From the NCBI GenBank assembly GCA_900552555.1, contig URZW01000002.1, positions 13,760 to 77,759 of the forward strand: a stretch of DNA of 64,000 bases. Direction: 5' to 3'. The position numbers were made by a program, and so were the translations under genes. The DNA comes from an uncultured Clostridium sp. Lineage in GTDB: Bacteria > Bacillota > Clostridia > TANB77 > CAG-508. Below are positions 1-64,000 of this stretch, piece after piece (within the stretch, counting starts at the first letter, position 1; each line of letters starts with the position of its first letter). A model generated the notes under the pieces. The model was not told the origin of the DNA. It did not search any database and saw nothing but the letters and a program-made list of their open reading frames with translations.

Positions 1-2741
1 TGAACAGTCAGTTATCATATTTAAAAAATATTAGAGGCGGAATTTTTGAGTTAAACAAAAATGAAATAAGCAAAGAAGATATGAATTTATTGCAATTTAT
101 TGCAGGAATAATAATAGATAGCAAAAAAGGTGGAATAAGTCACTCATTAAAAGATATTGAAGAAGAATATTTGGAAAAATATAAAAAGATTCCAAATGAG
201 CCAGAAAATATAATTATAGAACCAGAAAATCAAGAAAATATAGATATTTTACAAAACACAGAAAACTTGAAATATTATAATGAATATGGAGCATTTTCGG
301 CAGATGGAAAAGAATATTTAATAAAAGCAAACAAAGATAATCGACTTCCAACAGTATGGTCACACATTATGGCAAATAAAAAATTTGGAACATTGGTCAC
401 ACAAAGTATGGGTGGATATACTTGGTATAAAAACAGTAGACTAAATAGAGTAACAGCCTGGGAAAATCAACCTAATTTTGATATTCCATCAGAAATAATA
501 TATCTAAAAGACCAAGAAACGAAAAAGGTTTGGTCACTTGGACTAAACCCTATGCCAGATAATAAAAACTACAATGTAGTTTACGGATTTGGTTACACTA
601 AATTTATTCATAAAAGTGATGGAATAGAACAGGAATTAGAAGTTTTTGTCCCAAAAGAAGATAGTGTAAAAATACAAATTTTAAAATTAAAAAATATGAA
701 TTTAAACAGAAAAAAATTGAAAATTGTATATTATATGAAACCTGTTTTAGGTGAAGATGAACTTAAATCAAATGGATATATTGATTTAAAATATGATAAA
801 AATAACAATATAATTTGTGCACAAAATTTATATAATTCAGAATTTAAAAATGATGTAATATATGTATCAAATAGTGAAAAAATGCAAAGTTATACAGGAG
901 ATAAAAATTTCTTTTTTGGAAATGGAAATATATCAAATCCGGATGGCCTAAAAAAATCAAGTTTAAATAATGAAAACAGTTTAGGCAAAAAGCCATGTAT
1001 AGCATATGAAATAGAAGTAGAATTAGACAGCTTATCAGAAAAAGAAATTGTATTTTTGCTAGGAGCAGAAGATGCAGTACTAGACAGCAAAAACATTGCT
1101 TACAAATATAGCAAATTTCAAAATTGCAAACAAGAACTTGAAAATGTAAAAAGTTATTGGAGAGATATTTTAGGAAGACTTCAAGTTTACACACCACTAG
1201 AATCTATGAACATCATTTTAAATGGATGGGATATTTATCAAACACTACAAAGTAGGCTATTAAGTAAAACAGGATATTATCAATCAGGCGGTGCATACGG
1301 TTTTAGAGACCAATTACAAGACACACTAGCATTAAAATATATTGACCCACAAATTTTGAAAAATCAAATTTTAAAGCATAGTAAACAACAATTTTTAGAA
1401 GGTGATGTTGAACATTGGTGGCATGAAGAAACAGGAAGAGGGATAAGAACTAAATTTTCAGATGATTTGTTATGGCTTGTATATTTGACTGCTGAATATA
1501 TAGAATTTACAGGAGATTATTCAATATTAGAAGAGCAAACACCATATTTAATTGGAAAAGAATTAGAAGAAAATGAAGATGAAAGATATGACAAATTTGA
1601 GAGTACTAAGGAAAAAGGAAGTATTTATGAACATTGTATTAAAGCGATTGAAAGAAGTTTGAATTTTGGCGAAAATGGTTTGCCTAAAATTGGTAGTGGT
1701 GATTGGAATGATGGCTTTAGTAATGTTGGCCCTAAAGGAAAAGGTGAGAGTGTTTGGCTTGGATTTTTCTTGTATAATGTACTAGATAGATTTACTAAAA
1801 TTATGGAGCATGTATCAGAAAATACTATACTCGAAGAGCAACAAAAAAATGATAATAATAATTTAAACGAAGAGAATAATAATCAGAATAAAGAAAATAT
1901 TGAAAGCAAAATAGAAAAATACAAAACAATAATGCAACAATTAAAAAAATCATTAAACACAAACGGATGGGACGGAAGATGGTTTAAAAGAGCTTTTATG
2001 GATGATGGAAACACATTAGGAAGTATGGAAAATGACGAATGTAGAATAGATAGTATTGCACAAAGTTGGAGTACAATATCAAATGCAGGAGACAATGACA
2101 AAAAATATATATCAATGGAAAGCTTAGAAAATCACTTAATAGACAGAGAAAATGGAATAATAAAATTACTAGACCCACCATTTAAAAAAGGAAAACTAAA
2201 TCCAGGTTATATAAAATCATATTTACCAGGAGTTAGAGAAAATGGAGGACAATATACACACGCTGCAGTATGGGTAATAATAGCAGAATCAATGTTAGGA
2301 TTTGGGGACAAAGCAACAGAATTGTACAGAATGATAAATCCAATAGAACATGCACGAACAAAAGAAAGTTGTAAAAAATATAAAGTAGAACCATATGTAA
2401 TACCAGCAGATATTTATGGAGCAGGTAACTTAGCAGGTAGAGGTGGATGGACTTGGTACACAGGTTCTGCAAGTTGGTATTACAAAACAGGAATTGAAAA
2501 TATTTTGGGGTTAAAAATAAAAAGTGGTGTTGCTAAAATTGAACCATGTATTCCATCATCTTGGAAAGAGTATAATATTAAATATAAGTGGAAAAATGCT
2601 TTTTATAATATTGTTGTTAAAAATCCGAATGGCAAAAATACTGGAGTTGAAAAAGTTACAGTTAATGGAGTTGAATTGGGAAAAGCAAAAGAGATAAATC
2701 TTGAAGATAATGGAGTTTTTAATGTTGAAGTTTTAATGTGA
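1..2741 (+). CDS. GH94-family glycoside phosphorylase domain protein (cellobiose/cellodextrin phosphorylase-like); 5' end lies upstream of window
   Basis: Reading frame is open to nt 3 with no upstream stop. Conserved GH94 blocks are present: WWHEETGRGIRTKFSDD, GSGDWNDGFS, GESVWLGFF, PGVRENGGQYTHAAVW and GRGGWTWYTGSASW. Confidence 0.8.
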   Translation, partial: NSQLSYLKNIRGGIFELNKNEISKEDMNLLQFIAGIIIDSKKGGISHSLKDIEEEYLEKYKKIPNEPENIIIEPENQENIDILQNTENLKYYNEYGAFSADGKEYLIKANKDNRLPTVWSHIMANKKFGTLVTQSMGGYTWYKNSRLNRVTAWENQPNFDIPSEIIYLKDQETKKVWSLGLNPMPDNKNYNVVYGFGYTKFIHKSDGIEQELEVFVPKEDSVKIQILKLKNMNLNRKKLKIVYYMKPVLGEDELKSNGYIDLKYDKNNNIICAQNLYNSEFKNDVIYVSNSEKMQSYTGDKNFFFGNGNISNPDGLKKSSLNNENSLGKKPCIAYEIEVELDSLSEKEIVFLLGAEDAVLDSKNIAYKYSKFQNCKQELENVKSYWRDILGRLQVYTPLESMNIILNGWDIYQTLQSRLLSKTGYYQSGGAYGFRDQLQDTLALKYIDPQILKNQILKHSKQQFLEGDVEHWWHEETGRGIRTKFSDDLLWLVYLTAEYIEFTGDYSILEEQTPYLIGKELEENEDERYDKFESTKEKGSIYEHCIKAIERSLNFGENGLPKIGSGDWNDGFSNVGPKGKGESVWLGFFLYNVLDRFTKIMEHVSENTILEEQQKNDNNNLNEENNNQNKENIESKIEKYKTIMQQLKKSLNTNGWDGRWFKRAFMDDGNTLGSMENDECRIDSIAQSWSTISNAGDNDKKYISMESLENHLIDRENGIIKLLDPPFKKGKLNPGYIKSYLPGVRENGGQYTHAAVWVIIAESMLGFGDKATELYRMINPIEHARTKESCKKYKVEPYVIPADIYGAGNLAGRGGWTWYTGSASWYYKTGIENILGLKIKSGVAKIEPCIPSSWKEYNIKYKWKNAFYNIVVKNPNGKNTGVEKVTVNGVELGKAKEINLEDNGVFNVEVLM

Positions 2742-2746
2742 GACAA

Positions 2747-2776
2747 GTGAGACAGTACAATTTGCCTCACTTTTTA
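2747..2776 (+). terminator. Rho-independent terminator (GTGAG...CTCAC + T5)
   Basis: Hairpin gtgagacagtacaatttgcctcac followed by ttttt, directly after the stop codon. Confidence 0.6.
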
Positions 2777-2927
2777 TTACAAAAATACAACTAAATGGAA
2801 AATGTTTTAAACAAAAATTCTGGATATGTGTAAAATATAACTTGGAAAAAACTAGAATATGTGGTAGAATTATAAAAAATAATCCTATAAATAAATTAAA
2901 TTGCAAACATATTGGAGGAGATGAAAC

Positions 2928-3704
2928 ATGAAATTAAAAGTGTTAGGAATTGATTCGCCACATGGCACAGAAACACATAACTGTCCAGGTTATTTAATTA
3001 CAGAAGGAAATACAAAAATACTATTAGATAGTGGAAGTGGAACACATAAATTATTAAGTTTTCCATCAGACTTAGAGAATTTATCTGTTATTATAAGTCA
3101 TTTACACAGAGACCACTATAATGATATATATAATATTCAATATTCTTCATTTGTTTATCATAATCAAAAAAGGATAGAATATCCAATAGAAATATATTTA
3201 CCTGCAACCTCCAAAAATATATATGAAGATATAATTAATGAAAAAAATAGTTTTGCTAATTATCACAATATTAATAAAGAGACTACTTTAAAAATAGGAG
3301 ATATAGACATAAGTTTTTGTCCAACAGACCATCCAGTAGAAACATATGCTATTAAGTTAAGTAGCGGGGGAAAAACAATAGTATATACAGCAGATACTTC
3401 ATTTTCTGCTAAAGATAGATTAGTAGAATTCGCAAAAAATTCAGACTTACTAATAAGTGAATCTAGCTTATTAACATCTTATGGTTTTCCTGAAATCAAC
3501 TCTCACTTAACTGCTAAACAAGCTGGAATAATTGCCAAAGAAGCTAATGTTGGAGCATTAATGTTGACACATTTTTGGCCAGAAGAATTACCTGAAAAAT
3601 ATGTAGAAGAAGCAAAAAATATTTTCCCAAAAGTAATTGCTGCAAATGAAGGTCAAATAATAGATTTACCTAGAATAAAAGAAAAAGAAGAAGATATGAG
3701 ATAA
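2928..3704 (+). CDS. MBL-fold metallo-hydrolase (RNase Z/ElaC-like)
   Basis: HxHxDH motif (ISHLHRDHY) plus downstream TDH and H ligands; RBS ggagga before ATG. Confidence 0.75.
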   Translation: MKLKVLGIDSPHGTETHNCPGYLITEGNTKILLDSGSGTHKLLSFPSDLENLSVIISHLHRDHYNDIYNIQYSSFVYHNQKRIEYPIEIYLPATSKNIYEDIINEKNSFANYHNINKETTLKIGDIDISFCPTDHPVETYAIKLSSGGKTIVYTADTSFSAKDRLVEFAKNSDLLISESSLLTSYGFPEINSHLTAKQAGIIAKEANVGALMLTHFWPEELPEKYVEEAKNIFPKVIAANEGQIIDLPRIKEKEEDMR

Positions 3705-3734
3705 TAAATCTCATACCATCTTCTTTTTTGGTTT

Positions 3735-4202
3735 TTATTTTTTTAATATAGCTAAAACTTCTTTAGGAATATACCTAGAAACATCTTTGCCATTTCTAAG
3801 CAATTCCATAACCATACTTGAACTGATATTACCTAATTTACCAGCCCTAATGTAAACCGTGTCAAGCCCTGATATTTCCTCATTAATAGAGGCAATGTTT
3901 TCCTCATATTCATAGTCCATACCATTTCTAATACCTCTAACTAAGAATGTTGAATTATAATCTAATGCAACATCCGAAGAAAAAGTAGCATAAGAGATAA
4001 CTATTACATTGTTTAAGTTTTCTCTAATTAATACTTGCTCAATTGCTTTTTGCATTGAATCCTTATCAAATCTCCGAGATTTCTTTGAATTAACACCAAT
4101 GCCAACTACAACTTTATCAAAAAGTTGAGCAGATTTAGCAATTACATGTAGATGACCATTTGTAAAAGGGTCAAAACTTCCTGCATAAAAACCAATTTTC
4201 AT
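3735..4202 (-). CDS. coaD: phosphopantetheine adenylyltransferase
   Basis: N-terminus MKIGFYAGSFDPFTNGHLHVI (T/HxGH nucleotidyltransferase motif); 155 aa matches CoaD length. Confidence 0.9.
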   Translation of the reverse strand: MKIGFYAGSFDPFTNGHLHVIAKSAQLFDKVVVGIGVNSKKSRRFDKDSMQKAIEQVLIRENLNNVIVISYATFSSDVALDYNSTFLVRGIRNGMDYEYEENIASINEEISGLDTVYIRAGKLGNISSSMVMELLRNGKDVSRYIPKEVLAILKK

Positions 4203-4442
4203 TTAAAAATCCTCCTTCATTTGTCTGGAGGTTTTACCCTCCAACATTTTATAATTTTCGGGTAACAAAATTTATAATTAAAATTATAACATATTTTATA
4301 TGAGTTTTACAAGTTATTATACTGTGAATTGTAAAAAACCTACATAAAAAATTAAATAAAAAAAGAAAAAAACTTGTATATTCCCAAAATTTATGATATA
4401 AATACTAGTATAAGAAGAAAGCTACAGAAAGGCGGAATTTTT

Positions 4443-5192
4443 GTGGAAGAAAATTTAGAAAAAGAAGCAAAAAAAGTACTAGTAGTAGATGACGAACAAG
4501 CAATAATCGACGTACTAGTATACAATTTACAAAAAGAAGGATACCAAACACTAGAAGCAACAGACGGAGTAACAGCAGTAAACATGGCATTAGAACAAAA
4601 GCCAGACCTAATGTTACTAGATATAATGTTGCCAAAAATGGACGGACTAACAGTATGTAAAAGAGTAAAAAATTATTTAAATATACCAATACTAATGTTG
4701 ACAGCAAAAGATGCAGAAATAGATAAAATAGTAGGACTAGAACTAGGTGCAGATGACTACATAACAAAACCATTCAGTGTAAGAGAGTTAATGGCAAGAG
4801 TAAAAGCAAACTTAAGAAAAAATGAAATCACAAACATCATAAAAGAAGCCCCAATAGAAGAAATGCCAGCTATTGAAGCAAACTCTGACAACATTATAAA
4901 AGTAAACGAACTAGAACTAGACTTAGATAGATTTGAAGTAAAAGTAAGAGGAGAAATAATAGACTTAACACTAAGAGAATTCGAAGTATTAAAATTTTTG
5001 GCATCACAACCGGGTCAAGTAATAACAAGAGAAACATTACTTGAAAAAGTATGGGGATATGAATATTATGGAGATATAAGAACTGTTGATGTTACAGTAA
5101 GAAGAATAAGAGAAAAAATTGAAAAAGATACATCAAGTCCCAAAATATTAATTACAAAAAGAGGTGTAGGCTATTATATAGCAACAAAATAA
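4443..5192 (+). CDS. OmpR-family response regulator, WalR/YycF-like (start uncertain; longest ORF begins 4374)
   Basis: Receiver domain (VLVVDDE...LMLLDIMLPKMDG...LTAKDAEIDKIVGLELGADDYITKPFSVRELMARVKANLRK) plus winged-helix C-terminal domain (GVGYYI). GTG at 4443 has an upstream aaaggcgga; ATG 4374 lacks an RBS. Confidence 0.8.
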   Translation: MEENLEKEAKKVLVVDDEQAIIDVLVYNLQKEGYQTLEATDGVTAVNMALEQKPDLMLLDIMLPKMDGLTVCKRVKNYLNIPILMLTAKDAEIDKIVGLELGADDYITKPFSVRELMARVKANLRKNEITNIIKEAPIEEMPAIEANSDNIIKVNELELDLDRFEVKVRGEIIDLTLREFEVLKFLASQPGQVITRETLLEKVWGYEYYGDIRTVDVTVRRIREKIEKDTSSPKILITKRGVGYYIATK

Positions 5193-5195
5193 AAA

Positions 5196-5250
5196 ATAGA
5201 AAGAATAGAAAAGACAATAAAAATAGTCAAAATATTCTTTCTATTTTTTG
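5196..5250 (+). terminator. hairpin terminator (12-bp stem atagaaagaata/tattctttctat + T-run)
   Basis: Perfect 12-bp inverted repeat followed by tttttt after the response-regulator stop. Confidence 0.55.
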
Positions 5251-5310
5251 TTGAAATTTATATAAAAATATGATTAAATTAAGAAAAATATAAAAGCAGG
5301 GGGAATAAAA

Positions 5311-5997
5311 ATGCCATCATGGGGAATTCATTTAGGAATAGCAAATACATTATCAAAGAAGATGGAAAATATAGATAAAAATCTATTTATATTTGGAAAT
5401 GTAGTACCAGACATAAATAATGGATATGTAGTAAAAGATATAAGCAAAATAATATCACATAAAATAACACATTATGATGGAGAAAAGGATTTTAAAGGAT
5501 ACAGAAAGTTTTATATAAAATATATATATGATATAAAAAATCCAGTGGTATTAGGCAGTTTGACACATTTGATGACAGACTACTATTTTAATAATATAAC
5601 ATATTCAAGAAAAGCAATCTGGGAAAACGGAAAAGTTGCTGGACTAAAATTAAATACTGGTAAAGAAATAAAATGTGACAAAGAAACAGTAAGAAAAATA
5701 AAAGAAAATGATTTTAAAATATTTGCAGATTATATATATAAAAGTCACGAATTATCAAATATAAAATATGATGAAAAAATGTTATCAATAAATCCAATTG
5801 TAGAAGAATTTGACATAAGCAAAGAAGATGCTGAAAAGACAATAGAATATGTAAATTGTTATATAGAAAATAAGAAAAATATTATTGATAAATGCGAAAA
5901 TAAAGAATATCAGATATTTACACAAAATGAAATGGAAGAGATATCAGAAAATTGTGTGGATTTCATATTAGAATTTTTAGAAAAAATAAAAAATTAA
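5311..5997 (+). CDS. hypothetical protein (possible Zn-dependent phospholipase C-like fold: N-terminal WGxH, internal HxxTD)
   Basis: Clean 228-aa ORF with RBS aaaagcaggggg. The family assignment rests only on the N-terminal W/H pattern and is weak. Confidence 0.45.
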   Translation: MPSWGIHLGIANTLSKKMENIDKNLFIFGNVVPDINNGYVVKDISKIISHKITHYDGEKDFKGYRKFYIKYIYDIKNPVVLGSLTHLMTDYYFNNITYSRKAIWENGKVAGLKLNTGKEIKCDKETVRKIKENDFKIFADYIYKSHELSNIKYDEKMLSINPIVEEFDISKEDAEKTIEYVNCYIENKKNIIDKCENKEYQIFTQNEMEEISENCVDFILEFLEKIKN

Positions 5998-6004
5998 ACT
6001 TATA

Positions 6005-6082
6005 GGAAGTTTTAAAACTTTCCTGCAATATAAAAAGAAACCGCAAGGTTCTCAAAATGTCGAATTTTGCGGTCGATTTTTT
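6005..6082 (+). terminator. two tandem hairpins, the second followed by a T-run
   Basis: ggaagttttaaaactttcc, then accgcaa...ttgcggt cgatttttt. Confidence 0.45.
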
Positions 6083-6215
6083 AGTTAAATTAAAAAAACA
6101 TATTGACATCAAAAAAATAAAAAGTTATAATCTACTTAAATTTTTAATCAAAAATATTTTTTATCTAAATTAAATTAGATCTAATTAAAAAAAATCCAAT
6201 TTACCAAATCAAAAA

Positions 6216-6872
6216 ATGGAGGTGAAAATAGAACAAGTGAACCGAAAATTTATATCAAACAGCAATTATGTATTCAGAAAAATATTAAATTCTGAAGATT
6301 GTTTAGGCATCATAAAAAATTTTATAGAAGCAATATTAGACATAAAAATAAAAGAAATAGAGCTAAATCCATATCTGAAACAAAAAGAAAATTATTTACC
6401 ACGCGAAGAAAATTTTGGAATTGCAGATGTAAGAATACATACATATGAAAATGAAGAAATGAATGTAGGAATTCAATTCATAGATGGAATATATGTTCAA
6501 ACAAAAATGCTAATGTACTATTCCCAAATACATCTAAATCAACTAGAATATGGCGATAATAGAGAATTTGCAAAAACAATAACAATAAACTTATTAGATT
6601 TTAATTATTTTTCTTCAAAAGGATGTAAAAAAACAATAAGAATTAAGACAAATGAAGGAGATGTAAGACTTGAAGAGATAGAAATGATATCAATAGAATT
6701 GCCTAAATTCAGATGCTATGACAATGACGATTTGACAGAAATAGAACAATGGCTACAATATTTAAAAGGGTGTGATGAAAACACATTAGAAAAAATAAAA
6801 AGCCAAAACAAATATATAAAAAAATTAGATACACTTGCAGAAAAATATTGGCTTGAAGAAAAAATGGAATAA
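6216..6872 (+). CDS. Rpn/YhgA-like PD-(D/E)XK nuclease family protein (transposase_31-like)
   Basis: Family pattern YVFRKIL...GIADVRI...NVGIQF...YYSQ...ELPKF matches the Rpn layout of Y.FKK...D...IEIQ...ELPKF. Confidence 0.55.
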   Translation: MEVKIEQVNRKFISNSNYVFRKILNSEDCLGIIKNFIEAILDIKIKEIELNPYLKQKENYLPREENFGIADVRIHTYENEEMNVGIQFIDGIYVQTKMLMYYSQIHLNQLEYGDNREFAKTITINLLDFNYFSSKGCKKTIRIKTNEGDVRLEEIEMISIELPKFRCYDNDDLTEIEQWLQYLKGCDENTLEKIKSQNKYIKKLDTLAEKYWLEEKME

Positions 6873-6902
6873 GAGGGAAAAAATCCCTCTTAAAAATAAA
6901 TT

Positions 6903-9176
6903 TTATCGTTTCTTTAAAATAACTTTTATAACAGTACCTGCATCAACATTAGAACCTTTTGGAGTATCCTGTGAAACAACAGTACCAGTACCTTCAACAC
7001 TAATGTTTAGATTTGCATTTCTTAATTCCGTTGTAGCCTGATATTTACTCTTACCAGTTAAATCTGGAACAGTAGCAGATGTTCTTGTATCTTGGTCATA
7101 TAACATTATTAGAGAACCTTTTGATAAAGAAGCACCAGGCTTTGGAACTTGATCTTTAACTAATGTGCTATTTTTATCTTTAGAAGTAGATATTTTAGCA
7201 GTAAATCCAGCATTTGTTAATATTTTTTCAGCCTCTGCAATAGTTTTATTTCTAACTTCAGGAACTGAAACTAAATCTTCATCATCTGTAGAATCAGCAT
7301 CAGAAGGTATACCCAAGTAAGGCAAAATTTCTGACAACATTTGAGATACAACAGGACCTGCTAATGTACCACCTTGATGGTTACTCTTTGGAGGTTTATA
7401 CAAGTTAAGTAATAGAACAACTTGAGTATCTTCAACAGGAGAAATTGCAACATATGTAGCAACATAACCATCAATATCTTCTCTACCAGCTCTTGGCTCA
7501 GAAGTACCAGTTTTTCCACCAACAGTATAACCTGAAACTCCACCTCTCCAACCAGTTCCATTTTCTACAACAGATTGCATCATAGATTTTACTTTTGAAG
7601 CAGTTTCAGAAGAAATAACCTGTCTTACTTGTTCAGTATCAATATTTGTAACAGCACCAGTATCAGTATTGGTAATAGATTTTACAATTCTAGGTTTCAT
7701 TAAAATCCCATCATTAGCAATTGCAGAAATTGCAGTAATCATTTGCAAAGGAGTAATACTAAAACGTTGTCCAAAAGAATAAGTTGCTCTTTCAACTGGG
7801 ATTACAGTTGACTCCTCTTTAAATATAGAACTAGCTTCTCCAGGTAAATCAACACCTGTTTTATCAAAAAATCCAAAAGATTTATAATATTTATATAATG
7901 TTGCAGTCCCTATTCTAGTTCCTAATTGTATAAGAGCAGGGTTACATGAATTTTCCAAAGCATTTCTTAAAGATTGAGAACCATGTGAACCATCTGTTTT
8001 CCAACAACTTATTTTAACACCATCAACAGTTTCAGAACCTGAACAATAGAAATCACCAGCAACATCTGTACCAGTAATGTTTTCCTCTAAAGCAGTAGAA
8101 GCAGTAATTAATTTAAAAACAGAACCAGGTTCATATAATTCAGAAACAGCCTTATTAGACCACATCTTATAAATGGCATTAGTCTTTTCTTCTGAACTTA
8201 ATGAATTATATGTTTTTGCAAGGAAAGAATTTGGTGTAAAGGGTTGATTTAAATCATAATTTGGATAATTAGCTATTGCTAATATATCACCAGTTTTAGG
8301 ATTCATTACAATACAACTACCACCATTTTCAACATTATTATTATCAACAGCTTGTTGTAGATATTTTTCAACAATTTTTTGAATATTTAAATCAATAGTA
8401 AGGGTCAAATCACTGCCATTTTCAGCTGCAATATATGTTTCTTCAGTATTTGGAATCTCTTCTTGACTAGCACTTTTTGAACTTACAATTTTACCTGGAG
8501 TTCCAGATAAAACATCATCCCATTTATTTTCAATACCAGATAAACCTTGATTATCACTACCACAGGAACCAAGAACCTGAGCAAGAAGAGAATCATTAGG
8601 ATAATATCTTTTTGTATCTTCATCTATATTTATTCCTACAGAAACATTATTTTCATCCATCCATTTTTTTAATTTGTCAACCCTATCTTGGTCAACTTTT
8701 TTTGCTATTGTTTCAACTTTTGATGTACTTGTAACTTTTTTTAAAGTTTCACCATAATCAAGTTCAAATATATCAGAAAGAGCTTTTGCAACTTTTTCTT
8801 TTAAAGCTTGAGTATTATCATTATTTTTTGAATCCTTAATTTTTTCAGGATTTATTGTTATTGTGTCAACAGAAGCACTTGTTGCAAGAGTATGACCAGT
8901 AGAATCATATATAGCACCTCTTTTGGGACTTATTATTTGGTTTATTGATTGTTGATTATATGCAAGTTCTTTTAAATAGTTACCTTGCACAAATTGTAAA
9001 AATCCAATTCTTCCTATCAATATTGCTAGAATTAGAATTATTACTATAAATATTGTTTTAATTTTTTTTGTATATATAAAATTTTGTGATTTGAATTCCG
9101 TGTTTATTTTTGTTATTTTTTTATTTACATTTTTTGTTTTTTTCGATTTGTTTTTCTTATCCAATATTTTCACCAC
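6903..9176 (-). CDS. class B penicillin-binding protein with C-terminal PASTA domains (PBP2x/SpoVD-like transpeptidase)
   Basis: N-terminal TM segment; SXXK (GSVFK), SXN (SCN) and KTG(T) motifs; two PASTA-like repeats at the C-terminus. Confidence 0.85.
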   Translation of the reverse strand: MVKILDKKNKSKKTKNVNKKITKINTEFKSQNFIYTKKIKTIFIVIILILAILIGRIGFLQFVQGNYLKELAYNQQSINQIISPKRGAIYDSTGHTLATSASVDTITINPEKIKDSKNNDNTQALKEKVAKALSDIFELDYGETLKKVTSTSKVETIAKKVDQDRVDKLKKWMDENNVSVGINIDEDTKRYYPNDSLLAQVLGSCGSDNQGLSGIENKWDDVLSGTPGKIVSSKSASQEEIPNTEETYIAAENGSDLTLTIDLNIQKIVEKYLQQAVDNNNVENGGSCIVMNPKTGDILAIANYPNYDLNQPFTPNSFLAKTYNSLSSEEKTNAIYKMWSNKAVSELYEPGSVFKLITASTALEENITGTDVAGDFYCSGSETVDGVKISCWKTDGSHGSQSLRNALENSCNPALIQLGTRIGTATLYKYYKSFGFFDKTGVDLPGEASSIFKEESTVIPVERATYSFGQRFSITPLQMITAISAIANDGILMKPRIVKSITNTDTGAVTNIDTEQVRQVISSETASKVKSMMQSVVENGTGWRGGVSGYTVGGKTGTSEPRAGREDIDGYVATYVAISPVEDTQVVLLLNLYKPPKSNHQGGTLAGPVVSQMLSEILPYLGIPSDADSTDDEDLVSVPEVRNKTIAEAEKILTNAGFTAKISTSKDKNSTLVKDQVPKPGASLSKGSLIMLYDQDTRTSATVPDLTGKSKYQATTELRNANLNISVEGTGTVVSQDTPKGSNVDAGTVIKVILKKR

Positions 9177-9270
9177 TCTTTTGTTAAAAATTATAATATT
9201 ATTTTATATTAAACATATTTAAAAATCAATAAATTTCTTAAAATTTAAAGAAAATCAGTTATTATATAGT

Positions 9271-9738
9271 TACAATTCACATTTTTTACAAAAATTTGTG
9301 TGTAAGTTGCTTCCTTAAGGGTTATATATATTTGGTATTGTATCCGCTTGAATGAAGTAAAAAATAGAAAATTTTAAATAAAAAAATGAGGAATGCTCAC
9401 GGAAAAAATGTATATGTATATGGTTTGATAATTTTCTCGGTTCAATACGCAACATAAGAATTTCTAAAATAAATTAATGGCACCCTTCCACTTAGTCCTC
9501 ACTTCGTTCGACGTGAACCCTTTCCATTAATTTATTTAAGAAATTCTAATATTGCTCCAATCACATTCGAAAATGATAAAACCATATACATATACATTTT
9601 TAGCCTGAGTGAGAGAGGCTCAGTTTTTTATTTTAGATTTTCTTTTTGAACGTAATGAACAGGATACAATACCAAATATATATAACCCTTAAGGAAGCAA
9701 CTTACACATCAATTTTTGAAAAAATGTGAATTATAAAA
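9271..9738. repeat. composite palindromic intergenic element, copy 1 (about 75-bp outer inverted repeats around a 2-fold-symmetric core)
   Basis: Positions 9273-9345 are the reverse complement of 9662-9736. The core recurs at 41150-41520 and 34775-34985. Confidence 0.85.
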
Positions 9739-9773
9739 CATTTTTAAGATAAAAAAAGAAAGGAAAATTATTT

Positions 9774-11312
9774 ATGATATCAAATGTAAAAACAATATCA
9801 CTAAGTGGAATAGAAGGAAACTTAGTAGAAGTACAAACAGACATAACAGGAGGACTACCAACCTTCGAAATAGTAGGCTTACCAGATACAAGTGTAAGAG
9901 AATCAAAAGAAAGAATAAAATCAGCAATAAAAAACTCCAACATAGAATTTCCAAGCAGAAGAATAATAATAAACTTAGCACCAGCAAGCACAAAAAAAGA
10001 AGGAACAAGTTATGACCTACCAATAGCAATAGGAATACTATTAGCACAAAAAGAAATAATCAACCAAAAACTAGAAAACACAATATTTATAGGAGAACTA
10101 TCACTAGACGGAAAAATAAACAGAATAAATGGAGTATTACCAATGTGTATAGAATCAATGAACCTAGGAATAAGAAAAGTAATATTACCAAAAGCAAACG
10201 AAAGGGAAGCAGCAGTAGTAAAAAATCTAGAAATAATAGGAGTAAACAATTTACAAGAAGTAATAGACTATCTAAATGGAAATAAAAAAATAGAAAAAGC
10301 AGAAGTTGACATACTAAAAATATTTAATAAAAAAAATAAAGAACAATTTGATTTTTCAGAAGTAAAAGGACAAGAAAATGTAAAAAGAGCCTTAGAAATA
10401 GCAGCAGGAGGAGGCCACAATTGTATACTTATAGGACCACCAGGTTCAGGAAAAACAATGATTGCAAAAAGAATACCAACAATATTACCAGATTTAACAT
10501 TTGAAGAATCATTAGATATAACTAAAATACATAGTGTATCTGGAATTTTAGACAATAGTATTGGAATAGTAACAAAAAGACCATTTAGAAGCCCACATCA
10601 TACAATATCACCAACATCAATGATAGGAGGCGGAAGAAATCCAAAACCTGGTGAAATAAGCTTGGCACATAATGGAGTACTATTTTTAGACGAATTACCA
10701 GAATTTAATAGAACAACACTAGAAGTTTTAAGAGGACCATTAGAAGAAAAACAGGTAACAATATCAAGATTATATTCAAAAGTAGAATACCCATCAAACT
10801 TTATGCTTATAGCAAGTATGAACCCATGCCAATGTGGATATTATGGAAGTGAAGAAAAAGTGTGCAAATGTTCAGAACAATCAATTGAAAGATATTTAAA
10901 CAGAATTAGTGGACCGTTATTAGATAGGATAGATTTGCATGTTGAAGTAAAACCAGTAAAATACCAAAAACTAAATTCTAATATAAAACCAGAAACATCA
11001 AATCAAATAAAGCAAAGAGTTAATAAAGCACGAAGAATACAATATTTAAGATATAAAGATACGGGAATATACTCAAATGCAGAGCTTACTCCACAAATGA
11101 TAGAAAGATACTGTAAAATAGACGAGCAATCAAAAAAGATATTAGAACAAGCATTTAATAAATTAGGGTTAAGTGCAAGAGCATATTCAAGAATTCTAAA
11201 AGTTGCAAGAACAATAGCGGATTTGGAAGAAAAAGAAAATATTGAAAAACAGCACATTTTAGAAGCAATTCAATATAGAAACTTAGATAGAAAATATGGA
11301 GATAAATTTTAA
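9774..11312 (+). CDS. comM: YifB/ComM family Mg-chelatase-like AAA+ ATPase
   Basis: N-terminal MISNVKTISLSGIEGNLVEVQ..., Walker A GPPGSGKT, C-terminal Mg-chelatase domain. Confidence 0.9.
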   Translation: MISNVKTISLSGIEGNLVEVQTDITGGLPTFEIVGLPDTSVRESKERIKSAIKNSNIEFPSRRIIINLAPASTKKEGTSYDLPIAIGILLAQKEIINQKLENTIFIGELSLDGKINRINGVLPMCIESMNLGIRKVILPKANEREAAVVKNLEIIGVNNLQEVIDYLNGNKKIEKAEVDILKIFNKKNKEQFDFSEVKGQENVKRALEIAAGGGHNCILIGPPGSGKTMIAKRIPTILPDLTFEESLDITKIHSVSGILDNSIGIVTKRPFRSPHHTISPTSMIGGGRNPKPGEISLAHNGVLFLDELPEFNRTTLEVLRGPLEEKQVTISRLYSKVEYPSNFMLIASMNPCQCGYYGSEEKVCKCSEQSIERYLNRISGPLLDRIDLHVEVKPVKYQKLNSNIKPETSNQIKQRVNKARRIQYLRYKDTGIYSNAELTPQMIERYCKIDEQSKKILEQAFNKLGLSARAYSRILKVARTIADLEEKENIEKQHILEAIQYRNLDRKYGDKF

Positions 11313-12173
11313 TGAAAATAGAAATAGAAGATTCAATATATCCAGAAAAATTAAAAAGAGTAAAAAATCCTCCTAAAACTTTATATGCAAATGGAAACAT
11401 AGAGCTATTAAAAACAAATCGGAATATCTATAATAGGTTCTAGAAGACCAACTAAATATGGAGAAAGAATGACAAAAAGGTTTGCTAAAGAATTAAGTTT
11501 ATATGGATTAACAATAATTAGTGGAATGGCAGAAGGGATAGACAGTTTGGCACATACTACGATTTTAGAAAATGAAGGAAATACAATTGCAGTATTACCA
11601 TCTGGATTTAACAAAATATTTCCATCAAAAAATAAAAAGTTATATCAACAAATATTAGATAATAATGGACTTGTTATAAGTGAATATCAAGAAAATGAGG
11701 AGGCAACATCAAAAACATTTATTGAAAGAAATAGAATTGTAGCTGGTTTATCAATGGGAACATTAGTAGTGGAAGGAGGATATAGAAGTGGAACAGGTGT
11801 AACTGCAAGAATAACAAAAGAATTAGAAAAAAATTTATTTTGCATACCATCAAGCTTAGAAAATCCAAAAGGATTTACACCAAATAAATTAATACAAAAA
11901 GGTGCATTTTTAGTTACACAAGTAGAAGACATTATAGAAAAATATTCAGAATTAAATTTAATAAAATTACAAGTTCAAGAACAGAACAAAAAAATTGTTG
12001 AACCAGAGTTTCAAAAAATTTATGATATTTTAAGTTATGAAGAATCAATACATATTAATGAAATAACCCAAAAATTAAATTTATCAATTAGTGAAGTAAA
12101 TGAAAAACTAATGATGCTAGAACTTGAGGAAAAAGTAGTATCTCTTCCAGGAAATAATTATAAAAAATGTTGA
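11312..12173 (+). pseudogene. dprA: DNA processing protein DprA/Smf, interrupted by a frameshift near 11408-11420
   Basis: Frame 2 encodes MKIEIEDSIYPEKLKRVKNPPKTLYANGNIELLKTN then hits a stop at 11441. The next frame continues KQIGISIIGSRRPTKYGE...GMAEGIDS... as canonical DprA. The ATG overlaps the comM stop (taATGa). Confidence 0.65.
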
Positions 12174-12236
12174 AAAGTTTTAATTATTTAATGGGGAGAC
12201 ATTAAATAATTTCAAATATAAATAGACTAGGAGAAA

Positions 12237-12605
12237 ATGAAATATATGAAAATACACATAAAAAAAGATTTTGGTAATTCGGGTGAAGATATAGCTGTTC
12301 AATATTTGGAAAAGCAAGGACATGTTATTTTAAAACGAAATTTCTATTGTAAACAAGGTGAGATTGATATTATTACCAAAGATAAAAATGAAATTGTTTT
12401 TATAGAAGTGAAAAGCAGAAGCAGTACAGAATATGGACTTCCATCAGAAGCAGTAACAAAACAAAAAATACAACATTTATATAAAACTGCTAGATATTTT
12501 TTGTACAAAAATAAAATGTTAAATGAATTTATCAGATTTGATGTTATGGAAATACTAATAAAAAGAGGAAAATTCAATATAAATCATATAAAACAGATAA
12601 TATAA
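12237..12605 (+). CDS. yraN: YraN family (UPF0102) endonuclease
   Basis: GEDIAVQYLEKQGHVILKRNFYCKQGEIDIITKD...VFIEVKSR signature. Confidence 0.85.
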   Translation: MKYMKIHIKKDFGNSGEDIAVQYLEKQGHVILKRNFYCKQGEIDIITKDKNEIVFIEVKSRSSTEYGLPSEAVTKQKIQHLYKTARYFLYKNKMLNEFIRFDVMEILIKRGKFNINHIKQII

Positions 12606-12625
12606 AAATTATGTAAAATAAAAAC

Positions 12626-12654
12626 TTGAATATAAAACAAATTACTGGTATAAT
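12626..12654 (+). promoter_or_regulatory. sigmaA-type promoter TTGAAT-N17-TATAAT upstream of rsmA
   Basis: ttgaat (12626-31), 17-nt spacer, tataat (12649-54). Confidence 0.6.
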
Positions 12655-12735
12655 AAACAACAAGGTATGGTTTAAATTTGACTTTCAAATAAAAGACTTG
12701 AACCGAAAAAATAAAAGAAATGGAAAGGAACCCAA

Positions 12736-13590
12736 ATGGAAAATATATTAGAAGAAACAAGATTCATAATGAAAAAATACAACATAAGAGCAAACAAAAA
12801 TCTTGGACAAAACTTTTTAATAAACGAAGAAGTAGTAAAAAACATAGTAGGATGTAGTAACATAGAAAAAGAAGACCTAGTAATAGAAATAGGACCAGGA
12901 CTTGGAACACTAACAAAATATTTACTGGAAAAAGCAGGAAAAGTAATATGCATAGAACTAGACACAAAAATGTTACAAATACTTGAAGACAGATTTTCAT
13001 TATATGATAATTTCGAATTAATAAACAATGATGTACTAAAAGTTGATTTAAAAAATATAATAAAAAAAGAGAAAGCAGAAGGAAAAATAAAAAATGTAAA
13101 AATAGTAGCAAATTTACCATATTACATCACAACACCAATAATAATGAAATTATTAGAAGAAGAACTAGAATTAGAAAGCATAACGGTAATGATACAAAAA
13201 GAAGTAGCAGATAGACTAATAGCAATACCAGGAGAAAAAAATACAGGGGCAATAACATATTCAGTGTATTATTATGCAAGTTCAGAAGCAATAATAGAGG
13301 TACCAAACAGTTCATTTATACCAGAACCGGAAGTAACATCAAAAGTAATAAAATTAAATATAAGAAAAGAACCAATTGTAACACCAAGAGACAAAGAGAA
13401 AATGTTCAAAATAATAAAATATGCATTCACGCAAAAAAGAAAAACACTTTTAAATTCATTAACAAATAATGGTATATTTGAAAATAAAAAAAAGGGAACA
13501 GAAATTTTAAATTCATTAGGAATAAAGGAAAATGTAAGACCAGAAGAATTAACTTTAGAAAAATTTGAAAAAATTTCAGATAATTTGTAA
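12736..13590 (+). CDS. rsmA: 16S rRNA (adenine1518/1519-N6)-dimethyltransferase
   Basis: NLGQNFLINEEVVKNIV and SAM-binding EIGPGLGTLT motifs. Confidence 0.9.
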   Translation: MENILEETRFIMKKYNIRANKNLGQNFLINEEVVKNIVGCSNIEKEDLVIEIGPGLGTLTKYLLEKAGKVICIELDTKMLQILEDRFSLYDNFELINNDVLKVDLKNIIKKEKAEGKIKNVKIVANLPYYITTPIIMKLLEEELELESITVMIQKEVADRLIAIPGEKNTGAITYSVYYYASSEAIIEVPNSSFIPEPEVTSKVIKLNIRKEPIVTPRDKEKMFKIIKYAFTQKRKTLLNSLTNNGIFENKKKGTEILNSLGIKENVRPEELTLEKFEKISDNL

Positions 13591-13657
13591 AAAAATATTC
13601 AAAAAAATAAAAAAATATGATATAATAATTTAAGATTGTATTTATAAGGAGGTTAGA

Positions 13658-14443
13658 ATGAATCAAATTTTGATAACAGAAAAATTATATATAACACCAG
13701 AACTAAAAAGAAAAAAGAAAATATATAAATTTTATTTTATATTATCTGTATTTGTAGTATGTATTCTAACATCTTTTTACATATATGCGGAATATGATAG
13801 AAATAAAAATGCAGATGCATCACAACAATTATTAGCAGACATGCAACAAACTTTATCAAATAAAAATGAAGATACAACTATAGCAAAAGATGACATTCTT
13901 ATGGTTGTGCTAGATGGAACAGATGAAGACTACACAGAAATAGAAAATCTTGCTTCTTCAAGTACAAGTGGAACATCAAGTGTAGCAACAGCAAATGAAA
14001 AAGCAGAATGGAAAACATCAGCAGCAGGATATAGATACAAAATTATTGCAACAGTAGAAGCACCAAAAATAAACTTAAAATATACAGTAGTCCAAGGTGA
14101 AACAGGAGGACTAGAAGAAACAGATTCACTATTAAAAAGCTCACCTGTAAAATATCATGGAGGAAATCCAAACGAAGTAGGAAATTTCTGTATAGTAGGA
14201 CATAATTATAGAAACTCAAAATTCTTTAGTAAAGTTCCTAATTTAGTAGTAGGAGATACAGTAAAATTAACCGACTTAACAGGAAGAACAATAAATTATG
14301 AAGTTTATGATAAACATACAGTTGATCCAACTGATACAAATGATACTACCCAATTAACAGGTGGAAGAAAAGAACTTACTTTAATTACATGTACAAATGA
14401 TAGCAAATTAAGAGTAATACTTAGATGTAAAGAAGTTAAATAG
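13658..14443 (+). CDS. sortase family transpeptidase
   Basis: N-terminal membrane anchor, catalytic His (GHNYRN), TLITC motif, downstream Arg. Confidence 0.75.
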   Translation: MNQILITEKLYITPELKRKKKIYKFYFILSVFVVCILTSFYIYAEYDRNKNADASQQLLADMQQTLSNKNEDTTIAKDDILMVVLDGTDEDYTEIENLASSSTSGTSSVATANEKAEWKTSAAGYRYKIIATVEAPKINLKYTVVQGETGGLEETDSLLKSSPVKYHGGNPNEVGNFCIVGHNYRNSKFFSKVPNLVVGDTVKLTDLTGRTINYEVYDKHTVDPTDTNDTTQLTGGRKELTLITCTNDSKLRVILRCKEVK

Positions 14444-14502
14444 TAACAAATACATATACCCTTTCATATAATAAAATAAAAATTATATGAGGGGGTTTTC
14501 TT

Positions 14503-15183
14503 TTGGCAAAGATATTAGTTTTTAATAATGATACAGATAGAATGGAAACATATTATAGAGGAGAAGCTGAACCAATGCCATACAACACAAACGGTACATT
14601 AAGAGTAAGAGAATTTAGAGGGTCAAGTAATTCAAATATATTATGGACAACAAAAAGAACAATGCAAAGTTGGAATAGTCAAAGATACATTTTTGGTGCA
14701 CCTATACCAGTAGGATTTGCATTTAAAAGACCATATGAAGGTGGACATGGAAATCAAAGTCAACATTATGCTGGAGTTGCTTTTGATGTTGGCCAAACAT
14801 TAAGTTCAACTCAAAGAACCAGATTATGGAATTCAGCAAAAAATTCAGGGGTTTGGTATTATGTAGAACCAATTTCTTTAACACCAACATGGGTACATTT
14901 TGACAAAAGATTTGGAAAACCAGCATGTTCAACAGGAGGTTTTCCTCAATTAAAAAGAGGGAGTTTAAGTAATTATGTTTGTATAGCACAAGATGATTTA
15001 AATACATTAGGATTCAGAACAAATGGACTTGATGGAATATTTGGAGCAGCAACTCAAAGTGCGGTAATCAATTATCAAAAATCAAGAGGTTTAACTGCTG
15101 ATGGAATAATTGGATGTAATACTTGGCGTTCATTACAAGAAGCAGTTGTTGGAACAGGACCAACAAGTACAACGATAAATTAA
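14503..15183 (+). CDS. M15-family zinc peptidase (VanY/L-Ala-D-Glu peptidase-like) with C-terminal peptidoglycan-binding domain; TTG start
   Basis: Hx6D (HYAGVAFD) and WVHFD zinc-ligand motifs; PG_binding_1-like LGFRTNGLDGIFGAATQSAVINYQKSRGLTADGIIG; RBS gaggggg 7 nt before TTG; locally higher GC. Confidence 0.65.
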   Translation: MAKILVFNNDTDRMETYYRGEAEPMPYNTNGTLRVREFRGSSNSNILWTTKRTMQSWNSQRYIFGAPIPVGFAFKRPYEGGHGNQSQHYAGVAFDVGQTLSSTQRTRLWNSAKNSGVWYYVEPISLTPTWVHFDKRFGKPACSTGGFPQLKRGSLSNYVCIAQDDLNTLGFRTNGLDGIFGAATQSAVINYQKSRGLTADGIIGCNTWRSLQEAVVGTGPTSTTIN

Positions 15184-15185
15184 AA

Positions 15186-15218
15186 GTTGTCAATAGGGAC
15201 GCCCCTTTTTGACAACTT
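15186..15218. terminator. bidirectional hairpin terminator, conserved motif GTTGTCAATAGGGACGCCCCTTTTTGACAAC
   Basis: 7-bp stem gttgtca/tgacaac enclosing the GC mini-hairpin agggacgcccct and a T-run. A near-identical motif lies at 25794-25824. Confidence 0.55.
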
Positions 15219-15227
15219 CAATTAATT

Positions 15228-15566
15228 TTATTCTTCATCCATTTTTGTTTCAGCAATTGTTTTTGCAACATTATAGATTAATTTTTGTTTCTCAGGAGAA
15301 ACGCTCTTAATTAAATCTGTAAATTCTTTATCTAAATAATTTTCTGAACTACTAGAAGCACCATTTAATAAATAACCTTCTGAAACATCTAATAAATCAC
15401 ATAATTGATTTAATCTTTTTAAATTAATATGTGAATTTCCTCTTTCAACTCTACTTAAAAATGCAACAGAAATATCAATTTTATCTGCTAAATCTTCTTG
15501 AGTCATATTTTTAGCAAGTCTTGCTTGTTTTATTCTAGAACCGATTACACTATAATCAATAGCCAT
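15228..15566 (-). CDS. XRE-family HTH transcriptional regulator
   Basis: HTH_3 signature IKQARLAKNMTQEDLADKIDISVAFLSRVERG. ATG at MAIDYS is preceded by aaggaaggtga; the longer ORF to 15590 would need a TTG start. Confidence 0.75.
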   Translation of the reverse strand: MAIDYSVIGSRIKQARLAKNMTQEDLADKIDISVAFLSRVERGNSHINLKRLNQLCDLLDVSEGYLLNGASSSSENYLDKEFTDLIKSVSPEKQKLIYNVAKTIAETKMDEE

Positions 15567-15987
15567 TTTTATCACCTTCCTTTCGCTCAACTTGTTTAAT
15601 AGGTATATAAGCTTGTAATGCTTATTGTTATTTAAAAATTTTATAATAATAATATATCATTTAACTTATAAGTTTTGAAGTAACAGAAAGAGAAAAATAA
15701 ACTTATAAATAAACAATATAATTAAAAATATATTAAAAACATCATATTATAGTATTCATGAGGTATTCTTATTAAAAATCAATAAAAACAAAAATAATTA
15801 TCAAAAAATAAAGAAAAATACAATAAAAAAGAGTAAATGAAAGAAAAATAAAGTAAAAATGGTAAAATTAGGTATAACAAACTAGAAAAAAATAAGAAAA
15901 AAGTCAAAATAAGGTATACATAATTTGAAAAAGGAGAGAATATATAGTATAATATAAAATGTTCGCGCTTAAAAATAATGAAGGAGA

Positions 15988-16956
15988 GTGGATTTTATTA
16001 GTATAAAAAAAATAAAATTTTATACAAAAGAAATTAAAAAAATTTTAAATATCACTTTAATATCAATTGGTTTTATAATTGCGCTAATATTAATAAAATA
16101 TAAACCAATGTATGAAGTGAAAATTTCTGGAGAAAAAATAGGATATATAGAAAATAAAAAAGCAATTAATGAAACAATAAAAAATAATATAGAAAATTAC
16201 AATAAAAAAACAATAGAGAAGATAGAGTTAGCAGAAACTCCAGAATATGAATTAAAATTAGTAGAAAGAACACAAAAAGAAAATGAAAGTGAAGTAATAG
16301 TTACATTACAAAATGAACTAGAAATAACATATAAATATTATGAAATAGCATATGATAATGAAAATGTAGAGAAAGTAGAAGATAAAGAAACAGCAGAAAA
16401 ACTAGTAGAAGATATAAAAAAATTATCATCTGAAGAAATAAAATTAGAAGTTAATGAAAAGACTACTAATAATGTACAAGAATTAAACACGAATACATTA
16501 GAAGTTGCTGAACAAAATTTAATAAAAAAATTAGATTTTAAAACAGAAGAAAATACAGAAATAACAAATATAAATGGTATTAAAATTGCAACATTACCAG
16601 TTTCAGGAACAATATCATCTAGATATGGAGTAAGCAGTAGTATAAGGTCATCTAGACATACAGGATTAGATATAGCAGCAAGCAAAGGAACACAAATAAA
16701 AGTAGTAGCAGATGGAACAGTAATATCAGCAGAGTATAGCGGTTCATATGGATATTTAGTAAAAGTTGACCATGGAAATGGTGTAGAAACTTGGTATGCG
16801 CATACAAGTAAAATGTATGTAAAAAAAGGTGAAAAAGTTAAAGCTGGTGATGTTATTGCTTTAGTAGGAAGTACGGGAAATTCTACAGGACCACATTTAC
16901 ATTTTGAAATTAGAATAAATGGAGAACATGTGAATCCACAAAATTATTTATATTAA
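15988..16956 (+). CDS. M23-family peptidase (LytM domain) with N-terminal membrane anchor
   Basis: HTGLDIAA...DHGNGVETWYAH...GSTGNSTGPHLHFEIR. The start is uncertain (GTG 15988 lies very close to the RBS). Confidence 0.8.
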   Translation: MDFISIKKIKFYTKEIKKILNITLISIGFIIALILIKYKPMYEVKISGEKIGYIENKKAINETIKNNIENYNKKTIEKIELAETPEYELKLVERTQKENESEVIVTLQNELEITYKYYEIAYDNENVEKVEDKETAEKLVEDIKKLSSEEIKLEVNEKTTNNVQELNTNTLEVAEQNLIKKLDFKTEENTEITNINGIKIATLPVSGTISSRYGVSSSIRSSRHTGLDIAASKGTQIKVVADGTVISAEYSGSYGYLVKVDHGNGVETWYAHTSKMYVKKGEKVKAGDVIALVGSTGNSTGPHLHFEIRINGEHVNPQNYLY

Positions 16957-17060
16957 TAATTTTTAAATAAAAAGTATACTTTATAACAAGTATGCTTTTT
17001 TGGTTAGTTACCGTATAATAGTTACAATTCACGGCCTTAGAAATTGTTTTCAAAAATAAG

Positions 17061-17088
17061 TTGACAAATTTTTCTAATAATATATAAT
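17061..17088 (+). promoter_or_regulatory. sigmaA-type promoter TTGACA-N16-TATAAT upstream of adhE
   Basis: ttgaca at 17061-66, tataat at 17083-88. Confidence 0.55.
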
Positions 17089-17124
17089 AAAAAAGGATAA
17101 AATAAATACCAAGGAGGAAATCTT

Positions 17125-19725
17125 ATGGCAGAAAATCTAGAAGAAGAAAAAATACAAAAGATGATAGACGAACTAGTTGTAAAAGCAAAAAAGGCATCAG
17201 AAGAATACTTAAAACTAGACCAAGAACAAGTAAACAACATTGTAAAAGCAATGTCAATGGCAGGACTAGAACATCATATGGAACTAGCAAAAATGGCAGT
17301 AGAAGAAACAGGAAGAGGAATATATGAAGATAAAATAACAAAGAACATGTTTGCAACAGAATATATATACCACAGCATTAAAAATGAAAAAACTGTTGGA
17401 GTAATAAATGAAAATAACGAAGAAGGATATCTAGAAATAGCAGAACCAGTAGGAATAATTGCGGGAGTAACACCAGTAACAAACCCAACATCAACAACAA
17501 TGTTCAAATCAATAATATCTGCAAAAACTAGAAATGTAATAATATTTGGATTTCATCCATCAGCACAAAAATGCAGTTCAGAAGCGGCAAGAATTTTAAG
17601 AGATGCAGCAGTTAAAGCAGGAGCACCAGAAAATTGTATATTATGGATAGAAGAACCATCAATTACAGCAACAAGGCTATTAATGAATCACCCAGATGTA
17701 AATTTGATATTAGCAACAGGAGGAACAGGAATGGTACGTTCTGCATATTCATGTGGAAAACCGGCACTAGGAGTAGGTCCAGGAAATGTACCATGTTATA
17801 TAGACAAAACTGCAAAATTAAAAACATCAGTAAATGATTTGGTACTATCAAAATCATTTGACAATGGAATGATATGTGCGTCAGAACAAGCAGTTTTAGT
17901 GGATAAAGACATATATCAAGAATTTGAAAAATTAATGAGAGAAGCAGGATGTTACTTTGTAAATCCAGAAGAAAAACAAAAATTGCAAAACTCAATGTTT
18001 GAATACACAAAAGAATATGGATACAAACTAAAGTCATATGTACCAGGTCAATCACCATATACAATTGCAAAAGAAGCAGGATTTGAAGTACCAGAAGACA
18101 CAAAAGTAATAGTTGTATATGAAGAAGGAATTGGTAGAGAATATCCATTTTCAAAAGAAAAACTAAGTCCAGTTTTAACATATTACATTGTTGAAAATGA
18201 AGAAGAAGGAATTGCAAAAGCAGAAAAATTATTGGAATTCGGAGGACTTGGACATTCAGCAGCAATACACAGTGAAAATCAAGACACGATTTTGAAATTT
18301 TCAGAAACTTTAAAAGCAGGAAGAATAATAGTGAACTCACCATCAACACATGGAGCAATAGGGGATATTTATAATACAAATATGCCATCACTTACATTAG
18401 GATGTGGCTCATTTGGAAAAAATTCAACAACAGCAAATGTGTCATCAGTAAACTTAATAAATATTAAAAGAGTTGCGAAAAGGAGAGTTAATATGCAATG
18501 GTTTAAAGTTCCAGAAAAGATATATTTTGAAGCAGGTTCAATAGCATACTTAGAAAAAATGCCAGATATAGAAAGAGCCTTTATAGTAACAGACCAAGGA
18601 ATGGTCAAATTAGGATATGTAGATAAAATCTTATATCATTTAAGAAAAAGACAACAATATGTACATTCAGAAATATTTAGTGATGTAGAACCAGACCCAT
18701 CATTTGATACAATTAAAAAAGGTGTAGAACAGATGAACAGTTTTAAACCTGATGTAATAATAGCAATAGGTGGAGGAAGTCCAATGGATGCAGCAAAAGG
18801 AATGTGGCTATTTTACGAACATCCAGAGGCTGATATTGAAGGATTAAAATTGAAATTCATGGACATTAGAAAACGTACTTACAAATTTCCTAAATTAGGA
18901 AAAAAAGCAAAAATGGTAGCAATACCAACAACATCAGGAACAGGTTCAGAAGTAACATCATTTGCAGTAATTACAGACAAAGAAAAGGACAGAAAATATC
19001 CACTAGCAGATTATGAATTAACACCAGATGTTGCAATAGTAGACCCAGACCTAGTTATGAGCCTTCCAAAATCAGTAACTGCAGACACAGGAATGGATGT
19101 ACTAACACATGCATTAGAAGCATATGTATCAAATATGGCATCAGACTATACAGATGGTTTAGCAGAAAAAGCAGTTGAATTAGTAATGAATTATTTGGTA
19201 AAATCATATAATGATGGAAGTGATAAAATAGCAAGAGAAAAAATGCATAATGCAAGTACAATTGCAGGAATGGCATTTACAAATGCATTTTTAGGAGTAA
19301 GCCACTCAATTGCACACAAAATAGGTGCAGAGTTCCATTTACCACATGGTAGAATAAATGCAATATTATTACCATATGTTGTAAAATACAATGGAAGCAA
19401 ACCATCAAAATTTGTGTCATTCCCTAAATATGAATACTATATTGCAGACGAAAAATATAGCAATTTAGCAAAAAAATTAGGGTTAAAAGCAGACACAGTA
19501 GAAGATGGTGTTAATAGTTTAGTAGAGAAAATAAAGGGGTTAAATGAAAGTTTAAATATTCCAAAATCTTTTAAAGATACAGGAATTGATGAAAAAGAAT
19601 TTTTGGCAAAAGTTGATATTCTTGCAGACAGAGCGTTTGAAGATCAATGTACAACAGCAAATCCAAGAGTTCCATTAGTTTCAGAAATAAAACAAATACT
19701 ATTAGATAGTTATTATGGGAAATAA
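17125..19725 (+). CDS. adhE: bifunctional acetaldehyde-CoA/alcohol dehydrogenase
   Basis: 866 aa with an N-terminal ALDH domain and a C-terminal iron-containing ADH domain ([10 protein letters not shown]); RBS aggagg. Confidence 0.95.
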
Positions 19726-19734
19726 GGTGATAAG

Positions 19735-20907
19735 GTGAAAATAACAGATAGAATAAAAAATAAAATAAATGAAATTAAAAACAGAAATAATCCAGAATCA
19801 ATAGCAGGAAATGTTGCAGATGCATATTTGGAAAGAAAAGAAAATAAAGAAAAAGACCCAATGGACCATACTGCAGACGAAATAATGCAAACATTAAAAA
19901 AGAATCCAGCTAAAAGAAAAGATATATTGGCAAAAATAATTGATAACAAAAGAATACCAGATGAAATGCTTCCAAAAATAGCAACTAGAATTTCAAAAGA
20001 TCCTGAAATACCAGACAGTGTAATACCGGAAGCAGTAAATAGAGCAGATACAAGCATATCAATGGAATCTATTAATAATATATTAGAAAATGGAGAAGTA
20101 AACGCAAAAGACAGAATTGAATTAATAAAACAGGTGGAAGATATAAAAAGCAAAAAAGAAGGAATAAAAAGTGAGTTAAAAAGATTATATAAGGACTGTA
20201 AAATAAAAAGAGATGCCGAAGTTACAGAAAGAATAGATGAAATAACAAGAATTCTAAAAAAAGAAGATATAGATAAAGACATACAAGGATGGATACAGAC
20301 AGTAATTGCAAGAAAAATGGCAGAAAATTTTTATAGTGACACAAAAAAGGGAACCAAAATATTCACATTTACAACAATTGAACCAATAGAGGATATGATA
20401 GAAAAAGACATAGCAACAGATGTAAAAAATGAATATAAAAAAATAGAAGAAGAACAACAATCAAAAAAAGGAAGATTTATCAAAGAAGAATTTGAAACAC
20501 AGCTGTATAAGGAATTAGGAAAACAAATCGGAATAAGATATGAAGAAACAGGAGCTTTTATAATTCCTCAATCAAACAACATAAAGAAAATGAACGAGGA
20601 ACAAAAGAATAGATTTATAAATGCTATACAAATATATTCTAGAAAGCAATTAACTAAAGATGAAATAATAGATATAGATGAGCAAATAAGAGGAGTATCT
20701 GAAAATTCACAAATAAAAGAAAGCACAATAATAAAAACAATAAAGGAACTTCCAAAAGAAGAAAAAAATGAAAAAAGAGAAAAAACTATTAATATAATAA
20801 ACAGCACAGTAGAAAAAAGGGACAAATATAAGATTACTACAAAAACACCAAAAGCAAATAGTGCAAAATTTAGTGGAAAGCCAACAATAGAGGATGAGGA
20901 AAGATAA
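19735..20907 (+). CDS. hypothetical K/E-rich protein (GTG start)
   Basis: Long ORF 10 nt after adhE with RBS aaggtga; no recognisable motif. Confidence 0.5.
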   Translation: MKITDRIKNKINEIKNRNNPESIAGNVADAYLERKENKEKDPMDHTADEIMQTLKKNPAKRKDILAKIIDNKRIPDEMLPKIATRISKDPEIPDSVIPEAVNRADTSISMESINNILENGEVNAKDRIELIKQVEDIKSKKEGIKSELKRLYKDCKIKRDAEVTERIDEITRILKKEDIDKDIQGWIQTVIARKMAENFYSDTKKGTKIFTFTTIEPIEDMIEKDIATDVKNEYKKIEEEQQSKKGRFIKEEFETQLYKELGKQIGIRYEETGAFIIPQSNNIKKMNEEQKNRFINAIQIYSRKQLTKDEIIDIDEQIRGVSENSQIKESTIIKTIKELPKEEKNEKREKTINIINSTVEKRDKYKITTKTPKANSAKFSGKPTIEDEER

Positions 20908-21105
20908 ATTTTATTTTATCTTTCTTTTTTGATTGTATAAAAACAACAAAAATCTTTTTCACACAAAATTTACACAAAAAATAACATTTGGGAATAATAT
21001 AAAAATAAAATACCCATATAATATAAATATGAAAAATATGGGAGCAGAAAAATTGAAAATTAAATAATAATCAATTAAAAAGCACCAAAGAAAGGTGGAA
21101 ACCAA

Positions 21106-21756
21106 ATGAAAGAAAACAAAGAATTACAAAAAATTGAAAATATAATGGAGATAGAAATACCAATAGATACAACAAGCAAAGAATTTGAAAAAGTGATGTT
21201 TATATATCAAGTAGCACTAAAAGAAATCAACACAAAACTAGAAATATTAAAAGACGAATTCAAACTCTTTTACGAATATGACTTAATAGACCACATAAAC
21301 ACAAGAATAAAATCACCAGAAAGTATTACAAACAAAATGAAAGACAAAAGTTTGCAATATACATACAAAGAAATGATTAAAAATATTAATGATATTGCAG
21401 GAATAAGAGCAATATGTCCAATTCAAAAAGATATATACTCAATAAGAAATCTGGTTACAAAAATTCCAGGAATAAAAGTACTAAAAGAAAAAGACTATGT
21501 GAAAAATCCTAAAAAGAGTGGATATTCAAGTTATCATATGATTTTGGAAGTTCCAATTACATTGTCACAAAATTTGATATATGTAAAAGTTGAACTTCAA
21601 ATAAGAACATTAGCAATGGATTTTTGGGCAAGTATTGAACACAAAATGAAATATAAACCAGATAAAGAAGTTACAAAATCAACATCAAAAGAACTTGTAC
21701 AATGTGCTAAAATGGTAAATAAATTGGATAATAAAATGATGTTGTTAAATATATAA
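21106..21756 (+). CDS. small alarmone synthetase (RelA/SpoT-domain GTP pyrophosphokinase, RelQ/RelP type)
   Basis: DIAGIRAICPIQKDIY...SGYSSYHMILEVP...VELQIRTLAMDFWASIEHK matches the YjbM/YwaC family. Confidence 0.85.
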   Translation: MKENKELQKIENIMEIEIPIDTTSKEFEKVMFIYQVALKEINTKLEILKDEFKLFYEYDLIDHINTRIKSPESITNKMKDKSLQYTYKEMIKNINDIAGIRAICPIQKDIYSIRNLVTKIPGIKVLKEKDYVKNPKKSGYSSYHMILEVPITLSQNLIYVKVELQIRTLAMDFWASIEHKMKYKPDKEVTKSTSKELVQCAKMVNKLDNKMMLLNI

Positions 21757-21768
21757 TTAACATAAAAC

Positions 21769-21797
21769 TTGAAAGCTGATATAAATTGTAGTATAAT
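21769..21797 (+). promoter_or_regulatory. consensus sigmaA promoter TTGAAA-N17-TATAAT upstream of the patatin gene
   Basis: ttgaaa 21769-74, tataat 21792-97. Confidence 0.6.
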
Positions 21798-21847
21798 ATA
21801 GGTAGTTTAAAGTAATAAGAATAGTTTATATCATAGGAGGAAGACAG

Positions 21848-22579
21848 ATGAAAAAAATTAATTTAGCTATTCGGGGCGGAGGAGTAAAAGTCCCGGCTAT
21901 AGGAGTTATGAAGACATTAGAGGAAGAGCAGATAGAAATATCTGGATATTCCGGCACCAGTATTGGCGCTATAATTGCCACATTAGGTGCAATTGGAACC
22001 CATGCAGACGAAATACTGACACAGGTACAAAAGTATGTAGTTCAGTATTCAGATGCTAGCAAGTTAAAAGGAGGCCAAGGCAGTCGAATAATCGAAGATA
22101 CAGTAAATGAATACTGTGACAACATGAAGTTTAAAAATTTATCTAAAGAACTGTACATTGTTGCAAATCAAGGAAGTTTACTGTTTCCAAAAGAATTCGT
22201 ATTTAGCAAAAAAACAACCCCTGAAGTAACATTAGGAGAGGCATGCAGAGCAAGTTGTAGCTTTCCGATTGCATATGAACATTATCACATGAAAATAAAT
22301 GGAAAGAATTACAAATTCTGGGATGGAGGCATGTGTACTAATCCTATAATTCCATCAGATGGATTTACGGTATTAGCAACCTTTAAAAAGGAAAAGGAAA
22401 ACCTGAAATCCAGATATGTCAATGCATGGAAAGCGCCAGAAACACAGGCAGACTTCGTAATAAAACCCAATGTATATATGGGGACCTTTGGTACTCCGGA
22501 GGACATTGCAGAAGCAGCAAAGATAGGATATGTTTTTGCAAAAAAAAGAATGGAGGAATTACTCCGTTTAATAAGATAA
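21848..22579 (+). CDS. patatin-like phospholipase
   Basis: Glycine-rich oxyanion loop GGGVK, GxSxG (GTSIG), DGG (WDGGM). Confidence 0.8.
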   Translation: MKKINLAIRGGGVKVPAIGVMKTLEEEQIEISGYSGTSIGAIIATLGAIGTHADEILTQVQKYVVQYSDASKLKGGQGSRIIEDTVNEYCDNMKFKNLSKELYIVANQGSLLFPKEFVFSKKTTPEVTLGEACRASCSFPIAYEHYHMKINGKNYKFWDGGMCTNPIIPSDGFTVLATFKKEKENLKSRYVNAWKAPETQADFVIKPNVYMGTFGTPEDIAEAAKIGYVFAKKRMEELLRLIR

Positions 22580-22585
22580 AACACA

Positions 22586-22626
22586 GGGTGGACAAAGGCA
22601 AAACTTTTTCCACCCCATGTTTTTGC
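22586..22626 (+). terminator. Rho-independent terminator (gggtgga...tccaccc + T-run)
   Basis: 7-bp GC-rich stem followed by catgttttt. Confidence 0.65.
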
Positions 22627-22750
22627 AAAAATGTATTAGAAAGTAAAAGCATATAACAAAACAATAATTTTTAAAAAACTAAGAAGGATTTATGTAAAAT
22701 AGGTCGAATATTATATATATATATGTTTATTTGAAAGAAAGAGAGGAAAA

Positions 22751-24532
22751 ATGGCAAGATATAGTGAAGAGATATTAAATGAAGTAAGACAATCAAACGA
22801 CATAGTAGATGTCATATCACAATATGTGCACTTAAAAAGAAGCGGAAGAAACTATTTTGGACTATGTCCATTCCACAACGAAAAATCACCTTCTTTTTCA
22901 GTCTCACCAGATAAACAAATATTTCACTGCTTTGGATGTGGAGTAGGAGGAAATGTAATAACATTTGTATCACAAATAGAAGGACTAAATTTTGTAGAAA
23001 CAGTACAAATGCTAGCAGAAAGAGCAAACGTACAACTACCAACACTACAAAACAATGGAGACACACAAAGAGAGATACTAAAAGACAAAGTATATAAAGT
23101 AAATGAATTCACAGCAGAATACTACCATCAAAATTTATATAAACCACAAGCCAAAATAGCACAAGAATATGTAAAAAAAAGACAACTAACAAATGAAACA
23201 TTAAAATCATTTAGAATTGGATTCTCAGGCAAATTTGACGAACTATATCAAGAACTTAAGAAACAAGGATTTCAAGAACAGGAAATACTAGAGTCAGGTT
23301 TAGTTAATAAAAATGAAAGAGGACAATACATAGACAGATATAGAAATAGACTAATGTTTCCAATATGTGATGCAAGAGGAAGAGTAATAGCATTTGGCGG
23401 AAGAGTATTAGATGACTCAAAGCCCAAATATATAAACTCACCAGAAAATGTAGTATATAGCAAAGGAAGACATTTATTTGGACTAAATGTTGCAAAAAAA
23501 GGGGACACCAAAAAAATATTAATAGTTGAAGGCTATATGGATGTAATCTCACTACATCAAAGAGGAATAACAAATGTCGTTGCATCACTTGGAACAGCCT
23601 TAACAGAACAACAAGGATGGTTACTAAGAAAAAATTCTGAACAAATAATATTAAGTTTTGATTCTGACGAAGCAGGAATAAAAGCAAAATTAAGGTCAAT
23701 AGAAATATTACAAAATATGGGATGTGACCTAAGAGTATTACAATTAGAAGGTGCAAAAGATCCAGACGAATATATACTAAAATATGGAAATATGCGCTTC
23801 CAAAATGCAGTAGACAAAGCATTTTCAGTAGTTGAATTTAAAGTAAAAATACTAAAAAAAGAGTTGAATTTAGAAAACACCAACGACAAAATAAAATTCT
23901 TAAATGAAATTGCAAAATTAATTTCAAAAGTAGACAACACAATGGAACGAGAAGTATATATTGAAAAAATTGCAAAAGAGTATGATATTTCAAAAGAAGC
24001 AATTTATGCAGAAGTAAATAAACTTACATATAAAAATGATAAAACAGAAAAAGTGTTAGAAAGACCAAAACCAGTAGTAACACATAAAAAAGTAGAAAAA
24101 AAAGAAGTATCAGAATCAATTAAAAGAAGAGAAAATACAATTATATCAATATTACTAGCAGGAGATTTATCAATATATGAAATAATAAAACAAAATATAA
24201 AACCAGAAGATTTTCAAGATGAAATAAATCAAAAAATAGCTCAAAAATTGTATGAAGAATTTGAAAAAGGAAATAGTAATATAAATGGAATAATAGACAA
24301 TTTAGAGCAAGACCAACAAAATCAAATAACAATGATTATGGCAGAAGACTACGAAATAGAAGATTTGGAAAAGGCCATAGATGATATAATTCAAGCATAT
24401 AAAAGGGACAAGTTAAATAATAGAAAACTTGAAATATTAGAATTGCTAGAGCAATCTTCAGATAATGAAGAAAAGAAAAAATTAGAAAAAGAGCTAAGTG
24501 ATATTATTATTACATTAGCAAGAATTAAGTAG
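22751..24532 (+). CDS. dnaG: DNA primase
   Basis: Zinc-binding [13 protein letters not shown]...CFGCG, TOPRIM domain (EGYMD), C-terminal DnaB-interaction region. Confidence 0.95.
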
Positions 24533-24543
24533 GGGGAAATTTC

Positions 24544-25791
24544 ATGTCTAATAAAAAAGAAGAAAATTTAGAAGAAGTAAAAAAAGATAATGCAAAAAAA
24601 TTTGAAGAAGTAAAAGAAAAAATAAAAAAAGAAAAAAAAGTTGAAGAAACAAAGAAAAATGAAAAAACAAATAAAACAAATACTAAAAAAACAGATGAAA
24701 AAGCAGAAGAAAAAAAAGATAAAGAAAAAATAAGCAAAATAATAGAAGAAGCAAAACAAAGCGGAAAAATGACATATAGTGATTTAGCATCAAAATTAAA
24801 TGATGTAAATCCAGAAAAAATGGATGAAGTATTTGATGAATTCGAAAAAGATGGAATAGACTTATTACCAGATGATTTCGAGGAAGAACCAGATATTGAA
24901 GATTTAAAAGAAGTTGAACAACTTAAATTAGATGAAATAACAGACACAAGCTTTGAAGGAATAAGTGTAGATGACCCAGTAAGAATGTATTTAAGAGAAA
25001 TAGGAAAAATACCATTACTAACATTTGATGAAGAATTAGACTTAGCAAAAAGAATATTAGAAGGCGATGAAGAAGCAAAACAAAAATTAGCTGAATCAAA
25101 TCTAAGACTTGTTGTAAGTATAGCAAAAAAATATGTTGGTAGAGGAATGTTATTTTTAGATTTAATACAAGAAGGAAATATGGGATTAATAAAAGCAGTA
25201 GAAAAATTTGATTATACAAAAGGATTCAAATTTAGTACTTATGCAACATGGTGGATTAGACAAGCAATAACAAGAGCTATTGCAGACCAAGCAAGAACAA
25301 TAAGAATTCCAGTTCATATGGTAGAAACAATAAATAAATTAATAAGAACATCAAGAAACTTATTACAACAAATGGGAAGAGAACCAACACCAGAAGAAAT
25401 AGCAAAAGAAATGGAAATCCCAGTTGAAAAAGTAGTAGAAATACAAAAAATTGCACAAGACCCAGTATCACTAGAAACACCAATTGGTGAAGAAGAAGAT
25501 AGTCATTTAGGAGACTTTATACAAGACGAAGATAGTCCTGCACCACATGATGCAGCATCATATACACTTTTAAAAGAACAATTAGAAGAAGTAATGAATA
25601 CATTAACACCAAGGGAAGCAAAAGTATTAAAATTAAGATTTGGACTAGAAGATGGAAAATCAAGAACTCTTGAAGAAGTTGGAAAAGAATTTAATGTAAC
25701 CCGTGAAAGAATAAGACAAATTGAAGCAAAAGCATTGAGAAAATTAAGACATCCATCAAGATCTAAAAAATTAAGAGACTATATGGGATAA
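24544..25791 (+). CDS. sigA: RNA polymerase sigma factor SigA/RpoD
   Basis: Regions 2-4 conserved ([24 protein letters not shown], region 4.2 [26 protein letters not shown]); acidic N-terminal region. Confidence 0.95.
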
Positions 25792-25793
25792 AA

Positions 25794-25824
25794 TCTGTCA
25801 TTAGGGACGCCCTTTTTTGACAAG
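25794..25824 (+). terminator. terminator, second copy of the motif CTGTCATTAGGGACGCCCTTTTTTGACAAG
   Basis: Same GGGACGCCC mini-hairpin and T-run as at 15186-15218. Confidence 0.5.
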
Positions 25825-25929
25825 TATAAAGCCTAAAATATTATTCACACAGGTATTTCAGGCTTTATACCTATTGAATTATAGCATGTAAAAAAGAACT
25901 ACTTTAATGATAAGAAAGGATGAAATAAT

Positions 25930-27000
25930 ATGGAAAACATAAGAAATTTTGTAGAAGCATTAAAAGGAATACAAATGACGCAAATAATAGATATAGGTAT
26001 AGCAATTTTGATTTATATATTATTTAGATGTTTAAGTAGAAGTTTAGCATATATAACAGTAAAATTTTTCAAACCCAAAGCTAAAAAAACATATATAAAA
26101 AATAATGCATTTTATACTCCACTAAAAGTGTTTTATGTAGTATTAGGACTATATTTGGCATTGTTATTTATAAGACAACCGCTAAAAACAACAGTTGGAT
26201 TAAATTGTGTAATAGATCAATTATTCAAAATAGCAGTTATAATATTAGCAGCTAATGGAATAGCAAACAGCTTAACAACTAATAATAGTTTAGTAAATAG
26301 ATTAAAAGATAAAATGAATCCAGATGTAGAAGATTCAATGCTAAAATTCATACTAAAAGCAATAAGAGCAGTAATATACATAATAGCAGGATTTATGATA
26401 ATAACAGATTTAGGATTTAATTTAAATGGTCTAGTTGCAGGATTAGGAATAGGAAGTGTTGTAATAACACTTGCAGCACAAGATACAGCAAAAAACCTAT
26501 TTGGAGGGTTAGTAATATTTTTAGATAAACCATTTGTTGTAGGTGATTGGATAGAAGTAGAAAAATACGAAGGGACAGTAGAAGATATTACATTTAGAAG
26601 TACTAGAGTTAGAACATTTGAAAATTCAGTTGTAAATATACCAAACTCTGTAATTGCAAATGATTCAATAATAAATTGGAGTAGAATGGAAAAAAGAAGA
26701 AACAAAGTAAATCTATGTTTAGATTTGGATACTCCTTTAGCCAAAGTACAAACAGTACAAAAAAGGATAAAAGATTTATTAATACAGCATGATGATGTAA
26801 TAGATGAAACTATTATAGTTAGATTTGATAATATAACAGATAACGGAATTAATTTACTTGTATGTAGCTACACAAATTCAATAGACTATACAAGTTATCT
26901 AGAAGAAAAGGAAAAAATTAATTTTAAAATTATGCAGATTTTAAGAGAAGAAAATGTAGAATTAGCATATGATACAAAAACAATATTTGTAAAAAATTAA
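25930..27000 (+). CDS. mechanosensitive ion channel family protein (MscS-like)
   Basis: TM helices then MscS core GLGIGSVVITLAAQDTAKNLFGGLVIFLDKPFVVGDWIEV. Confidence 0.85.
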   Translation: MENIRNFVEALKGIQMTQIIDIGIAILIYILFRCLSRSLAYITVKFFKPKAKKTYIKNNAFYTPLKVFYVVLGLYLALLFIRQPLKTTVGLNCVIDQLFKIAVIILAANGIANSLTTNNSLVNRLKDKMNPDVEDSMLKFILKAIRAVIYIIAGFMIITDLGFNLNGLVAGLGIGSVVITLAAQDTAKNLFGGLVIFLDKPFVVGDWIEVEKYEGTVEDITFRSTRVRTFENSVVNIPNSVIANDSIINWSRMEKRRNKVNLCLDLDTPLAKVQTVQKRIKDLLIQHDDVIDETIIVRFDNITDNGINLLVCSYTNSIDYTSYLEEKEKINFKIMQILREENVELAYDTKTIFVKN

Positions 27001-27002
27001 AA

Positions 27003-27028
27003 AAGGCCTCTAAAGAGGTCTTTTTGAG
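27003..27028. terminator. bidirectional terminator hairpin aggcctct/agaggtct + T-run
   Basis: Between convergent genes. Confidence 0.6.
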
Positions 27029-27030
27029 TA

Positions 27031-27243
27031 TCATTTTAAAAAAATTTTTACTAGTCCATAAATGCCTGGGACTAAAAGTGATACAGCTAAAATTACTGCA
27101 AATGTCGAAATTATTATCAACAAATCAGTTTTTTTACCACCTTTAGGTTCATTTTTTATAAATTTGTCAGAAGACCGTAAAGCATATATTACAGCTACAA
27201 CAATTACTCCACCAATAACAGACAGTGATATAAATTTTCCCAT
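27031..27243 (-). CDS. small two-TM membrane protein (hypothetical)
   Basis: 70 aa with two hydrophobic helices and RBS aaaggagtatct. Confidence 0.45.
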   Translation of the reverse strand: MGKFISLSVIGGVIVVAVIYALRSSDKFIKNEPKGGKKTDLLIIISTFAVILAVSLLVPGIYGLVKIFLK

Positions 27244-27429
27244 ATAGATACTCCTTTCTAATTATTTGTGCAGAATTTTTAGCAACGTATTTATTATAAT
27301 ATAAAATCAATGCTATTGCAAATAAAAGATCAATGTAGTACAATAAAAAGCAGAGAATAGACACAAACAGGACACACAAAAAAAGTATAATATAATAAAA
27401 TTTTGATAACGATGAGGGAGTTAAAAAAT

Positions 27430-28104
27430 ATGAATAAATGTATTTTAATTGTAGATGACGAATCAAGAATGAGAAAATTAATAAAAGACTTCTTAACAGC
27501 AAAAGGATACAGTATATTAGAAGCAGAAGACGGTGAAAAAGCACTACAAGTATTTGAAGAAAATTCAGAAAAAATAGACTTAATCATGTTAGATGTAATG
27601 ATGCCAAAACTAGATGGATGGTCTGTACTAAGACAAATAAGACAAACATCAAAAGTACCAATAATAATGCTAACAGCAAGAGGAGAAGAACAAGATGAAT
27701 TATTCGGATTTGAACTAGGAGTTGACGAATACATATCAAAACCATTCAGTCCTAAAATACTAGTAGCCAGAGTAGAAGCAATACTAAAAAGAACACAAGG
27801 AGACACAAAAGAAGTAAAAGACTATGGTGGAATAGAAATAGATAAAGAAGGAAGAACAGTAACTGTTGACGGAAAAGTATTAGAACTAAGTTTAAGAGAA
27901 TATGAACTATTAGTATATCTAGTAGAAAATGAAAATATAGCACTTTCAAGAGATAAAATTTTAAACAATGTATGGAATTATGATTATTACGGAGATTCAA
28001 GAACAATAGATAGCCATATAAAAAAAATCAGACATAAATTGGGAAAAAGAGGAAAATACATAAAAACAATGAGAGGTGTGGGATATAAATTTGAAGTTAA
28101 ATAA
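27430..28104 (+). CDS. OmpR-family response regulator
   Basis: MNKCILIVDDE receiver domain and a winged-helix C-terminal domain; ATG 27430 is preceded by gggag. Confidence 0.85.
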   Translation: MNKCILIVDDESRMRKLIKDFLTAKGYSILEAEDGEKALQVFEENSEKIDLIMLDVMMPKLDGWSVLRQIRQTSKVPIIMLTARGEEQDELFGFELGVDEYISKPFSPKILVARVEAILKRTQGDTKEVKDYGGIEIDKEGRTVTVDGKVLELSLREYELLVYLVENENIALSRDKILNNVWNYDYYGDSRTIDSHIKKIRHKLGKRGKYIKTMRGVGYKFEVK

Positions 28105-29590
28105 AATAAAAGATGTACTTTCATCAGTAAAAGTAAAATTATTTATAACACTAAGCACAACAGTACTGTTAATAATATTATTTTTAATAATAGTAAACAA
28201 TTTTGCATTAGAAAAATTTTATTTATATAAAAAGCAAAACACATTAAAATCCGTATATGAATCAATAAATAATTATTACAAAACACCAGAGCAAAACAAT
28301 GACATACAAACAGAATTAGAAAAACTATCAATAAAAAACAATTTCGATATTCTAATTAAAGACAATAATGGAATAAATTTATATACGACAAATAAAAACT
28401 TTTCAACAGTAATAGGAAGCATAAATGATATTTTAGACAAAATAAGTGAGGGAAAAGTATTAGAAGCAAATGATAATTTTACAGTAAAAAAACAAAGGGA
28501 TTCTAAAAATGGATTATCATATATGATGCTATCTGGAAAACTAGAAAATGGATATTTTTTATATATTCGTATACCATTAAACTCAATACAAGACAGTGTT
28601 AGTATATCAAACAACTTCTTATTAATGATGGCAGGTTTCACAATATTAATAGCATCAATAATGGTAACAATAGTATCAAGAAAATTTACAGAACCAATAC
28701 TTGAACTAAACAATATAGCAAAAAAAATGTCAAATTTGGACTTTAGCCAAAAATATCAAGTAACAAACGCAAGAGATGAAATAAATGATTTGGGAAGAAG
28801 CATAAATACCATGTCAGACAAGCTAGAAAGGACAATAAAACAATTAAGAAGTAGCAACATAGAACTAGAAAGAGACATAGAAGAAAAATCAAAAATAGAT
28901 GAAATGAGGAAGACATTTATATCAGATGTATCACATGAATTAAAAACACCAATAGCTCTTATACAAGGTTATAGCGAGGGATTGTTGGAAAATGTAAATA
29001 GTGATGAAGAAAGTAGAAAATTTTATGCAGAAGTCATTTTAGATGAAACAAATAAAATGGATAAGTTAGTAAAACAATTACTAGAATTGATGAAACTTGA
29101 GTATGGAAAAAGAGAATTTCATAATAAAGAGTTTAATATTGTAGAACTTGAAAAAGAAGTAATAAGAAAAACAAATGTTATGATAGAAGAGAAACAGGCA
29201 GAAATAAAATTTGATGATAGTCAAGAAATACAAGTATTTGCAGATGATTTTTATATTGAACAGGTTTTAACAAATTATTTAACAAATGCTATAAAAAATG
29301 TAAAAGAAATGTACGGAGAAAAATATATAAAAATTTCAAATGAAATTCTAGAAGAAGAAAATAAAGTTTGTATTAAAGTATTTAATACAGGAGAAAAAAT
29401 ATCAGAAGAAAATTTAAATAGAATTTGGAATAGGTTCTATAAAGCAGATGAGTCTAGACATAGAGAAGATGGTGGAACAGGAATAGGTCTTGCTTTTGTA
29501 AAGGCTATTATGGGAAATTATGATAATAAATATGGAGTAAAGAATCTAGAAAATGGAGTAGAATTTTATTTTGAATTAGATATGAAATAA
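28076..29590 (+). CDS. sensor histidine kinase (TM-HAMP-HisKA-HATPase); non-ATG start, overlaps the response-regulator gene
   Basis: H-box SHELKTPIALIQGY, N-box/G-boxes (GTGIGLAFVKAI). The first ATG in frame lies after the TM helix, so a GTG/TTG start is required. Confidence 0.8.
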   Translation: MWDINLKLNKIKDVLSSVKVKLFITLSTTVLLIILFLIIVNNFALEKFYLYKKQNTLKSVYESINNYYKTPEQNNDIQTELEKLSIKNNFDILIKDNNGINLYTTNKNFSTVIGSINDILDKISEGKVLEANDNFTVKKQRDSKNGLSYMMLSGKLENGYFLYIRIPLNSIQDSVSISNNFLLMMAGFTILIASIMVTIVSRKFTEPILELNNIAKKMSNLDFSQKYQVTNARDEINDLGRSINTMSDKLERTIKQLRSSNIELERDIEEKSKIDEMRKTFISDVSHELKTPIALIQGYSEGLLENVNSDEESRKFYAEVILDETNKMDKLVKQLLELMKLEYGKREFHNKEFNIVELEKEVIRKTNVMIEEKQAEIKFDDSQEIQVFADDFYIEQVLTNYLTNAIKNVKEMYGEKYIKISNEILEEENKVCIKVFNTGEKISEENLNRIWNRFYKADESRHREDGGTGIGLAFVKAIMGNYDNKYGVKNLENGVEFYFELDMK

Positions 29591-29619
29591 GTGGGACAGG
29601 CCTAGTTTGTCTCACTTTT
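29591..29619 (+). terminator. Rho-independent terminator gtgggacagg...tgtctcac + T4
   Basis: Hairpin directly after the stop codon. Confidence 0.6.
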
Positions 29620-29836
29620 AATTTGTGACATTTAACATTATATTTCCTTAAATTGTAACAGAAATGTCACTTTTTGTCGAAAATTGCGATGAAAAGTTCT
29701 TTACAAATACAAAAAAATGTAGTATTATAATTATAGTTTTAATCAAACAACACGAAAGTGTTTTTTAAATCTAAAAATTTTTTCGAAAAAATTATTCCAA
29801 AAAAGAAAATCAAAAGGTGGGTGAAACATATGAATT

Positions 29837-30442
29837 ATGATGTACACTAAAAGATATGTTAATATTGTGAGTCTTATAATAACAATAATAATATTTATAT
29901 CTACAAATCAAATGAAAAACTTTAAAATAAATATAAACTCTATCTCAAATATATTTAAAAGAAATTCTGTATTAGTAGAATTAAGTTCAAACAATATTGA
30001 TCAAGAAACAAAAGAAGATACACCCCTAATTGAAAATCAAAACAATAATATAACTGAAGAAAAAACTACAAATTGGAAATTAATGATTCCTAAAATATCA
30101 TTAGAAGCAGAGGTATCTGAAGGCACAAGAAAAGAAGTAATGGATAAATTTGTTGGACATTTTGAAGAAACAACAAAAACAAGTGGTAATGTAGGGCTTG
30201 CGGCACATAATAGAGGATATCCTGTTAATTATTTTTCAAATATAAAACAATTAAAAGAAGGAGATGAAATAATTTATAAATATTATGAATTTGAAAAGAC
30301 ATATTTAGTAGTTGAAAACAAGATAATAAAAGATACAGATTGGGAACCATTAAAAGGCACAAAAGAAAACAAAATAACATTAATTACCTGTGTAGAAAAT
30401 GAACCAGAATACAGAAGATGTATACAAGCTGTAGAAAAATGA
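29837..30442 (+). CDS. sortase (class A-like)
   Basis: N-terminal TM, AAHNRGY (catalytic His), TLITC, downstream Arg (YRR). Confidence 0.8.
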   Translation: MMYTKRYVNIVSLIITIIIFISTNQMKNFKININSISNIFKRNSVLVELSSNNIDQETKEDTPLIENQNNNITEEKTTNWKLMIPKISLEAEVSEGTRKEVMDKFVGHFEETTKTSGNVGLAAHNRGYPVNYFSNIKQLKEGDEIIYKYYEFEKTYLVVENKIIKDTDWEPLKGTKENKITLITCVENEPEYRRCIQAVEK

Positions 30443-30471
30443 GATATTAAGATTTAAAGGAGGAAAATAAA

Positions 30472-31740
30472 ATTAAAATAAAAAAATTTTTTTCAGTAAT
30501 TATAAGCTTAGTTGTTCTAAATACTATGCTAATATTTAATTCAGTACAAGCTGTAGTTATCAATTCAGAAAATATCGTATCAGGAGGAGATTGTGGAAGT
30601 CTGTTAATATACAAAGGAATATATATAAAAACATATTATGCTTATTATACAAAAGATGGAGTAAACTATCCGGCTTATTGCCTTGACAAAACAAAACATG
30701 GAGTAAACAATGAACTAACATATTCAGTATCAGTTCAATCAGCTGTTTCTGATGTGAAACTATGGAGAATAATTATAAATGGCTATCCATATAAAACTGT
30801 TGAGCAGCTTGGGTGCAACAATAAAGAAGAAGCATTTTCAGCAACAAAACAAGCAATTTATTGCTATATACATGGAAATGACCCAAATGGATATACAGGA
30901 ATAGGAGAAGCGGGTAACAGAACAGTAAGAGCAATAAAACAAATTTTAGCAGATAGTGAAAAGTGTACCGAAACACAAATTTCAAATAATATAAGTATAA
31001 TAAAAGAGCAAGAAAAATTTGATGTTGATAGCAAAGAAAAAAATTATGTATCAAAAATATATTCAATAAAAGCTGGAACAACAATATCAAATTATAAAGT
31101 TCAATTGGCTAAAGTACAAGAAGAACTGCCAGAAGGTATAAAAATAACAGATATTAATAATAATGAAAAAACAGAATTCTCACAAAACGAAAAATTTAAG
31201 ATATTAATCCCAATAAAAAATCTTATAAAAGAAAGTAATTTTAATATAGAAATACAAACAAAAATAAATAATAAACCTATATTATATGGAAAAGCACCAG
31301 ATACATCATATCAAGATTATGCTTTAACTGCAGCAACATATGAGGATGCAACTGGAAAAACAGAAGATAAATTTTACAAAAATGAAACAAAAGTAAAAAT
31401 AGTAAAACAAGATACCAAAACAAAAGAAAGATTAGAAAATGTTGAATTTAATATTTTAGATAGTAATAAAAAAATAATTTATGCTAATCTAAAAACTGAT
31501 TCAAAAGGAGAAATAGAAGTTTCAAATTTGATACCTGGAAAATATTATATTCAAGAAGTTAGTACAAAAGATGGATATGAATTAAATGATGAAGCATTTG
31601 GATTTAATGTTAAATTTAATGAAAAATTAACAATTACTGTAGATAATTCATTTAAAGAAGAAACAAAACAAGAAACTACAAAACAAGAAGTTTCTCATAC
31701 AGTTGAAAATATAAAAAAATTACCAGTAACAGGTATGTAA
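30472..31740 (+). CDS. putative sortase-substrate surface adhesin (thioester-like YCLD motif plus CnaB-type domain; C-terminal LPVTG). The signal peptide is only encoded if translation starts upstream of the first ATG (30526).
   Basis: Frame is open from 30472 and encodes IKIKKFFSVIISLVVLNTMLIFNSVQA (signal-peptide-like) before the first ATG. aggagg lies 6 nt upstream of ATT 30472. CnaB-like LKTDSKGEIEVSNLIPGKYYIQEVSTKDGY. The ORF ends at ...KKLPVTGM*. Confidence 0.6.
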   Translation: MKIKKFFSVIISLVVLNTMLIFNSVQAVVINSENIVSGGDCGSLLIYKGIYIKTYYAYYTKDGVNYPAYCLDKTKHGVNNELTYSVSVQSAVSDVKLWRIIINGYPYKTVEQLGCNNKEEAFSATKQAIYCYIHGNDPNGYTGIGEAGNRTVRAIKQILADSEKCTETQISNNISIIKEQEKFDVDSKEKNYVSKIYSIKAGTTISNYKVQLAKVQEELPEGIKITDINNNEKTEFSQNEKFKILIPIKNLIKESNFNIEIQTKINNKPILYGKAPDTSYQDYALTAATYEDATGKTEDKFYKNETKVKIVKQDTKTKERLENVEFNILDSNKKIIYANLKTDSKGEIEVSNLIPGKYYIQEVSTKDGYELNDEAFGFNVKFNEKLTITVDNSFKEETKQETTKQEVSHTVENIKKLPVTGM

Positions 31741-31744
31741 AAAA

Positions 31745-31780
31745 ACTCTTGGACCTATGGGCCAAGAGTTTTTTTCTGAA
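31745..31780 (+). terminator. Rho-independent terminator ctcttggacc...gggccaagag + T7
   Basis: Hairpin plus T-run after the adhesin gene. Confidence 0.65.
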
Positions 31781-31916
31781 CTGTAACAAAATTTTTAATT
31801 TTTTCAGATTTGTTTTTTAAACAATATTGAAAAAAATAAATAAAACAATTATAATAAAGAAGACAAAAGAAAAATATATACAATCAACATGTGTTCAAAA
31901 GAAGGGAGAAAAAACA

Positions 31917-33634
31917 TGAAAAAGAAAATAATCATAGCACTAATAATAATCATAGCAATAATAGCATCAACAGCTATAATAGTAAACAAAATAAAAATAG
32001 AAAACAGAAAATATGAAATAGCACAAATAAACGAATACAAATATTTAATATCAAAAGAAAACGAAAAATACGGAGTAATAAACACAAACGGAGACACAAT
32101 AATAGAAACAAAATATGACGATATAAAAATACCAAATCCAGAAAAAGCAGTATTTATATGCTATCAAAACAATAGCACAAAAGTACTAAATGAAAAAGGA
32201 GAAGAAATATACACACAATATGAAAACATTCAGCCACTAAGACTACAAAATGTATTAAGTGATTTAATGTATGAAAAAACAACATTAAAATACGAAAAAG
32301 ACGGGAAATTTGGAATTATAGATATAGATGGAAATAAAATAACAAATGCAATATATGATGATATAGATACACTTCAATTTAAAGAAGGAGAACTTTTAGC
32401 AAAAGAAGAAGGAAAATATGGAGTTATAAATATAAAAGGTGTGACATTAGTAAAACCACAATATGATGGAATAAATGCAGACAGATATTATGAAGAAGGA
32501 ACTGGTTATAAAAAAGCTGGATATATTGTAAGCAAAACAACAGATGAAGGATATAGATATGGATATGTAAACCTTAAAGAAAAACAAATAATAGATAACA
32601 AATATAATGATTTATATAGAATAACAGACATAAATAGTGAAAACATATATATAATATGTGCAGAAAATGGACAATATGGATTAATAAAAAATGGGAAAAA
32701 AGTTACCAATAATGAATATCAATCATTAATTTACAATGAAAGTAATAACACAATAACAGCACTAAAAGGAAAAAAATATGGAGTAATATCAACAGAAGGA
32801 AAAATACTTGTACCATTTGAATATAAACAAATAGACACAACAGGAGAATATATATATGCAACAGCAGATGATGAAAATATAAAAATATTTGATGCAAACG
32901 GAAATGAGGCAAATATAGATTCAAATTTAGCAATCTTAAATATTGAAAATACAAACTATGAAATATATATAAATACCCAAGAAGGAAAAACAAAATATAC
33001 TGTATATAAAGACGGAACAGCAGTTACAAAAAAAGAATATGTTTATATAGAATATTTATATGACAATTATTTTATAGCTTGTAATGCAGATGGTAAATTA
33101 GGAATTATTGATGATAAAGATAACACAAAAGTAGCATTTAATTATAATTCAATACAAAAAATAGAAGGAACAGATTTAATACAAACATACCAAAATGATA
33201 ATGAGACAACAGAAATATATTCAAAAGAAATGAAAAAGATAAGTTCATTAGTAAAAGCAAATGTTGATAAATATACAGACTACATAAAATTATATAATGA
33301 TGATGAAACAAAATATATTTTAAAAGATGGAAAAGAAGTTCAAAATACAGAGTTATTTAAAGATAATAAAATTTTTGCAAATAAATGGAACGGTAAATGG
33401 GGATTTGTAGATAAATCAGGAAATAAAGTAGTTGATTATAAATATGATAAAGTAACTGAAGTTAATAAATATGGGTTTGCAGGCATTAAGCAAAATGATA
33501 AATGGGGAATTATTGATAGTAATGGAAAAATTATTTTAGAACCAAAATATAAATTAACAGATTCAGAACCAACATTTATTGGAGAGTATTATCAAGTAAA
33601 ATATGGAAATGGAGAAGTATATTATACAAAATAG
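31917..33634 (+). CDS. WG-repeat (KWG/WG_beta_rep) containing protein with N-terminal membrane anchor
   Basis: Repeated K(Y/W/F)G(V/I)I(N/D)..G..I..P.YD.I units more than 8 times; RBS aagggag before ATG 31917 (the longer ORF begins 31889). Confidence 0.7.
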
Positions 33635-33670
33635 TTATTCGTTTTACAAAAATATAAAATTTATTTTATT

Positions 33671-33707
33671 AAGAAACATGAAAAAATACAAATCATGTTT
33701 CTTTTTT
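33671..33707 (+). terminator. Rho-independent terminator aagaaacatg/catgtttctt + T-run
   Basis: 10-bp perfect stem. Confidence 0.65.
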
Positions 33708-33883
33708 AAATTCACAGACTTATTATATTTGATATAAAAAGTAAAATTTATTGTTTTGAATTACGGATTTTTTTATTGTAACAAAAACAAGTTTAAATGA
33801 ATAAAAAATAGTAAATAATAAAGAAAAAAGGCAAGGTTGAAAATTTAAATTTTTTCAAATCTAATTTGTGCCTTTAGAAGGGA

Positions 33884-34756
33884 ATGAAATTAAAAATGAA
33901 ATTGGGATTGGCATTATCTGGAGGGGGAATAAGAGGAATAGCACATGCAGGAGTATTAAAAGCATTAGAAGAAAATAATATAAAAATAGATGCAATAGGA
34001 GGTACAAGTTCAGGTAGTATAATAGCAACACTATATGCTATGGGATATTCACCATATTATATTTACATATTGTTCAAAAAATATGCAAAAGACTTAGTAA
34101 ATCAAAATGCAATATCAAAAGTCACAAACATAGGAAACTTCATGGCAAATAAAAAAACAAATTTTCAAGGATTTTATTCTGGAGAAGAAATAGAAGAATG
34201 TTTTAATAATATAGCATCACGAAAAGGAATAAAGACAATATCAGATATAAAAATGCCAATTGTAATTCCAACAGTAGATGTTCAAAATTCAAAAAAGTAT
34301 ATAATTACAAATAATATACCAGAAAAGATTTGTACAAATACAGAATATATAAATAATATAGAAATTGGGAAAGCAATTAGAGCAAGCTGCAGTTTTCCAG
34401 TAGTTTTTAGTCCATGTGAGTATAATGAACATAAATTTTTGGATGGTGGAATATTAGATAATTTTCCAACAATTGAAGTAAGACATCAAGGTGCTGATAA
34501 AATGTTAACGGTTAATTTTAAGGCAGATGATATTGAAGAGAGTAGCAATATTATGGATATTGTTATGAGAACTATTGATATTATGGGAAATAAGATATCA
34601 GAAGAAAATATAAGTAATAGTGATATGGTTTTGACTATTCAAACCGATAAAACGGGTTTGTTGGAAACTGAAAAATTGGATGCTTGTTATAAATATGGAT
34701 ACAGGCAAACTATAAATCAAATTGATAAAATTAAAGATATGATAAATGATAATTAA
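33884..34756 (+). CDS. patatin-like phospholipase (second paralog)
   Basis: SGGGIRG, GTSSGS (GxSxG), DGG. Confidence 0.8.
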   Translation: MKLKMKLGLALSGGGIRGIAHAGVLKALEENNIKIDAIGGTSSGSIIATLYAMGYSPYYIYILFKKYAKDLVNQNAISKVTNIGNFMANKKTNFQGFYSGEEIEECFNNIASRKGIKTISDIKMPIVIPTVDVQNSKKYIITNNIPEKICTNTEYINNIEIGKAIRASCSFPVVFSPCEYNEHKFLDGGILDNFPTIEVRHQGADKMLTVNFKADDIEESSNIMDIVMRTIDIMGNKISEENISNSDMVLTIQTDKTGLLETEKLDACYKYGYRQTINQIDKIKDMINDN

Positions 34757-34774
34757 TATTAATATAATTAATGA

Positions 34775-34985
34775 TATGTACTGTTGATACTATATATGTT
34801 TTTATAATTTACTCGGTTCAATACACAATATAAGAATTTCTAAAATAAATTTATGGCACCCTTCCACTTAGTCCTCACTTCGTTAGACGTGAACTCTTTC
34901 CATAAATTTATTTAAAAAATTCTAATATTGCTTCAATCACATTCGTAAATTATAAAAACATATATAGTATCAACAGTATTCATAA
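34775..34985. repeat. palindromic element copy 2 (truncated core bounded by 28-30 bp inverted repeats)
   Basis: ctgttgatactatatatgtttttataat / attataaaaacatatatagtatcaacag flank a core about 90% identical to 9436-9580. Confidence 0.8.
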
Positions 34986-35077
34986 TTAATAATTAGTAAT
35001 ATTAAATTCCGGAAGTATCAAATGTAATAAATTTGAATATAATATACAAAATTATTATACAGAAAAGAGGAAAAGTT

Positions 35078-36205
35078 ATGGAAGTCAGGTATTTTGATAA
35101 TAGTGCAACAACAAGAATAAAAGAAGAGGTTTTAACCGAAATGTTCCCATATCTGAGCCGAGAATACGGAAACCCATCATCATTATACAGCATAGGAAGA
35201 AAATCAAAAAGAGCAATAGAAGAAGCAAGAAAAAGAGTAGCATCATTAATAAATTGCAAACCAGAAGAAATATATTTTACAAGTTGTGGGTCTGAAAGTG
35301 ACAATACAGCATTAAAAGGAATAGCCTATGCAAATCAAAATAAAGGCAAGCACATTATCACATCAAAAATTGAACATCCAGCAATATTACATAGTTGCCA
35401 AAACCTAGAGAGTAAAGGCTTTGAAGTAACATATTTAGATGTAGACAAAAATGGATTTGTAAATTTAGAAACATTAGAAAATTCAATAAGAACAGATACA
35501 ATTTTGATAAGCATAATGTTTGCAAATAATGAAATAGGAACAATAGAACCAATAGAAGAAATTGCAAAAATTGCACACAAAAACGGAATAATTTTTCACA
35601 CAGATGCAGTTCAAGCATGTGGAAATATCCCAATAGATGTTCAAAAGCTTGATATAGATATGCTTTCTTTATCAGGACATAAAATATATGCTCCAAAGGG
35701 AATAGGGGCTTTATATGTAAAAAAAGGAATTGAGTTTGAACGTTTTATGGATGGAGGACATCAAGAAAAAAATAAAAGGTCTGGAACAGAAAATGTTGCA
35801 GAAATAGTTGCACTAGGAAAAGCCTGTCAAATAGCAGAAAAGAACATGGAAACATATCAAAATAAACTACAAACTTTAAGAAATTATTGTCTAGAAAAAA
35901 TGAAAAAAAGTTTTCCCAATATCCATATAAATGGAACAATGGAAAAACGATTACCAGGAAATATAAATATTAGTTTTGAAGGACAAAACGCAACGGAAAT
36001 GCTATATAAATTGGATGAGATGGGAATTTGTGCATCAGGAGGTTCAGCATGTTCTTCAGGTGATAATAGCCCATCACATGTACTAACTGCAATTGGTTTG
36101 CCAAGTGAATTAGCAAAAGGTGCAATTCGTTTTACATTTGGAGATTTTAACACCAAAGACGATGTAGATTATCTAGTAAAAATGTTAGAAAAAATTTTAA
36201 ATTAA
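35078..36205 (+). CDS. cysteine desulfurase (NifS/IscS family, PLP-dependent)
   Basis: MEVRYFDNSATT..., PLP-lysine region SLSGHKIYAPKGIGALYV, C-terminal catalytic Cys loop GGSACSSG. Confidence 0.9.
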   Translation: MEVRYFDNSATTRIKEEVLTEMFPYLSREYGNPSSLYSIGRKSKRAIEEARKRVASLINCKPEEIYFTSCGSESDNTALKGIAYANQNKGKHIITSKIEHPAILHSCQNLESKGFEVTYLDVDKNGFVNLETLENSIRTDTILISIMFANNEIGTIEPIEEIAKIAHKNGIIFHTDAVQACGNIPIDVQKLDIDMLSLSGHKIYAPKGIGALYVKKGIEFERFMDGGHQEKNKRSGTENVAEIVALGKACQIAEKNMETYQNKLQTLRNYCLEKMKKSFPNIHINGTMEKRLPGNINISFEGQNATEMLYKLDEMGICASGGSACSSGDNSPSHVLTAIGLPSELAKGAIRFTFGDFNTKDDVDYLVKMLEKILN

Positions 36206-37794
36206 AAATTTTTTCTCGCAATTGCAGCAATTGCACATTTAATACCATCAACAGAAGCAGACATTATACCACCAGCATAACCAGCCCCCTCACCACAAGG
36301 GTAAATTCCACTGATATTAGAAACTAAATTTTCATCTCTTAAAATTCTTACAGGAGAAGAACTGCGAGTTTCCATACCTGTTAAAATACTATCTGGATTT
36401 GCAAAACCATGTAATCTAGTATCAAAAAATTTAATACCATCTTTCAAAGTTGTTGAAACAAATTCAGGCATAATATCATTTAAATTAGATAAAGTAACAC
36501 CAGGTTTATAAGATGGCTCAACAGTACCTATAAAGGTGCTGTTTATATTTTTATCAAAATCTTCAAATCTTTGTATTGGTGCAAAATAATTTGAACCACC
36601 AAGGACAAAAGCCTTTTCTTCCAAATCTTTTTGAAAATCAATACCAGACAAGGGATTCTTGCTATCTTTAAAATCATCAGGAGTTACATTAACCAAAACA
36701 GCAGAATTTGCATTTTTTCCATTACGAGCAAAGTAACTCATACCATTAGTTACAATAGTTTTTTCTTCACTTGAAGAAGGCATAACAGTACCACCTGGAC
36801 ACATGCAAAAAGTATAACAAGAACGTCCAGAAGGAGCATGATATGCGAGTTTGTAATCAGCAGATGGTAATTTCAATTTAGTCAAAGTTCCATATTGAGC
36901 CTTATTTATTTCAATTTGTAAATGTTCAATTCTAACACCAACAGAAAAGTTTTTTGGTTCTAACAAAAGACCTTTTTCATAAACTTTTTTAAATGTATCT
37001 CTTGAACTATGACCGATTGCAAGAATAACAACATTTGCGTCAATTTTTTCTGTTGTATCAGTATCTAAATGATTTACAATAATTTTAGAAACAGAACTGT
37101 TAGTATTTTCTAAATCAATAAATTTTGTATTAAATAAGAAAATGCCTCCTTGAGAAATAATATAATTTCTCATATTTTTAATAATATTTACTAAATTATC
37201 TGTACCAATATGTGGTTTAGTTAAATATAAAATTTGTTCAGGAGCACCAAATTTAACAAACTCTTCTAAAACTGTTTTACAATAAGGCGAATTTATGCCA
37301 GATGTGAGTTTTCCATCAGAAAAAGTACCAGCACCACCTTCACCAAATTGTACATTAGAATTGGTGTTCAAAATACCATTATTTATAAAATTATCAACAG
37401 TTTTTTTACGCTTTTCAACCTGCTCACCTTGTTCTATAACAATTGGCTTATATCCATACTTAACAAAAGTCAAAGCAGCAAATAAACCACTAGGACCTGC
37501 ACCAACTATTACAGGTCTAACAGATTTATTTAGATTTAATTCAAATTGTGGTTGTTCTAATTTTTTGATTAAAGAAATGTCTTTGTTTTTCAAAAACTTT
37601 TCTTCATTTTTTACAAAAATATCAATAGAATATGAATAATGTACATCATTTTTTTTCCTTGCATCTATTGATTTTTTTGATAGGTGCCACTCAGTAATAT
37701 TTTCCCTTTGAATTTTATATTTTTTTATTGCTGTTTGCAAAACTTCTTCATCTGTTATGTCTTTATATATTTTTATATTACTTATTCTTATCAT
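36202..37794 (-). CDS. FAD-dependent oxidoreductase (COG2509-like uncharacterised FAD-dependent dehydrogenase)
   Basis: Dinucleotide-binding VIVGAGPSGLFAA, GGAGTFSDGKL, C-terminal GEGAGYAGGIMSA. Confidence 0.75.
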   Translation of the reverse strand: MIRISNIKIYKDITDEEVLQTAIKKYKIQRENITEWHLSKKSIDARKKNDVHYSYSIDIFVKNEEKFLKNKDISLIKKLEQPQFELNLNKSVRPVIVGAGPSGLFAALTFVKYGYKPIVIEQGEQVEKRKKTVDNFINNGILNTNSNVQFGEGGAGTFSDGKLTSGINSPYCKTVLEEFVKFGAPEQILYLTKPHIGTDNLVNIIKNMRNYIISQGGIFLFNTKFIDLENTNSSVSKIIVNHLDTDTTEKIDANVVILAIGHSSRDTFKKVYEKGLLLEPKNFSVGVRIEHLQIEINKAQYGTLTKLKLPSADYKLAYHAPSGRSCYTFCMCPGGTVMPSSSEEKTIVTNGMSYFARNGKNANSAVLVNVTPDDFKDSKNPLSGIDFQKDLEEKAFVLGGSNYFAPIQRFEDFDKNINSTFIGTVEPSYKPGVTLSNLNDIMPEFVSTTLKDGIKFFDTRLHGFANPDSILTGMETRSSSPVRILRDENLVSNISGIYPCGEGAGYAGGIMSASVDGIKCAIAAIARKNF

Positions 37795-37942
37795 TTTTTA
37801 TCCTTTCAAATTTTAAAGTTTTCAATATGAAATATATGAATATTGTATTTTGAAAATTATTATATTTAAAATTTAATATATTATATAATTTTATTTCAAT
37901 AAAGTAAAGCTAGTGTACCATATTGATACACCAGCTAGAAGC

Positions 37943-38248
37943 CTACAGAGACGAAATAAATATTCCGTTATGATAGATATAAATATTTCCAAAGAAAATA
38001 TTCATATCATAGTCAAATGGAAGTGGAGCTTTCATGTTTGATGTAAAGGCAAGTCTTTCCAGTGTATTAATACCTCTTGAAAATGAAGTAGATATTATAG
38101 CTGAGCCTTTACTATTGATTGTGTTTTGAATTTGAATAGCTAAAAGCTTTTCAAATTTATCCAATCCCGGTACATATCTCCGATTCGCCTGTGCTTCTAT
38201 TTTGTCAGACCACCAATTGGCAGCCTTCTGGGAACAATTACTTACCAT
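37943..38248 (-). CDS. hypothetical protein (higher-GC gene)
   Basis: Strong RBS aaaggagg 8 nt before ATG; locally elevated GC; no family recognised. Confidence 0.5.
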   Translation of the reverse strand: MVSNCSQKAANWWSDKIEAQANRRYVPGLDKFEKLLAIQIQNTINSKGSAIISTSFSRGINTLERLAFTSNMKAPLPFDYDMNIFFGNIYIYHNGIFISSL

Positions 38249-38473
38249 AATGTAACCTCCTTTTGCTATTAATAATTGTTTTTACTGCAAATCTTATATA
38301 TATTATAGCACAATAATCAAAATAAAACAAATTATGTAAATAAAATGTAATAATAATAGTGATAAAATATTGAAAATAAAAAAATAAATGATATAATATA
38401 CAAATAAAATATGATTTAACAAAAGAACATTTATGAAGAAGAAAAAATATAAATTAAATATAAAGGAGAAATT

Positions 38474-39307
38474 ATGGCTGTACCAAATGTAGAAGATTTA
38501 TCTATTGAAATATTAAATAATATGCAAGAAAATGTAGAATATACAAGGAAATATATAATAGATGAACAAAGGACAAGATTAATGGTTAAAAAAGAAGAAG
38601 AAAGTAAATTTCAATTTGTAATTGGTTTTGCTATAACCAGACTTTGGAATTTGGGAATGATAACAAAGATAAGTAGAGGGATATATAAAATTACTAATCT
38701 GGGAAATGAACAGGTAAGAAGAAATACAGAAGAATTAAAGAAAAGATTAGCAGAATATAATATTGGCGTAAAAGATGCTAGAGTTATAGCCTATAAAATT
38801 TTTAAAAATGCAAATAACAAATTTTTAAAAGAAGAAAGAGAAAACATTAATCGTAATATATCAGAAAGAAACCTTTGTCAAAATCTAGCAAATTATTTAA
38901 GTGAAAGTATGAAGAATTACGGAATAAAAGGATATTTTGCAGATGTTGAATTTGATAGAAATGGTGATATGGTAAAAACTATAATAAACAATGAAATGAA
39001 AATAATAAAAATAGAATGTGATCTCATAGTACATAGTAGAGGAAATAATAAAAAACAGGATAATTTAATTGCAATAGAGATGAAAAAGACTACCAATAGA
39101 AAAAAAAGAAAAGAAGATAGAGAAAGACTAAAATATATGACTAAAAATACATATAATAATGAAATATATTATGAAGAGCTACCGAGACACATTTGTAGAT
39201 ATGCAATAGGAATTTTTTATGATATAGATATAAAAAAGCAACAAGTGAATTTAGAATATTATGAGGATGGAAAATTGAAAAAAAATGAAATAGTAAGATA
39301 CAAATAA
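38474..39307 (+). CDS. Mrr-like type IV restriction endonuclease candidate (Mrr_N winged helix + PD-(D/E)XK core)
   Basis: N-terminal pattern KFQFVIGFAITRLWNLGMITKISRGIYKITNLG is typical of Mrr_N. The C-terminus carries D...ECDLIVH...IAIEMKK (D / ExK) motifs. Confidence 0.5.
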   Translation: MAVPNVEDLSIEILNNMQENVEYTRKYIIDEQRTRLMVKKEEESKFQFVIGFAITRLWNLGMITKISRGIYKITNLGNEQVRRNTEELKKRLAEYNIGVKDARVIAYKIFKNANNKFLKEERENINRNISERNLCQNLANYLSESMKNYGIKGYFADVEFDRNGDMVKTIINNEMKIIKIECDLIVHSRGNNKKQDNLIAIEMKKTTNRKKRKEDRERLKYMTKNTYNNEIYYEELPRHICRYAIGIFYDIDIKKQQVNLEYYEDGKLKKNEIVRYK

Positions 39308-39383
39308 ATGAATGAAACAATGTTCTAATACAACCCCCACACGAATACAATTAAACAAAAGTATTCATATGGGGGTTAGCTTT

Positions 39384-39644
39384 ATGAAAGGTATATCAAT
39401 AGACGAACGTGCAATAGAACTAGCACGATATATAATAGATTCAAAAGATACAGTAAGAGGAGCAGCCAAAAAATTTGGAATAAGTAAAAGCACAGTGCAC
39501 AAAGACGTATCTGAAAGACTAAAAAAAATAAACCCAAGTTTAGCAATGCAAGTAAGAATAATACTAGACGAAAATAAAGCAGAAAGACACATAAGAGGAG
39601 GAATGGCAACAAAATTAAAATACAGTCATCTGAAAGAAGGATAA
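39384..39644 (+). CDS. spoIIID: SpoIIID-like small HTH transcription regulator
   Basis: FGISKSTVHKDVSERLKKINPSLAMQVRIILDENKAERHIRGGMATKLKY closely matches the SpoIIID signature. Start chosen at MKGISID with RBS gggggt; the longer ORF begins 39312. Confidence 0.8.
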   Translation: MKGISIDERAIELARYIIDSKDTVRGAAKKFGISKSTVHKDVSERLKKINPSLAMQVRIILDENKAERHIRGGMATKLKYSHLKEG

Positions 39645-39694
39645 GAGAACGAAATACAAAAGAAAAATAAATTAGAATTTATAGAAAAAATAAT

Positions 39695-39730
39695 AAAAAA
39701 ATAGCACATACAAAATGTGCTATTTAAAAA
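39695..39730. terminator. bidirectional terminator tagcacat/atgtgcta flanked by A- and T-runs
   Basis: Between convergent spoIIID and veg. Confidence 0.55.
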
Positions 39731-39736
39731 TACTAA

Positions 39737-40039
39737 TTATAATAAAACTTCAGCTTTCTTTCTTTTTGTTTCAACCGGTGGTGGAATTAAAGGACTATAA
39801 GCCTCTCCATCATAAACATCAACTTCAACAGTTCTAGTTAAAACATCAGTATAACTGTAAGTTACATTTCTATTATTTTCTTCATATCTAACAACAAAAA
39901 TATTAGGATATGCTTTTTCTATTGTTGCTTCTTTTGCAAATGTTCTACTTCTACCAAGAGAACCCTTTACTATTATCTTTTGACCCACTTTCTCCAAGAT
40001 GTCAGTTTTTAGATTTGATATATCTGTTTTACAAATCAT
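39737..40039 (-). CDS. veg: Veg protein (DUF1021)
   Basis: GSLGRSRTFAKEATIEKAYPNIFVVRYEE...YSYTDVLTRTVEV matches Veg. Confidence 0.8.
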   Translation of the reverse strand: MICKTDISNLKTDILEKVGQKIIVKGSLGRSRTFAKEATIEKAYPNIFVVRYEENNRNVTYSYTDVLTRTVEVDVYDGEAYSPLIPPPVETKRKKAEVLL

Positions 40040-40068
40040 GCTATCACCTACTCCCTTAAGATAGCTTG

Positions 40069-40097
40069 ATTATAGCATTTATTACGAAAATTGTCAA
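40069..40097 (-). promoter_or_regulatory. perfect consensus sigmaA promoter TTGACA-N17-TATAAT driving veg
   Basis: Minus strand reads ttgacaattttcgtaataaatgctataat, about 30 nt upstream of the veg ATG. Confidence 0.7.
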
Positions 40098-40110
40098 AAA
40101 AACTTTGTTT

Positions 40111-40140
40111 GCACAAAAGGTCTATTTTTATTGATATATC
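40111..40140. promoter_or_regulatory. perfect 30-bp AT-rich palindrome CTATTTTTATTGATATATCAATAAAAATAG (candidate operator or weak terminator)
   Basis: Exact dyad symmetry between the Pveg -35 region and the yabG 3' end. Confidence 0.5.
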
Positions 40141-40191
40141 AATAAAAATAGGAAATAAATCATATAATATTACATTTAGATTACATTTATG

Positions 40192-41034
40192 TTACATAAT
40201 TGTCATTCGGCCATTAGACCCAATGCCACCAATGCCTTTTTTACCATCTCGTATTTCTCTAGTCACATCATCAACAGTTATAAACTTATATCTTTCAGTA
40301 GTAGCAACTTTTTCAGCAATTATAAGAGGATCCAAAAAATCGATTAAGATTCGAGCGGGTGAGGATGCAAAATTTGCACCAGCCATCATAATAGCTTCAA
40401 AATAACTTTGGCAAGCACCAGCAAAAATTACAGTTTCTCTATTATTATCTTTGTCATATTTTCTTGCTTCTTTAACTGTATTTATAAAATGTCTAGAATT
40501 TCTATAATTATAAACATCATTTAAATTAGCCCCCCTTTTTATCATACCATCATGTCCAGTTATTATCAAAATATCTGGTTGATAGATTTTAAGTAATTTA
40601 TATACAACGCGAGGCTGTTTATATTCAGGAATATTTTTTACAATTGCATTTAATCCCATTTTTTTATAATAATTGTAGGATTTTTGTGAGTATCTTTTAT
40701 CACCATCTAGGTGTAAAATTTTTCCGGTTATAATTTTTTGTCTTAATTGTTGATTATCTTCTAAAAAATTAAATCTATATTCTTTTATTTTTTTATCAAT
40801 TCTTGTATTTAATTTATTTTCTTTATTTTTTGTAATGTCTTTTAATTGAATATCGTCCAATAATTCCAAGTCATCTAGGTTGCTGTCTGCTTCAATTCTT
40901 TCATACAAACCACATAATATAGCAATAGATTTAGAAGAGGTTTTTATTATTCTTTTTACATAGAATATAATGTCTTTTCCATAAGATTTTCTAGCTACTA
41001 TATCTCCTTTTTTTATCTTTTTCACATTAATCAC
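40192..41034 (-). CDS. yabG: sporulation-associated protease YabG (peptidase U57)
   Basis: IITGHDGMIKRG and IFAGACQSYFEAIMMAGANFASSP blocks. Confidence 0.8.
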   Translation of the reverse strand: MINVKKIKKGDIVARKSYGKDIIFYVKRIIKTSSKSIAILCGLYERIEADSNLDDLELLDDIQLKDITKNKENKLNTRIDKKIKEYRFNFLEDNQQLRQKIITGKILHLDGDKRYSQKSYNYYKKMGLNAIVKNIPEYKQPRVVYKLLKIYQPDILIITGHDGMIKRGANLNDVYNYRNSRHFINTVKEARKYDKDNNRETVIFAGACQSYFEAIMMAGANFASSPARILIDFLDPLIIAEKVATTERYKFITVDDVTREIRDGKKGIGGIGSNGRMTIM

Positions 41035-41149
41035 CTCATAAATTTGGGCTAGTATATTTTATGTCGAAAAATGTGGAATTGTTACAATTTGTTGAATTCA
41101 AAAGAATATTGCATTATAATAGTTTGATTGCTAAGTATTGGAAGTTGCT

Positions 41150-41520
41150 ATATTCCTATGGAGACATCTTTTTTGTAAGTATGTATTGTTCATTACGTTC
41201 AAAAAGAAAATCTAATATAAAAAAATAAGACTCTCTCACTCAGGCAAAAAATATATATGTATATGGTTTTAGAATTTTTGAATGTGATTGAAGCAATATT
41301 AAAATTTCTTAAATAAATTAATGGAAAGAGTTCACTTTAGTGGAAGGGTGCCATTAATTTATTTTAGAAATTATTATGTTGCGTATTGAACCGAAAAAAT
41401 TATAAAACCATATACATATATATTTTTTCCGTGAGCATTCCTCATTTTTTTATATAATATTTTCTATTTTTCACTTCAATCAAACATACATACTTACAAA
41501 AAAGATGTCTCCCTATGAAT
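41150..41520. repeat. palindromic element copy 3 (inverted orientation, full core, different flanking inverted repeats)
   Basis: Core reverse complement is about 90% identical to 9348-9640. Flanks: cctatggagacatcttttttgtaagtatgtat / atacatacttacaaaaaagatgtctccctatg. Confidence 0.85.
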
Positions 41521-41645
41521 ACAAAACTTTCAACACTTAATAAATCCAAATACCACAAAATTACTTGCAAAATCTGTAAAATGTTATATAATATATACAC
41601 ACAGGCAAAATAGAAAACAAAACCTGAAGAAAGGGATGCAATAAA

Positions 41646-42329
41646 TTGGAAAAAAAGAACTTAGAAGAACTAGAAAAAAATATAGGATATAAATTTAAAA
41701 AAATAGAATTATTACAAAATGCACTAACACACACATCATATGCATATGAACACGGAATACAAAGCAACGAAAAACTAGAATTTTTAGGAGACAGCATACT
41801 AGAATTTGTATCAAGTGAATATATGTACAATAAATATTTAAATTTAAAAGAAGGACAATTAACAAAAGTAAGAGCAACAGTAGTATGTGAAAAAAGTTTG
41901 TACAAAATAGCAACAGCACACAACTTTGGAAAATTTTTATATTTAGGAAAATCAGAAATAAAATCAGGTGGAAATAAAAGACCTGCAATATTAGCTGATA
42001 GTGTAGAAGCAGTTATTGCAGCAATTTTTATAGATGGTGGACTAGAACCTGCAAAAAAATTCATCATAGAAAACCTAAAAAATGAAATAGAAGTTGCAAC
42101 AAAACATGTAGGAGAAAAAGATTATAAAACTGTATTGCAAGAAGAATTGCAAAAAAATGGAGATGTAAAAATAGAATATACAATAATAAAAGAATCAGGA
42201 CCAGACCACAACAAATCATTTGAAGCAGAGGTTGCCTTAAATGGAAAAATTTTAGCAACAGGAAAGGGAAAAAGCAAAAAAGAAGCAGAGATGCAGGCTG
42301 CCAAAAAAGCATTAGAAAACAAAAACTAA
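41646..42329 (+). CDS. rnc: ribonuclease III
   Basis: RNase III signature ERLEFLGDSILE; C-terminal dsRBD. Confidence 0.9.
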   Translation: MEKKNLEELEKNIGYKFKKIELLQNALTHTSYAYEHGIQSNEKLEFLGDSILEFVSSEYMYNKYLNLKEGQLTKVRATVVCEKSLYKIATAHNFGKFLYLGKSEIKSGGNKRPAILADSVEAVIAAIFIDGGLEPAKKFIIENLKNEIEVATKHVGEKDYKTVLQEELQKNGDVKIEYTIIKESGPDHNKSFEAEVALNGKILATGKGKSKKEAEMQAAKKALENKN

Positions 42330-42409
42330 AAAATTCAAAATTGTAAAAATAGGGATTTTGTGTGGTGACCACAAAATTCCAGAAAAATTAAAGAGAGAAT
42401 GGAGAAAAT

Positions 42410-43486
42410 ATGAGTAAAGAGTATGTAATCCCAGTATTTGTACCACATTTAGGATGCCCAAATGATTGTATATTTTGCAATCAGAAATCAATAAGCGGAC
42501 AAAAAAAGAATCTAACAAAAGAAGATGCAAAAAAAACAATAGATTATTTTTTAGAAAATATAAAAGATAAAGACGCAAAAAAAGAAATTGCATTTTTTGG
42601 AGGAAGTTTTACAGGAATAGATGTAAAACAACAAGAAGAATTATTACAAATTGCATATGAATACATAAAAAATGGACAAGTTGATAGTATACGAATATCA
42701 ACAAGACCAGATTACATTAACAAAGAAATTTTAAAAAGGCTAAAAAAATATAAAGTAAAAACAATAGAACTTGGTGTACAATCAGCAAATGATTATATTT
42801 TAGGTAGAGCAAATAGAGGTCATACCTTTAAAGATGTAGTAAAAGCATCAAAATTAATCAGATGGTATGGCTTTAATTTAGGACATCAAATGATGGTGGG
42901 ATTACCAGAAAGTAGCAGAATAGACGAAATAAATACAGCAAAGGCACTTATAAAATTAAAACCTAAAATGATTAGAATATATCCAGTACTTGTAATTAAA
43001 GGAACAAAACTTGAAAAGGAATACAATGATGGAACATATGATCCATTGTCAGTAGTACAAGCAGTTGAAACATGCAAACAATTAGTAAGAATGTTCAATG
43101 ATAAAAAAATTGATGTAATAAGAGTTGGACTTCAAAATACTGAAGAAATCTGCGAACCAGGAAGCAATCAAAGTGAAGTGGTGGCAGGTCCATTCCATCC
43201 AGCATTTAGACAATTAGTTGAGTCAGGTTTATGGTATGATGCAATTGTTGAAAAAATAAAAAAATTAAATGTAAAAGTAAAAGAAGTAGAAGTTACTGTA
43301 AATCCAATAGATGCAAACAATGTAATTGGACATAAAAGAGAAAATATTAAGAAATTACAAGAGTTATATGAAGTTGATTTAAAAGTAAAACAAGATAAAA
43401 ATGTAAAACAAGGAAAATCAAAAATTGAGATTGCAAAAACATATAATGACTTTTTGGATGGAAACGAAGAAAAAACAAAAAGTTAG
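42410..43486 (+). CDS. radical SAM protein (ELP3/TIGR01212-like)
   Basis: CPNDCIFC CxxxCxxC cluster motif near the N-terminus. Confidence 0.75.
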   Translation: MSKEYVIPVFVPHLGCPNDCIFCNQKSISGQKKNLTKEDAKKTIDYFLENIKDKDAKKEIAFFGGSFTGIDVKQQEELLQIAYEYIKNGQVDSIRISTRPDYINKEILKRLKKYKVKTIELGVQSANDYILGRANRGHTFKDVVKASKLIRWYGFNLGHQMMVGLPESSRIDEINTAKALIKLKPKMIRIYPVLVIKGTKLEKEYNDGTYDPLSVVQAVETCKQLVRMFNDKKIDVIRVGLQNTEEICEPGSNQSEVVAGPFHPAFRQLVESGLWYDAIVEKIKKLNVKVKEVEVTVNPIDANNVIGHKRENIKKLQELYEVDLKVKQDKNVKQGKSKIEIAKTYNDFLDGNEEKTKS

Positions 43487-43677
43487 TCATATAAAATAAT
43501 TTTAAAATTTCTAAAAATCAAAGAAATATTAATATAGGAAATTCCTAAATTGTATAAAATCACCTAAAATTACCATAATAGTAATAAGGGGGATTTTTAT
43601 TTTGCAAAAATAATTTTTAAAATATTATACATATAAAAAATAAAAAATTACATCACAAAATTGGAAAGGAAAGATAC

Positions 43678-44532
43678 ATGGACATAAGCAAAAAAAGAGT
43701 AAAACAATTTTCAATAGAAATAGTAGAAACCATAATTGGAGCAATAATAATGGCAATAGCAACATCACTTTTTTTATTACCAAACCAACTATCATCAGGA
43801 GGTTTCGCAGGTGTAGCAACAATTTTATACTATTTTTTAGATATACCAATGGGAACAACAATACTTGCAATAAATGTACCATTATTTATATTTTCAGCAT
43901 ACAAATTAGGAAAGGGATTTGTAATAAGGTCATTTGTAGGAACAGTAACATTCTCTTTTGCAATTGACCTTTTAGACAAAATAACGCCATTAACTCAAGA
44001 CAGATTTTTAGCATGCATTTATGGAGGAATTATAATAGGGTTAGGAACAGCAATAATTTTAAAAGCAAATTCATCAACAGGTGGATCAGACTTAATAAGT
44101 ATGTTAGTAAAAAAATATAATCCTAATATAAGAACAGGAAATATAATAATTTTGGTAGATGTAATAATTGTAGGGTTAAATATTTTATTTTTTAAAGAAA
44201 TAGAAATAGGTTTATATTCTGCAATTGCAATATATTTGATGGGAAAAATGATAGATATAATTTTTGAAGGTATTTATTTTACAAAACTTGTTGTTATAAT
44301 TTCAGATAGAAATGAAGAAATTGCAGAAGTTATTGGAGAAAAAATAGGAAAGGGAACAACAGGGCTTTATGGAAAAGGAATGTATAAAGATGAACAAAAA
44401 TTAGTACTTCTATGTGCGGCATCTAGAGGTGATGTTTCAAGGGTAAAACAAACAGCAAAAAAAATAGACCCACAAAGTTTTATAATAATTGCAAATGCAA
44501 GAGAAGTTGTGGGTTTAGGATTTAAAAAATAA
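43678..44532 (+). CDS. YitT-family membrane protein (DUF161/DUF2179)
   Basis: Multiple TM helices with GGFAGVATILYY... and a C-terminal DUF2179-like soluble domain. Confidence 0.75.
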   Translation: MDISKKRVKQFSIEIVETIIGAIIMAIATSLFLLPNQLSSGGFAGVATILYYFLDIPMGTTILAINVPLFIFSAYKLGKGFVIRSFVGTVTFSFAIDLLDKITPLTQDRFLACIYGGIIIGLGTAIILKANSSTGGSDLISMLVKKYNPNIRTGNIIILVDVIIVGLNILFFKEIEIGLYSAIAIYLMGKMIDIIFEGIYFTKLVVIISDRNEEIAEVIGEKIGKGTTGLYGKGMYKDEQKLVLLCAASRGDVSRVKQTAKKIDPQSFIIIANAREVVGLGFKK

Positions 44533-44568
44533 AAGAACAAATCTGTGTTCTTAGATTTGTTCTTTAAT
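44530..44568. terminator. bidirectional terminator agaacaaatct/agatttgttct
   Basis: 11-bp perfect stem between convergent genes. Confidence 0.6.
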
Positions 44569-44588
44569 AAAATTTTAGAATAAATATA

Positions 44589-46340
44589 TTAGTGTTCTAT
44601 TCCATGATCATTTTCTACTTTTTCATGTTCATACATTTCTTTTTTATAAGCATCAAAACCAGTTTGTGGCATATCTTTACGAGTATCATTGTGGAGAACT
44701 TCTTGGTTTAAGAAGGATGTATAAACATTTCTCATAAATTGAACCATTTTATTAACATCAGTATGTGAATTATCAATATTTTCTAAATAATAATCTACAC
44801 AATTACTCATACATTTTTTAAAAGCAAAATATGCGTCAGCACTTTTAAATAAATCTCTTTTAAATTCATTTTTTCTGGAATTAGCTTCCTCTTTTAAAGC
44901 TCTAACATAACGTATCATACTTTTTACATCCGAAGTTGGAAGAGATTCATTTTTATTCATTGAATAATAAGAAGTTTCTAAATTGCTATTAGGGTCCTTC
45001 ATGTTTACCCTGAAATTTACTTTATTAACAATAGTTGCAATTTTAGGTTGAATATCCTTCGATATATCTTTAGGATATAAATATAAATAATTTCCGCCAC
45101 CTTGGCTGATTAAATATATATTTCCCCTTTTAAAATCAAAAGCAGTATTTACATAATTTAACAAATGATTAGTTTCTTCTATCAAAAATTTATTTGATTT
45201 TTCCAACCTATAATCACTAAAACTATGGTCATAAGCGGTATTTGATAGCTTTAGACCAGCAAAAGAAACATATGATGCAGAGTATTCTTCTCTATTATTA
45301 CAAAGTTGCTTAGCTAATGAAAGTCTAAAATAATATTTATTTAGTAATCCAGTATTATCTCTTGTCAACTGTTCAAGCAAACTAGAAGAACCTTGAATAA
45401 TATTTTTTAAATCTTTTTCTGAAAGATTCTTTAAATCAGAAATAGAAGTTTTCCCAGTTACTAAAGAATTAATTAGATTAGCATCATCTATATTTATATT
45501 ATTAACATTTTTTTTGTTTGTAACAAAATTATTATAATTTGGAGAATACGGATAATCTTCTTTTAATAGTGCTTCAAGATTTTGAGGAAGTTTACCATCT
45601 ATTTTATCATTCAACAAACATAAAAATGAATTAGTTATAAAATCAGATGAACTAACTATTTGCTGAGGTTTAAATTCAAAATTTTTAGAAGGTCTAAAAT
45701 TTTTCAAAAACTCATATATTGATATATTTATAAATTCATTTAATTCAGTCCAAGATTTTTTTTCTTGGATTGAAGCAGATTTTGGCACCTGTAACTCAAG
45801 AAAATCATCTGCCAAAATATCAGCAGGAGAATTGGACTCTTTACGAGCTGCCTTTATATTAGTTACTTCATTATCTGTGATATTGATTAATTGGTCAATA
45901 TTTCCATAAGTAGAATCAGATGAAGCAAGTTCAATTGATAAACCACTGATAGTAACAGCATTTTTTTGTAAATTATTATTTATTAAATCAAGGTATTTAT
46001 CAGCGATTTCTTTATTAGAATTAGGTAATGTAATGTATATTTCATCTCCACCAGCTCTAACAATTACAGCACTAGATGGAAGGCTTTTTCTTATGATTCT
46101 CATAGCAATTTCTAAAGCTCTGTTGCCAAAGTCATGACCATATACATCATTTATAACACCAAGTTTATTAAAATCACCAAAAATAAAAGCGTAAGTATTT
46201 TCAGAGTTTTCAAGAGTAGGTTTTTCTATTTCGTTAAAATATGCTTTTGTATAGATATCTTTATATTCAGGACAAGAAAAAGTTTTAATTCTTTTTAAAA
46301 GCAAATTTAATTTTGATGTTAACTCATCTTTTGATTCCAC
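44589..46340 (-). CDS. GGDEF-like nucleotide cyclase domain (GGDEI) fused to an uncharacterised C-terminal region of about 400 aa
   Basis: FIFGDFNKLGVINDVYGHDFGNRAL...VRAGGDEIYITLP matches the GGDEF fold signature. There is no sensor domain and no I-site RxxD. The C-terminal 400 aa carry no recognisable motif. Confidence 0.65.
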   Translation of the reverse strand: MESKDELTSKLNLLLKRIKTFSCPEYKDIYTKAYFNEIEKPTLENSENTYAFIFGDFNKLGVINDVYGHDFGNRALEIAMRIIRKSLPSSAVIVRAGGDEIYITLPNSNKEIADKYLDLINNNLQKNAVTISGLSIELASSDSTYGNIDQLINITDNEVTNIKAARKESNSPADILADDFLELQVPKSASIQEKKSWTELNEFINISIYEFLKNFRPSKNFEFKPQQIVSSSDFITNSFLCLLNDKIDGKLPQNLEALLKEDYPYSPNYNNFVTNKKNVNNINIDDANLINSLVTGKTSISDLKNLSEKDLKNIIQGSSSLLEQLTRDNTGLLNKYYFRLSLAKQLCNNREEYSASYVSFAGLKLSNTAYDHSFSDYRLEKSNKFLIEETNHLLNYVNTAFDFKRGNIYLISQGGGNYLYLYPKDISKDIQPKIATIVNKVNFRVNMKDPNSNLETSYYSMNKNESLPTSDVKSMIRYVRALKEEANSRKNEFKRDLFKSADAYFAFKKCMSNCVDYYLENIDNSHTDVNKMVQFMRNVYTSFLNQEVLHNDTRKDMPQTGFDAYKKEMYEHEKVENDHGIEH

Positions 46341-46445
46341 TTAATTCACCTCCACATTAATCTTAAGGTAAGTGTAACACAAGCAGATAAAAAAAACAAT
46401 AATTTTTTTAAATATTATATGAAACTTATCTTTTTAGTTACAATT

Positions 46446-46508
46446 CAGTAATGATAATGCATGAAATATCATACACAGGTATTTCATACATTATCATTAT
46501 TGAACTGC
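46446..46508. repeat. long imperfect palindrome (cagtaatgataatgcatgaaata ... tatttcatacattatcattattgaactg)
   Basis: Intergenic; preceded by the 13-mer TAGTTACAATTCA. Confidence 0.7.
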
Positions 46509-46630
46509 AACTTTTCAGATACAAAAATAAATTAATTTTCGATATAAAATAGATTTTGTAGATGTTTATATGTTATAATAATAAAAGAAATTTAATAAAA
46601 ATAAAATCATATAAAAAGGTTGAGATTAGT

Positions 46631-47497
46631 ATGAAAGAACAAAAATATATAATAGAAAATCAAAATTCATTTGAATTAAAAGACATTTTCGAATGTGGAC
46701 AATGCTTCAGATGGAATGAACAAGAAGACGGAAGTTACATAGGAGTAATAAAAAATGGAGCAATAAAAGTAGAAAAAAATAAAGAACAAATTATATTTAC
46801 AGGAATGTGTGACGGAAATCTTCAAAAAATTGTAGAAGAATATTTTGATTTAAATAGAGATTATGAAAAAATAAAAAAGCAATTGGAAAATATAGACGAA
46901 TACTTGAAAACAAGTATTGAATATGGAAAAGGAATAAGAATTTTAAACCAAGATTTATGGGAAACAATAATATCATTTATAATATCAGCAAATAACAACA
47001 TTCCAAGAATCAAAGGAATAATAGAAAGAATATCACAAAAATATGGAAATGAAATTGAATGGAATGGAAAAAAATACTTTACATTTCCAACACCAGAGCA
47101 ACTAAAAGATGTGACTGTTCAAGAATTTAGAAATCTTGGACTAGGTTTTAGAGATATACGATTATATGAAACAACACAAATGATATTAAACAAAGAAGTT
47201 GATTTAGCAAATTTAAGAAAAAATTCAAATACTCAAGAGGTAAGAAACAATCTATTAAAACTTTCTGGAGTTGGACCAAAAGTTGCAGACTGCATATTAC
47301 TATTTTCAGACTTAAAAAGATTTGATGTATTTCCAATTGATGTGTGGGTTAGAAGAGTTATGAATGATTTATACATTAAGGAAAGCGATGAAAACAAGGT
47401 TAGTAAGACAAAAATAGAAAAATTGGCAGAAGAAAAATTCGGGGATTTGAAAGGTCTTGCACAACAATATTTATTTTATTGGAGAAGAGAAAATTAA
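46631..47497 (+). CDS. ogg: 8-oxoguanine DNA glycosylase/AP lyase (Ogg, HhH-GPD superfamily)
   Basis: ECGQCFRW, HhH-GPD LSGVGPKVADCILLF...DVFPIDVWV. Start chosen at MKEQKY; the ORF extends to 46562. Confidence 0.8.
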   Translation: MKEQKYIIENQNSFELKDIFECGQCFRWNEQEDGSYIGVIKNGAIKVEKNKEQIIFTGMCDGNLQKIVEEYFDLNRDYEKIKKQLENIDEYLKTSIEYGKGIRILNQDLWETIISFIISANNNIPRIKGIIERISQKYGNEIEWNGKKYFTFPTPEQLKDVTVQEFRNLGLGFRDIRLYETTQMILNKEVDLANLRKNSNTQEVRNNLLKLSGVGPKVADCILLFSDLKRFDVFPIDVWVRRVMNDLYIKESDENKVSKTKIEKLAEEKFGDLKGLAQQYLFYWRREN

Positions 47498-47751
47498 AGG
47501 AATTAAAGAAAAAGTACACAAAATCCTTAGTATTAAATTTTAATAGTCCTGCTAACGGCAAATATTTTTATTTTTAACTCAAGCCTTCCCACTGATACTG
47601 TAACAATGCTAACGCATTTAACAGTATTCAGCGGTCTCCACAAAGCTTTCGTATAAAATAAAAATGTTTACCTTGCGCGGACTTAAAGTTAAAAATGGGG
47701 ATTTTATATGCTGTTTCCTTAATACCTCGAAATCAAAGAAAGTGAGAAAAT

Positions 47752-50700
47752 ATGAGTTTACGAATAATTTATGGAAAATCAGGTAGCGGTAAAAGTGAAT
47801 ACTGCTTTAAAGAAATAGCAAAACTTGTAAAAACAGAAAAGAAAATATATATAATAACACCAGAGCAATTCTCGTTTACGGCAGAAAAAAAGTTGATGGA
47901 TGCAATTGACACAAAAGCCGTAATAAATGCAGAAGTGCTAACAATTTCACGAATGGCACACAGGGTATTACAAGAATTAGGTGGAAACACAAAAACTCAA
48001 TTGACTAAGTGTGGTAAGTCAATGCTTATTTATTCAATATTAAATGAAAATAAAAGCAATCTAAAATTCTTAAGTAAATCTGACGAAAATATTGATTTAT
48101 CAATGACTGCAATTACTGAGTTTAAAAAGCATGGTGTTTTGCCAGAAGATTTAAAACAAGAAATTGATAAAACAGATGACCAATATTTAAAAACAAAATT
48201 GAATGATATGTTTTTAATTTACAGCAATTTTGAGCAAAAGTTGCAAGGTGAATATATTGAAGACACAGACTTATTAACAATATTAAGCAATATTATTGAA
48301 GATACTAACATTGTTAAAGATAGCCTTATTTATATAGATGAATTTTCAGGTTTTACATACCAAGAATATGAAGTGCTAAAAAAATTCATTAAACTTGCAA
48401 AACAGGTTACAATAACAGTATGCACAGATAGTTTAGAGCCAAGCCTAAAACCAGACACAGACATATTTTATCCAAATAAAGTTACGGTTTCTAAAATAAT
48501 GAACATGGTAAAAGATGAAAAACTAAAGTTAGAAGAGCCTATACATCTAACTAATTTGCCACGTTTTAAAACTGAAGAATTACAATATTTAGAGGAAAAT
48601 ATTTTTAATAATAGAACAAAAAAATATGATAAAAAAGTAGAAAATATCAAACTATTTTTGGCTAAAAATCAATATTCAGAAATTGAAAATGTCGCAAAAC
48701 AAATTACTAAACTTGTAAGAGATAAAAAATTAAGATATAAAGATATTGCAATTATTACAAGAAATATTGATACATATTCAAGTTTGATAAGAAGTATTTT
48801 TGCACAATATGATATTCCTGTTTTTATAGATGAAAAAAGAGATTTGAACCAAAACATAATAGTTCAATATTTGCTTTCAATATTTGAAATTTTCAGTAAC
48901 AACTTTTCAAAAGAAGCGGTTTTCAATTACTTAAAAATAGGATTTTCTGACATAGAAAATGACGATATTTTTAAATTAGAAAATTACTGTACAAAATGGG
49001 GAATAAAGCACAATAAGTGGAAAAACGATTTTACATATGGCATAAATGATGAGAACAAAGAAGAAATTGAATATCTAAATAGATTAAGAAAACAAATAAT
49101 AGAACCATTATTAAAATTAAAAAGTAATTTTGGAACTGTTAAAGAAACAACAAAAGCAGTATATGAATTTATGCAAGAGCAACAAATAGAAGAAAAAATA
49201 AACTCAAAAATAAATGAGTTGCAAGAGTTAGGACAAATTGATTTAGCTAATGAATATATTGCAAGTTATAAAATAATTTTAGATATATTTGATGAAATGG
49301 TTTTAATATTTGGAGATGAAAAATTAAGCATTGCAAAATATATGCAAATATTGAAAACTGGACTAAAAAATAGTGAATTAGGCAAAATACCGGGAACACA
49401 AGATCAAGTAATTGTAGGTGATGTAGAAAGGTCAAGAAGTCATAAAGTAGACACTATTTTCATAATAGGCCTAAATGATGGAAGTTTTCCAAGCATTAAT
49501 AAAGCAGAAGGTTTTTTCGGAGACAAAGACAGAGAAATTTTAAAACAAGATGGAATTGAACTGGCAAATGGAACAATAGAAAATCTATACGAAGAAAACT
49601 TCAATATTTATAAAGCCTTCACAACTGCAGAAAAACAACTGTATTTATCATATGCATCATCAGAAACAGAAGGAAAATCACTAAGGCCATCAATGATGGT
49701 AAATAAAATTAAAAAATTATTTCCAGAAATAAAAGAAGAAAGTGATGTAATCAACAAAAATTATGAAATAACAAACAAAAATATGACATATCAAGAACTT
49801 TTAGAAAATATATCAGAACTAAAAAATGGAAATAAAATAGACGATATTTGGTATACAATTTATGAATATTATAAAAATCAAAATGAGTGGTATTCAAAGG
49901 TACAGCAAGATTTGCAAGGAATTGATTATACAAATATTCCAGAGAATATCAACAAAAAAACAATAGAAAAATTATATGGAAACACGCTAAATGCAAGTGT
50001 ATCAAAATTAGAAAAATTTGCACAATGTCCATTTTCATATTATTTGCAATATGGCTTAAGACTAAAAGAAAAAGAAGAATTGAAAGTGCAAAATTTTGAT
50101 ACAGGCTCATTTATGCATGAGACAATAGATGAATTTTTCAAAAAAGTAAAAAATGAAAATATCAGTCTTCCAGAATTAGTAACAGATGAAGAAAAAGTAC
50201 AAAGCCTAGTAGATGATGTTGTAGAAGAAAAACTAGATATGGGCAAAAAATATACATTTGTTGCAACACCAAAATACAAAGTTTTAGTAAAAAGGCTAAA
50301 AAGAATAGTCGCAAAAGCACTAAAATACATAATTGAAGGACTTGTATATAGTGAGTTTGATATAGAAGGAACAGAAATTGAATTTGGTAAAAAAGGAAAA
50401 TACAAACCAATTATAATTCAATTAGATGATGGAAAAAAGGTTGAAATTATAGGAAAAATAGACAGAATAGATACAGCAAATTCAGAAGATGGAAAGTACT
50501 TAAGAATTATAGACTACAAATCATCTGCAAAAAATATCGACTTAAATGAAGTATATGCAGGATTGCAAATTCAGTTATTAACATATATGGATGCAGTATG
50601 CAAAGAAGAGGATTTATTGCCTGCAGGAGTGCTATATTTCAGCTTATTAGAGCAAATAATAAAAGCAGACAAAAAAATAACAGAGGAGCAAATTGAAGAA

Positions 50701-51102
50701 GAACTTAGAAAGAACTTTAAAATGAAAGGCTTGATACTAGCAGATGTAAAGGTAATAAAAATGCATGACAAAAACATAGAATCAGGAACATCAAAATTAA
50801 TACCGGCAACAATAACAAAAGCAGGGGATATTTCAGAGGCAAAAACAAGTGGTGTTAATAAAGAAGAGTTTGAGATTTTGCAAAATTATATTTATAGAAC
50901 TATTAAGCAAATTGCAAAAGAAATTTTGACTGGAAATATTAATATAAAACCATATAATAAAAAAGGTCAAAAGCCTTGTGATTATTGCTCTTATAAGGCT
51001 ATTTGTGGTTTTGATACTAGACTTTGTGGAAATAATTATAATTATATAGACAAAAAGTCAAAAGATGATATAATTAGGAAAATGAAGGAAAAATCAAAAT
51101 AA
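47752..51102 (+). CDS. addB: ATP-dependent helicase/nuclease subunit B (AddB/RexB)
   Basis: N-terminal Walker A GKSGSGKS, 1116 aa, C-terminal nuclease/Fe-S Cys cluster CDYCSYKAICGF. Confidence 0.9.
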   Translation: MSLRIIYGKSGSGKSEYCFKEIAKLVKTEKKIYIITPEQFSFTAEKKLMDAIDTKAVINAEVLTISRMAHRVLQELGGNTKTQLTKCGKSMLIYSILNENKSNLKFLSKSDENIDLSMTAITEFKKHGVLPEDLKQEIDKTDDQYLKTKLNDMFLIYSNFEQKLQGEYIEDTDLLTILSNIIEDTNIVKDSLIYIDEFSGFTYQEYEVLKKFIKLAKQVTITVCTDSLEPSLKPDTDIFYPNKVTVSKIMNMVKDEKLKLEEPIHLTNLPRFKTEELQYLEENIFNNRTKKYDKKVENIKLFLAKNQYSEIENVAKQITKLVRDKKLRYKDIAIITRNIDTYSSLIRSIFAQYDIPVFIDEKRDLNQNIIVQYLLSIFEIFSNNFSKEAVFNYLKIGFSDIENDDIFKLENYCTKWGIKHNKWKNDFTYGINDENKEEIEYLNRLRKQIIEPLLKLKSNFGTVKETTKAVYEFMQEQQIEEKINSKINELQELGQIDLANEYIASYKIILDIFDEMVLIFGDEKLSIAKYMQILKTGLKNSELGKIPGTQDQVIVGDVERSRSHKVDTIFIIGLNDGSFPSINKAEGFFGDKDREILKQDGIELANGTIENLYEENFNIYKAFTTAEKQLYLSYASSETEGKSLRPSMMVNKIKKLFPEIKEESDVINKNYEITNKNMTYQELLENISELKNGNKIDDIWYTIYEYYKNQNEWYSKVQQDLQGIDYTNIPENINKKTIEKLYGNTLNASVSKLEKFAQCPFSYYLQYGLRLKEKEELKVQNFDTGSFMHETIDEFFKKVKNENISLPELVTDEEKVQSLVDDVVEEKLDMGKKYTFVATPKYKVLVKRLKRIVAKALKYIIEGLVYSEFDIEGTEIEFGKKGKYKPIIIQLDDGKKVEIIGKIDRIDTANSEDGKYLRIIDYKSSAKNIDLNEVYAGLQIQLLTYMDAVCKEEDLLPAGVLYFSLLEQIIKADKKITEEQIEEELRKNFKMKGLILADVKVIKMHDKNIESGTSKLIPATITKAGDISEAKTSGVNKEEFEILQNYIYRTIKQIAKEILTGNINIKPYNKKGQKPCDYCSYKAICGFDTRLCGNNYNYIDKKSKDDIIRKMKEKSK

Positions 51103-51137
51103 TTACAATTATAAAATTAAAAATATTAAGACATTTT

Positions 51138-51269
51138 ATAATATATTGTTTTTTTATACCTTGGTGTCGCAATCTCCATATCTAAAATACTAGTATGAAG
51201 ATTGCTCCAGTTCGCACTCACATTCGTTCGTTTGGTCGCTTACGCGGTATTTCAAAAACAATATATTAT
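51138..51269. repeat. palindromic element (16-bp perfect inverted repeats ataatatattgttttt / aaaaacaatatattat around about 98 bp)
   Basis: The interior (ctcacattcgttcg) resembles the loop of the 9.3-kb element (ctcacttcgttcg). Confidence 0.65.
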
Positions 51270-51312
51270 AAAAAGTTATAAAAATTTTTAATATGTAAAA
51301 GGAGAAAATATT

Positions 51313-52167
51313 TTGAAAGATTTAAGTAATGAAAAGGTTGTACACATAAACAAAGATGGCGTACAATATTTACAATTTAGAAAATTATTAGAATATAGTG
51401 ATGTAATATCACATGCATATTCAATAGGAAAAAATGTTAATTTTAGAACAGCAAGAGTAAATAAACAACAATTGCCAGAACAAGAATTCAAAAAAGCAAT
51501 GCAAGATTATGAAAAATTGTGTAATGCAATAAAAGTTGATTACAAAAATGTAGTAAAAACAAATCAAGAACATACAGATAATATTGCAATTGCAAATAAG
51601 AAAATAAATAAAAATTTACCAGATGTAAATTTGGAAGAATATAGTAGAACAGATGGAATCATAACACAAAAAGAAAATTTAGTATTATCAACTACAAATG
51701 CAGATTGCATATTGCTTTTATTCTTTGACCCAGTAACAAAAACAATCGCAAATACACATTCTGGATGGAAAGGAACATTGCAAAGAATTTCTGTAAAAAC
51801 AGTTGAAAAAATGGTAAATGAATTAGGTTGCAAACCAGAAAACATTATCTGTTGTATTTGCCCAAGCATTAGAAAATGCCACTTTGAAGTTGATAAAGAT
51901 GTAAAAGATTTATTTGAAGAAGAGTTTAAAGATTTGAATATAAGTAAAAATATCGATATAATGGAAAAACAAAAAGATAAAGAAAAGTGGAATATTGATA
52001 CTGTTTTAATTAACAAGATTATATTGGGAAAAGCGGGTTTAAAAACAGAGAATATCATTGATAGTGGATTATGCAGTGTGTGCAATAAAAACTTGATTCA
52101 TTCTTTTAGAGTAGAAAAACAAGGGTATGGATTAAATACTGCACTAATATCATTATTAGAAAAATAA
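51313..52167 (+). CDS. pgeF: peptidoglycan editing factor PgeF (YfiH/DUF152 purine nucleoside phosphorylase/laccase-domain family)
   Basis: ADCILLLFFDP...HSGWKGT...C..C..H pattern. Confidence 0.8.
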   Translation: MKDLSNEKVVHINKDGVQYLQFRKLLEYSDVISHAYSIGKNVNFRTARVNKQQLPEQEFKKAMQDYEKLCNAIKVDYKNVVKTNQEHTDNIAIANKKINKNLPDVNLEEYSRTDGIITQKENLVLSTTNADCILLLFFDPVTKTIANTHSGWKGTLQRISVKTVEKMVNELGCKPENIICCICPSIRKCHFEVDKDVKDLFEEEFKDLNISKNIDIMEKQKDKEKWNIDTVLINKIILGKAGLKTENIIDSGLCSVCNKNLIHSFRVEKQGYGLNTALISLLEK

Positions 52168-52236
52168 CCATATTTAGGATAAAAAAATGTTGGCACTTAA
52201 ATTTAAATAAAAATACAAAACTTAAGAGAGGTTAAT

Positions 52237-64000: not shown

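Follow-up and report, generated by a model that had tools for sequence, protein, structure and literature searches.

The stretch from 9269 to 9736 of the window (the whole 64,000-nucleotide stretch of DNA analyzed here) raises the question of whether an intergenic palindrome that holds a short open reading frame (ORF), a promoter-like box and a terminator-like hairpin is a mobile element, an RNA or toxin gene, or both. The original prediction left two answers standing: (i) a MITE-like non-autonomous element, or (ii) a structured sRNA/type-I-toxin-like locus that is mobilized or duplicated together with palindromic flanks. The first is strongly supported by terminal inverted repeats (TIRs), 8-bp target-site duplications, dispersed intergenic copies, an empty orthologous site and the lack of conserved coding, and the region 9269–9736 is very probably a copy of a non-autonomous DNA transposon, namely a foldback-type MITE of about 455–480 bp.

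The copy under study (copy 1) is a full-length foldback MITE of 468 bp on the + strand (9269–9736), as defined by profile, alignment and fold. The near-complete palindrome occupies the whole 468 bp, matches the family profile from position 1 to 476 (465 bits forward versus 170 bits reverse) and can be aligned over its full length with 21 other copies. The near-perfect outer inverted repeats that were predicted pair at 69 of 73 positions with one indel (9273–9345 versus 9662–9736), and the predicted 2-fold symmetric core is recovered by a repeat finder as nested arm pairs that narrow to a central unpaired stretch. One hairpin takes up the whole of a 481-nt segment when either strand is folded (−193.5 and −201.4 kcal/mol), compared to about −78 to −82 kcal/mol for its dinucleotide shuffles (z about −21 to −22; 0 of 100 as stable). 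The window has a G+C content of 24–32% and a skew of the leading-strand type. The proposal that palindromic flanks serve as separate carriers of the core did not hold. Homology to copy 1 mostly spans the full 455–480 bp, including the outer inverted repeats; thus, the mobile unit is the entire 468 bp, and the 73-bp "palindromic flanks" are the long TIRs of the element itself.

The left TIR (9269–9345, + strand) is composed of a tip, GTTACAATTCACA(t), that is conserved throughout the family and superfamily, and then a variable outer arm, which covaries between copies. The right TIR (9662–9736, + strand) has a tip that is slightly degenerate in copy 1 (GTGAATTATAA versus the consensus GTGAATTGTAAC). 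Enclosed by the TIRs is a conserved core (9346–9661, + strand), an imperfect palindrome with fixed asymmetric internal loops. The left-side loop motif TCGGTTCAATAC (9437–9448, + strand) and the right-side loop motif CTCCAATCACATT (9555–9567, + strand), which are not complementary to one another, are invariant in the alignment of the 470-bp family and its 250–260-bp relatives, despite the different apical hairpins of the latter. The motifs are restricted to these two groups and, thus, are not a feature of the superfamily as a whole. The apical region, CACCCTTCCACT…GTGAACYCTTT with a small central hairpin (9481–9523, + strand), is asymmetric, unpaired in the fold and 100% conserved within one genome; its central 17 nt are deleted in other copies, with at least three different junctions. 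The hairpin and T-run noted in the right arm are called as a terminator-like site (9605–9633, + strand; one found versus 0.1 expected in a promoter/terminator scan), the sequence of which is largely conserved across the family.

An exact-pattern scan of one genome per species locates 25 loci from about nine MAGs. The loci belong to Clostridium sp. CAG:575 and to uncultured Clostridia MAGs from the human gut, and a single MAG has about 11 copies at most. The window is identical to ENA gut contigs bearing the same comM gene, and its host lineage, uncultured low-GC Clostridia of the gut, is a relative of Clostridium sp. CAG:575. The alignment includes 24 distinct sequences, most of them full-length, and 22 distinct full-length copies of 455–480 bp. 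Polarity is the same in all copies (about 450 bits forward versus about 170 bits reverse against the profile); thus, the arm-to-arm differences are inherited from a progenitor.

Two further copies in the window, both anticipated by the original prediction, are confirmed. A BLAST comparison of the element with the window places them at 41182–41483 (inverted, 87% identity) and 34793–34964 (92%). The inverted core at about 41151–41520 (87% identity over 321 nt) is part of copy 2 (41132–41539, − strand), which is defined by profile positions 46–437 (337 bits) and a self-complementary span, and consists of the core with diverged, mutually complementary outer arms but without recognizable tips. Copy 2 has YabG and RNase III as neighbors, with 126 nt between the end of the copy and the downstream rnc. 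Copy 3 (34753–35005, + strand) is the truncated, ORF-less form (homology at about 34793–34965; 92% over 172 nt); it holds the central module only, set in short palindromic arms of its own without tips, resembles a subfamily of about 260 bp and has a patatin-like gene on one side and a cysteine desulfurase gene on the other. The only fetched MAG locus that overlaps the window (L007) has a copy with no counterpart in the window, where a patatin gene is found instead.

The termini common to the copies, GTTACAATTCACAGC … GCTGTGAATTGTAAC, are present at both ends of most copies. An 8-bp target-site duplication is perfect (8/8) in L012, L013 and L014 and matches at 7/8 positions in L002, L003, L005, L016 and L023. 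None of the copies resides inside an ORF, all being intergenic, and the insertion sites differ between close relatives. The spacer between the PBP and comM genes, compared in relatives picked by ComM identity, provides the orthologous site. It is 94 bp and empty in L035/L036 (80% identity), with AAATTTTG present once, and holds the 468-bp copy 1 in the window. In L033 (83% ComM identity), it is occupied by a 249-bp member with the same termini, flanked by AAACTTTA/AAATTTTA, and at 92–93% ComM identity the position of copy 1 is taken by a 60-bp palindrome tipped with GTTACA…TGTAAC. The element inserts into AT-rich intergenic DNA, duplicates 8 bp of the target and encodes nothing. As a side observation, this one spacer has received three different GTTAC-tipped elements in three lineages, two of which are clear members.

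Prokaryotic MITEs are described as elements of <500 bp with TIRs, direct repeats, AT-rich intergenic targets, transcripts that form stem-loops and large variation in size (PMC10969869). The element matches this published definition, its copies being 455–480 bp with a sole ORF that is not conserved. Counted against the MITE reading are the lack of recognizable tips in copies 2 and 3, the unclear duplication of copy 1 (the flanking 8-mers match at 3/8 positions, or 7/8 under an alternative boundary), and the failure to find an autonomous partner in the sequences searched.

The 470-bp family is one lineage of a wide superfamily that is defined only by a 15-bp terminus and an 8-bp duplication, with interiors that range from 43 to about 480 bp. 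A scan of metagenomes with the 16-nt terminus retrieves at least 120 loci. Among the matches listed, the terminus bounds at least 22 distinct elements of 43–369 bp on contigs of 22–47% G+C; the 8-bp duplication is perfect (8/8) in L141, L097 and L039, including a 44-bp element, and matches at 6/8 positions or better in 13 of 22 elements versus 6% in shifted controls. Most of these listed elements resemble the 470-bp family in the tips alone, and many are non-palindromic inside. Elements of about 250–260 bp (L135, L145, L067 and L033) are intermediate, having the tips, short arms and the central module that is also the part found in copy 3. Since the superfamily members share little but the tips and many are not palindromes, it appears from this comparison that the tips are enough for movement, and the foldback body is peculiar to one lineage. 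The foldback MITE family and the superfamily are new and previously undescribed, while the element type (MITE) is already known. The superfamily is common in uncultured low-GC gut bacteria of human, termite and rumen metagenomes.

The arms of the 470-bp family evolve in a coordinated manner. The consensus hairpin built on 22 copies has 162 pairs, in which 97.3% of cells are paired, and both sides have changed in 68 of the 162 pairs, compared to 32 in column shuffles and 18–26 when the partners are slid. Variation is concentrated in the outer arms, which differ between copies yet are complementary within each. Within one genome, the core is 96–97% identical, the apical loop 100% and the outer arms 77–79%; the corresponding identities between genomes are about 90% for the core and about 60% for the outer arms. 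The outer arms thus diverge about five times more than the core. That the core is better conserved than the termini-proximal arms runs counter to what is usual in MITEs and may point to a sequence-specific role. Mismatches in the outer arms (1381 cells) are about equally rare whether G·T (32), A·C (26) or other (37). Thus, pairing is strictly Watson–Crick and applies to both strands, as expected of copying or selection at the level of DNA and not of an RNA fold. A structured RNA selected for its fold is not supported on this basis; the covariation is strong, but G·U pairs are not tolerated in the outer arms.

In the one probable orthologous pair, compensation of mutations at the resident site does not account for the matched arms. 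L012 and L022 are probably orthologous copies, judged by left flanks that are 94.75% identical, although the right flank, available only as a short piece for L022, fails to match. Of 471 positions, 27 differ between the two copies; in paired columns, 10 of the changes are one-sided and one is double. Arms and core are both affected, and the copies have decayed about as fast as their flank. The changes in this one probable orthologous pair are mostly one-sided and uncompensated; thus, resident copies decay, and the covariation and the conservation of the core belong to the transposing lineage. The inverted repeats of a single element are known to undergo conversion with each other (PMC3004938), and imperfect palindromes to undergo template switching (PMC7202029, PMC8604942); either process could match the arms. 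The combination of fast, complementary arms and a conserved asymmetric core offers a clean natural data set on how inverted repeats are kept matched.

An alternative that is compatible with the MITE reading is domestication, in which the host keeps the element as a module that serves as a bidirectional terminator/insulator or an RNase III processing site. Under the foldback-MITE reading itself, a hairpin of about 230 bp, with its 3' side running into a U-run, would form in any transcript that crosses the element, and copies between genes may thus stop transcription in both directions or be cut by RNase III. The genomic context offers some support: every copy is intergenic, 13 copies are co-oriented and three anti-oriented with the genes of tandem pairs, none is in a convergent spacer, copies often begin 1–25 nt past a stop codon and leave about 100 nt to the next start, and the local GC skew is matched in orientation by 22 of 31 copies. 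The terminator-like site of the right arm is in line with this role, and terminator-like MITEs are known, e.g., SPRITE (PMC10969869). The orientation biases are modest, however, some copies may not be independent, and the biases may instead reflect target preference or the purging of harmful insertions. The positions of the copies vary between close relatives, and L012 and L022 decay at the rate of the flank, mostly without compensation and with the core included; thus, there is no sign of purifying selection at the resident site. Copy 1 itself looks disruptive, not useful. It resides between upstream promoter-like sites (9169–9210), the likely comM promoter, and the comM start codon, in a spacer that is only 94 bp in the empty relative; thus, the comM leader would hold the full hairpin and T-run. 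Domestication is, overall, unlikely. Under the foldback-MITE reading, copies that lie beside promoters and stop codons and vary between close relatives are candidate causes of expression differences between strains and are useful as strain markers.

A doubtful extension of the foldback-MITE reading, put forward with little confidence, is that the asymmetric core (the unpaired TCGGYTCAATAC and CTCCAATYACATT plus the apical region) is a nucleic-acid module needed for spread, with the arms re-symmetrized at each move. Re-symmetrization would proceed, for example, via a single-stranded foldback intermediate or TIR-to-TIR conversion. If true, such a module would explain the fast-diverging yet complementary arms, the fixed polarity and the absence of a linked transposase, and would imply an unusual, structure-dependent mobilization by a host-resident enzyme.

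The mechanism favored for the foldback MITE is more conventional. A transposase acting in trans would recognize the 15-bp tips and make cuts with an 8-bp stagger, and the long complementary arms and asymmetric core would be lineage features inherited from the transposing copies, not features that the host preserves site by site. Among 37 ORFs of the window, Pfam and NCBIfam scans detect no transposase, integrase or reverse transcriptase, consistent with the original prediction that neither a transposase nor a reverse transcriptase is nearby. The sole related match in the window is a gene for an Rpn/PDDEXK_2 "putative transposase" (6216–6872), 2.3 kb from copy 1. This gene was rejected as the mobilizing enzyme, as it is found at only one syntenic locus in all relatives, including those with an empty spacer, and shows no enrichment near elements.

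The search for an IS or other autonomous element with matching termini, which had been suggested as a follow-up, returned none from the window, about 1.1 Mb of fetched related loci, and plasmid, phage and viral collections, but since metagenome assemblies usually break at IS copies, this absence counts as weak evidence. Several candidates were set aside. The extra termini in the fetched loci are remnants only, and the terminus pairs spaced 1.4–2 kb apart enclose housekeeping genes and occur at chance frequency. The large ORFs that adjoin single termini or lie between distant terminus pairs are likewise housekeeping genes. A high-copy end located about 100 nt from many termite-gut contig ends was considered as an IS end, but its outward ORF, which stops inside the tip, matches only a 31-amino-acid fragment. 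The plasmid, phage and viral collections have no homolog of the element or of the central motif. The terminus 16-mer has 75 single matches in viral contigs of 35–40% GC, one with a partner at two mismatches and none bounded by a clear second terminus; thus, these are probably unrelated conserved phage sequence. A literature search for the terminus GTTACAATTCACAGC found unrelated primers only, and none of the papers searched carries it. Long-read gut genomes offer a concrete place to look for the missing transposase.

A different mode of movement, that of a single-stranded DNA hairpin moved by a host-resident enzyme on the model of REP–RAYT, IS200/IS605 or attC–integrase, perhaps with the Rpn/PDDEXK_2 nuclease as the enzyme, is very unlikely. 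It would suit the strict Watson–Crick covariation of the stem beside invariant unpaired motifs, the fixed polarity, the moderate strand bias, the failure to find a linked transposase anywhere, and the three GTTAC-tipped insertions into the spacer next to the Rpn gene. The 8-bp target-site duplications argue against it. Such duplications are a hallmark of DDE-type enzymes, which make staggered double-strand cuts, and HUH/Y1 systems are not known to leave them. The left flanks of the copies share no motif 5' of the insertions. Other superfamily members are non-palindromic inside; thus, a hairpin is not required. The confinement of Rpn-like genes to a single syntenic locus, one of them at an empty spacer, also speaks against this enzyme.

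The ORF of 23 codons (9386–9457, + strand) is present in copy 1 as predicted, and the version in copy 2 differs by V9I, L14F and one synonymous change, also as predicted. The ORF is not a conserved gene. A comparison of frames in the 25 copies that retain the region reveals ATG at the start position in five, CTG, the most common, in 12 and other codons in eight, and a 2-nt indel stops the frame after 11–14 codons in most copies. An unbroken frame of 23 codons that begins with ATG is restricted to the two copies of the window genome, and its breakage in most other copies favors a purely structural MITE. No Shine–Dalgarno sequence is located at the proper distance from the ORF. The letters of the proposed promoter, TTGAAT-N18-TTTTAA, are in place, but the scan does not call the box as a promoter, and promoter-like sites in the region are no more common than chance (five found versus 4.8 expected). 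Rfam has nothing at gathering thresholds in the whole window, and a permissive search of the element gives a best E-value of 0.32, for a plastid 3'UTR motif, which is at chance level. An sRNA or type-I toxin–antitoxin locus, with a promoter at 9348–9377, a transcript of about 270 nt that encodes a hydrophobic 23-amino-acid peptide and ends at the T-run, and flanks that act only as carriers, is thus extremely unlikely: the near-identity of the ORF in two window copies, the hairpin and T-run downstream of it and the visible −35/−10-like box are outweighed by the broken frames, the chance-level promoter, the empty Rfam result, the pairing without G·U tolerance and a copy (copy 3) that is entirely without the ORF. 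Masking of the repeat will avert false calls of small ORFs and sRNAs and explain breaks in metagenome contigs.

The element has parallels among known repeats. Coxiella QMITE1/QMITE2 and other prokaryotic MITEs are similarly <500 bp, non-coding, AT-rich and intergenic, with TIRs and direct repeats of 7–9 bp, and have transcripts that are predicted to fold as long stem-loops; the size spread of QMITE1 (39–400 bp; PMC10969869) compares to 43–480 bp here, among the matches listed. The present family differs from these MITEs in being a near-complete palindrome throughout its body and not just at its ends, in an interior that is more conserved than the arms adjoining the termini, in having no known parent IS and in its host, an uncultured gut Clostridia lineage. 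The Correia elements (NEMIS) of Neisseria are also short palindromic intergenic MITEs with transcripts that form long hairpins, a property that is predicted here. Correia transcripts are RNase III substrates, and the elements can carry promoters or terminators. The conserved internal IHF protein-binding site of Correia elements parallels the invariant internal motifs of the present family. By contrast, Correia elements are 100–155 bp with a TA duplication and are unrelated in sequence to the element described here, which is about 470 bp with an 8-bp duplication.

Eukaryotic Foldback (FB-type) transposons share the general architecture, in that the arms form nearly the whole element, a strand can fold back on itself and the arms evolve in concert. 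As FB-type elements are eukaryotic, usually much longer and built of arms with tandem subrepeats, the likeness is an analogy of architecture only, with no evolutionary relation. REP/BIME repeats with RAYT and IS200/IS605-derived palindromes are likewise abundant and intergenic, and most are without an adjoining transposase and are moved in trans. REPs, however, are 20–40 nt, GC-rich and moved as single strands without target duplication, compared to the 15-bp TIRs and 8-bp duplications here. The duplications, the absence of a left-flank motif and the lack of any RAYT or TnpA gene among those seen place the family outside the REP/RAYT and IS200/IS605 groups. The RUP, BOX and SPRITE repeats of Streptococcus pneumoniae and bcr1 of Bacillus cereus are non-coding, dispersed intergenic repeats of low-GC Gram-positive bacteria, some of which are terminator-like; they differ in sequence, size (about 100–160 bp) and duplication (TA, TTTAT or none), and none has the GTTACAATTCACAGC terminus.

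Two solo termini in the window are probably remnants. The left terminus GTTACAATTCACGG (17021–17034, + strand) is upstream of the adhE promoter and has no counterpart in the orthologous spacer of L029 and L036, and the right terminus CTGTGAATTGTAAA is found at 4322–4335 (+ strand).

The spacer between the PBP gene and comM was compared across relatives (window 9177-9773 versus L029:9811-10000, L033:9614-10000 and L035:9907-10000) and varies in what it holds. The spacer of the window is occupied by the 468-bp element, that of relatives at 92-93% ComM identity contains a 60-bp palindrome with GTTACA…TGTAAC tips, that of a relative at 83% ComM identity carries a 249-bp variant (target-site duplication matching at 7 of 8 positions), and that of a relative at 80% ComM identity is empty. 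Either the spacer is a hot spot for insertion or its contents have been replaced repeatedly, and the 60-bp palindrome may be a family member, deletion derivative or footprint.

The element also marks a junction elsewhere. In a sister-species MAG, a full-length element (L007:4843-5313, compared with window 21757-22667) lies at the exact place where the window encodes a patatin-like lipase of 243 aa (window 21848-22579); the two genomes differ here in gene content, and the element sits where the difference begins or ends.

Many copies lack the small hairpin at the centre of the apical region (A2 columns 241-258; window 41340-41330; L018:3393-3698), and the junctions in these copies are of at least three kinds (CTC/TCG, CTA/TCG and CTA/AAG), which suggests that the centre of the palindrome was deleted repeatedly and independently. 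The end of the second, diverged copy of the window (41151-41520) is 126 nt from the RNase III gene (41646-42329), on its upstream side; as RNA, this copy would form a hairpin of about 200 bp. RNase III is the enzyme that cuts such hairpins; the proximity is probably a coincidence.

Solo termini, each without a partner, are found in the window at 17021-17034 (GTTACAATTCACGG) and 4322-4335 (CTGTGAATTGTAAA). Neither is present in the orthologous spacers of relatives, and both are probably remnants of lost copies. The 16-nt tips of the element family also bound a perfect 56-bp palindrome (GTTACAATTCACAGCCTGGCCGC…) at L041:632-687 and L078:2830-2885, where the duplication is not clear (4 of 8 positions). 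These contigs have 44-47% G+C; thus, the terminus reaches beyond low-GC hosts. In low-GC metagenome contigs (27-34% G+C; L053, L054, L072, L080, L091, L129, L138, L148 and L151), apparently from termite gut, one element end, GTTACAATTCACAGCCGATTTTAAAATATACATATATGTAGGGGCGAGCA…, is placed close to many of the contig ends, at a distance of about 100 nt, as is typical of high-copy repeats at which assemblies break. At this element end, an outward-reading ORF has its stop codon, TAA, within the tip.

The 16-nt terminus occurs once per contig in 75 viral contigs (L157-L231), all of 35-40% G+C. A clear second terminus is absent from all 75, one of which has a candidate partner with two mismatches 753 bp away. 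The match probably represents a conserved phage gene segment in which the 16-mer is present by chance of history.

Downstream of comM, dprA appears as two ORFs of 43 and 234 aa in the window strain and its 92-93% relatives (window 11312-12173; L026:4539-5400), and is one gene of 286-288 aa in more distant relatives. This competence gene may have been truncated or interrupted, and it adjoins a comM whose leader holds the element. The leucyl-tRNA synthetase of the window (58927-61743, minus strand; 938 aa) has weak Nudix-hydrolase-like matches (E about 5e-5) at residues 377-503, a stretch that may be an inserted domain. In one relative (L035:14574-21539), past the sortase gene, a serine recombinase and several genes without a family match replace the gene order of the window and probably form an integrated element. 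A repeat unrelated to the element has units starting TTACCAGTGGGGACACTCATGA, spaced at 35 bp and with inverted partners (L013:5127-5366 and L025:2777-2980).

Follow-up and report, generated by a model that had tools for sequence, protein, structure and literature searches.

Identification of the element

The segment at approximately 41081-41563 of the window (the whole stretch of 64,000 nucleotides of uncultured Clostridium DNA analysed here) is most probably an inverted copy, old and in part decayed, of a non-autonomous DNA transposon (MITE), belonging to a family of approximately 460-490 bp in which nearly the entire length forms one imperfect palindrome. MITEs are defined by terminal inverted repeats (TIRs), flanking direct repeats, the lack of a transposase and long stem-loops (PMC3184786). 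The assignment was made because the family possesses TIRs and exact 8-bp duplications, is non-coding, occupies only intergenic positions in either orientation and is variably present among relatives. The family is apparently undescribed so far; full-text literature searches for the TIR sequence and for MITEs of Clostridia yielded nothing relevant.

Exactly three core-bearing copies were identified in the window by nhmmer, with cores at 9403-9595, 34788-34966 and 41250-41427. Copy 1 (9269..9737, plus strand) is a full-length member of 469 bp with TIRs GTTACAATTCACAT and ATGTGAATTATAAA. The HMM of the family outer arms recognises both of its outer arms (E 1.8e-12 and 5.8e-9), which are shared with the non-orthologous loci L007, L035, L078, L084, L096 and L110. 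Copy 2 (34763..34996, plus strand) is a short version of approximately 234 bp comprised of the core and its own outer arms, and its flanks had no match elsewhere. The sequence TAATATTAA was read on both sides of copy 2 (34754-34762 and 34997-35005); this direct repeat is AT-rich and not exactly abutting, and is therefore only a possible target-site duplication. A hairpin of 75 bp at 46437..46511, with the same kind of TIRs (GTTACAATTCAG... and ...TGAACTGCAAC), lacks the core and represents a TIR-only mini member of the family in which 26 of 30 terminal bases are complementary.

Structure of the copy between yabG and rnc

Copy 3 lies between the divergent yabG and rnc promoters, both of which are at or beyond the ends of the element. 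The reverse complement of 41172-41500 was 88-90% identical to copy 1 (9331-9676), in agreement with the inverted copy proposed in the initial annotation. The conserved inner element of approximately 300 nt (41187..41486, minus strand, inverted with respect to copies 1 and 2) exhibited 93% identity to copy 1 when the loop was excluded and 82-89% identity to copies of other genomes, and when it was compared with 14 other copies the similarity always stopped sharply 135/138 nt from the apex. At the corresponding position, L056 has an element in the same orientation with approximately 90% identity. Nested within the inner element is the core module (41250..41427, minus strand), common to all subfamilies and the portion also present in copy 2, which was detected using the family core profile (nhmmer, E 3e-33). 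The apex, located by pattern match at 41321..41354 on the minus strand, consists of ATGG, an 8x8 internal loop (CACCCTTC opposite AACTCTTT), CAC, the loop TAAA, GTG and CCAT; the internal loops were unpaired in the structure prediction. Each arm carries an AGAAWTTCT box with one substitution relative to the consensus, reading AAAATTTCT at 41301..41309 and AGAAATTAT at 41366..41374 on the plus strand. The shortening of the central loop described earlier was also borne out, TAAA in copy 3 corresponding to the 21-nt TTAGTCCTCACTTCGTTCGAC in copies 1 and 2, a loop 17 nt shorter than that of copy 1. Across the family the loop is a hypervariable spot with approximately 40 variants of 3-21 nt, in line with the earlier observation that the indel is confined to it, and the behaviour of the hairpin tip as an indel hot spot explains the 17-nt difference.

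For several features originally described as shared between the copies, a function could not be confirmed. The mini-ORF of 23 codons (41374..41445, minus strand) has no Shine-Dalgarno sequence and was judged not to be a gene; its ATG is missing, with CTGAGG instead, in 10 of 17 close relatives, and its length ranges from 12 to 23 amino acids. A small protein or type I toxin was ruled out by the non-conserved start codon. Promoter-like hexamers occurred at chance frequency (8 observed against 7.3 expected). The terminator hairpin is present in copy 1 and disrupted in copy 3, and no terminator-like sites were found in 40950-41750. Rfam yielded no match at the gathering threshold for the whole window and, for 41000-41700 at E up to 10, only a chance plastid match; a tRNA scan of the window yielded none.

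RNA folding of 41120-41552 predicted one hairpin of approximately 430 nt on both strands, with dG values of -157 and -150 kcal/mol and z scores of -17.6 and -17.2, and none of 100 shuffled sequences was as stable. The corresponding z score for DNA folding of copy 3 was -13.3. The left outer arm (41120..41186) comprises a near-perfect part at 41151-41186 (cctatggagacatcttttttgtaagtatgtat) and a decayed part at 41120-41150, and the right outer arm (41487..41552) has a near-perfect part at 41487-41521 (atacatacttacaaaaaagatgtctccctatg) with the remainder decayed. The flanks 41151-41186 and 41486-41521 form an inverted repeat of 35-36 nt at 94%, beyond which the complementarity weakens to 70%, extending to 41120/41552 (70% over 111 nt).

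These flanks had been presented as a third pair of inverted repeats specific to this locus. Their sequence is indeed unique to copy 3, and no second occurrence was found elsewhere in the window or among 127 related loci. An HMM built from 28 outer arms detected copy 1 and gave no hit to copy 3 at E up to 10, and homology of the flanks to the family outer arms was not demonstrable by pairwise local alignment against shuffles (p 0.28-0.47). The part of the claim that makes them a separate feature did not hold: in both position and length the flanks coincide exactly with the outer arms of the full-length element, which evolve fast, and therefore do not constitute an independent third feature. They would instead represent diverged outer arms, to judge from their position, their length and the behaviour of other copies.

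The candidate left TIR of copy 3 is GTTACAATTTGTTG (41081..41094, plus strand; GTTACAATTTG at 41081), with four mismatches to the family TIR GTTACAATTCACAG. A stretch of 13 nt is an exact match to the terminus of L063 plus its flank. The candidate lies 106 nt outside the inner element, compared with approximately 95-100 nt in other full-length copies. Copy 3 measures approximately 470-483 bp in total, equal to the full length of the family. The candidate TIR overlaps the AC (-35) of a sigmaK-like yabG promoter (AC-N17-CATAAAATA, minus strand), and is considered tentative because the element-free relative L121 also has GTAAC at the same promoter position. No right TIR or target-site duplication was recognisable for copy 3. 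On the other side, the rnc promoter TTGCAA-16-TATAAT (41565..41592, plus strand) is outside the element and marks its right-hand limit. It is kept in L056 and L124, where the site is filled, in L120, which has a remnant only, and in L121 and L127, where it is empty. The adjacency of element and rnc looks incidental, with no detectable link of copy 3 to the RNase III gene, since the rnc promoter lies outside the element and is conserved in element-free relatives.

Distribution, termini and target sites of the family

A search with the apex pattern yielded at least 119 exact matches, all in uncultured Clostridia; by our own count, approximately 40 different assembly accession prefixes (species-level MAGs) were represented among the 80 loci listed. 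These gut Clostridia MAGs derive from humans and rabbits, from one goat and from a mouse collection. No match was found in viral contigs, phages or plasmids searched with the element or the apex pattern. A metagenome scan for TIR pairs 425-455 nt apart, in a collection poor in this lineage, yielded the single match L128; this sole element retrieved by its TIRs alone contains the core with one substitution.

The element has a G+C content of 27% and arms of 230 nt. Full-length members measure 459-486 bp between TIRs and have GTTACAATTCACAG-type termini at both ends, and a subfamily of approximately 250 bp has GTTACTATTTAATG-type termini. At 75-490 bp the elements are non-coding, the 23-codon ORF being their only ORF. 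Every copy is intergenic, and the orientation relative to neighbouring genes is mixed (51 co-oriented, 33 anti-oriented).

Exact direct repeats of 8 bp abut the termini in at least 10 copies overall. They were found in L117 (ACAAAACC), L112 (TTGAAAAT), L110 (CAAAATAA), L096 (TATATTTT) and L058 (AAAATATA), and the same 8-bp duplications occur in the 250-bp subfamily in L032, L092, L070 and L108. The duplication of L056 is listed as ACTAAACG; the abutting repeat is GACGTTTA when read against GTTAC termini. An exact 8-mer repeat at the ends of the palindrome was present in 11 of 111 copies, where 2.85 were expected and 200 permutations gave at most 8; eight of the 11 repeats are in exact abutting geometry. 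The duplication of L110 overlaps a stop codon; in the relative L041 the target, CAAAATAG, occurs only once. Empty sites in L121-123 and L127 measure 17-120 nt compared with the 455-nt palindrome in L124, and neither arm is present. Presence and absence at orthologous sites was also evident between the window and L073, L014 and L083; in these loci the element directly follows a stop codon, and the window has an ordinary terminator there.

Copies group by genome rather than by locus: copies 1 and 3 of the window are 93% identical and L056, L074 and L079 are 95-96% identical, whereas L056 and window copy 3 are 89% identical in this comparison. L056 carries a young copy with an intact duplication in the same position as the older window copy 3, and therefore either a site preference or a replacement event is required.

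Maintenance of arm complementarity

In an alignment of the core from 106 copies, 29 of 38 predicted pairs exhibited double (compensatory) changes. The initial annotation had regarded the loop-confined indel as the pattern expected under selection for a long hairpin. Pairing is indeed maintained family-wide, but the changes are almost exclusively Watson-Crick exchanges without strand-specific wobble, and the copies lie in both orientations; these features speak against an RNA hairpin under selection. Summed over the 38 pairs, the covariation table contained approximately 676 double-sided cells versus 46 one-sided cells of the G-U type, and transition mismatches were unbiased by strand (218 G.T versus 213 A.C). 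The outer arms had a mean identity of 89% within a copy and 74% between copies; in a group whose inner parts are 95-98% identical, the outer-arm identity between copies was 81%. The outer arms of 14 full-length copies were mutually alignable and have a common architecture. The pattern fits a DNA palindrome held symmetric by arm-to-arm template switching or gene conversion in a transposable element.

Intermediates of such a process were evident at one locus where the strains L124, L125 and L126 have flanks 99.5-100% identical. L124 and L125 differ by an exact inversion of the inner 309 nt. The mirror positions 47/423 are C/G in L124, A/T in L125 and A/G in L126, and L126 has a deletion of approximately 170 nt between direct repeats TTTAGAATTT. 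L124 carries the apex variant CAT...ATG, in which the 3-bp stem is retained. These elements are also located upstream of rnc, where their orientation flips between strains. Template switching is known to cause homogenisation of inverted-repeat arms and inversion of the spacer (PMC8604942), and mutations of this kind are associated with quasipalindromes in E. coli (PMC7202029). The paired mirror SNP and the exactly inverted centre that distinguish L124 from L125 correspond to the two outcomes described (PMC8604942, PMC7202029). The described arms are, however, approximately 5-20 bp with spacers of a few bp, compared with arms of 50-230 nt and an inverted segment of 309 nt here; RecA-dependent recombination between the arms is therefore an equally possible route.

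In the model that is favoured, the elements would have been moved in trans by a transposase binding the family ends and making 8-bp staggered cuts in the target. After insertion, template switching within or between molecules, together with gene conversion between the arms, would preserve their complementarity at the DNA level, a process described more widely for inverted repeats. The outermost 70-100 nt of both arms, presumably otherwise unconstrained, would drift rapidly and in an old copy take on the look of a locus-specific inverted repeat, while the inner 300 nt would remain similar to other copies in the same genome.

Alternative interpretations

The MITE interpretation has points against it. 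No TIR pair with a duplication surrounding an ORF was found in approximately 1 Mb of related loci, and searches of these loci for an autonomous partner (TIR pairs spaced 150-4000 bp and with an 8-bp duplication, or pairs under relaxed TIR criteria to 5 kb) yielded only MITE-sized units. Copy 3 itself lacks a recognisable target-site duplication and right TIR, its candidate left TIR falls on a promoter position also reading GTAAC in an element-free relative, its outer arms are not statistically similar to those of the family, and a young copy with an intact duplication occupies its position in L056. It is hardly probable at all that the segment is instead a long structured RNA with its hairpin under selection, such as a substrate of RNase III or a leader controlling rnc or yabG. 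The very stable hairpins predicted on both strands, the compensatory changes and the location upstream of rnc in the window, L056 and L124-126 would suit such an RNA, and the transcribed Correia elements of Neisseria are known RNase III targets (PMC2649163). Against this, G.T and A.C mismatches are near equal, one-sided changes are rare, both orientations occur and are flipped between strains upstream of rnc, promoter-like sites are at chance level and the terminator is absent from copy 3. Furthermore, the rnc promoter is outside the element and retained where the element is missing, more than 100 copies reside in unrelated gene contexts and there is no Rfam family. It is very unlikely that the flanking repeats are foreign to the element, arising by nested insertion into the centre of a pre-existing local palindrome or of another palindromic element, or by snap-back synthesis copying one flank in inverted form. 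Homology between copies does stop at sharp nested boundaries (64/65, 135/138 and approximately 160 nt), the flanks of copies 3 and 2 are unmatched elsewhere, the 12 nt beyond the TIRs of L007, L013 and L025 are mutually reverse-complementary, and L002, L004 and L118 have inverted copies of another hairpin on both sides. Intact duplications nevertheless abut the outermost ends of the palindrome, and the inserted unit is therefore the whole palindrome, outer arms included; in addition, empty sites contain neither arm, the outer arms of full-length copies share their architecture, and copy 3 has the full length of the family. A retron, attC site, REP, protelomerase site and single-strand origin were set aside given the TIRs, 8-bp duplications and many chromosomal copies; the conservation of the centre rather than of ends or tags and the lack of an adjacent reverse transcriptase or integrase also disfavour them.

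A purely selfish element poorly explains the near-identical apex and AGAAWTTCT boxes in genomes where genes are only 66-82% identical and the arms of the same copies diverge. A further interpretation, itself unlikely, is that a central module of approximately 125-300 nt, comprising the apex with its two 8-nt internal loops, the boxes and an asymmetric segment (CTCGG / CACATTCG), is functional and selected, the transposon being a mere vehicle. The module might form a cruciform or hairpin to which a protein binds, act between genes as an insulator or terminator, or work as RNA. An identical apex occurs in approximately 127 copies from about 40 species-level genomes, an invariance that is partly ascertainment because the exact apex was the search criterion. 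The boxes, which were absent from the search pattern, are more than 90% conserved in 106 copies, the stems between them covary and the arms further out diverge. In copy 3 the duplication is gone and the outermost arms have decayed to 70%, yet the inner 300 nt are still 93% identical to copy 1. The element found by TIRs alone keeps the core, and in L073, L014 and L083 the element takes the place of the ordinary terminator of the window. Conversely, clustering by genome is explicable by recent spread or conversion between copies without host-level selection, near-identical strains carry the centre in opposite orientations and others have lost it, core-free members with TIRs only exist, and neither an orientation rule, strand-specific wobble nor an Rfam match was found. 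In a specific form that is decidedly unlikely, the apex module would be bound by a protein of the host or the element or, if transcribed, by ribosomes or a CsrA-type regulator; as RNA, its single-stranded internal loops read CU-rich and anti-SD-like CCCUUCC/CUCUUUCC on one strand and GA-rich and SD- or GGA-like GGAAGGG/GGAAAGAG on the other, and two palindromic AGAAWTTCT boxes frame them. Purifying selection would then act on each resident copy, and the outer arms, although diverging rapidly, would be strictly self-complementary because a DNA hairpin or cruciform has to be extruded. If true, selection on the module would explain its near-invariance across approximately 40 species despite the turnover of the arms.

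Significance of the family

As a MITE family, these elements constitute a visible share of the intergenic DNA in small, AT-rich, uncultured gut Clostridia, with three core copies and several relics in 64 kb. They account for long hairpins that might otherwise be taken for RNA genes or regulators, in this case beside rnc, and mark hot spots of inversion and deletion able to break MAG assemblies. They also provide an unusually clear natural case of inverted-repeat arms in concerted evolution, with mismatch, conversion, flip and deletion caught in near-identical strains.

Comparison with known elements

Bacterial MITEs, among which the Correia (CREE, nemis) elements of Neisseria are the best studied, are likewise short, non-coding, multi-copy and intergenic, with TIRs around a conserved core and target duplications; they form long stem-loops and lie adjacent to promoters, to which they may contribute hexamers (PMC3184786, PMC2649163). 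A possible parallel to the last property is the candidate TIR end GTAAC at the expected -35 AC of the yabG promoter. The likeness concerns how the element works and not its membership. Correia elements measure 104-157 bp, are palindromic only at their 26-bp TIRs, generate a TA duplication and are confined to Neisseria, whereas the present family measures approximately 250 and 460-490 bp, is palindromic throughout, generates an 8-bp duplication, has clostridial hosts and is more conserved at its centre than at its ends. Among Firmicutes, bcr1 and other bcr repeats of the Bacillus cereus group are interspersed, with short direct repeats, variable strain distribution and compensatory changes preserving a cruciform-like fold (PMC3184786). 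In contrast to the single continuous hairpin described here, bcr1 is approximately 155 bp with 5-bp direct repeats and two independent stem-loops, and is documented as transcribed; it shares no sequence similarity with the present family.

REPINs are doublets of REP sequences. Both are mobilised by RAYT transposases and offer a further parallel, as intergenic hairpin repeats that are largely inherited vertically, co-evolve within a genome and retain complementary arms. REPs are G+C-rich palindromes of 20-40 nt with a GTAG/CGTC tag (PMC3733652); no such tag was seen at the ends of the present family. REPs have no target-site duplication and no comparable TIRs, whereas the present element is AT-rich, approximately ten times longer and flanked by 8-bp duplications. 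Eukaryotic foldback (FB) elements have arms made up of tandem subrepeats, show no sequence relationship to the present family, presumably depend on an unrelated enzyme, and are comparable by analogy only: they too consist almost entirely of two long inverted arms and are prone to inversion and deletion.

The inverted copy between yabG and rnc

The feature in the 611-nt spacer between yabG (40192-41034, minus strand; TIGR02855, E 1e-77, 261 bits, just below the curated cut-off of 270) and rnc (41646-42329, plus strand; TIGR02191, E 1e-74) is a real element, an old copy of a MITE family. The window is AT-rich (G+C 24-32%), with clostridial genes throughout its gene content. The reverse complement of 41172-41500 was 88-90% identical to 9331-9676 in copy 1 (9269-9737, plus strand), and the sole gap in this alignment, of 17 nt, was restricted to the hairpin tip. 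Segments 41151-41186 and 41486-41521 are reverse complements (94%) and neither the rest of the window nor any of 127 related loci contains this repeat; fainter symmetry reaches 41120/41552. A single hairpin of ~430 nt was predicted for both strands (z approximately -17 as RNA and -13 as DNA). With the match, the tip gap, the flank repeat and the fold all recovered, the initial annotation, which had reported an inverted full-length copy with a shortened apical loop, described the locus correctly. A core profile search found exactly three core copies in the window. Elsewhere, ORF 58236-58793 contains six to seven tandem 42-nt (14-codon) repeats at 58249-58542, encoding a K/E/G/Q-rich repeat protein.

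Distribution and hairpin anatomy

A search with the exact apex pattern (ATGGCACCCTTCCAC, 1-31 nt, GTGAACYCTTTCCAT), which covers the hairpin tip with its loop and internal loops, yielded at least 119 matching stretches. Host genomes of the matches listed were all uncultured Clostridia or 'Clostridium sp.', with sources, judged by isolate name, that included human (Hadza, Nepal), rabbit ('Lapin'), goat colon and mouse gut (MGBC prefix); ~40 distinct assembly accession prefixes were present among 80 loci listed. No match was obtained in the viral contigs, phages and plasmids searched, no Rfam family matched the element and a literature search for the family returned no relevant paper. The family appears to be undescribed so far. 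Every copy is intergenic and, between co-directional genes, the pattern strand is sense in 51 copies and opposite in 33.

Alignment of 106 distinct copies defined the layout. At the tip, a 3-bp stem (CAC/GTG) lies beneath a hypervariable loop of 3-21 nt, with ~40 variants, several of them mini-hairpins. An 8x8 internal loop, with one and the same CU-rich sequence type on both sides (CACCCTTC, AACYCTTT), is followed by ATGG/CCAT, a stem of ~11 bp whose variable sequence shows compensatory changes, and an almost invariant AGAAWTTCT box in each arm. Beyond the boxes is a second asymmetric segment (CTCGG... on one side, ...CACATTCG on the other) and, outermost, arms of widely differing length, the palindrome arm measuring 21-251 nt per copy. 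Homology between copies ends abruptly at nested boundaries, 64/65 nt from the apex in copy 2 (34763-34996, plus strand), 135/138 nt in copy 3 (the yabG-rnc copy, ~41081-41563) and ~160 nt, up to 213/207 nt, in copy 1. The mini-ORF of 23 codons was ruled out as a coding gene, its ATG having been lost in 10 of 17 close relatives. A long intergenic palindrome at 51109-51298 (arms of 45 nt, 80% complementary; centre of 100 nt) has a centre, GATTGCTCCAGTTCGCACTCACATTCGTTCG, resembling the TTGCTCCAATCACATTCG segment of the core and the 21-nt loop; it may be remotely related or represent a separate family.

Termini, target duplications and empty sites

The outer arms of 14 long copies were mutually alignable and share the order flank, GTTACAATTCACAG, variable stretch, ...GGTTATATATATTTGATATTGTATCC, inner element, with 459-486 bp between termini. 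Exact 8-bp direct repeats adjoin these termini at six loci in other genomes (ACAAAACC in L117, TTGAAAAT in L112, CAAAATAA in L110, TATATTTT in L096, AAAATATA in L058 and GACGTTTA in L056). Exact 8-bp repeats also abut the ends in a ~250-bp subfamily with GTTACTATTTAATG-type ends (L032, L092, L070), and an abutting 8-bp repeat likewise in L108, of similar length with different ends. An unbiased test found exact 8-mer repeats at the ends of the palindrome in 11 of 111 copies, exactly abutting in 8 of the 11, against a mean of 2.85 and a maximum of 8 copies over 200 permutations of flank pairs. In L110 the duplication and the stop codon of the gene upstream overlap; in the relative L041, the same gene end carries CAAAATAG once. 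In L124, from the yabG/veg-rnc region of another genome, a 455-nt palindrome separates the veg terminator from the rnc promoter, a position occupied in L127 and L121 by 17 nt or slightly more without either arm. The elements have no coding capacity. MITEs are defined by terminal inverted repeats (TIRs), target duplication of fixed length, lack of transposase, many dispersed copies and empty sites (PMC3184786); as TIRs, an 8-bp duplication, dispersed copies and empty sites were all found and a transposase was not, the family is classed, on these sequence features, as a MITE. The one element of the picture still missing is an autonomous partner, which was not found in ~1 Mb of sequence from related loci.

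Several other structures were observed. A 75-bp hairpin at 46437-46511, in the spacer preceding the gene at 46562, has the family TIRs (AGTTACAATTCAGTAATGATAATG... / ...CATTATCATTATTGAACTGCAACT) without a core and is a TIR-only mini element. Solo matches to GTTACAATTCACAG with 1-3 mismatches (17021-17034, plus strand; 4322-4335, minus strand; 29646, 31774, 58062 and 61824) fall almost only in intergenic spacers, their total of 12 being at chance level (9 expected); sequence after 17021 resembles the L110 subterminal sequence (GTTACAATTCACGGCCTTAGAAATTG), and these matches are probably relics of decayed copies. In L084, a copy at 910-1343 adjoins the 3' end of a tRNA-Arg(CCT) gene (831-906), with tRNA sequence in place of the outer arm and TIR on that side. 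Short-subfamily copies in L004 (7000-7500), L118 (3400-3950) and L002 (1400-1900) lie between inverted copies of another hairpin (GGGCAATTTGGGGTCGGTTCCATTTTTGCCC in L004 and L118; terminator-like CTGTCAAAAAG...CTTTTTGACAG in L002), so that the palindrome runs past the element. Three different subfamily members, in either orientation, directly follow the stop codon of the same gene with no separate terminator (L073, 1515-1710; L014, 3290-3500; L083, 6510-6720). At this position the window (29590-29700) has an ordinary terminator, GTGGGACA...TGTCTCAC-TTTT, and a short inverted repeat, GTGACATTT...AAATGTCAC. The motif TTGTCGAAAATTGCGATGAAAAGTTCTTTACAAAT (29665-29705) is conserved upstream of the gene at 29837 in these four genomes, and a similar motif, ATGTCGAAAAATG, lies upstream of yabG (41061-41075); the two may represent a shared operator or promoter-proximal motif.

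Outer arms and history of the yabG-rnc copy

Flanks of copy 1 matched the family outer-arm profile (E 1.8e-12 and 5.8e-9), reappear at non-orthologous loci of other genomes and are not locus-specific. The flanks of copy 3 (41120-41186/41487-41552), initially annotated as a third, unrelated pair, did not match that profile and resembled other outer arms no more closely than shuffled sequence did, so 'unrelated' holds at the level of detectable similarity. Among six copies sharing 95-98% identity over the inner 300 nt, outer arms were only 71-88% identical between copies; within-copy arm identity in the 14 long copies was 80-96.5% (mean 89%), and substitutions distinguishing a copy occur on both of its arms. 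The outer arms are thus the part of the element that evolves fastest, and within a copy they do so in concert. Copy 3 looks old: its perfect stretch is short, its outermost arms have decayed and it lacks a target duplication. It spans ~470-483 bp, the full length of the family, and has GTTACAATTTG 106 nt outside its inner boundary; by position and length rather than by demonstrated homology, its flanks would thus be outer arms that have diverged in an old copy of full length.

The related locus L056, ~82% identical to the window over 4.1 kb, carries an element in the same place and orientation whose inner part is ~90% identical to that of copy 3. Its outer arms are wholly different and 95-96% self-complementary (~82-94 nt aligned), and its GACGTTTA duplication is intact. 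Since it is closer to copies in its own genome (95-96%) than to copy 3 (89%), it represents either a more recent insertion at this site or a copy converted in place. In L120, which encodes the closest Rnc (93% identity), the spacer contains just one 170-nt segment whose ends resemble TIRs, together with a short piece reminiscent of the inner element, judged by eye, and nhmmer found no core there. Sites are empty in L121-123 and L127.

To the right of the element is the rnc promoter (TTGCAA-16-TATAAT, 41565-41592), which L056, L120, L121-123 and L127 all conserve, whether or not they have an element. No functional tie to rnc was found, and the element would not be its regulator. The GTAAC terminus occupies the AC position of a candidate sigmaK-type yabG promoter (AC-N17-CATAAAATA); AC is also present in the L056 pre-insertion sequence and in element-free L121, and its retention could explain why insertions here were tolerated. 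Gene order is spoIIID+, veg-, yabG-, rnc+ in the window, L056 and L120, and spoIIID+, yabG+, veg+, rnc+ in L121-L127; the veg-yabG segment (39737-41034 in the window) is inverted in the first group. One junction of the inversion is where the element sits, and the terminator hairpin of veg, ATAGCACAT...ATGTGCTAT (39702-39726), moved along with the segment. In L120 (1383-2217), yabG is split into two ORFs (117 and 133 aa) and hence frameshifted or interrupted, which may reflect an assembly error or a pseudogene.

Arm symmetry and conservation of the centre

Across 38 predicted pairs, ~676 sequence-by-pair cells had changed on both sides versus ~46 on one side (G-U type), which indicates that pairing between the arms is maintained. 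G.T and A.C mismatches were equally frequent in all arm alignments (218 versus 213), so there is no preferential wobble tolerance on either strand and maintenance is DNA-like. L124, L125 and L126 encode an identical Rnc protein and have flanks 99.5-100% identical. Relative to L124, L125 shows a precise inversion of the inner 309 nt, and mirror positions 47/423 of the outer arms are C/G in L124, A/T in L125 and A/G in L126. One arm and the apex of L126 are deleted between direct repeats (TTTAGAATTT). These loci catch arm homogenisation and inversion in progress. Template switching between inverted-repeat arms, with homogenised arms and inverted spacers as known products (PMC8604942) and quasipalindrome mutagenesis documented in E. 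coli (PMC7202029), could have homogenised the arms and flipped the centre; recombination of one long arm with the other would do likewise, and the data fit both routes alike. By either route, conserved arms with an indel only at the tip, initially read as the mark of selection for a long hairpin, are not by themselves such a sign. The pairing stands; the data give no preference to an RNA hairpin under selection.

The apex does not vary among ~127 copies; genes of the genomes that carry them share 66-82% identity with those of the window. This invariance is partly ascertainment, because the apex was the search key. Not so explained are the conserved AGAAWTTCT boxes, absent from the search pattern, the apex in all three unselected window copies, and the sole TIR-selected metagenome match, whose apex has one substitution. 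The centre might be required in cis for mobilisation, or be homogenised by gene conversion between copies, which cluster by genome; a selected function of the module itself is unlikely. The interest of the family lies in a foldback architecture that takes in its whole length, in the concerted evolution of its arms, which was observed directly, and in the unexplained invariance of its apex. Conservation is much higher in its centre than at its ends, whereas MITEs usually show the opposite.
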